The notes: generated by a model from the letters alone, not told the origin. A DNA stretch of 64,000 nt from Alphaproteobacteria bacterium (GCA_045632645.1 JAZQXC010000003.1:2033-66032); one strand, 5' to 3'. Shown: positions 1 through 64,000, numbered from the stretch's first letter. Numbers and translations: made by a program.

Positions 1-311
1 TGGTCGGCAAAATACATTTGTTTCCCATCAATTTTGCTTGTATTAACAGATTGAGATATTTTATATGAATATTTTTCAAAATCATTAGCTAATGTTTCTA
101 TCATTGTATCTGATAAATCTCCGGTGGAAGTAACATAAGCTTGTAACATATTACCAAAATGCTCAAAATTGCTGGAAGCTTTGGATAAGGATGGCGAATT
201 ATTCAACATTTTTTTTACTACCGGATTATTAAATGCTCTTTCAAAATATCCAGCAATATCATCTAAGCTGAGTTTTTTTATTTCATACATACCACAAACT
301 ATTTTTTCCAT
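1..311 (-). CDS. hypothetical protein, 5' portion; the ORF runs off the left window edge
   Basis: ATG on the minus strand at 311-309 with an open frame to position 1 (>100 codons, MEKIVCGMYEIKKLSLDD...). Absent from the ORF track, presumably because no stop lies in the window. Confidence 0.35.
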   Translation of the reverse strand, partial: MEKIVCGMYEIKKLSLDDIAGYFERAFNNPVVKKMLNNSPSLSKASSNFEHFGNMLQAYVTSTGDLSDTMIETLANDFEKYSYKISQSVNTSKIDGKQMYFAD

Positions 312-710
312 ATTTTGCCTTCATGCTCATTTGTTTATATGATTATACAACATCTTAGAATAATTTGCAATATTTTTAATAGTTAAACATCATAATTTTA
401 ACAGTACGCAGGTGATAACTTTTTTATTGTAAAAATCAAATATTTTTATGTCTAATTTTCGGGGAATATTGTTTTCTGATTTTTTACCATTCTTAAAAAA
501 CACAAAACTAAAATTAAGACATAGGTAGAGATAGACTCTTGGTGTTATTTGGTTATTTTTATTCATCTTATAGAGTTTTTGTGGTTTGTCAAGGTTAATG
601 TATTGAAAATAATGAAAAATATAGGTTGATTTGTTGTTTGTGGAATAGTAACTTCTTTTTGGAAACCTTATTATTTCACCTTATTATTAACCATTTAAAA
701 CTTTAACATT

Positions 711-860
711 ATGCTTACCTCATTTTTGGTTGCTTTAGCTGTTGATGCGGCGACTTTGGGTGTAGTTGTGCTTCTTTCTGATGGGAAAGACCATTCTGAT
801 GGCAAGGTTGCTAACAATCCTTTCTCTGAATGGGAGTTTAATCAGCCATACAATCCTTAG
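711..860 (+). CDS. small hypothetical hydrophobic peptide (49 aa)
   Basis: ATG at 711, stop at 858-860. MLTSFLVALAVDAATLGVVVLL... has a hydrophobic N-terminus. Not in the track. A hairpin terminator lies ~80 nt downstream. Confidence 0.2.
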   Translation: MLTSFLVALAVDAATLGVVVLLSDGKDHSDGKVANNPFSEWEFNQPYNP

Positions 861-940
861 TGATTTTTCTGGTATGCCATTGTTTTGTATTCTAATCCTC
901 AACCCTATTTAATTAGGCTTTGATGGTTGTGTTTGTGGGG

Positions 941-971
941 GCTGATACTATAAAAGTATCAGCCTTTTTTT
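941..971 (+). terminator. rho-independent terminator (9-bp stem GCTGATACT/AGTATCAGC plus T-run)
   Basis: Perfect inverted repeat followed by CTTTTTTT. Confidence 0.55.
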
Positions 972-1065
972 ATGTTTGTATTATTTTTGGTGGTGGTAAA
1001 TTTTGATTGACAACAGCATATTTATTTATAGTATGTGGGTGTTCAACTATTAATATTATATATTT

Positions 1066-1488
1066 ATGAAAGAGTCTTTTGTTTTGATTCCATCAAAAAA
1101 GATTTGTGATGGAGGTCAGTTTAGAGAGTACAGAAAGTTTGTGAAAGCGCAAGCTTCTGGCCAAGATGCTGAAGTTATCAATGTGTGGGCGTTTAATTGT
1201 GACAAAAAAGAAGAAATTGTAGATGTGCTTGCTTCACTTAAATTTTATTACTTTTTTGCTGCGGAGTTTGATGAGAGGAATTTTTCGAACGCTGTAATCG
1301 TTGCTAATTGTCATGCAACCATTTTATCATCGCCTGATGGCTGTAATGTAACTCCTTTGGTCCGTGATATCTTAAGAGGATATGGCATTAATGTTGATGT
1401 GCAGAGTTGCTTTTATATTCCGGTTGATCAGGAAGCTTGGGGTGCTACAGCATTTTTGATTAAAGAGTTTATGACAGCAAAACGTTAA
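1066..1488 (+). CDS. hypothetical protein, member of a local paralog pair (copy A)
   Basis: 140-aa ORF. Motifs SFVLIPSKKICDGG and NCDKKEEIVDVLASL are mirrored in the convergent ORF 1606-2025. Sigma70-like promoter (TTGACA...TATAGT) upstream. Confidence 0.55.
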   Translation: MKESFVLIPSKKICDGGQFREYRKFVKAQASGQDAEVINVWAFNCDKKEEIVDVLASLKFYYFFAAEFDERNFSNAVIVANCHATILSSPDGCNVTPLVRDILRGYGINVDVQSCFYIPVDQEAWGATAFLIKEFMTAKR

Positions 1489-1571
1489 TAGCTCTATTAA
1501 CACCTCGAAAATAGTCTTATTTTAGATTATTTTGGGGTGTTTTTTTATTTTGCATAAATGAATTAAAAAAT

Positions 1572-1607
1572 ACCTCCTAGTTTTGATACTAGGAGGTTTT
1601 AATTTTT
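1572..1607. terminator. bidirectional terminator between the convergent paralogs (10-bp perfect stem ACCTCCTAGT/ACTAGGAGGT)
   Basis: A-run upstream, T-run downstream, perfect 10-bp inverted repeat with 6-nt loop. Confidence 0.65.
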
Positions 1608-2025
1608 ATCCGTTAAAAGTTTCATTTTGGTACTCGATATAACTATCGTAGTTGGAGGTTATACATAGCATATCCTCAATAGGGGCTGAAACTTTACACA
1701 AATTTTGAATTTGCTCATAGAAGTCATCTGTTCGTTTTTGACCACTAGGATTTAGCGCTAGTTGTCCAAAGCACCAGATTGCCCATTTGGCAATGTTGTG
1801 ATTTTGTTCAGTTGGTTCCTTTGCTACTATATCTGAGTAGTCGAGGGCAAGCTTTGTAATTAAATATTTAATCTCGTCCTTTTTTTCGCAACCAACACTC
1901 ATCACAACAATTTCTTCTGTTGTGTTGTCGTTTATTGTTTGTTTGAGCTCGTTTAGAATGTGATAGTAACAACCATTATCCTTCAATTCTTTAGAAGGGA
2001 TAAAAACAAATGATAATAATTTCAT
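1606..2025 (-). CDS. hypothetical protein, paralog copy B of 1066-1488
   Basis: 139 aa. SFVFIPSKELKDNG and GCEKKDEIKYLITKL align with copy A (roughly one third identical by eye). Confidence 0.55.
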   Translation of the reverse strand: MKLLSFVFIPSKELKDNGCYYHILNELKQTINDNTTEEIVVMSVGCEKKDEIKYLITKLALDYSDIVAKEPTEQNHNIAKWAIWCFGQLALNPSGQKRTDDFYEQIQNLCKVSAPIEDMLCITSNYDSYIEYQNETFNG

Positions 2026-2154
2026 AGCTTATAGGGTATATATTTATAATTAGTTTTATAATTAACAAAAAAATATCATTTCATGTGGAATGATATATTG
2101 GTTTTAATATAAGTCAAGCGGTTTTTATTTGAGGTAAAAAGATGGCTAAAAAGA

Positions 2155-2183
2155 TTGACTGAGATGTATTTTTATGGTATAAT
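2155..2183 (+). promoter_or_regulatory. near-consensus sigma70 promoter (TTGACT-N17-TATAAT)
   Basis: Read directly: ttgact gagatgtatttttatgg tataat, 33 nt upstream of the ATG at 2216. Confidence 0.5.
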
Positions 2184-2215
2184 TTCTGTATATGTTGTAT
2201 AAAGGGGGGATTACT

Positions 2216-3748
2216 ATGGGGTGGTTAAATGATAAATTATGTAAATGGGCGATAAAAAGACAGATTAAGAAAATTTCATCTTCTAATTGCAATGAAGATA
2301 CGCTTTCTCAAAGTTATTCGGTTTTGATGAATTATGCAAATAAATATTCGGATAATGAAGAGATATTGTCTGAAGTATATGAAGCATTAGATATTTGTTT
2401 TAAAAGTCCTAAAAATAATAATGACACGTATGATCAGGCTTTATATTTGGTTTCTACTTGTCTTCAAGATAATCCAAAATTTACGCCCTATGTGGCTGAT
2501 GTATATAAAAGAGTGAGCAATGATTATGGTGATACAAATCTTGTATCGTATTTATGCAATTTTTATGATAAATATCCTGAACAAGCCTCTACTGTTGCTA
2601 AATGTATTAAAAATGTATCTGAAAATAATGTAGGTAGCGAAGCATTTTCTAGTGCTAGTATTGGTTTATTGTCCCATATTTCTGATTCTTCTGATATATC
2701 AAATAAATTAAAAGCTTTAGATGCTATGTATGTGGTTGTTGCTAAAGAGGAAAAGGAAAATAAAGGAATTGTGAGTTCTGATAATAATGCACTTCAAATG
2801 AAAGGAGATAGTGTTTCAGCTGTAATTAGTAATGCGCTTAAAGCGGATGATAGTTGCATTTCAGAAGCAATTTGTAGTATTAATGGGATGGATTTAAGTT
2901 CTCCTGAGGTGGCACGTAAAGCACTCGATATTGTTGAAATTGGTTTAGGTAATAAAAATGAAATGACTTTTAATCTTACAATACAGGTGTTAAATAAGAT
3001 AATTGATAAGCATCCTGATTTAGCTAAAGATGTATTTGATGTAGTAAAATCTAGATATGATGAAAATAGATATAATTATGCATCTAATGGTATGTCATCG
3101 GTTTTAATGTCTGTTGGAATGGCTGATAGTTCATTAGCTAAAGAAGTATCTGAAATGGAAAAGGAGCTTCATCCTCGGTGTCCAAATTTTCAATTTGAGG
3201 AAGTTGGTGATGAAATGCTATGTAAGAGTTTTGTTTATAATAAAGATAATTCTTTGCTTAGTACATCATATTGGAAAGATGGGGAGCTTCATGGTCCGTC
3301 TATGTTATATTATGATAATAAGCTTAAGATGGTTGAAAATTATAAAAAAGGAAAAAAAGATGGACTTGAGGTATGTTATAGTGAGGATAATAAAGTTTCC
3401 GGTATAGCGGTTTATAGTAATGATAAGATAACTAATTGGGGGATTGATAGTATTATTACTTCTCAGCCAATTAACGAATTGAATAATGGTTCTTTTTTAC
3501 AAATGCATGAAGGTGGATTTGGGTGTATTTATTCTGATGGAACCCTTATTAATGTAGATGTAAAAAATAAAGCTATTATAATGTTTGAAAAAAATGGTGT
3601 ATCTCATAAATTTTCAGGGCAAGCGGCCTATAATATGATTGAAAAAATCTCTTCTTGTAGCAGTAATGAAGAACGGGTAGATATATTGCATGTATCATGT
3701 CAAAAAATGTTGGATAAACAGTCTATTGTTAAAGATTATGAAAGATGA
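2216..3748 (+). CDS. MORN-repeat (YwqK-family-like) protein with a long helical N-terminal region
   Basis: The C-terminal third carries repeated G-x-x-x-Y-Y/W..NG...G motifs (YWKDGELHGPSMLYYDNKLKMVENYKKGKKDGLEVCY...). Start chosen at the ATG preceded by GGGGGGATTACT. The track ORF begins 24 nt earlier. Confidence 0.6.
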   Translation: MGWLNDKLCKWAIKRQIKKISSSNCNEDTLSQSYSVLMNYANKYSDNEEILSEVYEALDICFKSPKNNNDTYDQALYLVSTCLQDNPKFTPYVADVYKRVSNDYGDTNLVSYLCNFYDKYPEQASTVAKCIKNVSENNVGSEAFSSASIGLLSHISDSSDISNKLKALDAMYVVVAKEEKENKGIVSSDNNALQMKGDSVSAVISNALKADDSCISEAICSINGMDLSSPEVARKALDIVEIGLGNKNEMTFNLTIQVLNKIIDKHPDLAKDVFDVVKSRYDENRYNYASNGMSSVLMSVGMADSSLAKEVSEMEKELHPRCPNFQFEEVGDEMLCKSFVYNKDNSLLSTSYWKDGELHGPSMLYYDNKLKMVENYKKGKKDGLEVCYSEDNKVSGIAVYSNDKITNWGIDSIITSQPINELNNGSFLQMHEGGFGCIYSDGTLINVDVKNKAIIMFEKNGVSHKFSGQAAYNMIEKISSCSSNEERVDILHVSCQKMLDKQSIVKDYER

Positions 3749-3824
3749 TAAAAAATCAAGATAACGATGTATTGGTTTTAGTATATGTTAAAAATTTTTG
3801 ATTTAAGATAGAGGAGGGATTACT

Positions 3825-5810
3825 ATGGTTGATACGCTTAAAGAAGATAAGACCGCAGGTAGCAGTGAAACAAAGAAGAGAGTTCGTCGTAATGTATACG
3901 TGAGGATAGAAAATGGGCATGTTTATCGTGATGTATATGCTGAAAGAATGAATAGAGGCTCAGCAAGATCCCCTGAAATTATGGTAGATTATCAAATTGA
4001 TACGTTAAGTAATAATAGTGGATATGGTGAATATGCTGGATATTATACTCCTAGTAGAAATAGTATTACGATTAATCATGTTGAAGGTGATGAAGATTTT
4101 AATGAACATAGTCAAAGTAATGGGGTGTTGATACATGAACAAAAACACAGAGATAATCAGAATGCTGGTATGTTCGCATATGCGGTATCTGTTGAACAGG
4201 CTTATAAGCTTTGTATGCATGATGAAATTTCTGCTAATATGGCTGAATTAATTTATTTGCGTGATGAATATTTAAAAACTAAAGATTTATCGGTTTTTGA
4301 TTATGATGGGGGATGTTTTAGTTTTTATGTGGATGCGATTAAGAATGGAGAAATAGATCCTTTTAGTGATTCTAAAGAAGATTTTGATAAAGAAATGGCT
4401 CTGATTGTTAATGGAACTCGTGATATGTGGGTTAGAACATATGCTGAATGGTATAGTAGTATTCATGTTAATACTGGAATGTATTATGGTGAAGAAGATG
4501 GTAAACATGCTGAATTTTATGATGAAAACTATGATAGAGCTATGAAAATTGCATATAATATCGGTGGGGTAGATTTTACTCAATATATAGATATATTTGG
4601 AGATGTAAAGGTTCCTTTTACTTCAGTAGATGAAGTTTTAACAGGTGATAGATTAATAGAGGAGATGTCTTTACCTAAATATGATGGTAGTATGAGTTTG
4701 CTTCAATATCAAAAACTTTTGCAACATGCGGATGTTACACCTTTTATGTCTTTCTTGCGTGATCCGATTGTTATTGATGAAAATAAAACAAAAAATGATT
4801 TGGATAATTTGGAGGCAAAAGATGTTGATAGCATACTAGGAGCTGATGATAGAAAAAGTTATATGTATGATAGGGGATTTTATGATGATCAAATGAAAAA
4901 CAGTGAAATGCATTATGATTTTATTGATAAAATAATTATTGATATTGCAAAAGATTATGAGAGAAGAGGGGAAAAACTACCCAAAGATAATGATGAGGCG
5001 TATAATGAAGCAGTTGATAAATTATATAATATAACACTTAGTTTAGATCCAGAATATAAATATACGAGAATAATAAACATAAGAGAAGTATTAAACCCTA
5101 ATGATGAAGTGCCGATGACAGAATTACCTAAAGAAGCGCAAGAAATTCAAGAAAAATTAGAAAATACAGCGTATCGTGTTATGATGAAGTTTAATCCTAA
5201 AAATAATGTTAAGAGCGATGAGAATAATCCTGTAAGGCCTGTAAAAGAGGATAATACACCAGAGTATCGTGAGTGGAGTGAAAGTAGCAGAGTTTCTGAT
5301 GTGCGATATGCTGAATTATTAAATTTAACAGCAGATGTTATTGAGAAACCATTGGATAAACCTGATGAGCTTAGCGGTAGAGTTAGTTTGGGTGATGAAG
5401 AAAATATCAATGGTTGCCCAGATGAAATTAGTGGAAGAAGGCCTAGAGAAAATGGTGTGCCTAGAATACAGAGAGATGTTTTTGATACACCTCGGGTGAC
5501 ACCACGAGGTATTCAAGTTGAAGACGAACGCAGATATAATGAATTTGTAACAGGGGGAGAAACATCAATAATTGATAGAGAAGCCCTAAGAGAAGATATG
5601 CAAACTACAGCGAGAGAAAAGGATAAAAGGATTAAGGTTGTTGAAGGAATGGATCGAGTTAGCGCATCTAATAATAAATCATCTGTTTTGCCTCAAGGGA
5701 ATGATGATGCAAGTAAGACATCTAGTGATGCAGTTGGATATTTGTGTAATAATGATGAGAAAAAAACAAGTGAAGTTGATTCTGCTGTATTATGTGGAAG
5801 AGATAGGTAG
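3825..5810 (+). CDS. large hypothetical protein with an HExxH motif (possible zincin-like metallopeptidase) and a charged, low-complexity C-terminus
   Basis: 661 aa. VLIHEQKHRDNQ (HExxH) near residue 120. The C-terminal ~200 aa is rich in R/E/D/P. No signal peptide. The initiation context GGAGGGATTACTATGG is shared with the upstream gene. Confidence 0.6.
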   Translation: MVDTLKEDKTAGSSETKKRVRRNVYVRIENGHVYRDVYAERMNRGSARSPEIMVDYQIDTLSNNSGYGEYAGYYTPSRNSITINHVEGDEDFNEHSQSNGVLIHEQKHRDNQNAGMFAYAVSVEQAYKLCMHDEISANMAELIYLRDEYLKTKDLSVFDYDGGCFSFYVDAIKNGEIDPFSDSKEDFDKEMALIVNGTRDMWVRTYAEWYSSIHVNTGMYYGEEDGKHAEFYDENYDRAMKIAYNIGGVDFTQYIDIFGDVKVPFTSVDEVLTGDRLIEEMSLPKYDGSMSLLQYQKLLQHADVTPFMSFLRDPIVIDENKTKNDLDNLEAKDVDSILGADDRKSYMYDRGFYDDQMKNSEMHYDFIDKIIIDIAKDYERRGEKLPKDNDEAYNEAVDKLYNITLSLDPEYKYTRIINIREVLNPNDEVPMTELPKEAQEIQEKLENTAYRVMMKFNPKNNVKSDENNPVRPVKEDNTPEYREWSESSRVSDVRYAELLNLTADVIEKPLDKPDELSGRVSLGDEENINGCPDEISGRRPRENGVPRIQRDVFDTPRVTPRGIQVEDERRYNEFVTGGETSIIDREALREDMQTTAREKDKRIKVVEGMDRVSASNNKSSVLPQGNDDASKTSSDAVGYLCNNDEKKTSEVDSAVLCGRDR

Positions 5811-5881
5811 TATTTATTAGTTTGATTTATTTATTTTTATTTCTAATAAGAATTGGCAGTATCGAATAAAAGTGAATGATA

Positions 5882-5906
5882 AAACCCTAGATTTCTCTAG
5901 GGTTTG
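5882..5906 (-). terminator. hairpin plus T-run downstream of the tRNA (minus-strand sense)
   Basis: AAACCCTAGA/TCTAGGGTTT stem. The minus strand reads hairpin then TTTTAT. Confidence 0.5.
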
Positions 5907-5910
5907 AAGG

Positions 5911-5986
5911 TGGTGCCGATTACGTGACTCGAACACGTGACCTGCCCATTACGAATGGGATGCTCTACCAGCTGAGCTAAATCGGC
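5911..5986 (-). tRNA. tRNA-Thr (anticodon CGU), CCA encoded
   Basis: Reverse complement gives GCCGATTTAGCTCAGCTGGTAGAGCATCCCATTCGTAATGGGCAGGTCACGTGTTCGAGTCACGTAATCGGCACCA. It has a 7-bp acceptor stem, GTTCGAGTC T-arm and anticodon loop TTCGTAA. Confidence 0.9.
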
Positions 5987-6053
5987 ATTGTGTTGTTTTT
6001 TAGCAGTTTGTGTTTTATTTTGCAAGATGTTTTTTATTTATTTGCTTTTGTGT

Positions 6054-6422
6054 TTAAAGTTGATCATTTTTTAATTTTGTATATCTTGCTCTGAGTGTAT
6101 CGCTGTATTCTTCTCCAGCTTGATGATAGCCAACATACATTGATAGTGAGAGCAACCATACAAATAAGATTATAGCCATTGTATGGATGCATGTGTAGAA
6201 TGTTTCAAGAAAATCTATTTTTTTATGATGCTTTGTGTATTTTACATTAAATATTGCAACATATATAAATGAGCCAATAAATAGGTTGCGATAGGTGTTT
6301 AATGAAAAAAATATGTTATATATATTTCCTTCGGTTTCATAATTGAGTGTAAATATAGTTAATATTATACCAATCCAGAATAGGGGGTTTCCTATTATAT
6401 TTTTTAATAGTAATTCTTTCAT
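6054..6422 (-). CDS. hypothetical small membrane protein (3-4 TM segments)
   Basis: 122-aa ORF with hydrophobic segments (FWIGIILTIFTL, IGSFIYVAIFNV, AIILFVWLLSLSMYV). Confidence 0.45.
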   Translation of the reverse strand: MKELLLKNIIGNPLFWIGIILTIFTLNYETEGNIYNIFFSLNTYRNLFIGSFIYVAIFNVKYTKHHKKIDFLETFYTCIHTMAIILFVWLLSLSMYVGYHQAGEEYSDTLRARYTKLKNDQL

Positions 6423-6524
6423 TTTTCCTCACAATTTGAGTAAAGTATAGTCTTTAATGGTAAAAAAATACTTTACATATCTTAATTTTAATTATAAAAT
6501 GAGCATAAATTTTGGAGGTTTAAT

Positions 6525-6962
6525 ATGTTTTATCCGAATAGAGAATTTGTTAGTACTTTGAGTGAGGCTGAAAAGTTTATTTTTTTAAAAGTTATTTGTG
6601 GTATGGTGGCAAGTGATAGGCGTGTTAGTAAAAATGAGATTAGATATTTAAGAGAACTAGCTGTACAGTATGGGGTTAGTGCTGATAGTATTTCTGCTAT
6701 GGTTAAATCTTCTGATACTAAGGCTTTGTTGAAGCAAGCTAGAATGATTACAGATAGAAAAAAAGCGCTTACCTTGATTAAAGATTTATGTATGGTTGCA
6801 AATAATGATATTGAACTCGAAGATAAAGAAATTGACTATATTTTAGATGTGGCTGATATTGTTGGGATTGATCCGATTAGGGTTAAAGATATTAATGTTG
6901 TAGTTAGTTCATATTTAGATTGCGAGAAAAATATGAGAAAATTGTTGGAATTGGAAGATTAA
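6525..6962 (+). CDS. TerB-like (tellurite-resistance TerB / DjlA N-terminal domain family) protein
   Basis: 145 aa. Pattern resembles the TerB family: paired helical segments with conserved D/E residues (KNEIRYLRELA ... DKEIDYILDVADI). Confidence 0.5.
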   Translation: MFYPNREFVSTLSEAEKFIFLKVICGMVASDRRVSKNEIRYLRELAVQYGVSADSISAMVKSSDTKALLKQARMITDRKKALTLIKDLCMVANNDIELEDKEIDYILDVADIVGIDPIRVKDINVVVSSYLDCEKNMRKLLELED

Positions 6963-6988
6963 AGTTTAAAGTGAGGTTTAAAGAGCAA

Positions 6989-7717
6989 ATGGCTGAAAGA
7001 ATTGCAAAATTTTTAGCAAGGTGTGGGGTCGCTTCTAGAAGAGAAGCTGAAAATCTTATTAAGCAGGGACGTATTGTTGTTAATGGTGAAGAAGTGTTAT
7101 CTCCTGCTTTTTTAGTTGAAGGTGACGAAGTTATTTTGTTTGATGGTGAGAAAGTTAAGCAAAAAGACAAAACAAGGCTTTGGGTTTATTATAAACCAGT
7201 TGGGCTTGTTACATCGCATAAAGATGAAAAAAATAGAGAGACTGTTTTTAATAATTTACCAGCGGGGCTTCCTCGTGTGATTAGTGTTGGTAGGCTTGAT
7301 CTTAATTCTGAAGGACTTTTGCTATTGACTAATGATGGGGAGCTTTCTCGTCAATTGGAAATGCCTCAAAATGCATGGAGTAGGCGTTATAGAGTTAAAG
7401 TACATGGCTTTTTAAATGAAAAACGTCTTAAAGAAATTGAAAAAGGTGTTATGATTGATGGTGTTCAATATGCACCTTGTAAGGTTGTTGTTGATTCTAA
7501 GCAAGCAACTAATGCTTGGTTAACAATTAGCCTTAATGAGGGGAAAAATCGCGAAATTAGGAAGTTGATGGCGTTTATTGATTTAGATGTGGCTAGACTT
7601 ATTAGAGTTGCTTATGGACCTTTTCAATTAGGTAATTTGAAACCAGGGGAGGTACGTGAAGTACCCCAAAAAGTGCTTAAAGAACAATTAGGAAAGAACG
7701 TTGTGTTATGCGAATAA
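6989..7717 (+). CDS. rRNA pseudouridine synthase (RsuA/RluB family, S4 domain plus catalytic domain)
   Basis: MAERIAKFLARCGVASRREAENLI (S4) and GRLDLNSEGLLLLTNDGEL catalytic motif. Start moved to the ATG at 6989 to avoid overlap with the upstream gene. Confidence 0.85.
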   Translation: MAERIAKFLARCGVASRREAENLIKQGRIVVNGEEVLSPAFLVEGDEVILFDGEKVKQKDKTRLWVYYKPVGLVTSHKDEKNRETVFNNLPAGLPRVISVGRLDLNSEGLLLLTNDGELSRQLEMPQNAWSRRYRVKVHGFLNEKRLKEIEKGVMIDGVQYAPCKVVVDSKQATNAWLTISLNEGKNREIRKLMAFIDLDVARLIRVAYGPFQLGNLKPGEVREVPQKVLKEQLGKNVVLCE

Positions 7718-8256
7718 TCTCTGGCTGTTATAAAGGAAAAAAACTTTTTACTCCTAGCGATGATAGAATTAGACCGACATCTGATAGGGCGCGTGAGGCT
7801 ATTTTTAATATTTTATTTTCTTCCTTAGATAGACCTTTTAGTGAATGTAGAGTTTTAGATGTATTCTCAGGTTCAGGTGCGCTTGGAATAGAGGCTATAT
7901 CTCGTGGTGCTATTGAAGCTTTGTTTGTTGATATTGATTTAAGCTTAACAAAAAAGAATGTTTTAAATGTTGGGGCGAAAAATGTTAGTTTTATTGAGCG
8001 TGATGCGAGAAAGCTACCAACATCTTTGAAAAAATTTGATTTAGTTTTTATGGATGCACCTTATAACAAGGGGTTATCAGAACCATCGCTTAGTAATTTA
8101 CTTGAAAAAGGATACTTAAGCGCTGATGCGATACTTGTTGTGGAAGTTGCGCGTGATGAAGAGCTCGTTTTAAGCGATGAGTTTAGGGTTTTAGATACTA
8201 GAATTTATGGCGCTTGTAAGATTTTGATTTTATCAATTAATCATGGCGAAGCTTAA
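7708..8256 (+). CDS. rsmD: 16S rRNA (guanine966-N2)-methyltransferase RsmD
   Basis: IISGCYKGKKLFTPSDDRIRPTSDRAREAIFNIL ... DVFSGSGALGIEAISRGA ... DAPY. Canonical RsmD motifs. Confidence 0.8.
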   Translation: MRIISGCYKGKKLFTPSDDRIRPTSDRAREAIFNILFSSLDRPFSECRVLDVFSGSGALGIEAISRGAIEALFVDIDLSLTKKNVLNVGAKNVSFIERDARKLPTSLKKFDLVFMDAPYNKGLSEPSLSNLLEKGYLSADAILVVEVARDEELVLSDEFRVLDTRIYGACKILILSINHGEA

Positions 8257-9169
8257 ATACGCCATTTTCATAACCTTGGATAGTTTTGTTTTCTTCTGCC
8301 ATTTCTAGTCTTTTTTCGGCAATGGCAACGTATTCTTTTTCTCGTTCAATACCAACATAGTGGCGACCTAATTTTTTAGCTGTAACAGATGTAGTTCCTG
8401 AACCTAAAAATGGATCAAATACAACGTCTCCCTCGTTGCTTGAAGCTAAAATTAGCTTGGCTATAAGTTTTTCTGGTTTTTGCGTTGGGTGAGGGGTGTT
8501 TTCTGCCATTGACCAAAATGGTATTGATATATCTGTCCATAAATTTGATGGAGCTGTTAGACGATATTTTTTTCCATCATCTTCTTCATCTTCTTGCCAA
8601 TCTTTAGGAACACCTTTTTCATCTTTGTATGGTGCTAGTACTGGGCGTTTTAATTTTACAGCATCTAAGTTAAATGTGTATTCGGGGGATTTGGTAAAAA
8701 ACCATACATCTTCAATACAATTTTTCCAATTATTACCGGCACTTCTTCCTTTTTCGCGTTCCCATGTTATGCGATTTTTTAATAAGAAGTACTTTCCTGC
8801 TATTTCAGGTATTGCAATAGATGTGTTCCAGTCTGAGCAGATGTATAATGTACCATTAGGTTTTAAGGAGATAAATACTTCAGCTAGCCATTTGTCCATC
8901 CATTTTTTGTATTCATTCCAATCCATTGACTTAAATTCTTTTGTGCCAAATTTTTTGGTTAGATTGTATGGAGGGTCTACCACAACTAAGTCTGCAAAGT
9001 TTGCTGGTAAATTCGGCAAAGCATCAAATGTATCTTGATAGATTGTTTTATCTAATATATCGCTTAACTTGGCTTTTTTATCTAAGGTGATTGCACGCGA
9101 AGAGTATGTTTCAATCTCCTCTTCTGATAAGAAGATTGTTTTGTTACGTGGAGCAGGGGTAGTGCTCAT
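8237..9169 (-). CDS. site-specific DNA methyltransferase (N6-adenine/N4-cytosine, beta class; DPPY motif). Solitary, with no adjacent nuclease.
   Basis: VVVDPPYNL motif IV, FDPFLGSGTTSVTAKKLGRHYVGIE motif I (beta order). Its 3' end overlaps rsmD by 20 bp. Confidence 0.85.
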   Translation of the reverse strand: MSTTPAPRNKTIFLSEEEIETYSSRAITLDKKAKLSDILDKTIYQDTFDALPNLPANFADLVVVDPPYNLTKKFGTKEFKSMDWNEYKKWMDKWLAEVFISLKPNGTLYICSDWNTSIAIPEIAGKYFLLKNRITWEREKGRSAGNNWKNCIEDVWFFTKSPEYTFNLDAVKLKRPVLAPYKDEKGVPKDWQEDEEDDGKKYRLTAPSNLWTDISIPFWSMAENTPHPTQKPEKLIAKLILASSNEGDVVFDPFLGSGTTSVTAKKLGRHYVGIEREKEYVAIAEKRLEMAEENKTIQGYENGVFKLRHD

Positions 9170-9444
9170 TGTTCTTCCCCGAATTTGTTATTGATTAAAG
9201 TTGTAAGATTAGATATTGCTTGCTCCTTATCCTCTCCTTTGGCACTAATCTTTATTGTGGTACCTTTTGATGCGGCTAACATCATTAATCCCATTATCGA
9301 ACAGCCATCAACTGTTTGTCCTAAACGCTCTACCTCAACATCTGTATTTAAGCCATCAATAGCCTTAACAAAGTTGGCAGCAGCTCTTGCGTGAAGGCCT
9401 CGTTCGTTTATGATTTCTATTTCAATAGTTATTGTATCGGTCAT
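9166..9444 (-). CDS. HPr-family phosphocarrier protein (HPr/NPr)
   Basis: GLHARAA active-site histidine region. 92 aa. Confidence 0.85.
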   Translation of the reverse strand: MTDTITIEIEIINERGLHARAAANFVKAIDGLNTDVEVERLGQTVDGCSIMGLMMLAASKGTTIKISAKGEDKEQAISNLTTLINNKFGEEQ

Positions 9445-9448
9445 CTAG

Positions 9449-9847
9449 TTATTTTCCTAATAGTTCAGAGGCGATTGTTATATATTTGATTCCAGCTTCT
9501 TTGGCACCGGTTACAGCTTCTTTTAGGCTTAAGTCTTTTCTTAGATTGCCTAATTTTACAAGCATTGGAAGGTTAATTCCGGCAATAACTTCTACGTTTG
9601 CATGATCCATAATAGAAATGGCCAAATTTGAAGGGGTGCCACCAAACATATCTGTTAGGACAATTACGCCTTCTCCTGAATCTACCTCTTTTACTTTGTT
9701 TAAAATGTCTTCACGTCTTTCGTTCATGTCGTCATTTGGACCAATGCATGCTGTTGCTATTTGTGTTTGATGTCCAACAACATGTTGCATTGCGGATAAA
9801 AATTCATCTGCAAGATTTCCGTGAGTAACTAAAACTATTCCAATCAT
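9449..9847 (-). CDS. PTS EIIA component, mannose/fructose type
   Basis: MIGIVLVTHGNLADEFL with the active-site His in the N-terminal VTHG. 132 aa. Confidence 0.8.
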   Translation of the reverse strand: MIGIVLVTHGNLADEFLSAMQHVVGHQTQIATACIGPNDDMNERREDILNKVKEVDSGEGVIVLTDMFGGTPSNLAISIMDHANVEVIAGINLPMLVKLGNLRKDLSLKEAVTGAKEAGIKYITIASELLGK

Positions 9848-10263
9848 TTATTTTCTCCGCTTGTCCATATGTTAATTGCACCAAAAGCATCAATAATTTC
9901 TTGTTTGCTTTTATAGCGTTCGTATTCATCTGCTCTTACTTGGCGACCTTTGAAAACGATTTCTTCTACTGTTTCAACAGGTACTGCATAAGTTCTTATT
10001 ACAGTATCTTTATTTGTTTCAATAAACATAACAAACTCAGCCTCAGCAAGAGGAGAGCTTGTTTCTTTACTTATACCTTCAAGTTTTATGGCTGTTTTTT
10101 CATCTCTGTATAATATTGCGGTTGTATCGCCATTATATTCTAATTTGGGATTTGATGGTGGTGTTTTTCTTTCATCAATGAAAATGGCTAATTCACCAAA
10201 TTTATTTTCTATAATCTCGAAAAAGTCTTGTTTTTCGACTACCGCATAATATTGATTTTCCAT
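9844..10263 (-). CDS. hypothetical protein in the position where alphaproteobacteria usually carry short HprK (no P-loop present)
   Basis: 139-aa ORF, 4-bp overlap with the EIIA gene. No GxxGxGKS motif. Confidence 0.5.
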   Translation of the reverse strand: MENQYYAVVEKQDFFEIIENKFGELAIFIDERKTPPSNPKLEYNGDTTAILYRDEKTAIKLEGISKETSSPLAEAEFVMFIETNKDTVIRTYAVPVETVEEIVFKGRQVRADEYERYKSKQEIIDAFGAINIWTSGENK

Positions 10264-10369
10264 ATTGCCCTCTAGTTTTATTATCTTTTAAACAAATAGT
10301 AGGATAGCACGATTTTTTCCTACTGTCAACAAGAATAAAAACTCGGCAAAAGTTTATAAAAAACAATGT

Positions 10370-10753
10370 TTAGCTTGATTTTTGTTTGATTAGTTTTGAA
10401 AGAGAGGTTTTATTTTTTATCTTTTTTAGTTCTTTTTCTTTTAAAGGGCGCTTTAATTGTAGAGGTTTTTCTATTTTTTCTTTTAAGGCTAGTTTTCGTA
10501 ATTTTTTTACGTTATATGGAGCTGATGTTGTAATTTTATTATCAATTTTTTTATTTTTTTTGAGTTTTAGCTTGAGAGCCAACATATCACTTGAGTCTTT
10601 TATGATTATTTTTCCTAAATCTTGTTGTTGCTTGGTTATTTTTAGGATTTCTTTTTCTGTAAGCTTATGTGAGCTATTCTCTTTTTTTGTAGATGTGGTT
10701 TCTTTTATGGCGCTTTCTAGTTCTCGTATTTGATTTGAGAGATTTTTTTGCAT
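10370..10753 (-). CDS. lysine-rich low-complexity hypothetical protein
   Basis: 127 aa, >25% Lys, KLKLKKNKK repeats. Translationally coupled (2-nt gap) to the upstream PAS gene. Confidence 0.4.
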   Translation of the reverse strand: MQKNLSNQIRELESAIKETTSTKKENSSHKLTEKEILKITKQQQDLGKIIIKDSSDMLALKLKLKKNKKIDNKITTSAPYNVKKLRKLALKEKIEKPLQLKRPLKEKELKKIKNKTSLSKLIKQKSS

Positions 10754-10754
10754 T

Positions 10755-12377
10755 TTACTCCTTATGGTAGGTTATCATTAGTGATGTATCTGGTAGAATT
10801 GATGGAGTTACTGTTAAGTTTTTTTTGTTTTTTAGTTTTAAGCTAAAAGTAGTCATCGATGTTATATGGTTTATCATATTGTCTTTAAATGATTTCCAAT
10901 CTTCAAGTTCGGGGAGGATTGGCTCATGCATATCAATAACTTCTTTTAGGGTTAGGTCTTCAGATAATTCTTTATTTTCAAGTTTTAATAGGTTTATAAA
11001 TGCATTGTTATAAATCTTTAACTTAAGGTTAGGGGAGAATATAACAACAGAATCGCTTAAATTATTCAAAATACCTTGTTGGACGGCATTTAAGTCATTT
11101 AAGTTTCTGGTTGTTGCTAAATCATCTGTGATATCTTCGTATGCGATGAGTGTGCCATCAGAGTGTGGGGCACGAATGCGCTTAAATGTTCTGCCATCTG
11201 GAATGTAAAGTAGGTCTTCTTTAGGTTCTGTTAAGCCTTCAAATGCTTTATTTTCTTCTTCTTTATATAATTTGAAGTCTGGAACCTCTGGCAATACCTT
11301 TAACTCTCTTATTTTATCTAAGAAGAGGTTATAGTGTGGGGTTTGATCGGTAAAATTATGGGGCAAATTCCATAATTTTAAGAATGCAGAGTTTGAAAAA
11401 ATAAGTTTGTGCTCTGGATTGATAATGCAAAAACCTGTGTCGAGCGAACTTAATATCTCTAAGTGAGAATCTAGGTGCATTTGATAATTGCGTTTTGCAT
11501 CGTCAAAGTTTGTGATATCAATGAGTGAACCGATGATATGAGTCGTCTTTAAGGACGAATCGTGATATGGGGTTTTAGTTATTTCAAATTTTTTAAGCTC
11601 GCCACTTGTTAAGATGTTTACATGTTTTTTTTGTGGAGTGTTTGATATTTTGGCATTTTGAGCTAATTCTTTGAAGTTTGTTGTGTTTCCTAAGTCTTTT
11701 AGGTTTGAATTAGTGCTGTTTAGCTCATTAAAGTTTTTTAAGCCAAGTAAATTTAAGTATGGGCGATTTAAGATTGTGAGGTTAAGGTTTTCATCGCGCA
11801 GCCATATTGGATTTGGAATATTGTCAATTAGAATGCGGAAATCTTCAATTTGTTTGCTCATTGAAAGGGCTTCTTTTGTTACTTTATCGATATATTGTCT
11901 GCTTTCGGTTATGTCTCTAAACCAAATACAGTTACTATTTATTTCGTTATCGGTTGAGTTTATTTTGGTGCCCATTATAACAAAAGTTTTATCATCAGTT
12001 GTTTGGGCGATAAGCTCAAAACCAATTCCTCGTTTGATTAAAATGTTGAACTTTTGCTTTATTGTTTCTTTGTAAGTGTTTGAAAATAATGAAAACACTT
12101 CTTCAGGTTTGCTGTCTTCGCCATTTTTAAGATTTAGGATTGTTGCTAATCTTCTAGAGCAGTATTCGTATGTTTTATTTTTATATACAGAATAGGTTAG
12201 ATAGCCATCTTTTGAAGCATAGAGCATTTCTTCATAATGACGGTTAGCTAAATCTAATTTAGAAAGAGTGTTTTTTAGCTTTTTATTTTTGTACATGATA
12301 ATAAAAGCAAAAAAAGGAAATGTAAGTGAAATGCCAAACCATATATATAGTAAAGCGGTTATTGTTTCTATAGTCAT
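10755..12377 (-). CDS. membrane-anchored multi-PAS-like sensor protein lacking a recognisable histidine-kinase H-box/ATPase
   Basis: N-terminal TM (LLYIWFGISLTFPFFAFIIMY) then ~500 aa with PAS-like segments. No HEL/HATPase motifs found by eye. Start set at the ATG at 12377. Confidence 0.55.
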   Translation of the reverse strand: MTIETITALLYIWFGISLTFPFFAFIIMYKNKKLKNTLSKLDLANRHYEEMLYASKDGYLTYSVYKNKTYEYCSRRLATILNLKNGEDSKPEEVFSLFSNTYKETIKQKFNILIKRGIGFELIAQTTDDKTFVIMGTKINSTDNEINSNCIWFRDITESRQYIDKVTKEALSMSKQIEDFRILIDNIPNPIWLRDENLNLTILNRPYLNLLGLKNFNELNSTNSNLKDLGNTTNFKELAQNAKISNTPQKKHVNILTSGELKKFEITKTPYHDSSLKTTHIIGSLIDITNFDDAKRNYQMHLDSHLEILSSLDTGFCIINPEHKLIFSNSAFLKLWNLPHNFTDQTPHYNLFLDKIRELKVLPEVPDFKLYKEEENKAFEGLTEPKEDLLYIPDGRTFKRIRAPHSDGTLIAYEDITDDLATTRNLNDLNAVQQGILNNLSDSVVIFSPNLKLKIYNNAFINLLKLENKELSEDLTLKEVIDMHEPILPELEDWKSFKDNMINHITSMTTFSLKLKNKKNLTVTPSILPDTSLMITYHKE

Positions 12378-12492
12378 GTATTTTCTCTCTAAAATTAAAA
12401 AAAAGGTTGTTTGTTTTTTTATTTTGTTATATATGTCTTTAATGCATATATTATATGTTAGCAAATTAAAAATTGAAAGAGTAAACAAGGAT

Positions 12493-13149
12493 ATGTATAC
12501 ACTAGTATTTGATACGACAGCTATGGGGCTTGTGTTGGCGCTTTATAAAGATATGGAGTGCAAACAAAAAATTGAGAAATTTATGGAATTTGGGCAGGCT
12601 GAAGAACTAGCTGTTGGTGTAAGTGAGCTTTTAGAGAAAGAAAATATTTTGTTTTCTGATGTTGATTTGCTTGGAGTTTCGGTTGGTCCTGGCTCTTTTA
12701 CAGGTGTTAGGGCGGGTGTTTCTTTTGCTAGAGGGTTGGCTTTGGGGCATGAGGAACTTAAAATTACTGGTGTTTCTAATTTTGATGTTTACATTGAAAT
12801 GCTAAAAAAAGAGTATAGGGCTTTTTATAATGCAGTTGTGATTGAAACTAAGCGTGAAGATTTTTATTTTCAGCTCTTTGATGAAAATTTAACAAAATTA
12901 ACTCCACCTCTTGCTTTAGGACGTGATGAAATTAGAGAAAAGCTTAAATCTCATAAGGTTAGTTTTATTGGTGATGGGGTTGAGAGGTTGTTGTCGGTAC
13001 CGATGGGGCTTGATATTTGTCATGTAGAATTGGTTGATTTTGTTGATTATAAAGCATTATTTGGTGCTGTTTATAAAAAATATTTGGCTAAAAACCTTGA
13101 TTTTCCGAAACCATTGTATATAAGAAGTGCTGAGACTTGTGTAAAATAA
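12493..13149 (+). CDS. tsaB: tRNA threonylcarbamoyladenosine biosynthesis protein TsaB (YeaZ)
   Basis: MYTLVFDTTAM ... LLGVSVGPGSFTGVRAGVSFARGLA. Start moved to the internal ATG at 12493; the track ORF has a 75-codon hydrophobic extension. Confidence 0.8.
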   Translation: MYTLVFDTTAMGLVLALYKDMECKQKIEKFMEFGQAEELAVGVSELLEKENILFSDVDLLGVSVGPGSFTGVRAGVSFARGLALGHEELKITGVSNFDVYIEMLKKEYRAFYNAVVIETKREDFYFQLFDENLTKLTPPLALGRDEIREKLKSHKVSFIGDGVERLLSVPMGLDICHVELVDFVDYKALFGAVYKKYLAKNLDFPKPLYIRSAETCVK

Positions 13150-13235
13150 GCAAAAAAGTATAGATTACTTTGAAATTTGGTGTTATATGCTAAATTCGAG
13201 ATTAATTAAGTTTATATTTTCATGAGAGGTATATT

Positions 13236-13517
13236 GTGACTAGATCTGAATTAATAGAAAGCGTAGCTAAGAAGAATCCAAATCTTTTAATTAGCGAAGT
13301 TGAAAAAATTGTTAATATTATTTTCCAAAATATCACATCTGCTTTAGCTAAGGGAGATAGAGTGGAATTTAGAGGTTTTGGTGTATTTTCTATTCATAAA
13401 AGAGAACCAAGAGTGGCTCAAAACCCAAGAACAGGCGCTAAAGTAAAGATTGGTAGTCGTAATATTGTGCACTTTAAGGTTGGTAAAGAATTGCATGAAA
13501 AATTAAATGAGAACTAA
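13236..13517 (+). CDS. ihfB: integration host factor beta subunit
   Basis: TRSELIE...GDRVEFRGFGVFSIHKREPRVAQNPRTGAKV. GTG start. Confidence 0.9.
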   Translation: MTRSELIESVAKKNPNLLISEVEKIVNIIFQNITSALAKGDRVEFRGFGVFSIHKREPRVAQNPRTGAKVKIGSRNIVHFKVGKELHEKLNEN

Positions 13518-13550
13518 TTGTTTTTAATATTTAGTTGTTAGGAGATTGTT

Positions 13551-13949
13551 ATGTGGCTACTTAAAGTTTTAATTTCTCTTCCTGTTTTGACTTTATTTGT
13601 TATGTTTTTAGTACAAAACAACGAGTTAGTTGCTTTGTGGCCTTTTCCTAATTTAGAGATTGCTGTTAGTGTTGTTTATTTTGTTTTGTTTGGCTTGGGT
13701 TATTTAATAGGACGCATGGTTGCTTGGTCGCAATATGCTCCTCTTAGAGCTAGAATTCGTCAACAAAAGAAAGAAAATAAACAATTAACTAAAGAACATC
13801 AAAGACTTAATATTGAACATGAAAAACTTAATCAACAAGTTAGTTCTTTGCAAGAAGAAGTTGATACTAAAGGTGGAAAAAAGTTATCTTTTTCGCTTAA
13901 TAGAAAAATCAAAGGATGGTTTTCTCAGCCATCTGTTGATGATAAATAA
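13551..13949 (+). CDS. LapA-like (DUF1049) inner-membrane protein
   Basis: Two N-terminal TM helices then a coiled-coil. Conserved position after ihfB. Confidence 0.6.
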   Translation: MWLLKVLISLPVLTLFVMFLVQNNELVALWPFPNLEIAVSVVYFVLFGLGYLIGRMVAWSQYAPLRARIRQQKKENKQLTKEHQRLNIEHEKLNQQVSSLQEEVDTKGGKKLSFSLNRKIKGWFSQPSVDDK

Positions 13950-13963
13950 TAAGAGAGGTATTC

Positions 13964-14821
13964 ATGAATTGGCTGACGGATATTGTTCGACCAAAGATTA
14001 AAAAGACTACACCAAAAGAAATTGCTGATGATTTGTGGGTGAAATGTCCAGAATGTGGGCAAATGCTTTTTTCGAAAGAATTAAAGCAAACTCTTTATGT
14101 ATGTACTAAATGTGGTTATCATTTAAGACTTTATGTTGATAAGAGATTAAAGCAATTATTTGATGGTGGCATTTATTCTGAAATGGTATTGCCTCAAGTT
14201 AAAGAGGACCCTCTTAAGTTTAAGGATACTCAAAGATATACAGATAGAATTAAGGTATATCGCAAAAAAACTGGTGGAAATGATGCTATTAAGGTTGGTT
14301 TAGGTAAGGTTGCTGATATTGATAGCGTTGTGGCTGCTATGGACTTTTCATTTATGGGTGGGTCTATGGGAACAGCTGTGGGCGAAGGTATTGTGACAGC
14401 AGCTGAGTATGCTTATGAGCATAATTGTCCTCTTATTATTGCAAGTGCATCAGGTGGTGCTCGTATGCAAGAGGGGATGTTGTCTTTGATGCAAATGGCT
14501 AGAACAACAGCAGCGATTAATCGCTTGAAAGAAAAAGGTTTACCTTATATTTCTATTTTTACTGACCCAACAACTGGTGGTGTTTCAGCGTCATTTGCGA
14601 TGATTGGCGATATTCATATTGCTGAGCGTGGTGCATTGATTGGTTTTGCTGGTAAACGTGTTATTGAGCAAACAATTAGAGAAAAATTGCCTGAAGGTTT
14701 CCAAACAGCTGAATACTTAAAAGAACATGGTATGGTTGATATTGTTGTCGAGCGTAAAGATTTGAAAGAAACTCTTGATAGAGTGCTTTTTATGTTGATG
14801 GCAAATAAAAAAGCTATTTAA
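13964..14821 (+). CDS. accD: acetyl-CoA carboxylase carboxyltransferase beta subunit
   Basis: CPECGQMLFSKELKQTLYVCTKCGYHLRL zinc finger plus carboxyltransferase core. Confidence 0.9.
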   Translation: MNWLTDIVRPKIKKTTPKEIADDLWVKCPECGQMLFSKELKQTLYVCTKCGYHLRLYVDKRLKQLFDGGIYSEMVLPQVKEDPLKFKDTQRYTDRIKVYRKKTGGNDAIKVGLGKVADIDSVVAAMDFSFMGGSMGTAVGEGIVTAAEYAYEHNCPLIIASASGGARMQEGMLSLMQMARTTAAINRLKEKGLPYISIFTDPTTGGVSASFAMIGDIHIAERGALIGFAGKRVIEQTIREKLPEGFQTAEYLKEHGMVDIVVERKDLKETLDRVLFMLMANKKAI

Positions 14822-14840
14822 TGTTTTGTATTTTTTATTA

Positions 14841-14870
14841 AAAAGGGGCTAATTAAGGCCTCTTTTTTTT
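14841..14870. terminator. bidirectional terminator between accD and the convergent OMP gene
   Basis: AAAAGGGGC ... GCCTCTTTTTTTT stem with A-run and T-run. Confidence 0.55.
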
Positions 14871-14948
14871 AGTGGATGGTGAAAAAATAAACTTCAAGAG
14901 GAGAATTAATTTCTCTCTTGAAGCTTTTGTTTTTAAATTGTTATTTTG

Positions 14949-15527
14949 TTAGAATGCGTAGCTTAGGCCGGCAGTCATTTCCATGACGTGGTTAAGATTT
15001 TTCATGCCGACATAAGCGTATCTTCCCATTACACGCATTGATACGTTATGTGTGAAGTCATATGAGAAACCAACACCAGCTCTGTAACCCATGCGTTGTT
15101 TGTCTTCGCTACCAGTTGGTTTAAATTTGTATTTGATATTATAGTCTGCAAGACCAAGTGAGCCTAGTAAATTAAATCCTGAGCACATAACGGGCATTTT
15201 TCCATACATATCTAAACCCCATGCATAGTATTCAGATTTGATTTTTTCTGGCTCGTGATGTGATTTACGCTCACCAGATTGTTGGAAAAAGGCTTCTATG
15301 CTTGTATATTTACCCAAATCAACTCCGAGATTTACTTTCCATGAGCTGTAATCTTTTTTGGCATGTTTTACTTTTGAGCCTTGTTTTAGGTGTGAATAAA
15401 CATAATCAGCACCAATATATGGTCTGTAGTAGTCGTTGGTGTTCCAACTTGTGGCATTTGCGTTTAGAGCAAAAACCGAAACTGCTGCAGCTAATAAACA
15501 AATTTTTTTCATGTGTTTTAACTCCAT
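14949..15527 (-). CDS. outer-membrane beta-barrel protein (Omp25/OmpA-like porin family)
   Basis: Signal peptide MKKICLLAAAVSVFALNANA, alternating amphipathic strands, C-terminal aromatic (…GLSYAF). Confidence 0.7.
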   Translation of the reverse strand: MELKHMKKICLLAAAVSVFALNANATSWNTNDYYRPYIGADYVYSHLKQGSKVKHAKKDYSSWKVNLGVDLGKYTSIEAFFQQSGERKSHHEPEKIKSEYYAWGLDMYGKMPVMCSGFNLLGSLGLADYNIKYKFKPTGSEDKQRMGYRAGVGFSYDFTHNVSMRVMGRYAYVGMKNLNHVMEMTAGLSYAF

Positions 15528-15716
15528 TGTAAACTAAAATTAACTTTAGTCCTAAAGTATTATTTGGTTTGTAATACTTTTCGCTAGCTTATATAACTAT
15601 TAAATTTATCATTTAAAGGGGGAGGTGTGTTTTTTCTTAAAATGGTGTGTTTCTTTGTTTGACTTTATTTTTTATTTTAGAGTATTATTGAAGAAAATAT
15701 ATGGTTTGAGGAAAAG

Positions 15717-17300
15717 ATGTTTTATAGACTTAATAATATTAAAATGCCAATAGAAACAGATGTTGAGATTGTGGTTAGCAAAGTTGTTGAAAAATTTGGT
15801 GATAAAAATATTAAAAATGCTAAAATTGTTAAAAAATCTATTGATGCGAGAAAGAAAGATAATGTTTTCTTTGTGTTTTCAGTTGAGTTTGAGTGTGACG
15901 AAAATATTGAATGTAATCAGGATTTAATTAGATTTGAGCCCGAAGAAGTTTTAGATTTTGGAATATATAAGTGGAATAAAGAGTATAGACCTGTTGTTAT
16001 TGGAAGTGGACCTTCGGGAATGATGGCAGGTCTTTGCTTGGCTGAAATGGGAGCTAAACCTATTATTATTGAAAGAGGGGGAGATGTTGATGAGAGAGGT
16101 AGAAAAGTTAAAGATTTTTGGGAAAAGGGCGTGTTAGATGAAAAATCTAATGTACAATTTGGTGAAGGAGGAGCAGGAACTTTTTCTGATGGCAAGCTTA
16201 TGACAGGCATAAAAAAAGATAAGTTTGTGGCTAAGGTCTTAAATGAGTTTGTTTTAAATGGGGCGCCAAAAGAAATTTTATATCTGCAAAAACCACATAT
16301 TGGTACTGATAATTTGGTTAAAATGGTTAAAAATATTAGAAAAAAGATTGAAAGCCTTGGAGGAGAATATCGTTTTAAGGAAGTTTTTGTTGGATTTGAA
16401 GTAGAAGATGATGAGGTTTGTAGTGCGCTAATTAAAAGGGATAATGGAGAATTATATAGTATAAAGACAAAAGACATCTTTTTAGGGGTTGGACATTCTG
16501 CTAGAGATACGTTTAAGATGCTTTTTGATAAAGGCGTTAATATGGCGCAAAAACCTTTTGCCGTTGGATGTAGAATTGAACATAAGCAAAAAGATATAAA
16601 TTTAAGCCAATATGGAAAAAAATATTGCAATTCTCCGTATTTGGGGGCAAGTGATTATAAACTTGCAGTACATTTAGAGAATAATCGCTCTCTTTATAGT
16701 TTTTGTATGTGTCCGGGAGGGGTTGTAGTTGGTGCAACTAATCTTGAGGGGCATGTTGTTACAAATGGTATGAGTGAATATAAACGTGATAAAGAAAATG
16801 CTAATGCTGCGCTACTTGTGAATGTTGATGAAAGAGATTTTGGTTCAAAACATCCACTCGCAGGGATTGAATTTCAAGAAAATTTAGAAAAGAAGGCATT
16901 TGAGCTTGGGGGGAGTAATTACTTTGCGCCGGTTCAGCTTGTTAAAGACTTTATTAAATCGAAGAAAACAGATAAACTTTTAAGTGTTAAGCCATCATAT
17001 TTGCCAGGGGTTATGTGTAGTGATTTTAAGAAGTTATTTAGTAAAGATATATATGAAGCTTTACAAAAAGGGCTTATGTTAATGGAGAATAAATTAAAAG
17101 GTTTTACTTTAAGTGATGCTGTTTTAACAGCTGTTGAGACAAGAAGCTCTAGTCCTGTTAGAATTGAAAGAGATGAAAATTTTAATGCCAATGTTAGAGG
17201 ACTTCATCCTATTGGTGAAGGGGCTGGGTATGCAGGTGGAATAACGTCGGCATCTGCAGATGGTGTTAAGGCAGTTTATAATGTGGGGATAAAAAAATAA
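15717..17300 (+). CDS. FAD-dependent oxidoreductase (COG2509-like)
   Basis: VVIGSGPSGMMAGLCLAEMG dinucleotide-binding motif. 527 aa. Confidence 0.75.
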   Translation: MFYRLNNIKMPIETDVEIVVSKVVEKFGDKNIKNAKIVKKSIDARKKDNVFFVFSVEFECDENIECNQDLIRFEPEEVLDFGIYKWNKEYRPVVIGSGPSGMMAGLCLAEMGAKPIIIERGGDVDERGRKVKDFWEKGVLDEKSNVQFGEGGAGTFSDGKLMTGIKKDKFVAKVLNEFVLNGAPKEILYLQKPHIGTDNLVKMVKNIRKKIESLGGEYRFKEVFVGFEVEDDEVCSALIKRDNGELYSIKTKDIFLGVGHSARDTFKMLFDKGVNMAQKPFAVGCRIEHKQKDINLSQYGKKYCNSPYLGASDYKLAVHLENNRSLYSFCMCPGGVVVGATNLEGHVVTNGMSEYKRDKENANAALLVNVDERDFGSKHPLAGIEFQENLEKKAFELGGSNYFAPVQLVKDFIKSKKTDKLLSVKPSYLPGVMCSDFKKLFSKDIYEALQKGLMLMENKLKGFTLSDAVLTAVETRSSSPVRIERDENFNANVRGLHPIGEGAGYAGGITSASADGVKAVYNVGIKK

Positions 17301-17356
17301 TGGTTTTAAAAATAAACTATTAAGTTATATAAAAATATAAGGATTATAAAAGGAGT

Positions 17357-18562
17357 TTGAGCATGGCTAAAGTTGTTATTTTGATGATGGATTCTTTTGG
17401 TGTTGGTGGTGCTATTGATGCTAAAAACTTTGATGATGAGGGGGCTAACACCTTTTATAATATAGCAAAACATTATAAAAACCTTAAGGTTGGTAATCTA
17501 GATTTTTTAGGCTTGTCTAAGATTTTGGAAATGGCTAGTGGCAAAAAAGTTGAGCTTGGGGTTTGTGATTCTAAAATGAAATTAAAATCTAAATATGGTT
17601 ATATGGAAGAACAAAGCGCAGGAAAAGATACTATTTCTGGACATTGGGAAATGGCAGGAGTTCCTGTTATGAAAGATTTTGGTCACTTTAAGCTTGATTA
17701 TCCATCGTTTCCTGATGAGTTGATTGAAAGAATTTGCAAACGCTCTGGTATTAAAGGGATTTTAGGTAATAAGGCTCATTCTGGAACCGTGATTATTCAA
17801 GAATTAGGGGAAGAGCACTTAAAAACAATGAAGCCTATTTTTTATACATCTGCAGATAGTAATATGCAAATTGCGGCGCATGAAGAGAAATTTGGGTTAG
17901 ATAATTTATATAAACTTTGTGAAATTGCTTTTGAGGAAGTTAAGCCTTATAATATTGGTAGAATTATTGCAAGACCGTTTATTGGTGAGAAAAGTGGTGA
18001 GTTTGTTAGAACAAAGAATAGGCATGATTATGCTGTTTCGCCATTTGATAAGACTATTCTTGATAAAGCTAAAGAAAGTGGATTAGAAGTTGTTGCTATT
18101 GGAAAAATTGGAGATATTTATGCTCATCAAGGTATGACTAAAGAGGTTAAAGCAAGTGGGTTAGAAGAGCTTTGGGATGTGACACTTAATGAAATTAAGA
18201 ATTTAAGAAAAGATGGCATTATTTTTACCAACTTTGTTGATTTTGATATGAACTGGGGGCATAGACGCGATGTTGAAGGATATGCTAAAGGACTAGAATA
18301 TTTCGATAAGAGACTTTCTGAAATTGAAGATGTGATTGATGATGATGACATCGTGTTTATTACGGCTGACCATGGGTGTGATCCAACATATAAAGGAACA
18401 GACCATACAAGAGAGTGTGTGCCGGTTATTATGTTTGGTAAAAAGGTTAATGAGGAGAATATAGGTAAACGTTTGACTTATGCTGATATTGCTGAAACGA
18501 TAGCCGAATTTTTTGGTTTAAGTGCTTTTGGAATAGGGAAAAGTTTTTTGAGAGGTAAATAG
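17357..18562 (+). CDS. deoB: phosphopentomutase
   Basis: VVILMMDSFGVGG ... ITADHGCDP metal-binding motifs. Confidence 0.85.
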   Translation: MSMAKVVILMMDSFGVGGAIDAKNFDDEGANTFYNIAKHYKNLKVGNLDFLGLSKILEMASGKKVELGVCDSKMKLKSKYGYMEEQSAGKDTISGHWEMAGVPVMKDFGHFKLDYPSFPDELIERICKRSGIKGILGNKAHSGTVIIQELGEEHLKTMKPIFYTSADSNMQIAAHEEKFGLDNLYKLCEIAFEEVKPYNIGRIIARPFIGEKSGEFVRTKNRHDYAVSPFDKTILDKAKESGLEVVAIGKIGDIYAHQGMTKEVKASGLEELWDVTLNEIKNLRKDGIIFTNFVDFDMNWGHRRDVEGYAKGLEYFDKRLSEIEDVIDDDDIVFITADHGCDPTYKGTDHTRECVPVIMFGKKVNEENIGKRLTYADIAETIAEFFGLSAFGIGKSFLRGK

Positions 18563-18687
18563 AGCATTTTAATATAGGATTTTTCTTTAAGGTTGTTTTG
18601 GGGAAAAAGATGATTTAGGATTTGAAAGTTTTAAGTCGTTTTATTATGTTGCTTTATATATGATTATTGTAAAAGAGGAATGAAAAA

Positions 18688-19176
18688 GTGATTGTTGGTT
18701 TGTTGATTGCACTTTTGGTTGTTGTATTAGATCAGGTTTCTAAAATAGCTGTGTATTCTTATTTGTTAGAAGTTGGTAAAGCTGTTGAAGTTACTTCGTT
18801 TTTTAATTTGGTTTCAGCTTGGAATACAGGTGTTAGTTTTTCTATGTTTAGTAACCTTGGGGTGAATGGGGTATTTATATTATCAGCATTTTCGCTTTGT
18901 GTGGTTGGTTTTTTGGTATATTGGCTAAATAAAGAAAAATCTTTATATATGAGGGTATCTTTAGGTTTTGTTATTGGTGGGGCGATTGGTAATGTAATTG
19001 ATAGAGTTCGCTATGGTGCTGTTTATGACTTTTTAGATGTTCATGTTGGGGCTCATCATTGGCCGGCATTTAATGTTGCTGATAGCTTTATTTGTATTGG
19101 AGCTGTTTTAATTGTGCTTGATGGAATTATTTTTGATAGATGTGGATTAAATAAGAAAACAGAGGAGATAAAATAA
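18688..19176 (+). CDS. lspA: lipoprotein signal peptidase
   Basis: GTG start. SAWNTGVSFSMF and GGAIGNVIDR motifs. Confidence 0.85.
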   Translation: MIVGLLIALLVVVLDQVSKIAVYSYLLEVGKAVEVTSFFNLVSAWNTGVSFSMFSNLGVNGVFILSAFSLCVVGFLVYWLNKEKSLYMRVSLGFVIGGAIGNVIDRVRYGAVYDFLDVHVGAHHWPAFNVADSFICIGAVLIVLDGIIFDRCGLNKKTEEIK

Positions 19177-19334
19177 TGAAAAAATTTAGTATATTGATGG
19201 CGCTAGTTTTATTGCTTTGTAGTTGTGGTTTGACTAAAGAAGATTTGGGAATGGCGCGTTCTAAACCTGATGAAACAAAAGTTGTAAAAAGAGAGGCTTT
19301 AGTTGTTCCACCTGATTATGGGGTTAGACCTTAA
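19176..19334 (+). CDS. small lipoprotein (52 aa, lipobox LLLCSCG)
   Basis: ATG overlaps the lspA stop (TAATG). MKKFSILMALVLLLCSCG. Not in the track. Confidence 0.45.
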   Translation: MKKFSILMALVLLLCSCGLTKEDLGMARSKPDETKVVKREALVVPPDYGVRP

Positions 19335-19347
19335 TTAGTTTTATTTT

Positions 19348-19381
19348 AGGAGCTTTAAGTATATTTTAGCTCCTTTTTTTG
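19348..19381 (+). terminator. rho-independent terminator (AGGAGCT/AGCTCCT plus T7)
   Basis: Inverted repeat and T-run read directly. Confidence 0.55.
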
Positions 19382-19421
19382 TTTATATATGCCTTAGGGG
19401 TAGTATATTGTGGAGAATTAA

Positions 19422-20738
19422 GTGTTTAAAAAGCTTTTGTTTGTAGTTTGTTTTGTTTTAGGCTTTAGTTCAATGTCTTGTGCTAAGGTGTTAGATATAC
19501 ATGATTTTGCGCTTGATAATGGTTTGAGGGTTTTGGTTGTTTCTAATCATAAGGCGCCAGTTGGTATTGTTAAATTATATTATAATGCAGGTTCTTTTTA
19601 TGATCCTATACAAAAGGGCGGGATAGCTCATCTTTTAGAACATATGATGTTTCGAGGAACAAAAAAAGTAAGAGGGCAAGAATTTAATACGATTACTGAG
19701 AAAAATGGAGCTGATAATAATGCTTATACAACATATTTGCATACGGCTTATTATGAATTTAGCGATATATCAAAATTAGAGTTAATGCTCGCATTGGAAG
19801 CAGATAGAATGGAAAACCTCACGCTTGATAAAGAGATTTTCTTAAAGGAAAGAGATATTGTTTTAGAGGAAAGAATGCAAAGGTTTGAAACTAGTCCTAT
19901 TACTAAATTTTATGAAGAATTAAATAAGAAGTTTTGGGGTGAGCATCCTTATTCTAGGCCAGTTAGTGGTGAAATTGAAGAGATTAAAAGTTTAAGCCTA
20001 AATGATGCTAAAGATTTTTATTTAAAATATTATAATCCTAATAATGCTATATTAGTTATTGTTGGGGATATTACATCTGATGAAGCGAGGGTGCTTTCTA
20101 AAAAATATTTTGCGAAGATTAAAAATAAACAAAAAATTGATGATAAGAAGATAGTTAAAAATCTTAAAGACGACGAGATTGATTATAGAGTTAATTTAGA
20201 GAGTGTTAATCAGCCAAGATTTGTGTCGTATTGGCATTTGGAGCATGAAAAGTTTTCGAAAAAGGAAATTTTGGCTCTTGAATTCTTAAGTGAGTTTTTA
20301 ACTGGTGATGATACGTCGCTTTTGACTAATAAACTGGTTTATGAGGATAAAAAGTTCTTAAGTTTTGCGATGAGTGTTGATTATGATGAAAAATATGGTG
20401 GTAAAATAGCTTTTTATGCTGTGCCGGCAACTGAAGAGATGAAGTTTATGGATATTAAAGAGATTATTAAAAACGAGGTTATTAATGGGGTGAAAAAGAT
20501 TAGCCAAGATGATGTTTTAAAAATTAGAAATGAAGTTTTGAGTAATACTATATATATGCTTGAAAATCCAACTAGTATTGCAAGCTTTGTTGGAGAAATG
20601 GCAATTGATGGATATAGCGTTGATGAAATAAAAAACTATGATGAGATGATAAAAAGTATATCAAAAGATGATGTAATTAATGTTTGGAATAAGTTTTATA
20701 ATTTACAAAGAAGAGAAATTTATGGCTTAGTTTTTTAA
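19422..20738 (+). CDS. M16-family zinc peptidase (pitrilysin-like, HxxEH)
   Basis: Signal peptide. GIAHLLEHMMFRGT inverted zinc motif. Confidence 0.8.
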   Translation: MFKKLLFVVCFVLGFSSMSCAKVLDIHDFALDNGLRVLVVSNHKAPVGIVKLYYNAGSFYDPIQKGGIAHLLEHMMFRGTKKVRGQEFNTITEKNGADNNAYTTYLHTAYYEFSDISKLELMLALEADRMENLTLDKEIFLKERDIVLEERMQRFETSPITKFYEELNKKFWGEHPYSRPVSGEIEEIKSLSLNDAKDFYLKYYNPNNAILVIVGDITSDEARVLSKKYFAKIKNKQKIDDKKIVKNLKDDEIDYRVNLESVNQPRFVSYWHLEHEKFSKKEILALEFLSEFLTGDDTSLLTNKLVYEDKKFLSFAMSVDYDEKYGGKIAFYAVPATEEMKFMDIKEIIKNEVINGVKKISQDDVLKIRNEVLSNTIYMLENPTSIASFVGEMAIDGYSVDEIKNYDEMIKSISKDDVINVWNKFYNLQRREIYGLVF

Positions 20739-20752
20739 TTAAAAAGGAATTG

Positions 20753-20780
20753 ATTTAAATCTAGAAATGTGATATAATCT
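20753..20780 (+). promoter_or_regulatory. sigma70 promoter with extended -10 (TTGATT-N16-TGaTATAAT)
   Basis: Read directly. ~150 nt upstream of the 20929 gene. Confidence 0.45.
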
Positions 20781-20928
20781 GTATGTTATAGTATATTTTA
20801 GGTGAATTTTTTTCGTTATTTTTATGTTTTTTTCATGTTATTTAGTGTTGAGGTCGTCCTTAATATTAGAATATGTTTAGATATAGAAGTGATGAGTTGA
20901 TTTACATTTTATACTATATCTATTTAAT

Positions 20929-21858
20929 ATGTTTAATTTGAGGAGTGGAATGCTATCTAAGGAATGGCACCTCGTTAAAAACCACGGATTAATTATGATA
21001 ACACCATTTAACATTGACGTAGCAAAGGCTTGTTATGTAAACGTTGATGAGCTAGAGGGGCTAGGTGTAGGAGAAGTGGCTGAGCGCTATATTTTACCTA
21101 AGCTACTTGGTACTTACTCAGAGAGGGGTAGTGTTTCTCTTTTTTTGAAGTTCATGGCAAAATGGGGACGTTACATCTATCAGCATAGCTCGTTTTATGG
21201 ATGTTTGCTCCTTGAGCTTGGTTTGCAACGAATTTCAAGGGGAGCGTTGCTTCATGAAGGGGTTGATCTTGTTAAGCTTCTTCCTAAGTCATATCAAAAA
21301 TATACGTTTGCTTATGATGAGTATCGTATATTTACTGAGGAGTGCTGGGAGTTCTTCGAGAGTAATCTTTGCGTGATGTTCAGTATGAATGATCCTAAGT
21401 ATCGTGAGCACTGTCGCAAGATTGTGTTTGGTATCATGGAACATATTGATATCAATGGAGAGACAGATATGCTTTGGAATAATAAAGTTGCAAAGCATAC
21501 TCCAAGGGAGCTACGAGCCCTCGTTAAGCCCTATGCAACGGAGCGTTGCTCTGAAAATGAGCGATGGAACTACCTTGCTAGAGTTGCAAACAATAGTGCA
21601 TACTCTTGGGTTGTAAATGAGGCTTCTTTTGCAAGTATGCCAGTTCAGAGGCTTGCTGAGGATATGGCTAAGCATTGGCATTTTGTTTCGGACTTTTACA
21701 AAGACAACTTTAAGAAGATTGACTGGAGTAAAGTGCGAGAAAAACTTAATCTCGATGATTACCAGTATTATACTGGCGTATCAAAGAAGGTTTTGAAACT
21801 CTTTGGGCTTTATAATATGCTTACGTTTGCTGCTATTAAGGCAGAGATTCGTAGCTAG
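20929..21858 (+). CDS. hypothetical protein, compositionally atypical (GC-richer than the flanks)
   Basis: 309-aa ORF with visibly different codon usage (GCC, CGC, CTC, TAC frequent). Alternative ATG at 20950 behind GAGGAG. No recognisable domain. Confidence 0.55.
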   Translation: MFNLRSGMLSKEWHLVKNHGLIMITPFNIDVAKACYVNVDELEGLGVGEVAERYILPKLLGTYSERGSVSLFLKFMAKWGRYIYQHSSFYGCLLLELGLQRISRGALLHEGVDLVKLLPKSYQKYTFAYDEYRIFTEECWEFFESNLCVMFSMNDPKYREHCRKIVFGIMEHIDINGETDMLWNNKVAKHTPRELRALVKPYATERCSENERWNYLARVANNSAYSWVVNEASFASMPVQRLAEDMAKHWHFVSDFYKDNFKKIDWSKVREKLNLDDYQYYTGVSKKVLKLFGLYNMLTFAAIKAEIRS

Positions 21859-21877
21859 TTATAATAGCTTAGATTTA

Positions 21878-21906
21878 AGGTCTCCCATATGGGGGACCTT
21901 TTTTTG
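21878..21906 (+). terminator. rho-independent terminator (AGGTCTCCC/GGGGGACCT plus T-run)
   Basis: GC-rich hairpin followed by TTTTTTT. Confidence 0.6.
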
Positions 21907-21967
21907 CTTGTTTTTCTTTTTTTATTATGCTTATAGTATGTATATAATTAAATTTTGAGGTTGTTTG

Positions 21968-22519
21968 ATGATTAATCGTAAGATTTTGTTGCTTTCATGT
22001 TGTGCGCCTTGTAGTGCGGCGGTTATTGAAAAGCTAAAAAATGATGGTGTTGATTTTGAGGTGGTGTTTTTTAATCCTAATATTCATCCTCTTGAGGAAT
22101 ATACTAAAAGGCTTAATGAACAAAGAATGTATTGCGAAAAGCTTGGAGTTAAGTGTGTGGAGCTTGAGTATGAACCTAAAGAGTGGTTTGAGGCGGTTAA
22201 AGGGTTTGAAGAGGAAAATGAGCGCGGTAAAAGGTGTGATATATGTTTTTATTTTAGGCTTAAACGCGTAATGAAATATGCTAAAGATAATGGGTTTGAT
22301 TGTGTTGCATCGGTTTTGGGTGTTTCTAGGTGGAAGGATATAAATCAGGTTAATAGAGCAGGGTATAAGGCTAGTGATGAGGTTGGTGTGCCTTATATTG
22401 AAGTTGAAGGGCGCAAAAATGGTATGCAACAGAGAAGAATTGAGCTTATTAAAGAATATAAAATGTATAGTCAAGACTATTGTGGTTGTGTATTTAGTAT
22501 GAGAAAAGGTGAGAAATAG
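21968..22519 (+). CDS. queH: epoxyqueuosine reductase QueH (DUF208)
   Basis: LLSCCAPCS ... CDICFYFRL ... DYCGC cysteine motifs. Confidence 0.75.
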   Translation: MINRKILLLSCCAPCSAAVIEKLKNDGVDFEVVFFNPNIHPLEEYTKRLNEQRMYCEKLGVKCVELEYEPKEWFEAVKGFEEENERGKRCDICFYFRLKRVMKYAKDNGFDCVASVLGVSRWKDINQVNRAGYKASDEVGVPYIEVEGRKNGMQQRRIELIKEYKMYSQDYCGCVFSMRKGEK

Positions 22520-22580
22520 TTATTTTATTTAAGTAAATATTTATTTTTTTTATATATTACTTTTAAATAAAATATGGGAG

Positions 22581-23987
22581 ATGAGCATGGATATTTCTTT
22601 TAATTTAAAAGGTATGTTTGGGTTATGTATTCTTTTAATGCTATCTAGCATTATGTTTGGACATACCTTTATTTTAGGAAGTTCTATTGTGGTTGGGTAT
22701 TTAGCATATAGGCATTTTAAGCATAAAGTTAGTATTGTAGATGTTTTGTTTGCTGTTAGTTTTATATTAAATTTATGGTATGTTGTTAATTTAGGGATAA
22801 ATGTTAGGCAGTATGATTATTTTAATTTTTTTATGCATGCTGTGTATTTTGTTGAAAATGATTTTTTTGTTAAATCCCCTATTAATTATTTAATGAGCGT
22901 ATATTTTCAGCCACCTCTTTGGGGCGGAATTGCTGGTATTGTTACGAAAATTGGAATTTTATTAGGAGAGGGACGAGAAAACGCTTTTGATGTTGTTAGG
23001 TATATAAGCCTTTTCTCTATTTCTGGAGTTGGAATTGTTGGTTTGAGATTGTTTAAGCTTTTTGATTTTAAGCGCAATGTTTTATTGTTTGGATATGCTG
23101 TGTTTTTATTTTTGCCTATTCATACTATTATGTGTGGGCTTAATAATAATGATGCTTTTGTTTATTTTTTGATGACCTTGATTATTTATGAAGGGTATTT
23201 ATGGTATCAATCTTGTAGCTGCAAAAAGGCTTTTATTATTGCAGGGCTTTTAATTTTGGCAGGCATGACGAAGTTTTCGGGATTGATGATGGTTTCTTAT
23301 CTTGCGATGCTTGGGATTGCTAGGTTGGTTAATGAAGGTGTAATTTTTAATAAGAAAGCTTGGGGAGAGTTTTTTATTATTGGGCTTGGTGCAATGATTG
23401 GTTTTTCTTGGGGGGGATTTCTTTTATATCATAATTTTCCTTTGGTTCCACCACCACAATCTGTTTCATATCAGCTTATGGATAGGTTTGATATTTTTAC
23501 AAGACTATTTGATTTTTCTAATATTGGTGAGTTGTTTATTGATTTGAATAATGGTATTGTGGAACCTAATGTATGGCTTTCGCTTATTAAGACCTCATTG
23601 TTTGGGGAATGGAGTTGGAGCGGTGGTATTTTTCTTTATATTCTTTATTTGGGGGCGTTTTTATTAAGTATTTTATCTATATATGGGTTTTTAGGTTTAT
23701 TTAAATATAAATTAGGGCGTGATTTTGGTTTTAATTTAGCTATAATTGTTTTTGTAATTTCTGTATTTATATCTTGGGCTTTGTTTTGGCTTAAGTTTCC
23801 TTATTTTTGTTCAACAGAATTTAGATATGTTGTGGCAATCGTTCCTGTTGGAATGGTTGCGATACTCTCCGTTTTATCACAAAAAAACTTGCCAAAGTGG
23901 GTTAATATTTCTTTGGCAAGTCTTAGTATTATATTTGTTATAGCTAAAGTTATTGTTTATTTAAGTACCATTCAACAGTTTTTATAA
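22581..23987 (+). CDS. polytopic membrane protein, GT-C-like (ArnT/PMT-type glycosyltransferase fold suspected)
   Basis: 468 aa with >10 predicted TM helices. Adjacent to the rfb genes. Confidence 0.45.
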   Translation: MSMDISFNLKGMFGLCILLMLSSIMFGHTFILGSSIVVGYLAYRHFKHKVSIVDVLFAVSFILNLWYVVNLGINVRQYDYFNFFMHAVYFVENDFFVKSPINYLMSVYFQPPLWGGIAGIVTKIGILLGEGRENAFDVVRYISLFSISGVGIVGLRLFKLFDFKRNVLLFGYAVFLFLPIHTIMCGLNNNDAFVYFLMTLIIYEGYLWYQSCSCKKAFIIAGLLILAGMTKFSGLMMVSYLAMLGIARLVNEGVIFNKKAWGEFFIIGLGAMIGFSWGGFLLYHNFPLVPPPQSVSYQLMDRFDIFTRLFDFSNIGELFIDLNNGIVEPNVWLSLIKTSLFGEWSWSGGIFLYILYLGAFLLSILSIYGFLGLFKYKLGRDFGFNLAIIVFVISVFISWALFWLKFPYFCSTEFRYVVAIVPVGMVAILSVLSQKNLPKWVNISLASLSIIFVIAKVIVYLSTIQQFL

Positions 23988-24963
23988 TACCTGTTTTGAA
24001 TGTTTCATCAGGTTTATATGCTAATTCTGTTTCAAGTTTGGTTGGATCAATAGCATAACGTTTATCATGACCAGCTCTATCTTTTACAAATGTGATGAGC
24101 TCGCTATATTTTTTGCCGTCTTTTCTTGGGCGCATATTATCTAGTATTTCACAAATTGTGTGTGTGATGTCTAGATTTGTTAGTTCATTGTGGCCACCTA
24201 CATTATAAGTTTCGCCTAATTTGCCGTTATGGTATATTATGTCTATTGCTTTGGCATGGTCTGTTACATATAACCAGTCACGAATGTTTTTACCATTGCC
24301 GTAGATTGGAATTGGAGTTAGGTTTAGGCAATTTCTGATAATGGTTGGAATTAATTTTTCGCCATGTTGTTTAGGGCCATAGTTGTTTGAACAGTTTGAT
24401 GTTGTTGTATTAAGACCAAAAGTATGACGATATGCTCTTACCAAAAAGTCTGAGCCTGCTTTTGAGGCTGAATATGGAGAATTGGGAGCATAAGGGGTTG
24501 TTTCTGTGAAAAAGCCTGTGTCACCTAATGTGCCAAATACTTCATCTGTTGAAATGTGATGGAAATGATAATTTTCACAGCCTTTTTTAGGTGTGAATGG
24601 TGCATCATACCAGTGATTTCTGCATGCTTCTAATAAATTAAATGTTCCAACTAGGTTGGTATTAATGAATGCTCGTGGGCCTGAGATAGAATTATCTACA
24701 TGGCTTTCTGCGGCAAAGTGTATTACACCGGTTATTTGATGATTATCAAATAAATTATTTATGAATGCTTCATCACATATATCACCTTTGATAAATGTAT
24801 AATTAGGATTGTTTTCAACTTCTTTTAAGTTATCTAAATTTCCGGCATAGGTTAATTTATCAAGATTGATGATTTTATAATCTGGATGCTCGCTCATAAA
24901 ATATGGTATGAAGTTTGCGCCAATGAAGCCAGCGCCACCTGTTACTAAAATTGTTTGAGACAT
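23950..24963 (-). CDS. rfbB: dTDP-glucose 4,6-dehydratase
   Basis: ILVTGGAGFIGANF ... YSASKAGSD motifs. Start at the internal Met. Confidence 0.9.
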   Translation of the reverse strand: MSQTILVTGGAGFIGANFIPYFMSEHPDYKIINLDKLTYAGNLDNLKEVENNPNYTFIKGDICDEAFINNLFDNHQITGVIHFAAESHVDNSISGPRAFINTNLVGTFNLLEACRNHWYDAPFTPKKGCENYHFHHISTDEVFGTLGDTGFFTETTPYAPNSPYSASKAGSDFLVRAYRHTFGLNTTTSNCSNNYGPKQHGEKLIPTIIRNCLNLTPIPIYGNGKNIRDWLYVTDHAKAIDIIYHNGKLGETYNVGGHNELTNLDITHTICEILDNMRPRKDGKKYSELITFVKDRAGHDKRYAIDPTKLETELAYKPDETFKTGIIKTVEWYLNKQ

Positions 24964-25769
24964 TGTTCTAAACTCTCCTTCCAATGAGGTATTGTGATGT
25001 TAAAACGTTGTTTGATTTTTTGTTTGTTTAATACGCTATAATGTGGGCGTGGAGCAGGGGTATTATAATCTTTGCTCTCGATAGGGTTTACTTTGCATGA
25101 AAGATGTGATTGTGACATGATTTCTAATGCAAAGTCATACCATGAACAAACGCCCTCATTTGAGAAATGAAAAATTTCTTTTTCATTTTCTTTGATTTGT
25201 GGAAGCATTGCAACAATAGCATTTGCTAAATCATAAGCGTTTGTTGGGGACCCGACTTGGTCAAATACAACGTTTAAGGCTTCTCTTTCTTGACCTAATT
25301 TTCGCATTGTTTTTACAAAGTTTGAGCCATGAGGAGAGTATAACCATGCTGTTCGTATTATGATTGCTGTTTTGGCTGTATCTAATACGTTGAACTCTCC
25401 TTCTAGCTTTGTTTTACCATAAATTGATAATGGTGTTGTTTTGTCTTCTTCTTTATATGGTTTGTAAGATGTGCCATCAAAAACATAGTCTGTTGAGATG
25501 TGAATTATGTTTTTACCATATTTGGCTAAATATAATGGTGCTAGTGCATTTACTTTAAAAGCATTGTCTTTATCTTCTTCTGCTTTATCAACAGCTGTAA
25601 ATGCTGCACAATTTATTACAAACTCATAATTTTTGCCTTCAAAGAAGTTTTTTACTTCTTCTTCGTTAGTTAGGTCTAGCTCATCTCTATCAATGTAGTC
25701 TGCTTTGTCTTTTAATAGAGTTTGAAGAGCAGTTCCTAATTGTCCGTTACATCCTGTTACTAAAAACAT
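24945..25769 (-). CDS. rfbD: dTDP-4-dehydrorhamnose reductase
   Basis: MFLVTGCNGQLG. 274 aa. Synteny with rfbBCA. Confidence 0.85.
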   Translation of the reverse strand: MFLVTGCNGQLGTALQTLLKDKADYIDRDELDLTNEEEVKNFFEGKNYEFVINCAAFTAVDKAEEDKDNAFKVNALAPLYLAKYGKNIIHISTDYVFDGTSYKPYKEEDKTTPLSIYGKTKLEGEFNVLDTAKTAIIIRTAWLYSPHGSNFVKTMRKLGQEREALNVVFDQVGSPTNAYDLANAIVAMLPQIKENEKEIFHFSNEGVCSWYDFALEIMSQSHLSCKVNPIESKDYNTPAPRPHYSVLNKQKIKQRFNITIPHWKESLEQCLKQF

Positions 25770-26308
25770 GGTTCTAAATCCTTAAATTTAGGGTGATTTA
25801 AATCTCGTTCTAATATGTTGGCTTTATTCATATCAATTTTCCAATCAATATTTAAGTCTTCATCTAAAACACAAATACCACCTTCTTCTTCTTTGTTATA
25901 AAAATTGTCGCATTTATAAGCAAAGATTGCTGTGTCTGATAAAACTGAAAAACCATGAGCAAAACCTCTTGGAATAAGAAGTTGCTGTCCGTTTTCTTCT
26001 GATAAGTGAACAGCTATATGTTGACCATATGTTGGAGAGTTTCTTCTTATATCAACCGCAACGTCTAAAACTTCTCCTTTTATTACGCGTACGAGTTTGG
26101 CTTGTGCTGCAGCATTTTTTTGAAAATGCAAACCTCTTATTGTGCCATAGTTTGAAAACGATTGGTTATCTTGTACAAAATCATAAAACAAGCCATTATC
26201 TTCAAACTCTCTTTTGCTGTAACTTTCAAAAAAGTAGCCACGACTATCTTTGAATACTCGTGGGGTGATGATGTAAACCCCATCTAATGCTGTTTTAGTA
26301 AATATCAT
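25760..26308 (-). CDS. rfbC: dTDP-4-dehydrorhamnose 3,5-epimerase
   Basis: DSRGYFFESY ... RGLHFQ cupin motifs. Start at the internal ATG 26308. Confidence 0.85.
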   Translation of the reverse strand: MIFTKTALDGVYIITPRVFKDSRGYFFESYSKREFEDNGLFYDFVQDNQSFSNYGTIRGLHFQKNAAAQAKLVRVIKGEVLDVAVDIRRNSPTYGQHIAVHLSEENGQQLLIPRGFAHGFSVLSDTAIFAYKCDNFYNKEEEGGICVLDEDLNIDWKIDMNKANILERDLNHPKFKDLEPCF

Positions 26309-27182
26309 GTTTTTCCTCATATACTTTTTGTAAATATTCTTTATATGGTACGCCATTTTTTAGGCTGTTTATTAATTTTTCCATTTGAGGTGCATCAATA
26401 AAACCTTGGCGATAAGCAATTTCTTCAATACAAGCTAGCTTTAAGCCTTGACGTTTTTCAATAATTTGAACAAATTGCGATGATTCCATTAGGCTATCTG
26501 GTGTTCCGGCATCTAACCACGCATTTCCTCTCTTTAAAGGGATAACGTTTAGGCGGTTTTCATCTAGATATAATTTATTTAAGTCTGTTATTTCAAGTTC
26601 GCCTCGTTTTGAGGGCTTTAATGATAATGCTTTTTTAACAACATCATTTGGGTAGAAGTATAAACCTGTTACAGCATAGTTTGATTTTGGGTTTTGGGGT
26701 TTTTCTTCTATTGAAATTGCGCGTTTGTTTTCATCAAATTCTACTACACCAAAACGTTCTGGATCTGAAACGTGGTATCCAAAGACTGTTGCTGAGTTGT
26801 TGTTGTCTCTTACAATGTTGCGATAGTTTTTCATTTGTGATTGTATGTAGAATATGTTATCGCCAAGAATTAGGCATACTTCTTCATTTTGGATAAAGTC
26901 TTTACCTAAGATAAAGGCTTCGGCTATGCCGTTTGGTTTTTCTTGTACTTTGTAGGATAATTTTAGTCCTAAATGGCTACCATCACCAAATAGATGCTGA
27001 ATATTTGGAGTATCTTCTGGTGTTGATATTATTAATATTTCATTTATTCCAAATAGCATTAATACGGATAATGGGTAGTATATCATAGGTTTGTCGTACA
27101 CAGGGAGTAACTGTTTGGAAGTGCATGCTGTTAATGGGTACAACCTTGTACCTGATCCACCGGCAAGTATAATACCTTTCAT
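26295..27182 (-). CDS. rfbA: glucose-1-phosphate thymidylyltransferase
   Basis: MKGIILAGGSGTRLYPLT. Confidence 0.9.
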   Translation of the reverse strand: MKGIILAGGSGTRLYPLTACTSKQLLPVYDKPMIYYPLSVLMLFGINEILIISTPEDTPNIQHLFGDGSHLGLKLSYKVQEKPNGIAEAFILGKDFIQNEEVCLILGDNIFYIQSQMKNYRNIVRDNNNSATVFGYHVSDPERFGVVEFDENKRAISIEEKPQNPKSNYAVTGLYFYPNDVVKKALSLKPSKRGELEITDLNKLYLDENRLNVIPLKRGNAWLDAGTPDSLMESSQFVQIIEKRQGLKLACIEEIAYRQGFIDAPQMEKLINSLKNGVPYKEYLQKVYEEKHDIY

Positions 27183-27185
27183 GTT

Positions 27186-29252
27186 TTATCCTTTCATGTT
27201 AATTAATTGTGTAATTTGTGTAAAAATAGGTGTTTGTGTGTATTGATTTTCGATACCAAAAGCGTAGATATATGGTATTTTGGTAGCAAAATCACGTTCG
27301 TTGTTATTTACATCAGAAGTTTTTTGTAAATAATTTTTGTAGTTCTCTGTTTCTTTTATTTTGCCTCGCATTAAGCCAGAGCGTAGCGAAAACATTTTGT
27401 TATAATAAAAGATTATGTATAATGTTGTAATAATGATTACAGCATATATTTTTGAAGTGTATATCGCAGTTAGTGAGGCGATAAAGAGAGTGTAAACTAA
27501 GGCTAATAGTTTAATGATTAAGTTTATGTATTTGTTTTTAAATGTTTTTGTTAAAATATAGGTTGATGGGGTGAAAAATAGCATTGAGAAAAATGCTACC
27601 ATAAATGTATGGGGTGGATTTATTGATAAAAACGATGAACCCAATATACCCAAGGTTAATATGCTAAAATTAAACGCAAGATAGAATTTGTTTAATTTTA
27701 GTTTGAACCAGAACAATTCTAAATATGTTTGTTTTTTTAGATAGTTATATGCTCTTTTTAGCTTTAATGATGATTCTGTGGTTGATTTTAGAATTGTCTC
27801 TGTTGTTGGGAATAGATGTGATGTTATTGTTTTTTCTTTTTTAGTTAAATTTGTTAAATTATCAGTTTTTTTAACTAACAAGATGGTGTCTTTTTCATCT
27901 ATTATATCAACAATTTTTTTAGCATATAAATTTAGTATTTCAGCTCCAAGAGAGCGAATATCAAATTTATTTTGGTTTAATAATCGCCATATTGCAGGGG
28001 ATTTTTTTATTGAGGCAGTAGATTTGTCTTGGTTTCTATATATTTGTTTTAAGGATATATTGTATGCGAGTAATATGGCAAGAAGTGCTAGGAACGCAAA
28101 AAATTCTTTACCATAGTCTTGTATAAACCATAGATATTTTTGAGATGTTGTTGGAGGTAATAATGTGTCTTTGGAAAGAGTTATTAAGATGTGTATGTCT
28201 TCACCAACATCTAAGGCCTCAGTATCTGCAAAGCCTAAGACATTTTTGTCTATTGATGTAATTGTTACACGTTCTGCATTAAAGCCATTTTTAGTTGAGG
28301 CCATAGCGTTTTGGGCAAGAAATGTTTTGCCAGTTGGGAGTATTATGAGAGCATTAGCTGAACCAACTACTTTTTTTAGAGTTTGTGCTGTTATGTCCCA
28401 ATAAAATTCATCATAACTTTGGTAATTCCAAATACTTCTGTCGATTATATAGTTGAATTTGTATGTATATACACCTGTTGGAAGATTTATAGGTTCTTTA
28501 GGCTCTATATATAGATAGTTGCCTATTTCGGTTACTTTATAATCATATTCTTGGTCATTTATTGTAACTTTATCTAATGTGAAATCTAATCTTCGGCGAT
28601 TGTTGTTTTTAGAATATGTGTATTTGGGGAGAATTCTGAAAAAACCTTCTGGAAACCCTTCATTATTTGAAACATATACAAATTCTTCTGTTACTTTTAC
28701 TAATCCGATTGTTTCTAAATTAATTGTGGTTAGTAAATATGCGATATGCTCTGCTTGAGGAGCAAGGATTTCTTTTTCTTCAGATAATTTTATGGTTATG
28801 TATGGAAAATCAGGAACAAATTTTTGGGGTGTTGATTGTTTTTCACGATAAAATGTTCCATCAATTTGAAGATTTTCATTTATGGTGTTGGTAGATGATG
28901 CTTTTCTTAAACTTTCATTATATATCTTATCATAAGCAGATATTGTTTCTTGTTCTTGTTTTCTTAAATCTTCTAAATTGACGATGCTTGTTGAGTTTGG
29001 AGAGTAAACTTCTTCTTCTTTAAAATAAACCGGTGTTATTTTATTTATACGTTTTTTTATGTATTTTTCTATTTCCTTTTTATTGTTAGGATTGGGAAGC
29101 TCTTTTAATAGTTTTTGCAGCTCTTTGCGGTGTGATTTGTGGTTGATATTTGATTTGGGAGGCAATTCAGAAATGCTTCTTACACCAGATATAGCGTTAT
29201 TTGGTTGGCTAAATATAAATAATGCAACGAGATAAACAAAAAACTTCTTCAT
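27186..29252 (-). CDS. large membrane protein (DUF2207-like: signal peptide, ~380-aa extracytoplasmic domain, C-terminal TM bundle)
   Basis: 688-aa ORF. Topology inferred from hydrophobicity. Confidence 0.45.
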   Translation of the reverse strand: MKKFFVYLVALFIFSQPNNAISGVRSISELPPKSNINHKSHRKELQKLLKELPNPNNKKEIEKYIKKRINKITPVYFKEEEVYSPNSTSIVNLEDLRKQEQETISAYDKIYNESLRKASSTNTINENLQIDGTFYREKQSTPQKFVPDFPYITIKLSEEKEILAPQAEHIAYLLTTINLETIGLVKVTEEFVYVSNNEGFPEGFFRILPKYTYSKNNNRRRLDFTLDKVTINDQEYDYKVTEIGNYLYIEPKEPINLPTGVYTYKFNYIIDRSIWNYQSYDEFYWDITAQTLKKVVGSANALIILPTGKTFLAQNAMASTKNGFNAERVTITSIDKNVLGFADTEALDVGEDIHILITLSKDTLLPPTTSQKYLWFIQDYGKEFFAFLALLAILLAYNISLKQIYRNQDKSTASIKKSPAIWRLLNQNKFDIRSLGAEILNLYAKKIVDIIDEKDTILLVKKTDNLTNLTKKEKTITSHLFPTTETILKSTTESSLKLKRAYNYLKKQTYLELFWFKLKLNKFYLAFNFSILTLGILGSSFLSINPPHTFMVAFFSMLFFTPSTYILTKTFKNKYINLIIKLLALVYTLFIASLTAIYTSKIYAVIIITTLYIIFYYNKMFSLRSGLMRGKIKETENYKNYLQKTSDVNNNERDFATKIPYIYAFGIENQYTQTPIFTQITQLINMKG

Positions 29253-29353
29253 ATCTTTTCCTTTAGTGTTGCGAGTTTCTCTTAAATGCTATATGAACAT
29301 ATATTATAGTTTAATATTAAACACAAGTTTTTAATTTTTGATAGAGGATAACT

Positions 29354-30088
29354 ATGATTGAGAAAAATATTGCTGCAATTATATTAGGTGCGGGTAAAGG
29401 TACACGTATGAAGTCTGATTTGCCAAAGGTGATGATGGAAGTGTGTGGAAAGCCTATGATTAAACATATTTTATCAACTTTAGAAAGTATGGGAACAAAG
29501 GAAATTGTTACCATTATCTCTAAAGAGGGTGAGCTTGTTAAAGAGACTGTTTTTCCATATAAAACAGCAATACAGGAAGAACAACTTGGAACAGGTCATG
29601 CAGTTAGATGCGCAAAAGAGGCGTTAGGTAAATTTGATGGTCCTGTTTTGGTTATTTTTGGTGATACTCCTCTTATTAGTCAAAAGACTTTTCTTAAGAC
29701 GGTTGATATGATTAATGATGGATATGCTGTGGTTGTTTTAGGGTTTAGACCTGAGGATCCTGCTAGATATGGACGCTTGAAAATGGAAGGAAGCGAACTT
29801 AAGTCTATTGTTGAATTTAAAGATGCTAGCGATGAAGAAAAGAAAATAGACTTTTGTAATTCTGGCTGTATGGGTTTTGATGGCAAATACTTATTTGAGA
29901 TTTTAGATAGAATCGGAAATAATAATGCATCTAAAGAGTTTTATTTAACTGATGCAGTTGAAGTAGCTCGTAATATGGGGCTTAAATGTACAGCAATTGA
30001 AGGTGATGCAAAAGAGGTTGCTAGTGCAAATACTAGAGAAGAATTAGCAATGCTTGAAGAATATTATAGGGAAATGAAAAATTGTTAA
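29354..30088 (+). CDS. stand-alone sugar-1-phosphate nucleotidyltransferase resembling the GlmU N-terminal domain (no acetyltransferase LbH domain)
   Basis: AAIILGAGKGTRMKSDLPKV ... LGTGHAV. Only 244 aa. The next ORF overlaps the stop. Confidence 0.65.
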   Translation: MIEKNIAAIILGAGKGTRMKSDLPKVMMEVCGKPMIKHILSTLESMGTKEIVTIISKEGELVKETVFPYKTAIQEEQLGTGHAVRCAKEALGKFDGPVLVIFGDTPLISQKTFLKTVDMINDGYAVVVLGFRPEDPARYGRLKMEGSELKSIVEFKDASDEEKKIDFCNSGCMGFDGKYLFEILDRIGNNNASKEFYLTDAVEVARNMGLKCTAIEGDAKEVASANTREELAMLEEYYREMKNC

Positions 30089-30513
30089 GAAAATTAAGAC
30101 AGCATTGGTTTGGTTTGTTATTAACTATATCTATGCTATTATTTTTTGCTTTGGTTGTTGTGGTGATGCTTGCTCCTCATAACGATGATAAACAAAGAGG
30201 TTTTGCTCCTTGTACGTATGAAATGTCTGAAAAACTTAATTTTTATAGCGTAAATCGTCAGATTTTTAATGTGTTTGGGGCGATAATGTCTAGTTATGCT
30301 TGTTATCTTAATGTTGTTGGGGAAGGCTTTAAACTTTGGTATGATGGAAAGCAAAAAACACCTTGGGATAATTACTTTTTTGAGCCTGTTACAATGGATA
30401 TTCCTAAAGAGCTTAGTGAGCCTTTTAGCAAAGAGCTAATGGAGGCTAATATGCTTAATGAAGAAGATGGAGATATATTTAATTTTAAGGAGAATATAGA
30501 TGAGCAAAAGTAA
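30082..30513 (+). CDS. hypothetical protein with N-terminal TM anchor
   Basis: 143 aa, LLLTISMLLFFALVVVVML. Confidence 0.4.
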   Translation: MLRKLRQHWFGLLLTISMLLFFALVVVVMLAPHNDDKQRGFAPCTYEMSEKLNFYSVNRQIFNVFGAIMSSYACYLNVVGEGFKLWYDGKQKTPWDNYFFEPVTMDIPKELSEPFSKELMEANMLNEEDGDIFNFKENIDEQK

Positions 30514-32266
30514 ATTTCCGGTTTGGGATTTGAGCGAATATTATAATGGTATTGATGATCCTAAAATTGAGAAGGACTTAGAAGCGTATGCTAAACTTGC
30601 TTTAGATTTTAATAAAAAATATAAAGGAAGGGTTAGTAAGCTTGATAAAGATGAATTTATAAAAGCATTTAAGGTTTTGGAAAAGTTGCGTAATATTGCA
30701 TCAAAACTTGGAGGTTATGCTCATCTTAATTCTACAACTGATATGCTTAATGATAAGGCGACTGCTTTATATCAAAAAGTTGAAGAGCGTATTAGTGAGG
30801 CAGCAACAAATCTTGTTTTTTGGAGTATTGAATACAATAAACTTAGTTGTAAGAAGCAAGATGAATTAATTAAGGCTTTGCCTTTATATGCTCCTTATTT
30901 AAAAAGGGTTAAAAAATATAAAAAATATGAATTATCTGAAGAAGTTGAGCAAGTGTTATTGCAAAAAGATATTACTTCTGGTTCGGCTTGGGTTAGATTT
31001 TATGAAGAAAGTATGGCAAGACTTGAGTATGAAGTTGATGGCAAGAAGTATAATGATGCTGAAATTTCTAAACTTTGCACTTCTAAAGATGAAAAAACGA
31101 GGCTTAAAGCTGGTAAAGAGGTAAATAGAGTTGTTAAAGAAAATGCTTATATGATTTCGTATTGTTATAATATGATTATGAAAGATAAGGCGATTGATGA
31201 TGAGAAGAGGGGATTTAAGCTCCCAATGTCATCTAGAAATTTGGCTGAAGAAGTTGGCGATGAAACAGTTGAGTGTTTGGCTAATACGGTTAAGGAAAAT
31301 TATAAAAATATAGCATGGAGATTTTATAAACTTAAAGCCAAACTTTTGGGTAAGAAAAAGTTGCACTATTGGGATAGAAATGCACCATTACCTATTGAAA
31401 ATGATAGAGAATATAGTTGGAAAGAAAGTGTTAAAATTGTTTTAGATGCGTATAAAGAGTTTTCGCCTAAACTTTATAATGTGGCTAAAGAGTTTTTTGA
31501 AAATGACTGGGTTGATGTGGCTCCTAAAAAAGGAAAAAGAAGTGGGGCTTTTTGTTCTTCTCCTTTAGTTGAGGGACATCCGTTTTTGATGCTTAATTTT
31601 GTGGGACAAAGACGTGATGTTTTGACGCTTGCTCATGAATTAGGGCATGGTTGTCATCATCAATTAAGAAGAAAAAATGGTGTTTTGAATGAGCGCTCTC
31701 GTATGACAACAGAAGAGGTGGCTAGTGTGTTTGGCGAGATGCTTGTTTTTCAATCTATGCTTAATAAAGCAAAGTCTAAAGATGAGAAAATATCTTTGCT
31801 TGTTATGAAGATAAATGATATGATTAACACTGCTGTTCGTCAGATTGCTTTCCACTTTTTTGAGAAAAGAGCGCATGATGAAAGAAAGTTAGGCGAAGTT
31901 TCTCATGAAAGATTGTCTGAAATTTGGGTTGAAGAGATGAAAGAAAGCTTAGGGCCTGATGTTAAGATTGACGATAGCGTTGATTATCTTTGGGGATCTA
32001 TTGGACATTTCTTCTTCTTGCCATTTTATGTATATGCATATTCATTTGCTGATTGCGTTGTTAATTCTTTGTATTGGTTAAAGATGCAAAACAAAGTTGA
32101 TAATTTTGAAAATAAATATTTGGAATTATTGTCTAAGACAGCAATTGGTGACTATGAAGAAATATTCAAACCATTTGGTATTAATCCAAAAGATAAGGAA
32201 TTTTGGCAGAATGGTTTGAACTTGATTGCTTATTATATTGATGAATTAGAAAAATTAATGAAATAA
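30500..32266 (+). CDS. pepF: M3-family oligoendopeptidase (PepF-like)
   Basis: HELGHGCHH zinc motif. 588 aa. Confidence 0.8.
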   Translation: MSKSKFPVWDLSEYYNGIDDPKIEKDLEAYAKLALDFNKKYKGRVSKLDKDEFIKAFKVLEKLRNIASKLGGYAHLNSTTDMLNDKATALYQKVEERISEAATNLVFWSIEYNKLSCKKQDELIKALPLYAPYLKRVKKYKKYELSEEVEQVLLQKDITSGSAWVRFYEESMARLEYEVDGKKYNDAEISKLCTSKDEKTRLKAGKEVNRVVKENAYMISYCYNMIMKDKAIDDEKRGFKLPMSSRNLAEEVGDETVECLANTVKENYKNIAWRFYKLKAKLLGKKKLHYWDRNAPLPIENDREYSWKESVKIVLDAYKEFSPKLYNVAKEFFENDWVDVAPKKGKRSGAFCSSPLVEGHPFLMLNFVGQRRDVLTLAHELGHGCHHQLRRKNGVLNERSRMTTEEVASVFGEMLVFQSMLNKAKSKDEKISLLVMKINDMINTAVRQIAFHFFEKRAHDERKLGEVSHERLSEIWVEEMKESLGPDVKIDDSVDYLWGSIGHFFFLPFYVYAYSFADCVVNSLYWLKMQNKVDNFENKYLELLSKTAIGDYEEIFKPFGINPKDKEFWQNGLNLIAYYIDELEKLMK

Positions 32267-32285
32267 GCTAAAAAAGGACGATAAA

Positions 32286-32313
32286 CAGCTCGCTTGGCGG
32301 GCTGTTTTTTTTG
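32286..32313 (+). terminator. rho-independent terminator
   Basis: CAGCTCG/CGGGCTG stem plus T9. Confidence 0.6.
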
Positions 32314-32418
32314 TTTATAATCTAATTATTGTATATGGCATTAAAGCGTTTTTAAGAAATTGTGAGTTATTTTATCAAAAATATTGTATGCTTTTTATGA
32401 TATGTTTAATTTTAGGAT

Positions 32419-33576
32419 ATGATGAAGAACTTTTTTAATATAATATTGAGTGTTGTTTTTGCCCTTGTTTTATTTGTAGAACAAGCGTTTGCTGTTAATG
32501 TGATAAAAGATGTTAGAATGGGGCAACAGCTTGATGGTATCCGTTTGGTGATTGATGGGACGGAGAAGTTTAATTATGATGCCTTTTTGCTTGATAATCC
32601 TAATAGATTAGTTATTGATGTTAAAAATGCTAAGATGGATAATAAGCCTAAAATTGCAAAGAATAAGCTTGTGGAAGAAGTGCGTTTAGGTAATTTGGAT
32701 AATAATGGTAAGAGAATCGTTTTTGTATTAAAAGGTAACGTTAATATAAAAAAGAAATTTTTGCTTGAGCCTAGTTCATCTCAGAAAAACTGGAGATTAG
32801 TGTTAGACCTTGCTACAAGTGGTGTTGCAAATAGTGTAAAGAGCAATACTGTTAACTCAAGTAATAATAATGTTAGTGTTGTTAAGCGCAAGAAGATTGT
32901 TGTTCTTGATGCAGGACATGGTGGTAAAGATCCTGGTGCGATTGGTAGGTCATTTAAGACTTATGAGAAGAATATTACTTTATCTATGGTTAAAGAAATT
33001 AAGAGTGTGCTAGAGAAAAAAGGATATAAGGTATATTTGACACGATCAACGGATATTTTTATCCCATTAAGAAAACGTGTTGCTATTGCTAGAAGTCATC
33101 ATGCTGATTTGTTTATTAGCGTTCATGCTGATAGTACGGTTAATAGAAAGGCTCAAGGATTTTCTATTTATACATTGTCTGAAACTGCATCAGACAAGGA
33201 GGCTGAAGCTCTAGCTATTAGAGAAAATAAGGCAGATATTATTGATGGTATGGACTTCTCTGATAATTCGCCTGAAATTAATGATGTGCTTATTTCGTTG
33301 TCTCAGAATGATAGTCGTAATAAATCTTCTAAGTTTGCGACATATGTGGTTAATGAAGTGCGCCGTAATGTGAAAATGGTGAGTAATGCGCATAAATTTG
33401 CTGGTTTTGCTGTGCTTAAAGCACCAGATGTTCCATCTGTTTTGCTTGAACTTGGTTATCTTTCTAACTATTCTGAAGAAAAGCAGTTAAGACAGCCTAA
33501 ATATCGTAAAAAACTTGCAGATTATATTGCTAAAGCAATTGATAGATATTTTAAAGACCCAGAGATTGTAATATAA
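32419..33576 (+). CDS. N-acetylmuramoyl-L-alanine amidase with N-terminal AMIN domain
   Basis: VVLDAGHGGKDPGAIG ... ISVHADS amidase_3 motifs. Signal peptide. Confidence 0.85.
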   Translation: MMKNFFNIILSVVFALVLFVEQAFAVNVIKDVRMGQQLDGIRLVIDGTEKFNYDAFLLDNPNRLVIDVKNAKMDNKPKIAKNKLVEEVRLGNLDNNGKRIVFVLKGNVNIKKKFLLEPSSSQKNWRLVLDLATSGVANSVKSNTVNSSNNNVSVVKRKKIVVLDAGHGGKDPGAIGRSFKTYEKNITLSMVKEIKSVLEKKGYKVYLTRSTDIFIPLRKRVAIARSHHADLFISVHADSTVNRKAQGFSIYTLSETASDKEAEALAIRENKADIIDGMDFSDNSPEINDVLISLSQNDSRNKSSKFATYVVNEVRRNVKMVSNAHKFAGFAVLKAPDVPSVLLELGYLSNYSEEKQLRQPKYRKKLADYIAKAIDRYFKDPEIVI

Positions 33577-33584
33577 TTTAAGTA

Positions 33585-33618
33585 TAAAAAAACTCAGAGT
33601 AAATCTCTGAGTTTTTTA
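33585..33618. terminator. bidirectional terminator (AACTCAGAG/CTCTGAGTT) between the amidase and lolA
   Basis: A-run, 9-bp perfect stem, T-run. Confidence 0.65.
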
Positions 33619-33629
33619 GTTAAGTTATA

Positions 33630-34262
33630 CTATTTACGACGTGAAGCCTTGGGTTTTGTTGTGTCATTTTTGCGAAATTCAAATAAACTTTTATCTAGTT
33701 TTGCGTCTGTTGTTGTATCATACAACGTAAGTGATACTTCCATTGATTGTGGGGTGATAACCTTCCATTGTTTAAGCTCAAATGGTGAGTTTGAAAAAAC
33801 AAGTGTGAAAGGACCTAGGTCATCTTTTGTGTATTCTAAACCAACCTTTGTTACCCCTGGGTCTTGGTAGAAATCTATTACTTCTAGGTCTTTGCCATCA
33901 ATTTTTACAGTATTAGCTAGTATCAACGCGGCAGGAATATCGTCATAATCAATATTGGTTATTTGATCAAGCTCTTTGTCGTAATATACGATATAATCGC
34001 CATTGCCAACTATTAAGATATCTGATGGAGAATTATATTCCATGCGGATTTTATTTGGCTTTTCTATATATAATTGACCTTCAACCTTGTCTCCATTGCT
34101 AGCTATTTGAACAAAGTTAGCGCGCATAGTTTTGATTGAATTTAGATAATTTTCTACTTTTTTGATGTCTTTATCTTCTGTTGAGGCATTTGCACTAGCG
34201 CTATATGTCATTAATGCAAACATTAAAGCAGTTGATAATTTGTTTTTGTTTATATAACTCAT
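33630..34262 (-). CDS. lolA: outer-membrane lipoprotein carrier protein LolA
   Basis: Signal peptide. MRANFVQ ... LolA fold length (210 aa). Confidence 0.75.
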   Translation of the reverse strand: MSYINKNKLSTALMFALMTYSASANASTEDKDIKKVENYLNSIKTMRANFVQIASNGDKVEGQLYIEKPNKIRMEYNSPSDILIVGNGDYIVYYDKELDQITNIDYDDIPAALILANTVKIDGKDLEVIDFYQDPGVTKVGLEYTKDDLGPFTLVFSNSPFELKQWKVITPQSMEVSLTLYDTTTDAKLDKSLFEFRKNDTTKPKASRRK

Positions 34263-34322
34263 TTGAACCTCTTTTTATGCTTTTATATAGCAATTTATTG
34301 AGAATTATCAAGTTGATGAATT

Positions 34323-35087
34323 TTATTTAACTTCAACAGGTGTTTTATCACATGGAGTTTGCCCTGTTTTTGCAAAATCCTCATGTGCTGTTTCGTCAAA
34401 CTCCACCTTATTTTGGTCTTTATCTAGGCAGTATGCTGAAGTTGGTTTGTTGTCAACATAGTTGATTTCTGCTTTTATTGAGCCATCTTTGTTATATATT
34501 GTCCATAAACCATTGTAGCCTTTTTCATCAAAATGAGCGATTGTATTAATTGAACCGTTTTCATTATAATTTTTGAGCTCGCCTTTATCAAAATTGATTT
34601 CTACTTGCAAAGTTCCATTGTCATAAAATACTTTACCTACACCAACTGGAGAACCCATGTTATAGTTCCACTCTTTTAGTATTTTATTATTTTTGTTGTA
34701 TATGATGGATTTGCCATGTTGGATGCCATTTTGAAATTCATCATATGAAAAGATAGAGCCATCTGCATTATATTCTTTTACCATACCATGTGGCTTACCT
34801 TCTTTATAAGTGCCTTCTAAAAAGATTGAACCATCATTTTGGTAGATTTTTAATAAACCATCTTCTTTACCATTTTTATATTCTATGTCAGATATGAGAA
34901 TGTTGTTATCATAACTTGTGATACGTCCTGTGATTGGATTACCCTTTAGGTCATAACATATACCTGCATCAAAGTCACAATTAACATCTTTTTCTAGATA
35001 TACTTTTTCTTTTGTAAGGGCATATGTGCCATAAATTGCACCAGCTAAAACAACAATCCCAACACTTGATAGTAGAACTTTTTTCAT
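34323..35087 (-). CDS. MORN-repeat (YwqK-family) protein with N-terminal membrane anchor
   Basis: ≥7 tandem ~23-aa repeats of the form Y..NG....G....Y..NG (EGTYKEGKPHGMVKEYNADGSIF ...). Confidence 0.65.
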   Translation of the reverse strand: MKKVLLSSVGIVVLAGAIYGTYALTKEKVYLEKDVNCDFDAGICYDLKGNPITGRITSYDNNILISDIEYKNGKEDGLLKIYQNDGSIFLEGTYKEGKPHGMVKEYNADGSIFSYDEFQNGIQHGKSIIYNKNNKILKEWNYNMGSPVGVGKVFYDNGTLQVEINFDKGELKNYNENGSINTIAHFDEKGYNGLWTIYNKDGSIKAEINYVDNKPTSAYCLDKDQNKVEFDETAHEDFAKTGQTPCDKTPVEVK

Positions 35088-35186
35088 GTTTAATCTCCCA
35101 ATATGATAAATAGGCTCTTAGTATATTATTAAGTCAAAATTAAATTGCAAGGGGGAATTTAAAAAAGTGTTAACTATTGTGAATGT

Positions 35187-36227
35187 TTATATTTGTGTTA
35201 AGGGGTGCAAAATTTGGAGAATGGCTTGTTTTTTATCCATATTTAATGATGCAGTTTGATTTAATATTTTTAAGGTTTCTTCATAACATAAATATAACTC
35301 ACGTTTATTTGGGGTTGCAGCCATTGTATCATGAATGAAGCGGCAGATTAGCTCTGAAAATAAATCCCAATTATCTTCTGTTGCGGAGCATGAATTTGCA
35401 AGTTCGACCATTAGCTCGGCATCGTATTTTTCGCCACTATAACATATTTTTTGTATTTTTTCGTATATGGATAGTGCATCGTTATTAGCGTATTTGATGG
35501 CTCTACCGATGCTTCCTTGAGATATTTTGGCAAGTCCTTGTACTTCTTTTTCGTTTAAATCTGGAAGATAACGGCGAATTAGGCTTGCAACCACTTTTTC
35601 ATCTAAAGGTTTAAGGGATAATTTAGCACAACGAGAGCGAATGGTTGGAAGGAGCTTTCCTGGTGTGTGGGATATTAGGAGTAGAATGCTTTTTAGAGGA
35701 GGCTCTTCTAAGATTTTCAATAATGCATTTGCACTTGATGTGTTTAGCTCATCTGCGCTATCTACAATTACAACTCGCCAATTATCATTGAATGATTTTT
35801 TTGAGAGAAAAGTTACCACATCTCTTACATCTTCTACTTTTATGACAGATGAGCGTTTTAGTGATTGTTTTAGCTCTTCATCTATTTCTTCACCAGTATT
35901 GATGGCTTTTATAAGCTTTTTCTTATCTGTTTCAGTGTAGTCTCGTTCTAATACCTTAAAGTCAGGGTGTGATTTTTGTATGATTTGACCATGAATGGGG
36001 TTGTCTTGAGAAATATCTAAACTTGTGTATGTTTTTGTGCTGTCTGCTGTTAATAAGAAACGAGCAATTTTATAGGCAAGAGTTGCTTTTCCGATGCCTT
36101 CATCGCCGGTTATTAACCAACCATGATGAAGCGTTTTAGAATTGTATGCAGATAAGAAAAGCTCTTGGCTTTCATCGTGACCAATAAGGTATGTGTTTTG
36201 ATTAGGATTTAGTACCTCTTTGGCCAT
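35187..36227 (-). CDS. holB: DNA polymerase III subunit delta'
   Basis: HHGWLITGDEGIGKATLAYKIARFLL ... SRC zinc-module region. Confidence 0.85.
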   Translation of the reverse strand: MAKEVLNPNQNTYLIGHDESQELFLSAYNSKTLHHGWLITGDEGIGKATLAYKIARFLLTADSTKTYTSLDISQDNPIHGQIIQKSHPDFKVLERDYTETDKKKLIKAINTGEEIDEELKQSLKRSSVIKVEDVRDVVTFLSKKSFNDNWRVVIVDSADELNTSSANALLKILEEPPLKSILLLISHTPGKLLPTIRSRCAKLSLKPLDEKVVASLIRRYLPDLNEKEVQGLAKISQGSIGRAIKYANNDALSIYEKIQKICYSGEKYDAELMVELANSCSATEDNWDLFSELICRFIHDTMAATPNKRELYLCYEETLKILNQTASLNMDKKQAILQILHPLTQI

Positions 36228-36232
36228 AATGA

Positions 36233-36985
36233 TTATTTCCCTTCCTTTTGTTTTAAAAGGTCAAATAAATATGATTTAAATTCTTCAAATTTACTTATTT
36301 GTTCGTCTATAATAGCTTCGAATGAACAAGTTTCATCACAATGACGACCACTAAATGATGCGTCTGTGCCTTTAACATAGAATGTTTTAGCTTTTTGGTT
36401 AAAGTTTTCTAACATGGTTATATCATTGTTATAGAATGTGGAGATTATGTCTAATCCCATGCCTTCATAGCATGAATTGATTTTTTCAAATGTTTGAGAT
36501 AAAAATGAAGCGTTTTTATAAATATTTCCATTTCTTAAGAAGGATTTTTCTAAGTTTATACTTTGTTCATGGTTGTCATAGCAAGCATTGATTGCTTCTT
36601 TGAATTCTATGAAACGAGGGTCTTTAGTTTTTTTTGTTTCATCTTGTAGAGATGAAAAGGATTTAAACCATTCTTTTTCTTCTGTGCGAGATTTTTGACG
36701 TTCTTTTTTGGTTGGGAAAATATATTGTGGTTTATTTTTTGTAGTATCTTGAACTTTTGATGATTGTGGATCTGCTTCATTTTTTAGATGTTTTAAAATT
36801 CTTTGAAGTTTTTGATGTTTTTCTTGCTTGGAAGATGTGTCTAAGAGGTATTCATCTTCCTGTCTGATGGTTTCTACACCTACATACTCTTCATCAGCAT
36901 ACGAAATATATGATGGTAAGTTTAGTGCTAGTATAAAACTTAAAAATATACTTATTTTCTTTAACATCGTGTTCCCTCTTATCAA
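36233..36985 (-). CDS. hypothetical secreted protein
   Basis: Signal peptide (MLKKISIFLSFILALNLPSYISYA), several Cys, charged. Possible start 18 nt inside. Confidence 0.45.
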   Translation of the reverse strand: MIRGNTMLKKISIFLSFILALNLPSYISYADEEYVGVETIRQEDEYLLDTSSKQEKHQKLQRILKHLKNEADPQSSKVQDTTKNKPQYIFPTKKERQKSRTEEKEWFKSFSSLQDETKKTKDPRFIEFKEAINACYDNHEQSINLEKSFLRNGNIYKNASFLSQTFEKINSCYEGMGLDIISTFYNNDITMLENFNQKAKTFYVKGTDASFSGRHCDETCSFEAIIDEQISKFEEFKSYLFDLLKQKEGK

Positions 36986-37148
36986 ATTGTTAAGAAATCT
37001 TTTTGTATATTAGAAAAGAAGTTTATAATTGTCAAAAAGAAATTTTGATTGATGGTAAAAACTAAATACAATAACTCGTCAAAATGGCTTTACAACTAAT
37101 AATAAAGGACTAAGCTTAGCTTAGTTTGTTCTAAGGTACTTAAAGACT

Positions 37149-38045
37149 ATGATGAAAAATAAAGTTAATTTGAAATTTTGGTTTGGAGTTGGACTTGTTG
37201 CTTTTACTTGTGGTTGTGCACATGAGGGCAGGGAGTTTCAATATGAAAATTTAACTGAAGAAGTTAGCGCTATTAAGAAAGATGGCGGATATTATAAGGT
37301 GGGTAATCCTTATAAGGTTATGGGACAATATTATACACCTAAGGAAGATTATAATTATTCAGAGGTGGGAATCGCTTCTTGGTATGGTGATGATTTTCAT
37401 GACAAAAAAACAGCAAATGGCGAAACATATGATATGAGAGCGATTACTGCTGCTCATAGAACTCTTCCTTTGCCTTCTATTGTGAAAGTAACAAACTTAG
37501 AAAATGGACGCTCGATTATTGCAAGAGTTAATGATAGAGGTCCTTATGTGAAGAATCGTATTATTGATGTGTCGCAAAAGGGAGCAGAGCTTCTTGGATA
37601 TCGCCAGAAAGGAACAGCTAAAGTTAAGGTTGAAATTTTAGCAAGAGAAAGCAAGGCTATTAAAGAAGCTATGTTATCTAAAAGTAATAAAGCAAAAGAC
37701 TTTAACGGTCCTATAAATTATGAATTAGCACCAATATCTGTTTCGGATGTTAAAAAACAAGAAGCTGTTATTGTGGCTAATAATTTGGAGGCAAATGATG
37801 TTAAGACTGTTGAAAAAGGAAATTTCTTTGTGCAAGTAGGCGCTTTCTCAGATTATAATAAGGCAAAGGAAATGGCTGAGAATATGAAGAGATTTGGTAA
37901 AGTTGTTATTCATGAAGCTTATTTGAGCAAAGATGGTGTTTATAGAGTTAGAATTGGAGCTTATCAAAGCAGAAATGAAGCTCTGCAAATTTTGGATCGT
38001 TTGTTAGATTATGGGCATGCAGATGTGTCTATTGTGCAAGGTTAG
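37149..38045 (+). CDS. rlpA: septal ring lytic transglycosylase RlpA (DPBB plus SPOR domain), lipoprotein
   Basis: Lipobox FTCGCA. GIASWYGDDFHDKKTANGE (DPBB). C-terminal FFVQVGAF SPOR motif. Confidence 0.8.
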   Translation: MMKNKVNLKFWFGVGLVAFTCGCAHEGREFQYENLTEEVSAIKKDGGYYKVGNPYKVMGQYYTPKEDYNYSEVGIASWYGDDFHDKKTANGETYDMRAITAAHRTLPLPSIVKVTNLENGRSIIARVNDRGPYVKNRIIDVSQKGAELLGYRQKGTAKVKVEILARESKAIKEAMLSKSNKAKDFNGPINYELAPISVSDVKKQEAVIVANNLEANDVKTVEKGNFFVQVGAFSDYNKAKEMAENMKRFGKVVIHEAYLSKDGVYRVRIGAYQSRNEALQILDRLLDYGHADVSIVQG

Positions 38046-38057
38046 GAGTGATTTAAT

Positions 38058-39203
38058 ATGAAGTTTAATAAATTCTTTTTGTTAGTATCTGGGGTTTCTA
38101 TGTTGGGTATAGCATCTGCTAATGCCTTTGAAACAAAAGCGTTAAATGCGATATTGATGGATTATGAAACAGGAGAGTATATTTTTACAAAAAATCATGA
38201 GGAAATGATTGCTCCTGCATCTATGAGTAAATTGATGACGGTTTATGTTTTGCTCTCTAAAATTAAAGATGGTGAAGTGTCTTTAGATGATTTGTATTTA
38301 GTTAGCGAAAATGCTTGGAGAAAAGGTGGAGCGGCAAGTGGCGGTTCTACAATGTTTTTGAAAATTGGACAAGAAGTTCGAGTTGAGGATTTGATTAAAG
38401 GTATTATAATTCAATCTGGTAATGATGCTTGTATTGTTGTGGCTGAAAATTTGGCAGGATCTGAAGAGGAATTTGCATCTTTGCTTAATGAAACAGCTGA
38501 AAAAATTGGATTAAAAAATGCTAATTTTAAAAACTCAACAGGACTTCCTCATCCTGAACACAAAATTTCGGTTGAAGATTTAGCTAAACTTGCAAGGCAT
38601 ATTATTAAGGAATTTCCTGAGTTTTACCACTTTTTCAAGCAAAAAGAATTTACTTATAATGGTATTAAACAAGGAAATAGAAATCCTTTATTGTACTCTC
38701 TTAAAGGGGCTGATGGCTTAAAGACTGGACATACTGATGAAGCAGGTTTTTGTTTGACAGGTTCTGTTGTTAGAGGTGATAGACGTTTAATTGAAGTTAT
38801 GGCAGGGCTTTCTAGTAATAAAGAGCGCTCCGAAGAAACTGAAAGTTTGATGACTTGGGGGTTTGCTAATTTTGATAACTTTAAGTTTTTTAATAAAAAT
38901 CAAATTTTAGCTAGTGTTCCTGTTTGGTATGGGGCGATTGATCGTGTTGACGGTGTTGTTGAAGATAATATTGTGAAAACAATAAAGAAAACTGCTCGTA
39001 ATAAATATGAGGCTAAAGTTGTATATAAAAGTCCACTTAAAGCACCAATTGTTAAAGGTGAGAAAATTGGTGATGTGGTTATTAGCTATGAGGGTAAAAA
39101 GGTTGGCTCTTATTCACTGGTAGCAAAAGATAGTGTTGCAAAAATGGGAGCGTTTAGCAGATTTATTGAAAACTTGAAATATTTTGCTTTTGGAGATAAA
39201 TAA
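38058..39203 (+). CDS. D-alanyl-D-alanine carboxypeptidase (PBP5/6 class)
   Basis: SMSKLMT (SxxK), SGN, KTG motifs. Signal peptide. Confidence 0.85.
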   Translation: MKFNKFFLLVSGVSMLGIASANAFETKALNAILMDYETGEYIFTKNHEEMIAPASMSKLMTVYVLLSKIKDGEVSLDDLYLVSENAWRKGGAASGGSTMFLKIGQEVRVEDLIKGIIIQSGNDACIVVAENLAGSEEEFASLLNETAEKIGLKNANFKNSTGLPHPEHKISVEDLAKLARHIIKEFPEFYHFFKQKEFTYNGIKQGNRNPLLYSLKGADGLKTGHTDEAGFCLTGSVVRGDRRLIEVMAGLSSNKERSEETESLMTWGFANFDNFKFFNKNQILASVPVWYGAIDRVDGVVEDNIVKTIKKTARNKYEAKVVYKSPLKAPIVKGEKIGDVVISYEGKKVGSYSLVAKDSVAKMGAFSRFIENLKYFAFGDK

Positions 39204-39206
39204 GCT

Positions 39207-39845
39207 ATGCAAGGAAAATTTATTACCTTTGAGGGCGGTGAAGGAGCTGGTAAATCTTTACAAATCAAGAGATTTGCTGAGTATTTGAAAAGTAAAGGGA
39301 TTGATGTTGTCTTAACTCGTGAGCCTGGTGGAACTGAAGTAGGTAAAGAAATTAGAAAAATTTTGGTTGAAGGTGATAAAGATAAGTTTGATGAAATAAC
39401 TGAGATTTTGTTGTTTTATGCTGATAGGCGTATTAATCTTGAAAAAGTGGTTAAACCTGCGCTTTTAGAAGGTAAATATGTAATTTCTGATAGGTATAAT
39501 GATTCGACGATTGCATACCAATATTATGGAGCGAATAAATTTAGCGATACAAAAATTATGGATACTATATATGATGTTATTGCTGGAGATTTTAAGCCTG
39601 ATTTAACAGTGCTTTTAGATGTTGATGTTAAAGTTGGTTTGGAGAGAAGCTTTAAGAAAGCTGAGGGAATGGAAATAAAAGAGCTTCGCTTTGAAAATGC
39701 TAAAGTTGATTTTCATCAAAGACTAAGAAATGGATATTTAGAGATGGCTAAAAATGAGCCAGAGCGTTTTGTTGTTGTTAATGCAAATAATGGTATTGAT
39801 GAAGTGTTTGATGAACTTATTAAAAAGATTGAAGGGCGTATTTAA
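39207..39845 (+). CDS. tmk: thymidylate kinase
   Basis: FITFEGGEGAGKS P-loop, DRY motif. Confidence 0.9.
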   Translation: MQGKFITFEGGEGAGKSLQIKRFAEYLKSKGIDVVLTREPGGTEVGKEIRKILVEGDKDKFDEITEILLFYADRRINLEKVVKPALLEGKYVISDRYNDSTIAYQYYGANKFSDTKIMDTIYDVIAGDFKPDLTVLLDVDVKVGLERSFKKAEGMEIKELRFENAKVDFHQRLRNGYLEMAKNEPERFVVVNANNGIDEVFDELIKKIEGRI

Positions 39846-39942
39846 GAGCTTAGTTTATTTTATTTAAATATTATTGACATAAAAGGTGATTTATGTTAGA
39901 TATTTTATAGAAAAGGAATGTTAATACTGAGGTTTTAATTTT

Positions 39943-40944
39943 ATGGCTAATGATTTGATTGTACCTGAAGTTTTACTTATTAATAAGATGGAGGAAATGG
40001 ATAATTCTCTGTCTGTAAAAGTTTGGGAACAGATGAAAACAGATGCTGTTTGTAGAGAAGAGGAAGAATATAGAGCAATAGCGCCAACAAAACGTCGTGC
40101 TCGTAAGATGTTTTTTTCTGATTTTGTAAATAAAGCTATTAGCATACCTATGGAAATTACTCCTAAAGTTTCTGATGAGGCATATAAACAAATTTATAGG
40201 TTATATATTTTTTCTTGTCAGCAAGCAATTCATTATCCTGAAGTTAGACGTAATCCTTTTATTTTAGGTTTTCATGCTCTTAAGGAAATTAAGGAAGCAT
40301 TGGTTGGTATTATGGTTACTTATAGGCTTGTTACACCATCAGCACCTTATAGTTGGTCTAGAGAGTTTTTTGAAAAACATATTTTGATTGATAAAGGACC
40401 AGAAGGGCAGGCTATTATTAAGTTTATGTGTGTGCCTGCTGATGCTGTTGATGCAGCTATGAATGAAGAAGTTGTAACAGACTGGATGATATATAAAAAT
40501 TTTGATACTAATGGTATTAGAACTTTAATGGATGTAAAAAATAATTTGCTTGCGTTGCCTAATTATCAAAGAGGTGGTTCTCCTGCTGCTGAGTTTTCGC
40601 GTTTTCAAAGAAAAATGGCAGAGATGAGGGCTGAAAAAGAAGTTAAACGAAATGATGCGTTAGATTTAGAGTTTCGTAAAACGTTGGTTCAATCTGTTGC
40701 AGAAAAGACTGCTGAAAAATTAATTTCATCTGGTATGACTACAACTGAGATTTTAAGTAAAGTGTTTAGCTCTGATATTACAAAATTAACATCTTTGGGT
40801 GAAGATAATTTGAAATTAGAGAATGATAAGACGCAATGTGGACAAGATAAAATGTTAGAGGCTTGTACTAAACGTTTATCAAAAAATAAATCTAATGTTG
40901 AACTTCAAATAGAAGAAATGCTTGATGATACTGAGGAAGAGTAA
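39943..40944 (+). CDS. hypothetical protein (333 aa), no recognisable domain
   Basis: Long ORF with a promoter-like TTGACA upstream. Stop abuts the convergent membrane-protein gene. Confidence 0.45.
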   Translation: MANDLIVPEVLLINKMEEMDNSLSVKVWEQMKTDAVCREEEEYRAIAPTKRRARKMFFSDFVNKAISIPMEITPKVSDEAYKQIYRLYIFSCQQAIHYPEVRRNPFILGFHALKEIKEALVGIMVTYRLVTPSAPYSWSREFFEKHILIDKGPEGQAIIKFMCVPADAVDAAMNEEVVTDWMIYKNFDTNGIRTLMDVKNNLLALPNYQRGGSPAAEFSRFQRKMAEMRAEKEVKRNDALDLEFRKTLVQSVAEKTAEKLISSGMTTTEILSKVFSSDITKLTSLGEDNLKLENDKTQCGQDKMLEACTKRLSKNKSNVELQIEEMLDDTEEE

Positions 40945-40945
40945 T

Positions 40946-42607
40946 TTATCTTAAATAGTTTTGTTTTAAGATGTTAAGGGATTGATTATCCAATATTAGC
41001 ATTATCCAGTAATCTCCAACCATCGTGCTATTTTCTGATGGCCATGGTTTTGCTGTTTGTAAGAACTTTTTAGCTTCTATATCTTCTCTAAATGTATATA
41101 CATATGATGTTTTATCTGCAAATTCTGGATAGGTGTAGTAATTAAACATAACACCTGAATTCATCCCTGGAATGTATGATATTGATAATAGGTCATCGCT
41201 TGGGTGTGTGTATGGTGTGTGGTAAAAACGCTCGCGAAAAGATGGACCTCCACCCTGTACAATAATATATTTTCCGTTGGGATTAAATCTGTTTGATGAT
41301 TTGAAGCGATTTTGTATTCTTTTATATAAACTTAATTCAGCATTAAAGCCTAAGTTCCATACTTTTTGAGCGTTTGATAGTGAGTTTATATTAACCATTA
41401 AACATAGTGCTATGCAAGTGTAGGAAATATTTTTTAGAATTTTATTTGTGCTTTTAAGGGTTATGGTTAACATTGCTGAATATACATATAATAATCCGAA
41501 AAAGTCTATACGAGGAGAAAACTCTGTTTCTTTTATTGAAGGAGATAAGAATAATGTAATTAATGCAGAATAAAAGATAGCTATAAAGCAAATAATTGAG
41601 AGGGTTTTATTTTTTTTGTTTTTATTTATTAATTGGGATAATAGTGCGTATATAGCACATAATGTTATGATTAGGGTAAAGGCTTTGTATGGTGATGTTA
41701 TAAAGGGTAGAGTTATGATAAATTGTTTAAATATGTCTTTTGAAATGAGGATAAATTTATCTGCCCATTCATTAAGTGGTATGATTTGAAGATTATAATA
41801 ACTTTCGTTTATTGCGCCAGTGTGTGTGAAATAAAGTAATGCTAATTTATATAATATTGCGCCAAGAAGGAAGTTTATTATGCTATATTTATAGTCTTTG
41901 ATAATGTTTTTTAGCGATTTGTTGTCATAAAATAAATTTAAGAAAATTTTAGTGCTTAATGCTGTTGCATAAAGGTTTATAACTGGAGGATAGCCACCTA
42001 AGGCAAGCATGAATAATAGTGCTGATAAAATTGTTTTTTTAAGCAAAAAAGAAGTTTCAGATGATGATATTAAAAGGCTTAATATAATAACTGCATTCCA
42101 GCTTAGGCAAGGTATTACTATGAATGAGAAATACATAAAAGATAATATGTATGGAGTTAGTGTTGTAAATAAAGCAAATAGAATATAGTGTGTTTTGGTG
42201 CGAGGTAAGCTCCAATATTTGGCGAGAAGAGCAATACCTAGTGAAAAGCCTGTAAAACCAAGTAGATTATTTATTATGGGGAGGATTTTACCTAAACTTA
42301 GAATATTGATGAATAAAAATTGGGAAAAACGCCCCTCAAACAATCCGGCTTCTAATTTGACGTTATGTCTTAGATATTGCCAATCATGGTCGCCAAACAT
42401 AAAAAATGTGCTATGATATAAAAACACAATGCTTAAAGCTATTAGTGATGTGAAAAATGCACTCCAAAAAAGTGTGTCTGCCTTTTTTAGCTTAAGTATA
42501 AGATAGGACTTAATGTCAAAATTAAGTATTTTTTGTTGTATATCATTCATGTTTTTTAGGCTAATATTTGAGAGGGAAATAGTCAACGAGTGAGAAAAAA
42601 TATGCAC
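40946..42607 (-). CDS. polytopic membrane protein with C-terminal soluble domain (GT-C-like architecture)
   Basis: ~11 TM helices then a ~150-aa hydrophilic domain. Start uncertain. Confidence 0.45.
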   Translation of the reverse strand: MHIFSHSLTISLSNISLKNMNDIQQKILNFDIKSYLILKLKKADTLFWSAFFTSLIALSIVFLYHSTFFMFGDHDWQYLRHNVKLEAGLFEGRFSQFLFINILSLGKILPIINNLLGFTGFSLGIALLAKYWSLPRTKTHYILFALFTTLTPYILSFMYFSFIVIPCLSWNAVIILSLLISSSETSFLLKKTILSALLFMLALGGYPPVINLYATALSTKIFLNLFYDNKSLKNIIKDYKYSIINFLLGAILYKLALLYFTHTGAINESYYNLQIIPLNEWADKFILISKDIFKQFIITLPFITSPYKAFTLIITLCAIYALLSQLINKNKKNKTLSIICFIAIFYSALITLFLSPSIKETEFSPRIDFFGLLYVYSAMLTITLKSTNKILKNISYTCIALCLMVNINSLSNAQKVWNLGFNAELSLYKRIQNRFKSSNRFNPNGKYIIVQGGGPSFRERFYHTPYTHPSDDLLSISYIPGMNSGVMFNYYTYPEFADKTSYVYTFREDIEAKKFLQTAKPWPSENSTMVGDYWIMLILDNQSLNILKQNYLR

Positions 42608-42662
42608 AGCAACTTTTAAGTGTTTGAAAAAATAATAATATTTTTTTTAGTAGAATTATCTA

Positions 42663-42712
42663 AAAGTATTGACAAGTGTGACACAGTTGATTTATAGTTA
42701 TGTCATAATGGT
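42663..42712 (+). promoter_or_regulatory. phage-type promoter/operator unit, copy 1 (TTGACA-N18-TATAGT overlapped by the imperfect palindrome TGACACA...TATGTCA)
   Basis: ~50 bp nearly identical to 56682-56731 (about 3 mismatches by eye). Confidence 0.55.
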
Positions 42713-42742
42713 TGAATTAGCTTTTGATAAATGCTATTTATT

Positions 42743-42766
42743 GGGCGTCTATAGGGCGCCTTTTTT
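42743..42766 (+). terminator. leader terminator 1a (GGGCG...CGCC plus T6)
   Basis: Short GC stem and T-run ~45 nt downstream of the promoter. Confidence 0.4.
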
Positions 42767-42792
42767 GTTTTTAAATTCTATTTTGTAATTTT

Positions 42793-42817
42793 GGGTAAAC
42801 ATTGTTTGCCCTTTTTT
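42793..42817 (+). terminator. leader terminator 1b (GGGTAAA/TTTGCCC plus T6)
   Basis: 7-bp stem (one G-U) with T-run, 22 nt before the ATG at 42839. Confidence 0.5.
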
Positions 42818-42838
42818 GATATTTAAAAGGAGAAAAAT

Positions 42839-43885
42839 ATGAGTATTAAACCAGCAAAAATCCAATTTAATGGTGGGGAAATTAGCCCATGGTTAGATGC
42901 GAGGTATGATATTGCAAAATTTGATAAGAGTGCAAAATTGTGTCGTAATTTTATACCACTTATTGAAGGGAGTATTAAAAGAAGAGGGGGCTCTAGATTT
43001 GTGGCTAGATGCTTAAATGATGATGGGGTTACATTTAGTATTAATCCTTATCCAAGCGAAGCTGAAGTTATTATTGATGGGGAAAAAAGAAATAATATAA
43101 AAGTGGCTAGAGGGGAGTATGTTAGCTTTGAACTTAAGATGGTGGGATATGCACCGTATAGTGGGAAAATATTAGTTAATGATGATTTATGTATTGATGT
43201 AAAACTTGTTTCTAATAGTGAAAAAAGGATATTGAAAATTATTTCTAATCCTATTGATGCAATTATTAAAATTGATGGGTATGAACGAAATGAGGGGGAA
43301 TTTGCGAAAAATTCTGAAGTTTTTTATATTGTGTATAAAGATGGGTATATTATGAAGTCTGGTAATGTGATACTTAGCGAGGATATGGAGCTTTATATTG
43401 AATTAGAAAAAGACGAGGAAGTTGTTGGAGGGGAGAGTGTTTTTGGTGACTGGGGAAGACCTGTTGGATTGATTAGTTGTAGTGCTGTTGGATATATTGA
43501 AAAGCAATATAAATGTTTTTTATTAAGATTCGAAAATGGTTATTTGCCGGTAATATTTAATGCCAATGAAAATGTTCCAAATAAAATTGATGAAACTCTT
43601 TTTTGTTATGAAAATGTTGATGGATATGATGCTGTTGTTTATAAAGGTGGCAAGTATGTTTTGTGTTATATGGAACAGGGAAGCGAAGCTTTGTATTATA
43701 AATTGCTTGATGGGACACTGATTTATGCTGTTGATTTTTTAACTCAAAAAGCTGTTGGTTGGCAAGTGAATGATGATGGAAAATATGCATCATATTATGC
43801 CAATTATGATGGGCATGTTTCTGGTAATGCTGTTAAGGTTTATTATAAAGGTAATTTGATTTGGGAATTGAAGGGGAGAAATTAA
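42839..43885 (+). CDS. phage-region hypothetical protein (beta-rich; possible tail or receptor-binding component)
   Basis: AAGGAG RBS. 348 aa. First gene after promoter/terminator unit 1. Confidence 0.5.
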   Translation: MSIKPAKIQFNGGEISPWLDARYDIAKFDKSAKLCRNFIPLIEGSIKRRGGSRFVARCLNDDGVTFSINPYPSEAEVIIDGEKRNNIKVARGEYVSFELKMVGYAPYSGKILVNDDLCIDVKLVSNSEKRILKIISNPIDAIIKIDGYERNEGEFAKNSEVFYIVYKDGYIMKSGNVILSEDMELYIELEKDEEVVGGESVFGDWGRPVGLISCSAVGYIEKQYKCFLLRFENGYLPVIFNANENVPNKIDETLFCYENVDGYDAVVYKGGKYVLCYMEQGSEALYYKLLDGTLIYAVDFLTQKAVGWQVNDDGKYASYYANYDGHVSGNAVKVYYKGNLIWELKGRN

Positions 43886-43886
43886 T

Positions 43887-46037
43887 ATGGGAAATGTGAG
43901 AAGTTTTTTAGTGCCATTTAAGTATAGTCATAAAGTGGCTTATGTTGTAGAATTTAGTCATTTGAAAATAAGGTTGTTTGCAAAAAATAAACTTGTGAAA
44001 CTTGATGGAAAAGATTTTTCAGGAAATGTTGAAGAGCTTTCTGGTGAAAATGTGGATTTGCATGCATTAAATGATGATGCTTTGGTTATTGATAGTCCAT
44101 ATAGCTATGATGATTTGTGGGATGAAGAAGATAAGTGTATGGGAATTCAGACTATTCAACACTCTGATGTGCTTTATATTTTTAATGAAAATCATCCGAT
44201 AATGATGTTAAAAAGATATTCTAATATTGATTGGAGATTAGAAGAACTTGAAATTAAAAATGGTCCGTTTATGGCGATGAATACTTCGGATATTTTAATA
44301 TCTTCTGATGGGGTTTGTGGTAATGTTAAACTTAGTGCTGATGGAGATGTTTTTAAGGATAGTGATGTTGGACGTTTGATTAGGCTTAGAAATTTTGATG
44401 ATGATACTAAAGGATGGGTTGCTGGTTATGAGTATAAAATTGACGAGTTATGCTTATCTGACAATAAGTATTATAAAGCACTTAATGGTGCAATTAGTGG
44501 AAGCCAAAAACCTGTTCATAGTATTGGGGTGAAATCTGATGGAGGTGTTAGGTGGAGATTTATTCACGATGGAATGGGGATTATTAAAATAAAAAAAATT
44601 ATTGATGCGCGAAATGTTGAAGGAGAAGTTTTATCTAGGCTTCCTGATACGATTTTAAATGGAACGTTATATTGGGAATTAGGAGTTTTGCACAATGGTA
44701 TTAAGCACCCAAAATCGGGTGCTTTTTTTAGGAACAGATTTTGCTTTTTAGTAAATACTGATACAGGGCCTAATGTTTGTATGTCTTGTGTTGGTGATTA
44801 TAATAATTTTGCTGATTTAGATGTTGGAGAAGCAACAGCAGAAACGGCTATAACTGTTCCTGTTTTGAATACGGAATTTAATGAAGGAAAATGGTTATAT
44901 GCTGGAAGTTCGCTGTTTGTTGGAACTGGTGCTTCTGAGTTTTATATTGATGTGATGTCAACGTCTTCAGGACTTTCTTCTGATAATGTGAAAATAGTGC
45001 AAATTTCTAATGTTGGAAGTAAGGGAGTTATGCCTGTTAATGTTGGAAGTAATGTGTTTTTTGTTGATAGATATGGGCTATCTATTAGAGATTTATCGTA
45101 CGATTATTATAGTGAAGGATATAAAGAGATTGATATTTCTATATTGGGAAAACATTTATTTTCATCTAGAATTATTGGAATTAGTTTTCAGGAAACACCT
45201 GATAAGATTTTATGGTGTTTGATGGCTGATGGAATGTTGGTTGCGATGACGTTTTCTCAAGAACAAGAAGTTGTGGCTTTTTCTAGACATGATTTTAGTG
45301 GAGATGTTGAAAGTATGGCTATTGTTCCTAATTTTGAAGATTGTTGTGATGAAATGTGGGTTGTTGTTAGTAGAACTATTAATTCTGCTAAATTTAGAAG
45401 TGTTGAAAAAATAGAGCAAGGAATGCCGTTTACTTATCCTTTAAGTGTTTTAAAAGAAAATAATTTGGCTAAAAAGGAGGATATTAAAAAAGAATATATC
45501 AAAAATCAGGCAATATATTTGGATGGATTTGTGTTGTTTGAAAGAGGTGAGCTTGATGAGTGCGAAGAAGTTTCCGGTTTAGAGCATTTGGAAGGAAAAA
45601 AAATCAAAGTTTTTGCTGATGGAAGTGTTGAAGATGATCAATTTGTAATTGGTGGAAAAATAACTATTAGTAAAAATTGGGTTAGGGTTTTGATTGGTTT
45701 ACCAATAGTTAGCCAATTTATTCCACAGCTTAATTTTATTGAAAATCAAATGGGGAGTGGCTTAGGGCAACGTCAGAGAATAAATCATGTTTTGCTTATG
45801 CTTTATATGTCTGGTGGAGGCAAAATTGGGCCTTATGAAAATAATTTACATGAAATTTGTTATCGCTTGAGTGATGACGAAATGAATGTTTCTAAAGAGC
45901 TTTTTTCGGGTAAAAAAGAAATTTTATTTAATGGGGCAACAAGTGTTAATGAAACTGGAGCGATGTTGATGATTGAAAATGATAGCCCAATGCCGATGAA
46001 TATTTTGGCAATTGTTCCGTTTTTAGATGTTAATTAA
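43887..46037 (+). CDS. large phage structural-like protein (716 aa; tail hub/nozzle or fibre-like)
   Basis: Translationally coupled to the upstream gene. Size and beta-rich composition only. Confidence 0.5.
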   Translation: MGNVRSFLVPFKYSHKVAYVVEFSHLKIRLFAKNKLVKLDGKDFSGNVEELSGENVDLHALNDDALVIDSPYSYDDLWDEEDKCMGIQTIQHSDVLYIFNENHPIMMLKRYSNIDWRLEELEIKNGPFMAMNTSDILISSDGVCGNVKLSADGDVFKDSDVGRLIRLRNFDDDTKGWVAGYEYKIDELCLSDNKYYKALNGAISGSQKPVHSIGVKSDGGVRWRFIHDGMGIIKIKKIIDARNVEGEVLSRLPDTILNGTLYWELGVLHNGIKHPKSGAFFRNRFCFLVNTDTGPNVCMSCVGDYNNFADLDVGEATAETAITVPVLNTEFNEGKWLYAGSSLFVGTGASEFYIDVMSTSSGLSSDNVKIVQISNVGSKGVMPVNVGSNVFFVDRYGLSIRDLSYDYYSEGYKEIDISILGKHLFSSRIIGISFQETPDKILWCLMADGMLVAMTFSQEQEVVAFSRHDFSGDVESMAIVPNFEDCCDEMWVVVSRTINSAKFRSVEKIEQGMPFTYPLSVLKENNLAKKEDIKKEYIKNQAIYLDGFVLFERGELDECEEVSGLEHLEGKKIKVFADGSVEDDQFVIGGKITISKNWVRVLIGLPIVSQFIPQLNFIENQMGSGLGQRQRINHVLLMLYMSGGGKIGPYENNLHEICYRLSDDEMNVSKELFSGKKEILFNGATSVNETGAMLMIENDSPMPMNILAIVPFLDVN

Positions 46038-46059
46038 GGAGTTTTGAAAGGAGTATATA

Positions 46060-47370
46060 ATGGTGAAAGGTTTAACTAATGCTAGAGTTGTTTTGGATGT
46101 GGCGTCTGGCTCTGGTGGTGATAAGGTTTGGGCGTTAAAGGGATTTGGTGCACCTAAAAACAAAGGCGATAAGGTCTTTATAAGAAAAAATCTTAAAGGC
46201 GATTTGATGCCGATTACGAATTTTGCTGACCCTAGTGCTACTTCTGCATATTGTAAAAATGATGGTTCGGTTATTGCACATTTAACTTCTAACAGTTTTA
46301 TGTTATATGATTTGGCTTATGGTACTACATATAGTGATGGAATGTTACTTGGTAAACCAACAGAAAGCAGGCAATATCATAGAACTAAAAGACTTGGTGA
46401 TAAAGTTGTTTTTTATTCAGATTCAGATGTTAGTGATGGAACAACACACGATATAATTGCTGGAAAGACAACGATTGTAGAAATATATGGCAAGTTTTTA
46501 AGAGAAGATTTGGTTTTACAATATGTTTCTGATAATAATTTTAAGCTTCAGAGATATGATATAGATACTAACACTTATGGAGAAGATTTAGGCAGTATTA
46601 ATATAGGTGAAGGTAGTAATGTTTATTATGTTGCTGATGTTGTATTAGATGGAAATATACTTCTTGTTGGAAAAAGAAGAAAAAGTTATGCCGAATATTG
46701 GTCTTGTTTTTATGATGTTAGTGATTTGCATAATCCGATACTATTAAATAAAACTAAGATGATTTCGGAGTCTAAGATATATTGTGCGACAGGATTGAGA
46801 GTTGGAGAGTATATCATTACAAGAGGCTCATCTCACCTTGATACATATACTAAGGACACAACACATATATATCAAATTAAAGAAAACTATACACTTGGTA
46901 GTGCTGATAATATAAATGATGAAATTGTTTATTTGTTATCTGGTGTATCAACTGTGTGTTATAATGAAGAAAATAAAATTTTATCTATTGGTGGTAATTT
47001 CTTTAAGTATGAAGATGGTAAGTTTAATCGAATTAGAATTGGGTATGGGATGCTTGCAACAAATGTAACAACCCTTCCTAGTGCTTTTATATTATCTGAA
47101 AATTTAGAAACGTCTGCTAGGATTTTTACTTATAAAGCGTCATCATCTAACGTCAAACGATTAAATGTATATAGACAAGCTGATCTAGATGCAAATTGGT
47201 TTACAACAAGCGATATGATATCTGATGTTTTTACTGGAATATATACAGGTAGAACAGATGAAAATGATAGGGTTGAGGTAGAGTCTATTTTACCTGCTAA
47301 AGTTAACCTAACTGTTGTAACAGATGTTGATGTTAGTGATGGTGAAATTATATTTGAGGGGGTAGCGTAA
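46060..47370 (+). CDS. phage tail-fibre-like protein (436 aa)
   Basis: Thr/Ser/Gly/Asn-rich, beta-rich. Couples to the next gene (ATGA overlap). Confidence 0.45.
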   Translation: MVKGLTNARVVLDVASGSGGDKVWALKGFGAPKNKGDKVFIRKNLKGDLMPITNFADPSATSAYCKNDGSVIAHLTSNSFMLYDLAYGTTYSDGMLLGKPTESRQYHRTKRLGDKVVFYSDSDVSDGTTHDIIAGKTTIVEIYGKFLREDLVLQYVSDNNFKLQRYDIDTNTYGEDLGSINIGEGSNVYYVADVVLDGNILLVGKRRKSYAEYWSCFYDVSDLHNPILLNKTKMISESKIYCATGLRVGEYIITRGSSHLDTYTKDTTHIYQIKENYTLGSADNINDEIVYLLSGVSTVCYNEENKILSIGGNFFKYEDGKFNRIRIGYGMLATNVTTLPSAFILSENLETSARIFTYKASSSNVKRLNVYRQADLDANWFTTSDMISDVFTGIYTGRTDENDRVEVESILPAKVNLTVVTDVDVSDGEIIFEGVA

Positions 47371-48947
47371 TGACATCTTTAGAGAAGAAAGCATTTAAAG
47401 GTTTAACAACTGGGATTAAGGTTAGAAAACCTCGTTATTATTATCAGGATATTGTTGAAGTATATAATGAAGATACAATAAAAAACATTGAGCTTACAAA
47501 ATTTGAAGGACTTGAGTATAATGTGAACCAAAGAGTGATTAGGTTTAAAGAAAAAACTTTGTGGAACAATACCATATCTCCATATATTATGAGAATTTTA
47601 GCACCTTATAATGATGAAAAGTATTTAGCTTTGGCTAGATTTGTTAATTATAATATTGTTGGTTCTCCTGATATTAAAGAGGGTGTTGCAAGTGGCTTTA
47701 GTTCTTCTGATTATATTCTTGTACCAGAGCCTTTTAATCCTAAAGCTAAAACTTGGGAAATTGTTATAAAATGTACAACAAGTGATAGTTTTGTTAATGA
47801 GAGTTATCTTTATGGTAATAAAAGCACAAATAGGTCAACTCCTCAATTAGCCACATCTGCAACAGGTAATATTAAAATATATATGGCAAGTACAACAGGC
47901 AGTTGGAATATTGCAGATAATGTTCTATCTGAAAATGTGCTAGAGGTAAACACAACTTATTATATTAAAACTTCTTTTGATGGGGCTAATTATATTGTTA
48001 GCGTTAGAAAAGATGGAGAAAGTGAATGGGTTGAGTTTATTAATATTGCATCAACCTTGACAATATATGGTACTGACCAATTAGAGCTTGCTATTGGAAT
48101 GGATAGTGGTAATCAACCTTGGAATGGTAGTATCGATTTAAATGAGTGTCATATTATAGTTGGTAGTGCTATTTTATGGGGAAAGGATGCAAATAATATT
48201 TTTGAGCTAAAGGGTTGTTTGCTTGAAGATGGTAGTCGTTTATCTGCATATAACACAGCATTTTGTGGTGGCGGTGAAGTTCTATTAAGTTCATCTGACA
48301 ATGATAGGGAAGGATATGCTTGGGGTGGTAAAATTGATTTTCCTCCTGAGTTGCCTTTTTATAAAGCTTATAAGATAAACTATAATATTGTAGGTAAAAT
48401 GTTATACAGTTGTATAAATCGTTATGATTATGATAGTAGTTTGAGCGATGCATATATCACAGGATATAAAGCTAGAGGATTTGATGCCTCAAACTATATT
48501 GAGATACCAGCTATGAAAAATTATAATAGTTATGAGATGGTGTTTAGAGGTGGTATATATAATCAGACTGGTGGACATTTAGTATGGGGCGATAATACAT
48601 CATCATTTTTTATACAAACAAACTCTAAAAAGTTATCTATTTCTAAAGGCTCTACTTATGTTGGTACTAATGTTATACCTATCGATACAATATATGAGTT
48701 TAAGCTTGTATGGGATGGTACAAACTCTACTTGGTATTCAAGGGTTGCAGTTCCATATGGAGCTTTAGAAAATCCTTGGGTACTTGAGGGGACAAAAAAC
48801 ATCGATTTGTTTGATGGAGCTAATGTTCTTAGAATTGGAGGACCTTCTACTAGTACATCGTATTATTGGAAGGGTGATATAGATTTGTTAAACAGCTATA
48901 TAAAGGTTGATGATGAATATTATTGGAAGCCTTTAACTGAGGTGTAA
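47370..48947 (+). CDS. phage tail-fibre or receptor-binding-like protein (525 aa; lectin/LamG-like segments suspected)
   Basis: Composition typical of fibre proteins. Hairpin downstream. Confidence 0.45.
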   Translation: MTSLEKKAFKGLTTGIKVRKPRYYYQDIVEVYNEDTIKNIELTKFEGLEYNVNQRVIRFKEKTLWNNTISPYIMRILAPYNDEKYLALARFVNYNIVGSPDIKEGVASGFSSSDYILVPEPFNPKAKTWEIVIKCTTSDSFVNESYLYGNKSTNRSTPQLATSATGNIKIYMASTTGSWNIADNVLSENVLEVNTTYYIKTSFDGANYIVSVRKDGESEWVEFINIASTLTIYGTDQLELAIGMDSGNQPWNGSIDLNECHIIVGSAILWGKDANNIFELKGCLLEDGSRLSAYNTAFCGGGEVLLSSSDNDREGYAWGGKIDFPPELPFYKAYKINYNIVGKMLYSCINRYDYDSSLSDAYITGYKARGFDASNYIEIPAMKNYNSYEMVFRGGIYNQTGGHLVWGDNTSSFFIQTNSKKLSISKGSTYVGTNVIPIDTIYEFKLVWDGTNSTWYSRVAVPYGALENPWVLEGTKNIDLFDGANVLRIGGPSTSTSYYWKGDIDLLNSYIKVDDEYYWKPLTEV

Positions 48948-48963
48948 ATGATAGAGTGATGAT

Positions 48964-48982
48964 AAGGCGCTTTTAGCGCCTT
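48964..48982 (+). terminator. hairpin (AAGGCGC/GCGCCTT) after the fibre gene; weak T-tract
   Basis: 7-bp perfect stem. Confidence 0.35.
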
Positions 48983-48987
48983 ATTTT

Positions 48988-49380
48988 ATGGAGGTGGTTT
49001 TGAAAAAATATATTTCAAAAAAAGAACGGATGGTTAATAAGGTTTTAGAAGAATTAAGGGGTGGTAAATCTCTTTATGCTTCGTGCTTTGAGGTTGGAAT
49101 TAGAACAGGGGAATTTTATGATTTTATAGCTAAAAATGATAAAGCTAAAGAAAAGTATTTATTTGCGCTTACGGATTATGCTGATAAATGTGTTGATGAT
49201 ATTAGAGGGATTGTTGATGAGCTAAAAAAAGGAGAAATTGATAATTCAACAGCTAAATTGTTGATTGATACATTAAAATGGCTTGTGAGCAAAAGTAATC
49301 AAGATGTTAATGGAGTGGGAAGTAATGATAGCGAAGCTGGAGATGAGGACTTTAAAGAAATTGTTGTAAAATTTGTATAG
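48988..49380 (+). CDS. putative terminase small subunit
   Basis: Sits immediately upstream of the large terminase. ~130 aa with an HTH-like N-terminus. Alternative TTG start at 49000 behind GGAGG. Confidence 0.4.
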   Translation: MEVVLKKYISKKERMVNKVLEELRGGKSLYASCFEVGIRTGEFYDFIAKNDKAKEKYLFALTDYADKCVDDIRGIVDELKKGEIDNSTAKLLIDTLKWLVSKSNQDVNGVGSNDSEAGDEDFKEIVVKFV

Positions 49381-49392
49381 TGGGAGTTTTTT

Positions 49393-50691
49393 ATGAAGGT
49401 GGAATTACCAAGAGCATTTCAGGAGTTATTAACTGCAAAGGCTAGGTATAAATTGTTTTATGGTGGAAGAGCTGGTGGGAAATCTTTTGCTTTTGCTGAT
49501 GCGTTATTAATAAAAGCAACTAGTAAAAAAATGCTTATTGCTTGTGTTAGAGAAGTTCAAAACTCTATTAAAGATTCTGTTTATAAATTGATTGCAGATA
49601 GAATTAGCTTTTATGGCTTAAAAGAGTATAAGCTTTATGAGGATAGGATTGTTAATTTAAAGAATAAATCAAAATTTATTTTTAAAGGTGTGTTAGAACA
49701 ACATTCACAAAATATAAAGTCTTTGGAAGGGGTGGATATTTGTTGGTGTGAAGAAGCGCAAAAAATATCGGCAAGAGCTTGGGAAATTTTGGACCCAACA
49801 ATTAGAAAAGATGGTTCTGAAATTTGGTTATCAATGAATAGGGAAGAAGAATGTGATCCAGTTTGGAAGGCTCTTGCCTTAAAGGCTTATGATGATGTTA
49901 TACTTAGAAAAGTAAATTATTATGATAATCCTTATTGCCCTTTGGGAATGAAGAAGCTTGCTTTGAAGATGAAGGAGGAAAATTATGAAGAGTATCTTCA
50001 TGTGTGGGAAGGAGAGCCTAGATTAGAGGCAGGAAATCATTTAATTGGACGTGAAGAAGTATATAAGGCTTTTGAGGGAAATAGGGTAAATTTGATGGGG
50101 TATGCACCTTTAATTATTGGGGTTGATGTGGCAAGATTTGGCGATGATAAGACTGCTATTTGTTTTAGGCGTGGAAGAGTGGTTGAAAAATTTTTATTGT
50201 TTGAAAAATTAGATGTTGTTCAAGTTGCGCACCAAGTGTCGGGGATTATTGCAGAGTATAATCCGGTCAGAGTTTGTATTGATATTGGTGGATGCGGTGC
50301 TGGTGTTTATGATGTTTTAGTTAGTAATGGATTTTTAGATATTTTGGTGGCAATTAATTTTGGGCAGAAGGCTGAAAATCCTGAAAGATATGTTAATCGT
50401 AGAGCAGAGATGTGGGATAGAGTTAGAGAATGGCTTAAGTCTGATGTTGGTGTTTTTTTGCCTAAGGTGGATGGTGTTGTTGAAGATTTGACAGCTCCAT
50501 TAAAAATTTATGATAGCATTGGAAGACTTCAGCTTGAGGCTAAATCTGAGATTAAAAAACGCATAGGACACTCAACAGATGTGGGTGATGCGTTGGCGCT
50601 AACTTTTGCGATTAAAAATGTGGAGTATCTAACGAGTATAAGTAGGTTAAAAAGAGGAGGTGAGTATGTTGATGATGGGGTTTATTTGTAA
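49393..50691 (+). CDS. terminase large subunit (PBSX/XtmB-like family)
   Basis: KLFYGGRAGGKSFAFADALLIKA Walker A. 432 aa. C-terminal nuclease-like acidic residues. Confidence 0.8.
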   Translation: MKVELPRAFQELLTAKARYKLFYGGRAGGKSFAFADALLIKATSKKMLIACVREVQNSIKDSVYKLIADRISFYGLKEYKLYEDRIVNLKNKSKFIFKGVLEQHSQNIKSLEGVDICWCEEAQKISARAWEILDPTIRKDGSEIWLSMNREEECDPVWKALALKAYDDVILRKVNYYDNPYCPLGMKKLALKMKEENYEEYLHVWEGEPRLEAGNHLIGREEVYKAFEGNRVNLMGYAPLIIGVDVARFGDDKTAICFRRGRVVEKFLLFEKLDVVQVAHQVSGIIAEYNPVRVCIDIGGCGAGVYDVLVSNGFLDILVAINFGQKAENPERYVNRRAEMWDRVREWLKSDVGVFLPKVDGVVEDLTAPLKIYDSIGRLQLEAKSEIKKRIGHSTDVGDALALTFAIKNVEYLTSISRLKRGGEYVDDGVYL

Positions 50692-50712
50692 TTTGTTATT
50701 TAATTTTATTTA

Positions 50713-50735
50713 AGAGAGCTTGGCTCTTTTTTTTT
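50713..50735 (+). terminator. hairpin plus T9
   Basis: AGAGC/GCTCT plus TTTTTTTTT. Confidence 0.45.
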
Positions 50736-50756
50736 GTTTATTTTATGGAGGTATTT

Positions 50757-52379
50757 ATGTTTGAAAATTTGAATCAAAAAGATAAATTAAAGTATAAATC
50801 TAAGATTGTTGCTGATGATATTTTGGGAACATTTGAGGCAATGAAAAAAGAACGAAAAGAGTGGGAGCCTATGTGGAATAAGGCTGCTGAAATGTGTGCT
50901 ATTAATTCTAAACTTTTTAATAAAGATGAAAATGGTAGGCATAGGCAAACTATATTTGACAGTACAGCTCGTAATGCTTTAACTTGTTTTGCGGCGAGCT
51001 TAAAATCTGTTATTGTGCCAACTACATCTAAATGGCATAGATTAAAAGCAGTGGATCCTAAACTTGATGAAAATGATGAGGTGAAGAAATATTTAGAATA
51101 TGCAACAGATTTGTTATTTAGAGTGAGATATTCATCTAAAGCAAATTTTGCTAGCGAAAGTGATTTGATGTTCAATCAACTTGGTATTTATGGACATGCT
51201 CTTTGGATGGTTGATGATGAAGTTGGTAAAGGAATTGTGTATAGAGCTATTCCTGTTAATGAGGCTTATATTAAGAGGAATGATAGAGGCGGCATTGAGT
51301 GTGTTATTAGAGAGTATGAGCTTAGCGCTAAAGAGGCATATGCTAGATTTGGTGATAAGGTTTCAGGTGAGATAAAGAGGGCATTAAGTGGAGCGCCTAA
51401 TCGTTTATTTAAGTTTATTCATGCTGTGTTTGAAAAAGAGGACTATGATGTTAAGAAAAAAGATAGTAAAGGAATGAGATTTGCAAGTGTTCATTTGGAG
51501 GTTGGTAATAGAAAAATTGTGCAAGAAGGGGGATATAGATGTTGTCCGTATATGGCGCCTAGATTTTTGGGGATTCCTGGTAGTTCTTATGGAGATAGCC
51601 CAGCTTTGCAAGCTTTTTATGATATGCTTACAGCTAATGAAATGGGAAAAACTATTCTTAGAACAGGGCAATTACAGGCAAATCCTCCGATTTTGACTAA
51701 TATGGGGTTGATTGATACTAATAAGTTAGGGTCTGCTGGGGCTGTGATTAGAGGTGGTCTTGATAATCAGGGGAGACCAGCTGCTGTTTCTATGCAATAT
51801 GGGAATAATCTTTCTATTACTATTGAAATGCAACGAGAAATTAGAGCTTCTATTGAGAGAGCATTTTTGGTGCCTTTGTTTCAATCTTTGACACAATCAA
51901 AGCAGATGACTGCAACTGAAGTTGAAAAAAGAGAAATGGAAAAATCTATGCTTTTGGCTCCTATGTGTGAAAGAATTGCTTCTGAATGGTTGACTGGAAA
52001 TATTGAAAGAGAGCTTGATATTTTAATGTCTTATGGAATGCTTGATGGTGTGCCAGATGAGTTGATGAAAGAGGGGGCTATTGCTATAGAGTTTGAAAGT
52101 CCGGCTGTTCGTATGCAAGATGCTAGTTCTATTATGGGGCTTTATAAAACAGTTGAAGCTGCAGTGACTTTGAGCCAGTCAAATCCTTCTGTTCTTGATA
52201 TATTTGATATGGAGAGTGCTCTTCGTAAAATTGCTGATTATCATGGAGTTGATAGTAGCATTGTTAGAACTAAAGAGGATATCGAAATGTTAAAGCTTAG
52301 GGCTTCAATGAAAAATGCTGAAGCAATGATGGGCGTTGTTGCCAATCCATTAATGTCTGCAATGAATAGCATTAAATGA
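50757..52379 (+). CDS. putative portal protein
   Basis: Position after the large terminase. 541 aa. Start placed at the ATG behind GGAGG. Confidence 0.5.
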   Translation: MFENLNQKDKLKYKSKIVADDILGTFEAMKKERKEWEPMWNKAAEMCAINSKLFNKDENGRHRQTIFDSTARNALTCFAASLKSVIVPTTSKWHRLKAVDPKLDENDEVKKYLEYATDLLFRVRYSSKANFASESDLMFNQLGIYGHALWMVDDEVGKGIVYRAIPVNEAYIKRNDRGGIECVIREYELSAKEAYARFGDKVSGEIKRALSGAPNRLFKFIHAVFEKEDYDVKKKDSKGMRFASVHLEVGNRKIVQEGGYRCCPYMAPRFLGIPGSSYGDSPALQAFYDMLTANEMGKTILRTGQLQANPPILTNMGLIDTNKLGSAGAVIRGGLDNQGRPAAVSMQYGNNLSITIEMQREIRASIERAFLVPLFQSLTQSKQMTATEVEKREMEKSMLLAPMCERIASEWLTGNIERELDILMSYGMLDGVPDELMKEGAIAIEFESPAVRMQDASSIMGLYKTVEAAVTLSQSNPSVLDIFDMESALRKIADYHGVDSSIVRTKEDIEMLKLRASMKNAEAMMGVVANPLMSAMNSIK

Positions 52380-52399
52380 TGTTTTTTTATAAAAAGAAA

Positions 52400-52422
52400 A
52401 ACCGTCGATTGTCTCGACGGTT
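52400..52422 (-). terminator. terminator of the minus-strand kinase gene (9-bp perfect stem AACCGTCGA/TCGACGGTT, T-run on the minus strand)
   Basis: Read directly. Confidence 0.6.
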
Positions 52423-52433
52423 CTTAGATTAGA

Positions 52434-53972
52434 TTACATTACATTGTAATTTGGGGTGTATATATTCTGATTAGCATGGTCGTGGCTAGGCTTATTGAAC
52501 AAGTCTGCTAGACCATTGATTGGAATATATGCGTAATTTGGGCGAGATGTTACTTCGTATTTTACCTCATAGAGGTTTTTGCGTAATATCTCTAGACTTA
52601 ACCATGGGTCTGATAATTTATGGTCACCTAAAAACTCTCTTGATACTTCGTTTATAAGAGGTTTTATAGCTTCTAGTCCCCATTTTTTACGTTCTTCTTT
52701 TATTTCTTGGTTTGGAGCGTTTGAGGTATAGTCTTCAACAGCGACAGCGCCTAAGTATCCTTTTATAGAACGATACATGCCTGCGATATCTCGAACGCTT
52801 ATGTATTTTTGTTTGCGCTCTCTCATTGGAAGAGCAGGTTCGCCAGCAAAATCAATGAAGCGTAAGTCATTGTCTGGGGTAACCATAACTTGACCTAAGT
52901 GGAAGTCACCATGTACACGATGGGTTAGGGTTGTTGATTTACCTTCTCTTATGGCCTTTAATTTTGGGGAAATAAACTCATGAGTGTATTCTTCCCAGTG
53001 CATGATTAAATCTTGAGCTTTTTCTTTTGTGTCAGTTGGAAGATCAGCTAATTTTTCGATAATGTCTCTTTTTGTTTGATATAAGAGTACTTGAAGATTT
53101 TTTTCATAAATGTTGATGAAGTTTTCATCAGGTAGTTGAGGAGTAAACTCTTCTTTTTCATCTGGTCTTGATAAACATTCATTCATTTCTTTTGTTCGTT
53201 TGCTCAATGTTCTTATTAAATCCATAAATTCAGGATTGTCATTGGCTGTAATATCTCTTTGGATTAGATAATTTATACGAAGTTTTTCTTGGAGAATTGA
53301 TTTTAAGTAATTCCACATATCGCCTTTGTTTGGTACAAACTCTTGAATAACACCACCTGATGCTTCAACACCTTCTGGTGTTCTCCAAATTAGACCACCA
53401 TATGTTTGAGGCATGAATGTTGCTTCTTCACGCATGAGCTTTTCGTTCATCTCAAACTCTGAATTAATATCTGGTGAAAATTCTAACATGCGCTCTAGTT
53501 TGAAAGCAAGTTTGCCATCGCCAATTTTGAGCGTGGTGTTACTTTGTTCTACACCAAGTGCTTTTGATGTTTCATCTTTGTGTTCTTGTAACATATCTTT
53601 GGAATTATAAATTGTTGTGCTTTCTAGTGACCAACCATTTGGAAAAGTGATTTTGCCATTATTTTCTCTCATTAATTGGGTGAAAGATTGCCAAAAATCA
53701 GGCTCTATAGTGGCATCTGTGTAGTAATAGCCATCGTCTAGAAAAAGAAAATTCCCCTTTTGGGGTGGAGTCTCTTTTATAGCAAGTGGCATGGAAAAAA
53801 AGCGTTTTGTATTGTCATCTAAGGTAACTTCGCCGATTACGAATAATTTGTTATTATTATCAAAGGGAAGTTGTTCTAGAGCAAGGGAGGTTACTTGATT
53901 GTTTTCAATCTTGGTTTTAAAATCACACCAACGGCATTCGTGGATGTAATTAAGAATTTTTGTGGTATTCAT
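52434..53972 (-). CDS. maltokinase-like protein (Mak/Pep2 family, APH-fold kinase)
   Basis: VHGDFHLGQVMV and IDFAGEP match the Mak catalytic and Mg-binding motifs. Start at ATG 53972 behind AAGGAA. Confidence 0.65.
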   Translation of the reverse strand: MNTTKILNYIHECRWCDFKTKIENNQVTSLALEQLPFDNNNKLFVIGEVTLDDNTKRFFSMPLAIKETPPQKGNFLFLDDGYYYTDATIEPDFWQSFTQLMRENNGKITFPNGWSLESTTIYNSKDMLQEHKDETSKALGVEQSNTTLKIGDGKLAFKLERMLEFSPDINSEFEMNEKLMREEATFMPQTYGGLIWRTPEGVEASGGVIQEFVPNKGDMWNYLKSILQEKLRINYLIQRDITANDNPEFMDLIRTLSKRTKEMNECLSRPDEKEEFTPQLPDENFINIYEKNLQVLLYQTKRDIIEKLADLPTDTKEKAQDLIMHWEEYTHEFISPKLKAIREGKSTTLTHRVHGDFHLGQVMVTPDNDLRFIDFAGEPALPMRERKQKYISVRDIAGMYRSIKGYLGAVAVEDYTSNAPNQEIKEERKKWGLEAIKPLINEVSREFLGDHKLSDPWLSLEILRKNLYEVKYEVTSRPNYAYIPINGLADLFNKPSHDHANQNIYTPNYNVM

Positions 53973-54081
53973 ATCAAAAGATTCCTTTATTATTGTTTTT
54001 ATGATTGATGTATATAATACTAAAAAATACTTGTCAAAGATTCTTTTTATTTTTATTTTGAAAAAAAAAGGAGTATTTGGC

Positions 54082-56217
54082 ATGAATAAATTAACTAATT
54101 TAGCAGAGATGGTTGGAATTTCATCTTCTTATATTGATAAAACAGGTAAAAAGCATGATACACCTGATGATGTACGCAGATTTTTTTTAGAGGCTATGGG
54201 GATAAAAGCGAAGAATGATAATGAAATAGAAGCTGAAATAAAAAGAGTTTTAGAGCCTTTGTTAATTGAAGAAGTGCTTGCGTTTTATGAAGATGAAGAA
54301 ATTTTAATCAAAATTAAGGCAAATGGAGTCTTTAAGGTTATTTTGAGTAATGAAGATGGAGAGCTTGTTGAAGAATTAAAGGTTAATGGCAATGAGGATT
54401 TTTCTTTTAGGGTATCTGAGTTCGGTTATTATAATCTAAAAGTTGAAGAAGAAGGTGGTGATAAAAAGGCTGAAAGTTTTATAATTTATGCACCAAAGTA
54501 TTGTTATTTGCCTCAATTTATAAAAAATAAAGAACATATTTTTGGTGTGTCTTTGATGATGTATGCACTGAAGTCTGAAAATAGTATTGGTATTGGGGAT
54601 TTTGGTGATTTGGAGGAAATTGTTAAGTTAACTGCTAAAAATGGTGGTGATGTTGTTGGGCTTAGTCCTTTGGGAGCGATGAGTCCTTATACTCTTCCTA
54701 AATCTATACTTAATATGTTTAAGGGTGATGTTTCTCCGTATAGAACGCTAAGTAGGTTATTTATAAACTATGCATATATTAGTTTGAAAGATGTTGAGGA
54801 TTATAAAAACTCTGCTGATGTTTTGAGTTTTATGAATGATGAAGGAGTTAAAAATGAAATTAGGCGCTTAAATGAAAGCGATAAAGTGCTTTATACTCCT
54901 GTATTAATGTTAAAGCTTAAAATTCTTACAATGATGTATAAGGAATTTATTAAAAACGGAAGTATTGAGAGAAAAAATGAGTTTTTAAGATATAAAGATG
55001 AAAAAGGGGAAGAATTATATAATCTTTGTTTGTTTGAAGCATTATTAGAGCGAAATAGAGGAGTTCCTTTTTGGCGTTTTTGGATGGATGGGACTGATGA
55101 TATAAATTCTTTGGTTACAAGAAAATTTGCTGATGAGAATAAAGAACGTATTGATGTTTTTGCTTATTGTCATTGGCTTGCTGATTTGCAACTTAAAAAA
55201 TTGCAGAATTTAGCGATTGAACTTGGAATGAAAGTTGGACTTTATACGGATATGCCGATTGGAGCTGCGTCTAATGGAGCTGAAGTTTGGGAAAATACTG
55301 AAGCATATGTTTTAGATGCTGGAATTGGTGCGCCGGCTGACCCAATGAGACCAAGGGGACAAAGCTGGGGATTTACTCCTTATCATCCTCATGTTTTAAG
55401 AAAGCAAAAGTATGCGCCTTTTATTAAACTTGCTCGTGAAAATATGATAAATTCTGGTGCGTTGAGAATTGACCATGCTATGGGATTGTTAAGATTGTTT
55501 TGGGGATTTTTTGAAGAAGGAAATCCTGTTGTGCAGGGTGCGTATGTGTATTATGATATGAAGGTTTTAACTGCGATTTTGGCTGTTGAAAGTAATAGAG
55601 CTAAATGTTTAATTATTGGAGAAGATTTGGGTACGGTGCCGGAAGGATTTAGAGAATATATGGCAGAACATGGACTTTTATCTTATAAAGTATTCTTTAG
55701 GCAAAAAGAAAAAGATGGTAGTTTTATTAAACCTTGTAACTATGATTATATGTCTTTGGCACAATCTTCTACTCATGACCAAGCAACAAGTGTTGGTTTT
55801 TGGTGCAATGAAGATATTGAAGTGTTTAAAAAGTGTGGTTTGTATGTTAATGATGAACAATATGTATCTAATTTGCAAGGACGCCAAAAAGATAGAGTTA
55901 ATATGATTAAAGCCTTTGATGAACTTGGTATTGTTGATGAAAAATTAAAAGGTGAAATGATTGATAGTGCTGAAAAAGGTGATGATGTGCCTGATGGGAT
56001 TGAGCGTGTGGTTAATGTGTTTGGAGCTAAAACTAATAGCGCATTGTATTTGGTTAGGTTGTGTGATATATTTGCGCAAAAGGTTTTGGATAATGCTCCA
56101 GGAACTATTGATGAATATACTAACTGGCGTGTTAAACTTGGTTGTGATATTGAGATGATTAAAAAATCAGATTGTTTTGAGAATGTTATGAATGATATTA
56201 AAAAATATCGTTCTTAA
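54082..56217 (+). CDS. malQ: 4-alpha-glucanotransferase (amylomaltase, GH77)
   Basis: GIGDFGDL, LRIDHAMGL and GEDLGTVP signature motifs. Start at ATG 54082 behind AAGGAG. Confidence 0.85.
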   Translation: MNKLTNLAEMVGISSSYIDKTGKKHDTPDDVRRFFLEAMGIKAKNDNEIEAEIKRVLEPLLIEEVLAFYEDEEILIKIKANGVFKVILSNEDGELVEELKVNGNEDFSFRVSEFGYYNLKVEEEGGDKKAESFIIYAPKYCYLPQFIKNKEHIFGVSLMMYALKSENSIGIGDFGDLEEIVKLTAKNGGDVVGLSPLGAMSPYTLPKSILNMFKGDVSPYRTLSRLFINYAYISLKDVEDYKNSADVLSFMNDEGVKNEIRRLNESDKVLYTPVLMLKLKILTMMYKEFIKNGSIERKNEFLRYKDEKGEELYNLCLFEALLERNRGVPFWRFWMDGTDDINSLVTRKFADENKERIDVFAYCHWLADLQLKKLQNLAIELGMKVGLYTDMPIGAASNGAEVWENTEAYVLDAGIGAPADPMRPRGQSWGFTPYHPHVLRKQKYAPFIKLARENMINSGALRIDHAMGLLRLFWGFFEEGNPVVQGAYVYYDMKVLTAILAVESNRAKCLIIGEDLGTVPEGFREYMAEHGLLSYKVFFRQKEKDGSFIKPCNYDYMSLAQSSTHDQATSVGFWCNEDIEVFKKCGLYVNDEQYVSNLQGRQKDRVNMIKAFDELGIVDEKLKGEMIDSAEKGDDVPDGIERVVNVFGAKTNSALYLVRLCDIFAQKVLDNAPGTIDEYTNWRVKLGCDIEMIKKSDCFENVMNDIKKYRS

Positions 56218-56248
56218 TAAGTCTTATAAATAATGTTGTAAAATTGAA

Positions 56249-56273
56249 GGAGTGCTTTGGCGCTCCTTTTTTT
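56249..56273 (+). terminator. conserved hairpin motif, copy 1 (GGAGTGC-TTTG-GCGCTCC plus T7)
   Basis: One of three related hairpins (see findings). Confidence 0.55.
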
Positions 56274-56301
56274 GTTGTAATTTTTTTATTGGAGAAAAGA
56301 T

Positions 56302-56640
56302 ATGTTTTTAAAAAAGGCAAAAAGAGAACTACAATTAGTTAAAGCTTTTCAGGAGTTATTTTTAGATGATAAAAAGGAGCTTAAAGATGCGGGAAAGATT
56401 GTTATTTCTTTTTTGAGAGATGAGGTTGGGGGACGTGGTGAATTGGGGAAGAATGGAGTTCCTTATTTTTATGATAGTAATAATAGTTTTGATGTGGGAG
56501 CTGCGGGATTTTTGCTTGGTAAAAGAAGAGTGTTTGATTTGATTATTAAATATTTATCACTTGATGAAAGAGAAATATTTAAGCTTATTAGCGTTAGTAA
56601 AAAACGTGATGAGAATTTTGATGATGAAATTAATGTTTAG
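56302..56640 (+). CDS. hypothetical protein (112 aa) in the phage region
   Basis: GGAG RBS. No domain recognised. Confidence 0.45.
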   Translation: MFLKKAKRELQLVKAFQELFLDDKKELKDAGKIVISFLRDEVGGRGELGKNGVPYFYDSNNSFDVGAAGFLLGKRRVFDLIIKYLSLDEREIFKLISVSKKRDENFDDEINV

Positions 56641-56681
56641 TTTATTTGGAATTAAAAAAATAAAAATAGATTGATTAAAAA

Positions 56682-56731
56682 GTATTGACAAGTGTGACAT
56701 AGTTGGTTTATAGTTATGTCAGAATGGTAGA
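56682..56731 (+). promoter_or_regulatory. phage-type promoter/operator unit, copy 2 (TTGACA-N18-TATAGT with perfect 7-bp palindrome TGACATA...TATGTCA)
   Basis: Near-identical to 42663-42712. Confidence 0.55.
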
Positions 56732-56735
56732 AGAG

Positions 56736-56758
56736 GCATCGATTTGATGTCTTTTTTT
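56736..56758 (+). terminator. leader terminator 2a (CATC/GATG plus T7)
   Basis: Short stem and T-run. Confidence 0.35.
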
Positions 56759-56765
56759 GTTTTTA

Positions 56766-56789
56766 GGCGCTGAAATAGCGCTTTTTTTT
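56766..56789 (+). terminator. leader terminator 2b (GGCGCT/AGCGCT plus T8)
   Basis: 6-bp GC-rich stem plus TTTTTTTT. Confidence 0.6.
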
Positions 56790-56803
56790 ATATTTAATTT
56801 TGA

Positions 56804-56828
56804 GGATTGCTTTGGCAGTCCTTTTTTT
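56804..56828 (+). terminator. conserved hairpin motif, copy 2 (GGATTGC-TTTG-GCAGTCC plus T7)
   Basis: Covaries with copy 1. Lies inside the TTG-initiated ORF extension, which is therefore rejected. Confidence 0.55.
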
Positions 56829-56859
56829 ATTTGTGTTTAACATTTTTTGTGAGGAAAAT

Positions 56860-57585
56860 ATGAGAAAATTTAATAAGCCGGAGGGGCAGACTACCTCCGA
56901 TAACTTTCTTAAGTCTGAAATTGAAAAAGACTTTTTGCGCGCACAATCTGGTTGGGGTGAGGTGAGCGATGATGATCTTTCGTATATCAGTAATAAGGGT
57001 TTTAAATCTCCTTCTGATTTACTTAAATCTTATCGTGAGTTAGAGCGAGTTTATTCGTCTAAAGTCAGCATTCCTCGGGACGGCGATAAAGAGGGCTTTA
57101 GTAAACTTTATTCTAGGCTTGGTATGCCTAAAGATTTGGACGGATTTAATATTGAATTTCAAGATGAAGATAAAGAACTTGGAAGTCAATTTACGAAAGT
57201 ATGTCTTGAAAATAATATTCTGCCTCAGTCTGCAAAAGCTCTTTATGAATGGTTTGTTAAATCTAGAGAAGATGCAGAAAATGTGATGAATCAAGATTGG
57301 GAAAATCAATCTTTTTTACAGATGAAGGAAGTGGAAGAAAGTTGGGGCGCTAAGGCTAAACAAAACATCGAATTAATGAAAAGAGGTATTAGACTTGTTT
57401 CTGATGATGAAGATGTAATTGAAAATATGGAAAGAGCCTTGGGTACTAAGCAAATGATGGAAACATTTTGTAAGCTTGGAGAAGCCGTTTCTGAAGATAA
57501 TCCGGTTAGTTTTGGAAAAAGAGGGAGGACTGATGATGATTGGTCTGCGGTGGAATATTTTAGAGAAATGTTTAATGATTATTAA
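56860..57585 (+). CDS. putative scaffolding protein (acidic, helical)
   Basis: Position between portal and coat. 241 aa, acidic, helix-rich. Start at the ATG behind GAGG. Confidence 0.4.
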   Translation: MRKFNKPEGQTTSDNFLKSEIEKDFLRAQSGWGEVSDDDLSYISNKGFKSPSDLLKSYRELERVYSSKVSIPRDGDKEGFSKLYSRLGMPKDLDGFNIEFQDEDKELGSQFTKVCLENNILPQSAKALYEWFVKSREDAENVMNQDWENQSFLQMKEVEESWGAKAKQNIELMKRGIRLVSDDEDVIENMERALGTKQMMETFCKLGEAVSEDNPVSFGKRGRTDDDWSAVEYFREMFNDY

Positions 57586-57609
57586 TTTTTAATTTGAAAG
57601 GAAAAAATA

Positions 57610-58509
57610 ATGGCTAGTACATTAAAAGAAATTGCGGTATCGCTCTCTAAGAAACAGGAGCATTATGTTGATAGTTTAACTGAAGAATCTCCAATTTTAG
57701 ATAATATGCGTTTTGAACCTTCTACCCATGGTTTATGGAATGCATATGAAGAAGTTGCTAGAATTGAAGGTGCTGGTTTTGTTGATATTAATCAACCATT
57801 GCCTGAAATGGAAGTTGATTCTAATTTGAAAAAAATTGATTTATCTATTTTGGGTGGTGAAATTTTCTTGCCGGAGGATAAAGGCTCTGTTATTGGTGTT
57901 AGTGAATATTTTGGTAAGAAAGTGCCTGTGCTTTTGAAACATGCAGGTCAAACAGCTGAAAAGAAAATAATTTATGATAACTTTATCCCTTATGCTGTAA
58001 ATAATGGTAAGGCGCAAAATTCTGGTGCTGAAGAAAATTGTTATTCTATGGTGGCTGTTAGATTTATTGATGGAGAAGTAACAGGTTTATATTCTCAAAG
58101 CAATATTAATCGTTTTGGACTTTTAGATTCTAGACCTATTAATGGTGGTGCACTTTATAAAAATCATGATGGTGTGCTTGGATATGGTTTGAGACTTAAA
58201 GGCTATATTGGTATGCAACTTGCTAACAAAGATGCTGTTTCTGCTATTGTTAATATTAACCAAAACAATATTCCAACAGCTGACCAAATCGATAATATGC
58301 TTGTTGATGCAAAAGCAACTCCTGGTTCTACATTTATTTTCTGTCATCCTAAAGTGTTGTCTATGCTTAATCAATATAAAGGTAATATTTTACAAGCATC
58401 TTCATATGATTTTGATGTTAATAGAAGCTTTATGGCATGGAATGGCATTCGCTTTATTACATCTTATAACTTTAAAAATGGTACGGAAGAAGCTGTTAAA
58501 TTAGCGTAA
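57610..58509 (+). CDS. putative major capsid protein
   Basis: 299 aa immediately after the scaffold-like gene. P22-like gene order. Confidence 0.45.
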   Translation: MASTLKEIAVSLSKKQEHYVDSLTEESPILDNMRFEPSTHGLWNAYEEVARIEGAGFVDINQPLPEMEVDSNLKKIDLSILGGEIFLPEDKGSVIGVSEYFGKKVPVLLKHAGQTAEKKIIYDNFIPYAVNNGKAQNSGAEENCYSMVAVRFIDGEVTGLYSQSNINRFGLLDSRPINGGALYKNHDGVLGYGLRLKGYIGMQLANKDAVSAIVNINQNNIPTADQIDNMLVDAKATPGSTFIFCHPKVLSMLNQYKGNILQASSYDFDVNRSFMAWNGIRFITSYNFKNGTEEAVKLA

Positions 58510-58531
58510 TTTATTGATAGGAGTGAAAGTA

Positions 58532-58906
58532 ATGTTGAAAAATATATTAAAAGTATATGGCGAAGATTTAGTTAATGGTGATTTGGCTTTATCTTCTATT
58601 GAAGGAGGAAAACCTGTTTGCGCAGGTGGAACATGTGGTGCATTATGTGTTAATGTTTTTGCTAAAGGTGATGTGGTGTTGGCAGAAGATGTTAACGTTA
58701 GTGTTAAACATGGTGATACTATTGATGGTGGTTTTGCTGAATTGTTTGCTATCAACCTTGAAGGAGGGGCTCAATATAAAGATGGTGACTTAATGGCGAC
58801 TACTACTATTTCTGAAACAGCAAAGGCTTATTTGGTTGCTGATGTTGTTAGTAATGAAGCTAATAGTGGTGGTGTTCGAGTTACTCTTGGATATTTAGCT
58901 AGATAG
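58532..58906 (+). CDS. phage-region hypothetical protein (Gly-rich, 124 aa)
   Basis: Start at the ATG behind AGGAG. The track ORF uses an upstream TTG. Confidence 0.4.
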   Translation: MLKNILKVYGEDLVNGDLALSSIEGGKPVCAGGTCGALCVNVFAKGDVVLAEDVNVSVKHGDTIDGGFAELFAINLEGGAQYKDGDLMATTTISETAKAYLVADVVSNEANSGGVRVTLGYLAR

Positions 58907-58931
58907 TTTTTATTATTATTTTTAAGTTAAA

Positions 58932-58976
58932 GAGCAAAGAAAGAATGAGAAGAAAGTTCTTTCTTTGTTCTTTTTT
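58932..58976 (+). terminator. strong terminator (14-bp stem GAGCAAAGAAAGAA/TTCTTTCTTTGTTC plus T6)
   Basis: Read directly. Confidence 0.65.
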
Positions 58977-59003
58977 GTTGAAATTTAAAATAAGAAGTGT
59001 AAT

Positions 59004-59210
59004 ATGAATAAAAGAGTGTTGAGTACTGTTGAAAGTATATACAGCAAATCAAATGCTAAAAATCCAATAAAAACAGGAAATCATTTAGTTGATTATGTTA
59101 TAGGAAAAAATAAATATGCTAAAGCATGGAATGTTGGATTTGAAGTTGGAAAAGCAGTATTTGTAGCTCTGCAATCGTTTAATGAATTAAAACGTAATAA
59201 AAAATATTAG
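59004..59210 (+). CDS. small hypothetical protein (68 aa)
   Basis: ORF only. Confidence 0.3.
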   Translation: MNKRVLSTVESIYSKSNAKNPIKTGNHLVDYVIGKNKYAKAWNVGFEVGKAVFVALQSFNELKRNKKY

Positions 59211-59233
59211 TACAATATTGAAAGGAGCTAATA

Positions 59234-59653
59234 ATGAAGGGGTGGAAAAATTATTTTATAATTTGGGGAGGATTGGTTGTTAGCTCTTTTTTGTTTGGTC
59301 TTTGTTGTAGTCATCAAGATATGATATTTATCAATGCGATACTATTGGGGATGGCTATTGGATTGAGTGTTATTAATGCATTAGGTAATTATGATGTTTA
59401 TATAGATGATTTTAAGGAAAAATATAAAAATACGGCATTGTTTTTGGAAAGAATAGGGAAGGTTGATAGTTTGGTTAGTATTTTTGTGTTGCCGGTTATT
59501 GTTATTGCGTTTATGGAAAGTATGGGATGGAGCGATGTTAAGGTAAATAATGAATATCTTATATGTGTTGCTGTTTTGATGTGTAGTTTATGGTGTTTGT
59601 GTTTGGTTTTAGGAATATGGCAATTTTATATAAATAATAAATTAAAGAAATAA
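59234..59653 (+). CDS. small membrane protein (3-4 TM) in the phage region
   Basis: GGAG RBS. Hydrophobic segments. Confidence 0.4.
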   Translation: MKGWKNYFIIWGGLVVSSFLFGLCCSHQDMIFINAILLGMAIGLSVINALGNYDVYIDDFKEKYKNTALFLERIGKVDSLVSIFVLPVIVIAFMESMGWSDVKVNNEYLICVAVLMCSLWCLCLVLGIWQFYINNKLKK

Positions 59654-59778
59654 TTACAATATCGGAGATGAAAATGAAGAAAATTAAAGCTATGTTGAAA
59701 ATTATAGGTAAAGGAATATTAAAGATTTTGGACTTTATTTTATGTTGGGTATAAATGTTTTGTGATTTTGGTTTTAAA

Positions 59779-59804
59779 GGGGAGCTTTGGGCTTCCTTTT
59801 TTTT
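59779..59804 (+). terminator. conserved hairpin motif, copy 3 (GGGAGC-TTTGG-GCTTCC plus T8)
   Basis: Related to 56249 and 56804. Lies inside the TTG-extended ORF, rejected as coding. Confidence 0.5.
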
Positions 59805-59825
59805 ATTTTTAATTTGGAGGTATGT

Positions 59826-60416
59826 ATGTCAAAAATTGAAATTGTTAATAGAGCATTGATGAAGCTGGGAGAACCACCAATTTCGTCTTTGAATGATGCA
59901 CAGTTTGGAAAAAGTTATGAAATTATATATGATGATATAAAGGAACTTTTGCTTTCTTCTTATCCTTGGAGATTTTCTTTAGAGATAAAGTATTTGCCAA
60001 AGATGGAAGAGAAATATGGCGATAAATTTATGTATAAATTGCCAACAGATTGTCTTTTGCTTGTTGGGGTTTTGGGGAGTTCTAAAAGCGATGTTACTGA
60101 CGTTCGGGTATCTAAGGTTGAAGGATATGAAGTGGTTAATAATGCGATAGTTACTTTGGCTCAAAAAGGAGTGATTGCGGAGTATGTGAAAAATGTTGAT
60201 GATGATATGATGTTTCCACCACTTTTTAGGGAGGCAATGGCTGCGAAAATTGCGGCTGAATTATCAATGAGAATTAAGCATTCTACTTCTATTAAACAAA
60301 TGTTGGAAAATGAATTTATTACTCTTATTAGGCAGGCTGAACTTAATAATGAAATTATTAAAGATACAGAGCTTATGCCTGATAGTAGTTGGGTTTTGGT
60401 GCGTGATAATTGGTAA
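59826..60416 (+). CDS. head-to-tail adaptor protein (P22 gp4 / T7 gp11 tail tubular A-like)
   Basis: N-terminus IEIVNRALMKLGEPPISSLNDAQ resembles the conserved N-terminal motif of P22 gp4 and T7 gp11 ([20 protein letters not shown] / VNDILASIGEPPVSTLEGD), recalled from memory. Confidence 0.55.
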   Translation: MSKIEIVNRALMKLGEPPISSLNDAQFGKSYEIIYDDIKELLLSSYPWRFSLEIKYLPKMEEKYGDKFMYKLPTDCLLLVGVLGSSKSDVTDVRVSKVEGYEVVNNAIVTLAQKGVIAEYVKNVDDDMMFPPLFREAMAAKIAAELSMRIKHSTSIKQMLENEFITLIRQAELNNEIIKDTELMPDSSWVLVRDNW

Positions 60417-60435
60417 ATTTTGAAAGGAGAATATT

Positions 60436-60621
60436 ATGAGTTCGGTTTTTAAATCACCTAAAGTTAGAACTATTGAAACTAAGGTTGTTGAACCAGAAAT
60501 TGTTGATATGTCTGAAACGGTTTTTGAACTTGAAAAAAAACGTAAGAAAAAAATGGGGGCAGTGTCTCAACTTTTATCAAAAGATAATAGTTATGGTGGA
60601 AAGACAACTCTTGGAGGATAA
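60436..60621 (+). CDS. small hypothetical protein (61 aa)
   Basis: GGAG RBS. Confidence 0.3.
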   Translation: MSSVFKSPKVRTIETKVVEPEIVDMSETVFELEKKRKKKMGAVSQLLSKDNSYGGKTTLGG

Positions 60622-60648
60622 TTTTTTTAGAGTTTGTTTGTTGTTATT

Positions 60649-60675
60649 AGAGGAGTTTTAGCTCCTCTTTTTTTA
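60649..60675 (+). terminator. terminator (AGAGGAG/CTCCTCT plus T8)
   Basis: 7-bp perfect stem. Confidence 0.55.
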
Positions 60676-60679
60676 TGTT

Positions 60680-61105
60680 TTGAGAGGTTTTATGATTAGA
60701 CGATATAAGATTGGTGATGCTTTATTGGTTGATGTGCAAAATGAGCAAAAAGATGAAGCAAAAGAGGGGAGATTGTTTTTTGATAAAATAATTGCATATA
60801 GCCTTGTTGATGATGATGGCAGGGTTTTGGCTGTTATGGGGTATAAGATTATAGAGGATCGGGCCGAATGTTTTGCATTGGTTGGAAGAAATATTGGTTG
60901 CAAAATAATTGAGCTTATTAAGTTTGTTAAAAATAAGATGAAGGTTGATGCTGTTAAATGGGGAGTTAATAGGATTTTTATTACGGTAAAAGATGGATTT
61001 TTTAATGCTAGAAGAATGGCGGAAATTTTGGGGTTTAAACAAGTTTATAAGTTGCCGTCTTTTTTTAATGGAAGTGATTATTTTTTGTATGAAAAAAGGA
61101 GTTAA
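60680..61105 (+). CDS. hypothetical protein (141 aa)
   Basis: ORF. Confidence 0.4.
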   Translation: MRGFMIRRYKIGDALLVDVQNEQKDEAKEGRLFFDKIIAYSLVDDDGRVLAVMGYKIIEDRAECFALVGRNIGCKIIELIKFVKNKMKVDAVKWGVNRIFITVKDGFFNARRMAEILGFKQVYKLPSFFNGSDYFLYEKRS

Positions 61106-61109
61106 TGAG

Positions 61110-61556
61110 ATGAGTTATTCGGTTGCAATGATGTATGGAGCTAGGTTTGTTTCTAATTTTTTGAAGTCTGAACAGGAAAATAAAAAGTATTTAATTGAGG
61201 CGGAAACAGAACTTCAGAATGCTGAGATTTTAAGAAACAATGCTTATAGCATAAGAAATGTTGGGGCAAGAAATGAAGATATTTCACGCTCTAAAAATAG
61301 GGCTTATTTGGCGCATAATAGAACTATTGCAAATGAAGCTGGTATTGGAGAGAGTCCGACTTTAATGGCGAGCTTGGCTACTAGTTATAGTGCACTTGAG
61401 CAAAATGTTCTTAACGACAGGTATAAAATTGAAAGTGAAGCTGAAAATTATTTATATCAGGCAAGAGTTGGTGAGGAAAATGCTAAACAACTAAAGAAAA
61501 AATATAAAAATTCATTTGGAAATTCGTTATTAAGTTCGGCAATTAGTTTATTTTAA
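61110..61556 (+). CDS. hypothetical protein (148 aa)
   Basis: Start at the second ATG (MSYSV). The track's longer ORF overlaps the upstream gene. Confidence 0.4.
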   Translation: MSYSVAMMYGARFVSNFLKSEQENKKYLIEAETELQNAEILRNNAYSIRNVGARNEDISRSKNRAYLAHNRTIANEAGIGESPTLMASLATSYSALEQNVLNDRYKIESEAENYLYQARVGEENAKQLKKKYKNSFGNSLLSSAISLF

Positions 61557-61566
61557 GGAGTGTGTT

Positions 61567-63186
61567 ATGAGAAGAAAAGAGCAAAGTATTGGTGCTATGC
61601 AACAAGATAAAGCATTATTGAAAAAAAATATGGCAAATGTTGCTAAACCTGTTGGTTTGAAAAGATATGTTGCGGGGGGAGAGTATCTTGGTGCAATTAG
61701 TCAAGGTTTGGAAAAAGTGGATGATATACTTGAACGTGGAATTATTGAAGAAAAACACAATAAATTAAAAGCAGATAGTTTGTTGCAAAATTATAGAATA
61801 GCTCTTGGTAATGCTAGTAGTTCTGAAGAGTTTGATAATATTGCGTCGTCTATTGGAAATGAGGTTAAAAACTTTTTTATGGCGAGTGATAGTGGTAAAG
61901 AATTTTGGGATAAACATGGAGCTAAGATAATTGAAAATAATAATTTAGATGTTGAAAAAATAAGAACTCAAAAAGAATATGATTTTGGAAAAGATGCTTT
62001 GAGAACTTTGCTTGCAGATAATCAATCTTTGCTTTTAAGAGCAGATAGGAATAAAGGTAGTGTTTTGTTAGAAAATGGGGTAAGTGAGATTGAAAATACA
62101 ATTTTTTTAACTGATGAAGAGAAAAGGCAATATCGTGATGGATATTTGAAAACTGGTATTTATAATTTGGCGCTTTCTGATGTTGAAGGGGCAAGAATAG
62201 AGGCTAATAAATATAAATCTAATTTGGGTGATGATTTTATTAAATCTATTGATGAAATTGAAGCATTACAGATAAAAGAACGCCAGAATGAAAAGCGTAA
62301 AAATGAAAGAAAAGAATTTGTAAATAATTGGAGCAATGCTTTAAATTTGTGGCAACAAAAAGAAAGAGGAGAAATTTTAGAAGCTGAATATTATGTGTTG
62401 TCTAAAGAATATGATGGTATTTTAAATGATGAAAATGAAGTTGAAAATTTTGAATTTAAATATAATGAAAAGCCAATGAATAAGGCGTATAGTCTTGTTA
62501 AAAAAATGAATAGAGGAGAGAGTGTTGAAAGTAGTGAAATTTGTGATGCAAGCAAGGCCTTAATTAGAGCATATAATGATAATAAGATGAATTTAGATGA
62601 TGTTTGTAATCTGCAAAATAAGCTTATTTATTCGCAAGAAGATGGAGAAAAGAAAGTTGATTTTTTAGATCAAGAAATTGATGAGATGGTTGATAATATT
62701 TTTGTTAGAGATGTGGCGACAAATTCTATGGAAGCTAAAAATTTGATGGAAGAGAAAGCGCGATTAGGTTTATTACTCAATGATGTTTATTATGATAAAA
62801 AAATGGCTTTAATGATGAAGTTTACGAGCGAGGGTGGGAAAATTACGCCTAAGGTTAGTCGTTTATTAAAAAGAAAGGCGTTAGAGGAAGCTAAGGAAGA
62901 GTTTGGATATGTTGAAAATGCTGGCGGAGCGATAGAGTATAATGAGCTTAAACCATTGTTGAGGCTTTATTATAATGGTAATAATGAAAATGAGATTTGG
63001 GCAAATTTTTATAAAAAAGCGCCTTTTAGTGATGATAAGAAAAGCTTGCTAAAAAATTTGGCGACTAAACAGCAAAAAAAGGAACTTAATTACCCACATT
63101 TTAATAGCTGGGCTGAAGTTTTAGATGCTGATTTGGGGTATGATGATAAGTTTTACTTTAAGGGGCGTCTTGCTAAAAAAGCTTAA
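61567..63186 (+). CDS. phage structural-like protein (539 aa; candidate hub or ejection protein)
   Basis: Position after the adaptor. Coiled-coil-rich. Confidence 0.45.
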   Translation: MRRKEQSIGAMQQDKALLKKNMANVAKPVGLKRYVAGGEYLGAISQGLEKVDDILERGIIEEKHNKLKADSLLQNYRIALGNASSSEEFDNIASSIGNEVKNFFMASDSGKEFWDKHGAKIIENNNLDVEKIRTQKEYDFGKDALRTLLADNQSLLLRADRNKGSVLLENGVSEIENTIFLTDEEKRQYRDGYLKTGIYNLALSDVEGARIEANKYKSNLGDDFIKSIDEIEALQIKERQNEKRKNERKEFVNNWSNALNLWQQKERGEILEAEYYVLSKEYDGILNDENEVENFEFKYNEKPMNKAYSLVKKMNRGESVESSEICDASKALIRAYNDNKMNLDDVCNLQNKLIYSQEDGEKKVDFLDQEIDEMVDNIFVRDVATNSMEAKNLMEEKARLGLLLNDVYYDKKMALMMKFTSEGGKITPKVSRLLKRKALEEAKEEFGYVENAGGAIEYNELKPLLRLYYNGNNENEIWANFYKKAPFSDDKKSLLKNLATKQQKKELNYPHFNSWAEVLDADLGYDDKFYFKGRLAKKA

Positions 63187-63237
63187 AATTTTTAAATATT
63201 TTGATGTGTTGATATATTTGTTTTGGGAGAATGTGAT

Positions 63238-64000
63238 ATGAATGATCTTGAGTTAGATGATGAGGTAAATGTGGTAAATGAATTGAGCGGTGATGGTGAC
63301 CGCTCTTTTTTGTTGGATAAAAAAGATGATAAAAATTTGATAGATGATGATTTAATAGCAAGTAATGAGTTAGCGAAAAATGAAGTTGAAACTTTTATTC
63401 AAAAAGAGGAGGAAAATGGAAATATACCAAGTGAAAATTTGAACAAGATAAATATTAGATATATTGATACAGAGCATAATCTTGAACTTAAAAATATAAA
63501 TAATGAAAGCGTTGATGAGGATAAGCCTTTTATGTCTTTTAATAAAATGGCTGAGGTGATTAGAGATGGTTTTGAGCATAATAATTATACTAAAGAAATA
63601 GAAAAAATTGGTGAAGATGTTGCGCGCTATAAATGGGCTTATGATGAAGGAAAGTTTGGGGATTTTGATGGAGGAGCTTTTACTAAAGAGGTTTTTAAGG
63701 CAGGTGCTAGAGGTTTTGGTAGTGCTAATCTTTTTATGATTAGCGATATGTTAAAAATGCTTGGTAGTAATGTTAAAAATAAAAATTTGAATTTGGGTGC
63801 TGTAACTCATGGTGTTAGTTTGGTTTTGCCTCATGCTGGTGATACACTAAATGATTTGGGCGAAGTGATAGAGAATTTAGCGTATAAAATTGAAGATTCG
63901 TCTTTTTTACGTCCAGGTGAGGCGGTTTTTGATGAAGATCCAAACTGGATGAATTTAGCAAATATTATAGGGCAGGGTGCAGGTAATGTTTTGAGTATGG
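63238..64000 (+). CDS. hypothetical phage protein, 5' portion (runs off the right edge)
   Basis: ATG at 63238. Open through 64000 (>250 codons). Acidic N-terminus. Confidence 0.4.
   Translation, partial: MNDLELDDEVNVVNELSGDGDRSFLLDKKDDKNLIDDDLIASNELAKNEVETFIQKEEENGNIPSENLNKINIRYIDTEHNLELKNINNESVDEDKPFMSFNKMAEVIRDGFEHNNYTKEIEKIGEDVARYKWAYDEGKFGDFDGGAFTKEVFKAGARGFGSANLFMISDMLKMLGSNVKNKNLNLGAVTHGVSLVLPHAGDTLNDLGEVIENLAYKIEDSSFLRPGEAVFDEDPNWMNLANIIGQGAGNVLSM

Follow-up and report, generated by a model that had tools for sequence, protein, structure and literature searches.

Three short hairpins that share an apex precede genes of a single prophage, which raises the question of whether they form a dedicated RNA element recognised through its loop or are transcription terminators whose likeness has another origin. 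They are located in a stretch of alphaproteobacterial DNA of 64,000 nucleotides, analysed as a whole and called the window hereafter. The original prediction had read compensatory stem changes around a fixed CTTTGG loop as a selected RNA structure, either a family of intrinsic terminators or a protein-binding RNA such as an antiterminator or a processing site. The surrounding genes belong to a temperate podovirus-like prophage with a T7-type structural module, hosted by a low-GC gut alphaproteobacterium, and run in the order tail/nozzle, TerS and TerL (small and large terminase subunits), portal, cargo, g112, scaffold-like g241, capsid g299, gp11-like g196 and internal virion proteins. The GH77 glucanotransferase gene ahead of the first hairpin (copy 1) is cargo inside the prophage, and the lineage is without a relative among 50,697 GenBank phage records.

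Table 1. Positions of the predicted terminators, leader and promoter modules in the window.
Feature	Coordinates	Strand	Details
Copy 1, intrinsic terminator	56246..56273	+	stem 56246-56269 including the A/T extension
Copy 2, intrinsic terminator	56802..56828	+	third of three stacked terminators
Copy 3, intrinsic terminator	59776..59804	+	between the capsid block with variable genes and g196
AU-rich leader between copy 2 and the g241 ATG	56829..56859	+	ATTTGTGTTTAACATTTTTTGTGAGGAAAAT; TTAAC motif, SD GAGGA
Late-promoter module, copy A	42669..42711	+	CATAATGG at 42704-11
Two stacked terminators after promoter copy A	42743..42817	+	42743-61 and 42793-811, each with a T-run
Late-promoter module, copy B	56685..56727	+	-35 TTGACA 56685-90, 18-nt spacer, -10 TATAGT 56709-14
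T1, hairpin and T-run, first after promoter copy B	56729..56760	+	GAAGAGGCATCG-ATT-TGATGTCTTTTTT
T2, second stacked terminator	56765..56791	+	AGGCGCTG-AAA-TAGCGCTT, T8
Terminator-like hairpin just before the TerS ATG (48988)	48965..48987	+	
Terminator between the TerL stop codon and the portal ATG (50745)	50712..50737	+	AAGAGAGC-TTG-GCTCTTTT, T-run
Terminator before the g141 start	60649..60675	+	AGAGGAGT-TTTA-GCTCCTCT, T7

The three hairpins are present where they had been placed, 21-31 nt ahead of an ATG (Table 1). The core of copy 1, GGAGTGC-TTTG-GCGCTCC (56249-56266), is followed by T7 (56267-73) and lies between the stop codon of the GH77 gene (56217) and the ATG of g112 (56302), 28 nt downstream. 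Copy 2, with the core GGATTGC-TTTG-GCAGTCC (56804-56821) and T7 (56822-28), is located between the g112 stop (56640) and the g241 ATG (56860), 31 nt downstream. Copy 3, which in its own register reads GGGAGC-TTTGG-GCTTCC (59780-59796) with T8 (59797-59804), follows the g139 stop (59653) and another small ORF, recognised by eye in the sequence, and stands 21 nt before the ATG of the gp11-like tail gene g196 (59826). The stems consist of 9-11 perfect pairs, 4-5 of them G-C, and the U-run abuts the stem directly; folding energies are -15.7, -12.9 and -12.3 kcal/mol for copies 1 to 3, with z-scores of -4.8, -3.9 and -2.3. All three were flagged by the terminator scan, and they display the features of intrinsic terminators (for the hairpin, a stem of at least 5 bp and a loop of 3-8 nt): a stable GC-rich hairpin, an adjoining U-tract, and an intergenic position past a stop codon, in the same orientation as the upstream gene. 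By anatomy and position, as far as sequence can tell, they are canonical Rho-independent (intrinsic) terminators, termination itself being predicted at the three U-tracts. The terminator option of the original prediction is thus the one with which stem, T7-8, spacing and terminator scan all agree.

Comparison with 20-plus related prophages of gut Alphaproteobacteria shows that a hairpin and T-run recur at two of the sites, ahead of scaffold-like g241 and gp11-like g196. Using a strict scan for terminator-like hairpins ending at most 90 nt upstream of the gene start, they were recovered in 18 of 22 loci for g196 and in 13 of 23 for g241; tightly coupled control genes gave 2/26 (g299), 2/25 (g130) and 0/13 (g187). 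An unbiased fold test in 60-nt windows yielded median z-scores of -3.1 (g241) and -3.3 (g196) versus -0.2 to -0.9 for the controls. The stem and loop sequences at these orthologous sites are almost wholly different from those of the window, with about 16 distinct hairpin sequences at the g196 site. Since hairpin and T-run are kept while the sequence turns over, structure and position are selected and the sequence is not, which bears out the proposal of a selected structure at a level well above the controls. Moreover, a GC-rich stem abutting T6-8, retained despite this turnover, is the signature of termination. We therefore consider it highly probable that the three hairpins are Rho-independent terminators punctuating the late structural-gene region of the prophage. 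The nascent RNA would fold into a GC-rich stem of 9-11 bp followed by U7-8, releasing the host RNA polymerase. Transcription of the GH77 cargo gene would end at copy 1, copy 2 would close a stack of three terminators behind a strong sigma-70-type promoter, and copy 3 would part the capsid block and variable genes from the tail genes.

The same comparison clarifies the gene starts. Copies 2 and 3 had been found inside reading-frame extensions starting with TTG and suspected to be non-coding; this holds, because the orthologue alignments of g241 and g196 have query residue 1, the ATG, as their first position, and the DNA upstream is unrelated between loci. The leader that follows the hairpin is AU-rich (18-27% GC) even in relatives of 53-56% GC, and its TTAAC motif resembles the T7 epsilon enhancer. 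With every hairpin directly upstream of an SD and ATG behind such a leader, and with a T7-like structural module, the hairpins might be seen mainly as mRNA stabilisers or processing sites, on the model of the RNase III sites of T7 and of the hairpin at the 5' end of its gene 10 leader; the U-run together with the AU-rich leader would then enhance translation of the gene that follows. RNase III substrates are duplexes of about 20 bp, usually with an internal loop; the perfect stems of 9-11 bp fall well short of this, and a T7-type RNase III site was rejected on the length of the duplex. The retention of a GC-rich stem and T6-8 at orthologous sites despite sequence turnover, together with stacked hairpin and T-run units behind a consensus promoter, fits terminators and not stabilisers, making this alternative quite improbable.

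The loop itself is not conserved, contrary to the original prediction. At the copy 2 site, the orthologous loop is GAAAT in L028, whose stems are identical and whose capsid is 100% identical to that of the window's phage, and GAAAA or GAATA in L001 and L002; the copy 1 orthologue in L030 has ATTTTTA, the copy 3 orthologues have TTTTG or TTTTGGG, and more distant relatives carry unrelated hairpins at the same positions. Since the shared loop is not kept in related phages, it does not qualify as a special RNA motif and, judged by these orthologous sites, the loop sequence is without a specific role. The replacement of TTTG by GAAAT between identical stems was, for its part, counted against the terminator explanation. 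A covariance model trained on the three copies, an analysis proposed with the original prediction, scores them at 47-51 bits and the next matches in the window at 25 bits or less, including host terminators at 21873 and 32281; among the loci, high-scoring positions are confined to orthologous sites in the closest relatives. The model thus defines no family past the three copies and their closest orthologues, and the rest are generic terminators. In Rfam, no match was found for the hairpin region at the gathering threshold, and the best hit of the E-value scan reached 26 bits against a cut-off of 56, the matches covering terminator hairpin regions. A protein-binding RNA with CUUUGG as recognition determinant, whether a nut/boxB-like antitermination element or a specific processing site, could account for the identical apex string GCTTTGG of the three copies and for the rarity of c-TTTG-g among 236 terminator-like hairpins, and some antitermination is probably needed by the phage. 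It is nevertheless extremely unlikely given the differing loops in L028, L001, L002 and L030, the unrelated hairpins farther away, the different structural register of the copy 3 string and the lack of an Rfam match. The loop-specific, protein-binding, antiterminator or processing hairpin is therefore largely refuted by the orthologue comparison.

It then has to be asked why the three copies are alike. Copies 1 and 2 have 11 of 14 arm bases and the loop in common, within a stretch of about 35 nt whose 5' flank, AATTnTGA, is dispensable for termination. As to the compensatory changes, just one stem position is changed on both sides between copies 1 and 2 (G-C versus U-G), and the other differs on one side alone. 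The pairing register of copy 3 is displaced by one base relative to copies 1 and 2, so the "conserved loop" is kept as a linear string and not as a structural equivalent. The string GCTTTGGN5CCTTTTT, one mismatch allowed, is found three times versus 0.07 expected, for a pattern picked after the fact. Among 1180 within-genome terminator pairs, copies 1 and 2 rank 7th, beneath only six pairs from duplicated segments in L015, L020, L023 and L003 (flank identity shown directly for four). The c-TTTG-g apex is present in five of the 236 terminator-like hairpins, four of which are accounted for by copies 1 and 2 with their orthologues, the fifth being unrelated, and the apex 8-mer GCTTTGGC is otherwise missing from independent hairpins.

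Three independent terminators could resemble each other by coincidence, as an AT-rich, purine-skewed genome (GC skew of the window about +0.4) would favour a G-rich 5' arm, a C-rich 3' arm and a T-rich loop. GGAG...CTCC-type stems and T-rich loops are indeed common in other terminators of the window (50712, 53138, 60649), and the orthologues of copy 3, besides its differing register, go back to GGAAGC-TTT(T)G-GCTTCC, a form with no relation to the GAAAW-loop ancestor of copy 2. We regard coincidence as rather unlikely because of the pair rank, the dispensable flank shared by copies 1 and 2, and the restriction of the apex 8-mer. The claim of more than chance similarity therefore stands for copies 1 and 2, which are probably paralogues. 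Copy 3 is a weaker relative, its paralogy with them being weak owing to the shifted register. Other family members carry duplicated terminator-leader or promoter-terminator cassettes, of 75-110 nt in L020, L023, L003 and L015, and we infer that duplication of a cassette of terminator, U-tract, AU-rich leader and SD most likely produced the likeness of copies 1 and 2.

The stack closed by copy 2 (56729-56828) stands behind a promoter module that is duplicated in the window, where none would be expected by chance. Its TTGACA-N18-TATAGT matches 11 of 12 consensus positions and, in copy B, is followed 5 nt after the -10 by a -10-like element, CAGAATGG, at 56720-27. Copies A and B match one 37-nt pattern (35 specified bases and two N), differing only at the N positions. 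In 12 loci the module is conserved, each time with a hairpin and T-run behind it, and CATAATGG, 5 nt past the -10, is kept in all 12 though the spacers differ. The two stacked terminators of promoter copy A are followed by the ATG of a tail gene (42839). In the promoter scan, no promoter-like site was found between any of the three hairpins and its ATG, nor in or beside copies 1 and 3; only the region of copy 2 has a promoter, about 100 nt upstream. As there is no room for a promoter between hairpin and start codon, the downstream late genes would be expressed by read-through only. By analogy with lambda pR'/Q/tR', read-through may come from processive antitermination loaded at the duplicated module TTGACA-N17/18-TATAGT-N5-CATAATGG; in the lysogen, the terminators would shield the late genes against both the module promoter and cargo-gene transcription. 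The resemblance of this promoter, CATAATGG and stacked-terminator layout to lambda pR'-tR' suggests antitermination-controlled late genes. Neither an antiterminator or Q-family gene nor a Q-binding element was identified in the part of the prophage within the window, the early region lying outside it. Alternatively, CATAATGG could be the signature of a transcription start, of a leaderless AUG or of a small-RNA 5' end, and the stacked terminators may simply be leaky.

The terminator, leader and SD units might also be recombination boundaries for cargo-gene exchange. The two most variable regions, which span 40 bp to 3.6 kb (g112-g241) and 0.1 to 2 kb (g130-g196) across loci, are bordered on their right by copies 2 and 3 respectively, and L028 is set apart from the window by an insertion of about 250 nt, which carries a small ORF and stops exactly at copy 2. 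The duplicated cassettes described above and the PeSL of T4-like phages (PMC4122927, PMC2839356) provide further arguments. This role is nonetheless doubtful, considering that there are just 2-3 copies per genome, that little sequence is shared (about 35 nt in the window), that no junction was mapped within a hairpin, and that variable regions beside terminators are expected anyway for moron-type insertions. A broader scheme, a previously undescribed late control in this uncharacterised lineage of temperate podoviruses, would combine the duplicated promoter and CATAATGG, acting like a sigma-dependent pause, with a stack of two or three terminators and with others ahead of most late genes. A putative processive antiterminator would override them all, and the terminator-leader-SD units would serve in addition as exchange boundaries for cargo such as GH77; we advance this scheme as a tentative possibility.

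Beyond annotation, the importance of the three hairpins is small. They fix the true start codons of g241 and g196 and mark transcription-unit boundaries in a prophage lineage without a GenBank phage relative. They also illustrate how the constraints on terminators, together with local duplication, can give three copies within one genome the appearance of a "conserved loop and covarying stem". The module of promoter, CATAATGG and stacked terminators, being duplicated, is the more useful lead and gives testable access to late-gene antitermination in phages of gut Alphaproteobacteria that have been little studied as hosts.

Among known systems, the hairpins share with intrinsic terminators the GC-rich stem of 9-11 bp, the loop of 3-5 nt, U7-8, and a conserved position with sequence turnover, and differ in nothing essential, although their distance to the following start codon is unusually small (21-31 nt) and several of them form stacks. 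In T7, the terminator T-phi is located between genes 10 and 11, just as copy 3 separates the capsid block from the gp11-like tail gene, and the gene 10 leader likewise combines a hairpin with an AU-rich, UUAAC-containing stretch and an SD; however, the promoters here are of the host sigma-70 type instead of phage-RNA-polymerase promoters, and the gene 10 5' hairpin is no terminator. In lambda, the tR' terminator is found at +194, whereas the first terminator here is about 10-45 nt from the predicted start, two or three are stacked, two module copies serve one late-gene block each, and the host is alphaproteobacterial. Both systems have a consensus sigma-70-type promoter, with terminators between it and the late genes and more within the late operon. 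Lambda pR' has a -10-like AACGAT at +1 to +6, then GGG (PMC4005639), comparable to the conserved -10-like hexamer and GG near the transcription start, which is predicted here. Q is reported to load at a sigma-dependent pause and to read through terminators ahead of the late genes (PMC6606751; bioRxiv 10.1101/651190). The PeSL, composite promoter/terminator cassettes of T4-like phages (PMC2839356, PMC4122927), are also short stem-loop regulatory motifs repeated in the genome and bordering variable gene cassettes; however, copies 1 and 3 lack the early promoter joined to the stem-loop, copies are far fewer here, and the recombination role is putative. Finally, boxB/nut and put RNAs are likewise small hairpins near a phage promoter, and the system described here probably uses antitermination as well, but the loops described here vary between orthologues, and the hairpins carry U-tracts, so they would be targets of antitermination and not its loading sites.

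The three hairpins lie where the original prediction had placed them, each followed directly by a run of seven or eight T (Table). Counting the A/U extensions, their stems comprise 9-11 pairs, with folding energies of -15.7, -12.9 and -12.3 kcal/mol for copies 1, 2 and 3 (z-scores -4.8, -3.9 and -2.3). All three were flagged by a consensus terminator scan, which counted 16 terminator-like sites between 44 and 64 kb where shuffled sequence gave 6.4 ± 3.0. The covariation proposed for the stems holds in part: between copies 1 and 2, one position is changed on both sides (G-C vs U-G) and the other on one side only (U-G vs U-A). In the folding, the pairing register of copy 3 is offset by one base; therefore CTTTGG is common to the copies as a sequence, not as an equivalent loop. 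Another hairpin with a T-run, inside an ORF starting at 63238, could be an attenuator internal to that ORF or else a match by chance.

Features of the prophage and of related loci (window coordinates unless a locus is named)
Feature	Position	Sequence or identity	Loop at orthologous sites
Copy 1	core 56249-56266; T7 56267-73	GGAGTGC-TTTG-GCGCTCC; next ATG g112, 56302	window TTTG; L028 same; L030 GGGAGT-ATTTTTA-GCTCCC
Copy 2	core 56804-56821; T7 56822-28	GGATTGC-TTTG-GCAGTCC; next ATG g241, 56860	window TTTG; L030 TTTG; L028 GAAAT; L001 GAAAA; L002 GAATA
Copy 3	core 59780-59796; T8 59797-59804	GGGAGC-TTTGG-GCTTCC; next ATG g196, 59826	window TTTGG; L030 TTTTG; L001 TTTTGGG; L002 TTTTAGG; L004, L010 GC-TTT-GC apices
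Stacked hairpin + T-run units	56729, 56765, 56802	copy 2 is the last	
Promoter ahead of this stack	TTGACA 56685-90; TATAGT 56709-14	18-nt spacer	
Promoter module copies	42669-42711; 56685-56727		
Further terminators	48965; 50712; 60649	before TerS; before portal gene; before g141	
Generic terminators matched by covariance model	21873, 32281; 60644, 50708	host; phage	
Hairpin + T6	63285-63311	GAGCGGT-GATGGTG-ACCGCTC-TTTTTT	
tRNA-Thr(CGU)	5911-5986	minus strand	
Tail genes	42839-46037	head-fibre and nozzle-type	
TerS	48988	small terminase subunit	
TerL	49393	large terminase subunit	
Portal	50745	T7-type (PF12236)	
ORF	52434-54083	minus strand, 549 aa	
GH77	54172-56217	4-alpha-glucanotransferase	
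g112	56302		
g241	56860	phrog_3742	
g299	57610	major capsid protein	
g196	59826	phrog_394, T7 gp11-like	
Internal-virion-like protein	60993		
Near-identical duplicated cassettes	L020 2533/5160; L023 3566/5160	75-nt "terminator + leader + SD" segment	
	L015 2572/3316	110-nt "promoter + first terminator" segment	
	L003 2728/3630	duplicated hairpin	
	L003 1244/5177	separate pair, ranked below copy 1/copy 2; 3' arm + leader in common	

When a covariance model of copies 1-3 was scanned with filters off, no new members emerged, and a dispersed hairpin family is excluded on this ground. The copies score 47-51 bits under their own model, as expected by construction; the next-best matches in the window reach at most 25 bits and are generic terminators. 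Across 30 loci, the model scores highly only where the nearest relatives have their orthologous sites, and the scores fall off to the generic level. The Rfam gathering scan returned tRNA only, and when 56150-56950 was scanned by E-value, all matches were sub-threshold and lay over the terminator hairpin regions. Copies 1-3 thus represent neither a dispersed family nor a known RNA class.

What is conserved is position and structure. Across related prophages of gut Alphaproteobacteria, the gene order is g112, a variable region, g241 (scaffold-like), g299 (capsid) and g130, a second variable region, and g196. In nearly every case, the 110 nt before the g241 or g196 orthologue contain a hairpin and then a T-run, 18-42 nt from the ATG, the hairpin sequences being almost wholly different between loci. 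In a strict scan admitting perfect stems only, this arrangement was found within the upstream 90 nt in 18/22 loci for g196 and 13/23 for g241, compared with 2/26, 2/25 and 0/13 for the control genes g299, g130 and g187; several more loci, in the L006 group, carry imperfect hairpins at these sites when inspected by eye. An unbiased test of fixed 60-nt windows against shuffles gave median fold z of -3.1 (g241) and -3.3 (g196), and of -0.2, -0.9 and -0.5 for the same controls. The MAFFT alignment of copy 3 orthologues was set aside for the pair count, as its 3' arms were out of register. The CUUUGG loop differs in the closest relatives, and the exact GCTTTGG plus T-run, sought in 27 related loci, was absent at the orthologous sites. 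A loop-specific protein-binding element is contradicted by this orthologue comparison and is essentially excluded. Therefore, of the two readings offered in the original prediction, the selected loop or protein-binding RNA is without support, the loop varying between orthologues, and the family of intrinsic terminators is right, given the hairpin and T-run anatomy and the position kept in orthologues.

A c-TTTG-g apex is present in 5/236 terminator-like hairpins of the window and loci, four of which are copy 1, copy 2 and orthologues of these, the fifth being an unrelated hairpin in L022. With 11/14 arm bases and the loop in common, the copy 1/copy 2 pair ranks 7th among 1180 within-genome pairs; the six higher-ranked pairs all belong to segments duplicated in other members of this phage family, with flanking identity demonstrated for four of them, in L020, L023, L015 and L003 (2728/3630). 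Both copies also carry the 5' flank AATTnTGA, which is not required for termination. Judged from sequence comparison, their resemblance exceeds chance, and because of the apex rarity, the pair rank, the shared flank and the duplications elsewhere in the family (Table), we conclude that a small regulatory cassette probably gave rise to both as diverged paralogues; such duplication recurs in this phage family. Pure coincidence is unlikely for these two and plausible for copy 3, a weaker relative whose resemblance may be partly coincidental. In L028, whose capsid is 100% identical, the copy 2 stems are identical and only the loop is changed (TTTG at window 56811-56814, GAAAT at ~815-819 of L028). 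Loop inversion is rejected as the source of TTTG, since GAAAT would invert to ATTTC, which does not match. A short patch copied from copy 1, with which TGCTTTGGC is shared, is a possible origin.

The genomic context originally assumed was too small, as the prophage does not start at 56.3 kb; chromosomal genes lie left of ~39-42 kb. L030, with a capsid 95% identical, has the same gene order, GH77 included, which makes "malQ" a cargo gene of the phage, with copy 1 as its terminator. A conserved host malQ terminator is excluded for copy 1, as GH77 is phage cargo and the terminator differs in L001, L002 and L030. GH77 and the minus-strand ORF, together spanning 52434-56217, form metabolic cargo between the portal and scaffold/capsid genes, in L030 as well; in L001 and L002 GH77 is also present, followed by extra cargo genes. 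The capsid identity of g299 is based on homologues ~55% identical that match PF20911 (GP7) at 41.5 bits. Animal-gut MAGs of low GC, labelled "Alphaproteobacteria bacterium", are the hosts, and the capsid recurs at 73-89% identity in 23 species-level genomes. GenBank phages gave no DNA match, and at the protein level neither g112 nor the capsid matched; only the gp11-like protein did, in BcepC6B-like and Liberibacter phages. The sole related viral contig begins at the terminase, and no homologues were found for the N-terminus of the window's last ORF. The phrog_376 (tail/nozzle) profile is split across two adjoining ORFs, positions 2-64 being fused to a head-fibre domain (42839-43885) and positions 63-710 lying in 43887-46037. 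GC skew is ~+0.4 on the plus strand over nearly all 64 kb (32% GC), and most genes are on this strand.

The stack ending in copy 2 stands behind a near-consensus sigma-70-type promoter (11/12). This promoter recurs at 42669-42711 together with the 13 nt after it (TATGT-CAGAATGG), and there two stacked terminators precede the tail genes; in both copies, the -10, 5 nt and CA(T/G)AATGG are succeeded by 2-3 stacked terminators and a late-gene block. Upstream of g241, 12 related loci have TTGACA-N17/18-TATAGT or TATGAT-N5-CATAATGG, then a hairpin and T-run, with differing spacers. No promoter-like site was found between any of copies 1-3 and the following ATG, and an IMG/VR scan for the module gave four unrelated, chance-like matches without following terminators or shared proteins. 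The conserved ATG in CATAATGG is unlikely to start a leader peptide, as the ORFs that follow it vary from locus to locus in both length and sequence. The AU-rich leader before g241 is kept, at 18-27% GC even in relatives of 53-56% GC; it contains TTAAC(T)T(T)AA 10-25 nt ahead of the SD, both in the window (56829-56859) and in L001-L025, and we take it to resemble the "epsilon" enhancer of T7 gene 10, UUAACUUUA. This conserved leader would suit hairpins acting as stabilisers or processing sites with a U-rich translational enhancer, a reading that leaves unexplained the conserved hairpin and U-tract signature and likewise the stacking behind the promoter.

Relative to window 56792-56803, L028 carries at ~600-800 an insertion of ~250 nt that includes a small ORF and separates the second stacked terminator from copy 2; TTTTGAGGA and TTTTAGGA flank this moron-type indel, which adjoins the hairpin. 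Upstream of g241, L012 (~5140-5215) carries TACTCTGACATTTTTT(T) four times in tandem, and L003, L009 and L015 have ~100-nt direct repeats in the same variable region. The location of the hairpins at the edges of two variable regions, next to the L028 insertion, is compatible with, although it does not demonstrate, a PeSL-like recombination role as an added function (PMC4122927, PMC2839356). Directly before copy 3, a small ORF of ~28 codons (59674-59762; MKMKKIKAMLKIIGKGILKILDFILCWV), its C-terminal part partly kept in L001, L002 and L030, may encode a small membrane peptide.

Copies 1-3 are an ordinary phage late-operon feature, fresh instances of known terminators, and further work is worthwhile only on the duplicated module of promoter, CATAATGG and terminators, and on the phage lineage itself, which is uncharacterised. 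Late-gene expression would require read-through of many terminators. Hairpin anatomy and conservation are observed directly; termination, pausing and antitermination we infer. The promoter and terminator layout parallels lambda pR'-tR', and on this parallel the hairpins are read as terminators that would keep the late genes silent and insulated in the lysogen, a processive antiterminator overriding them in lytic growth; no gene for the antiterminator was found in the window's part of the prophage. At lambda pR', a -10-like AACGAT at +1 to +6, followed by GGG, pauses the sigma-70 holoenzyme so that Q loads (PMC4005639), and Q takes polymerase through terminators ahead of the late genes (PMC6606751; bioRxiv 10.1101/651190). 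Copy 3 could set the capsid-to-tail expression ratio. In T7, the terminator T-phi lies between the capsid gene and gene 11, and the position of copy 3 corresponds to it.
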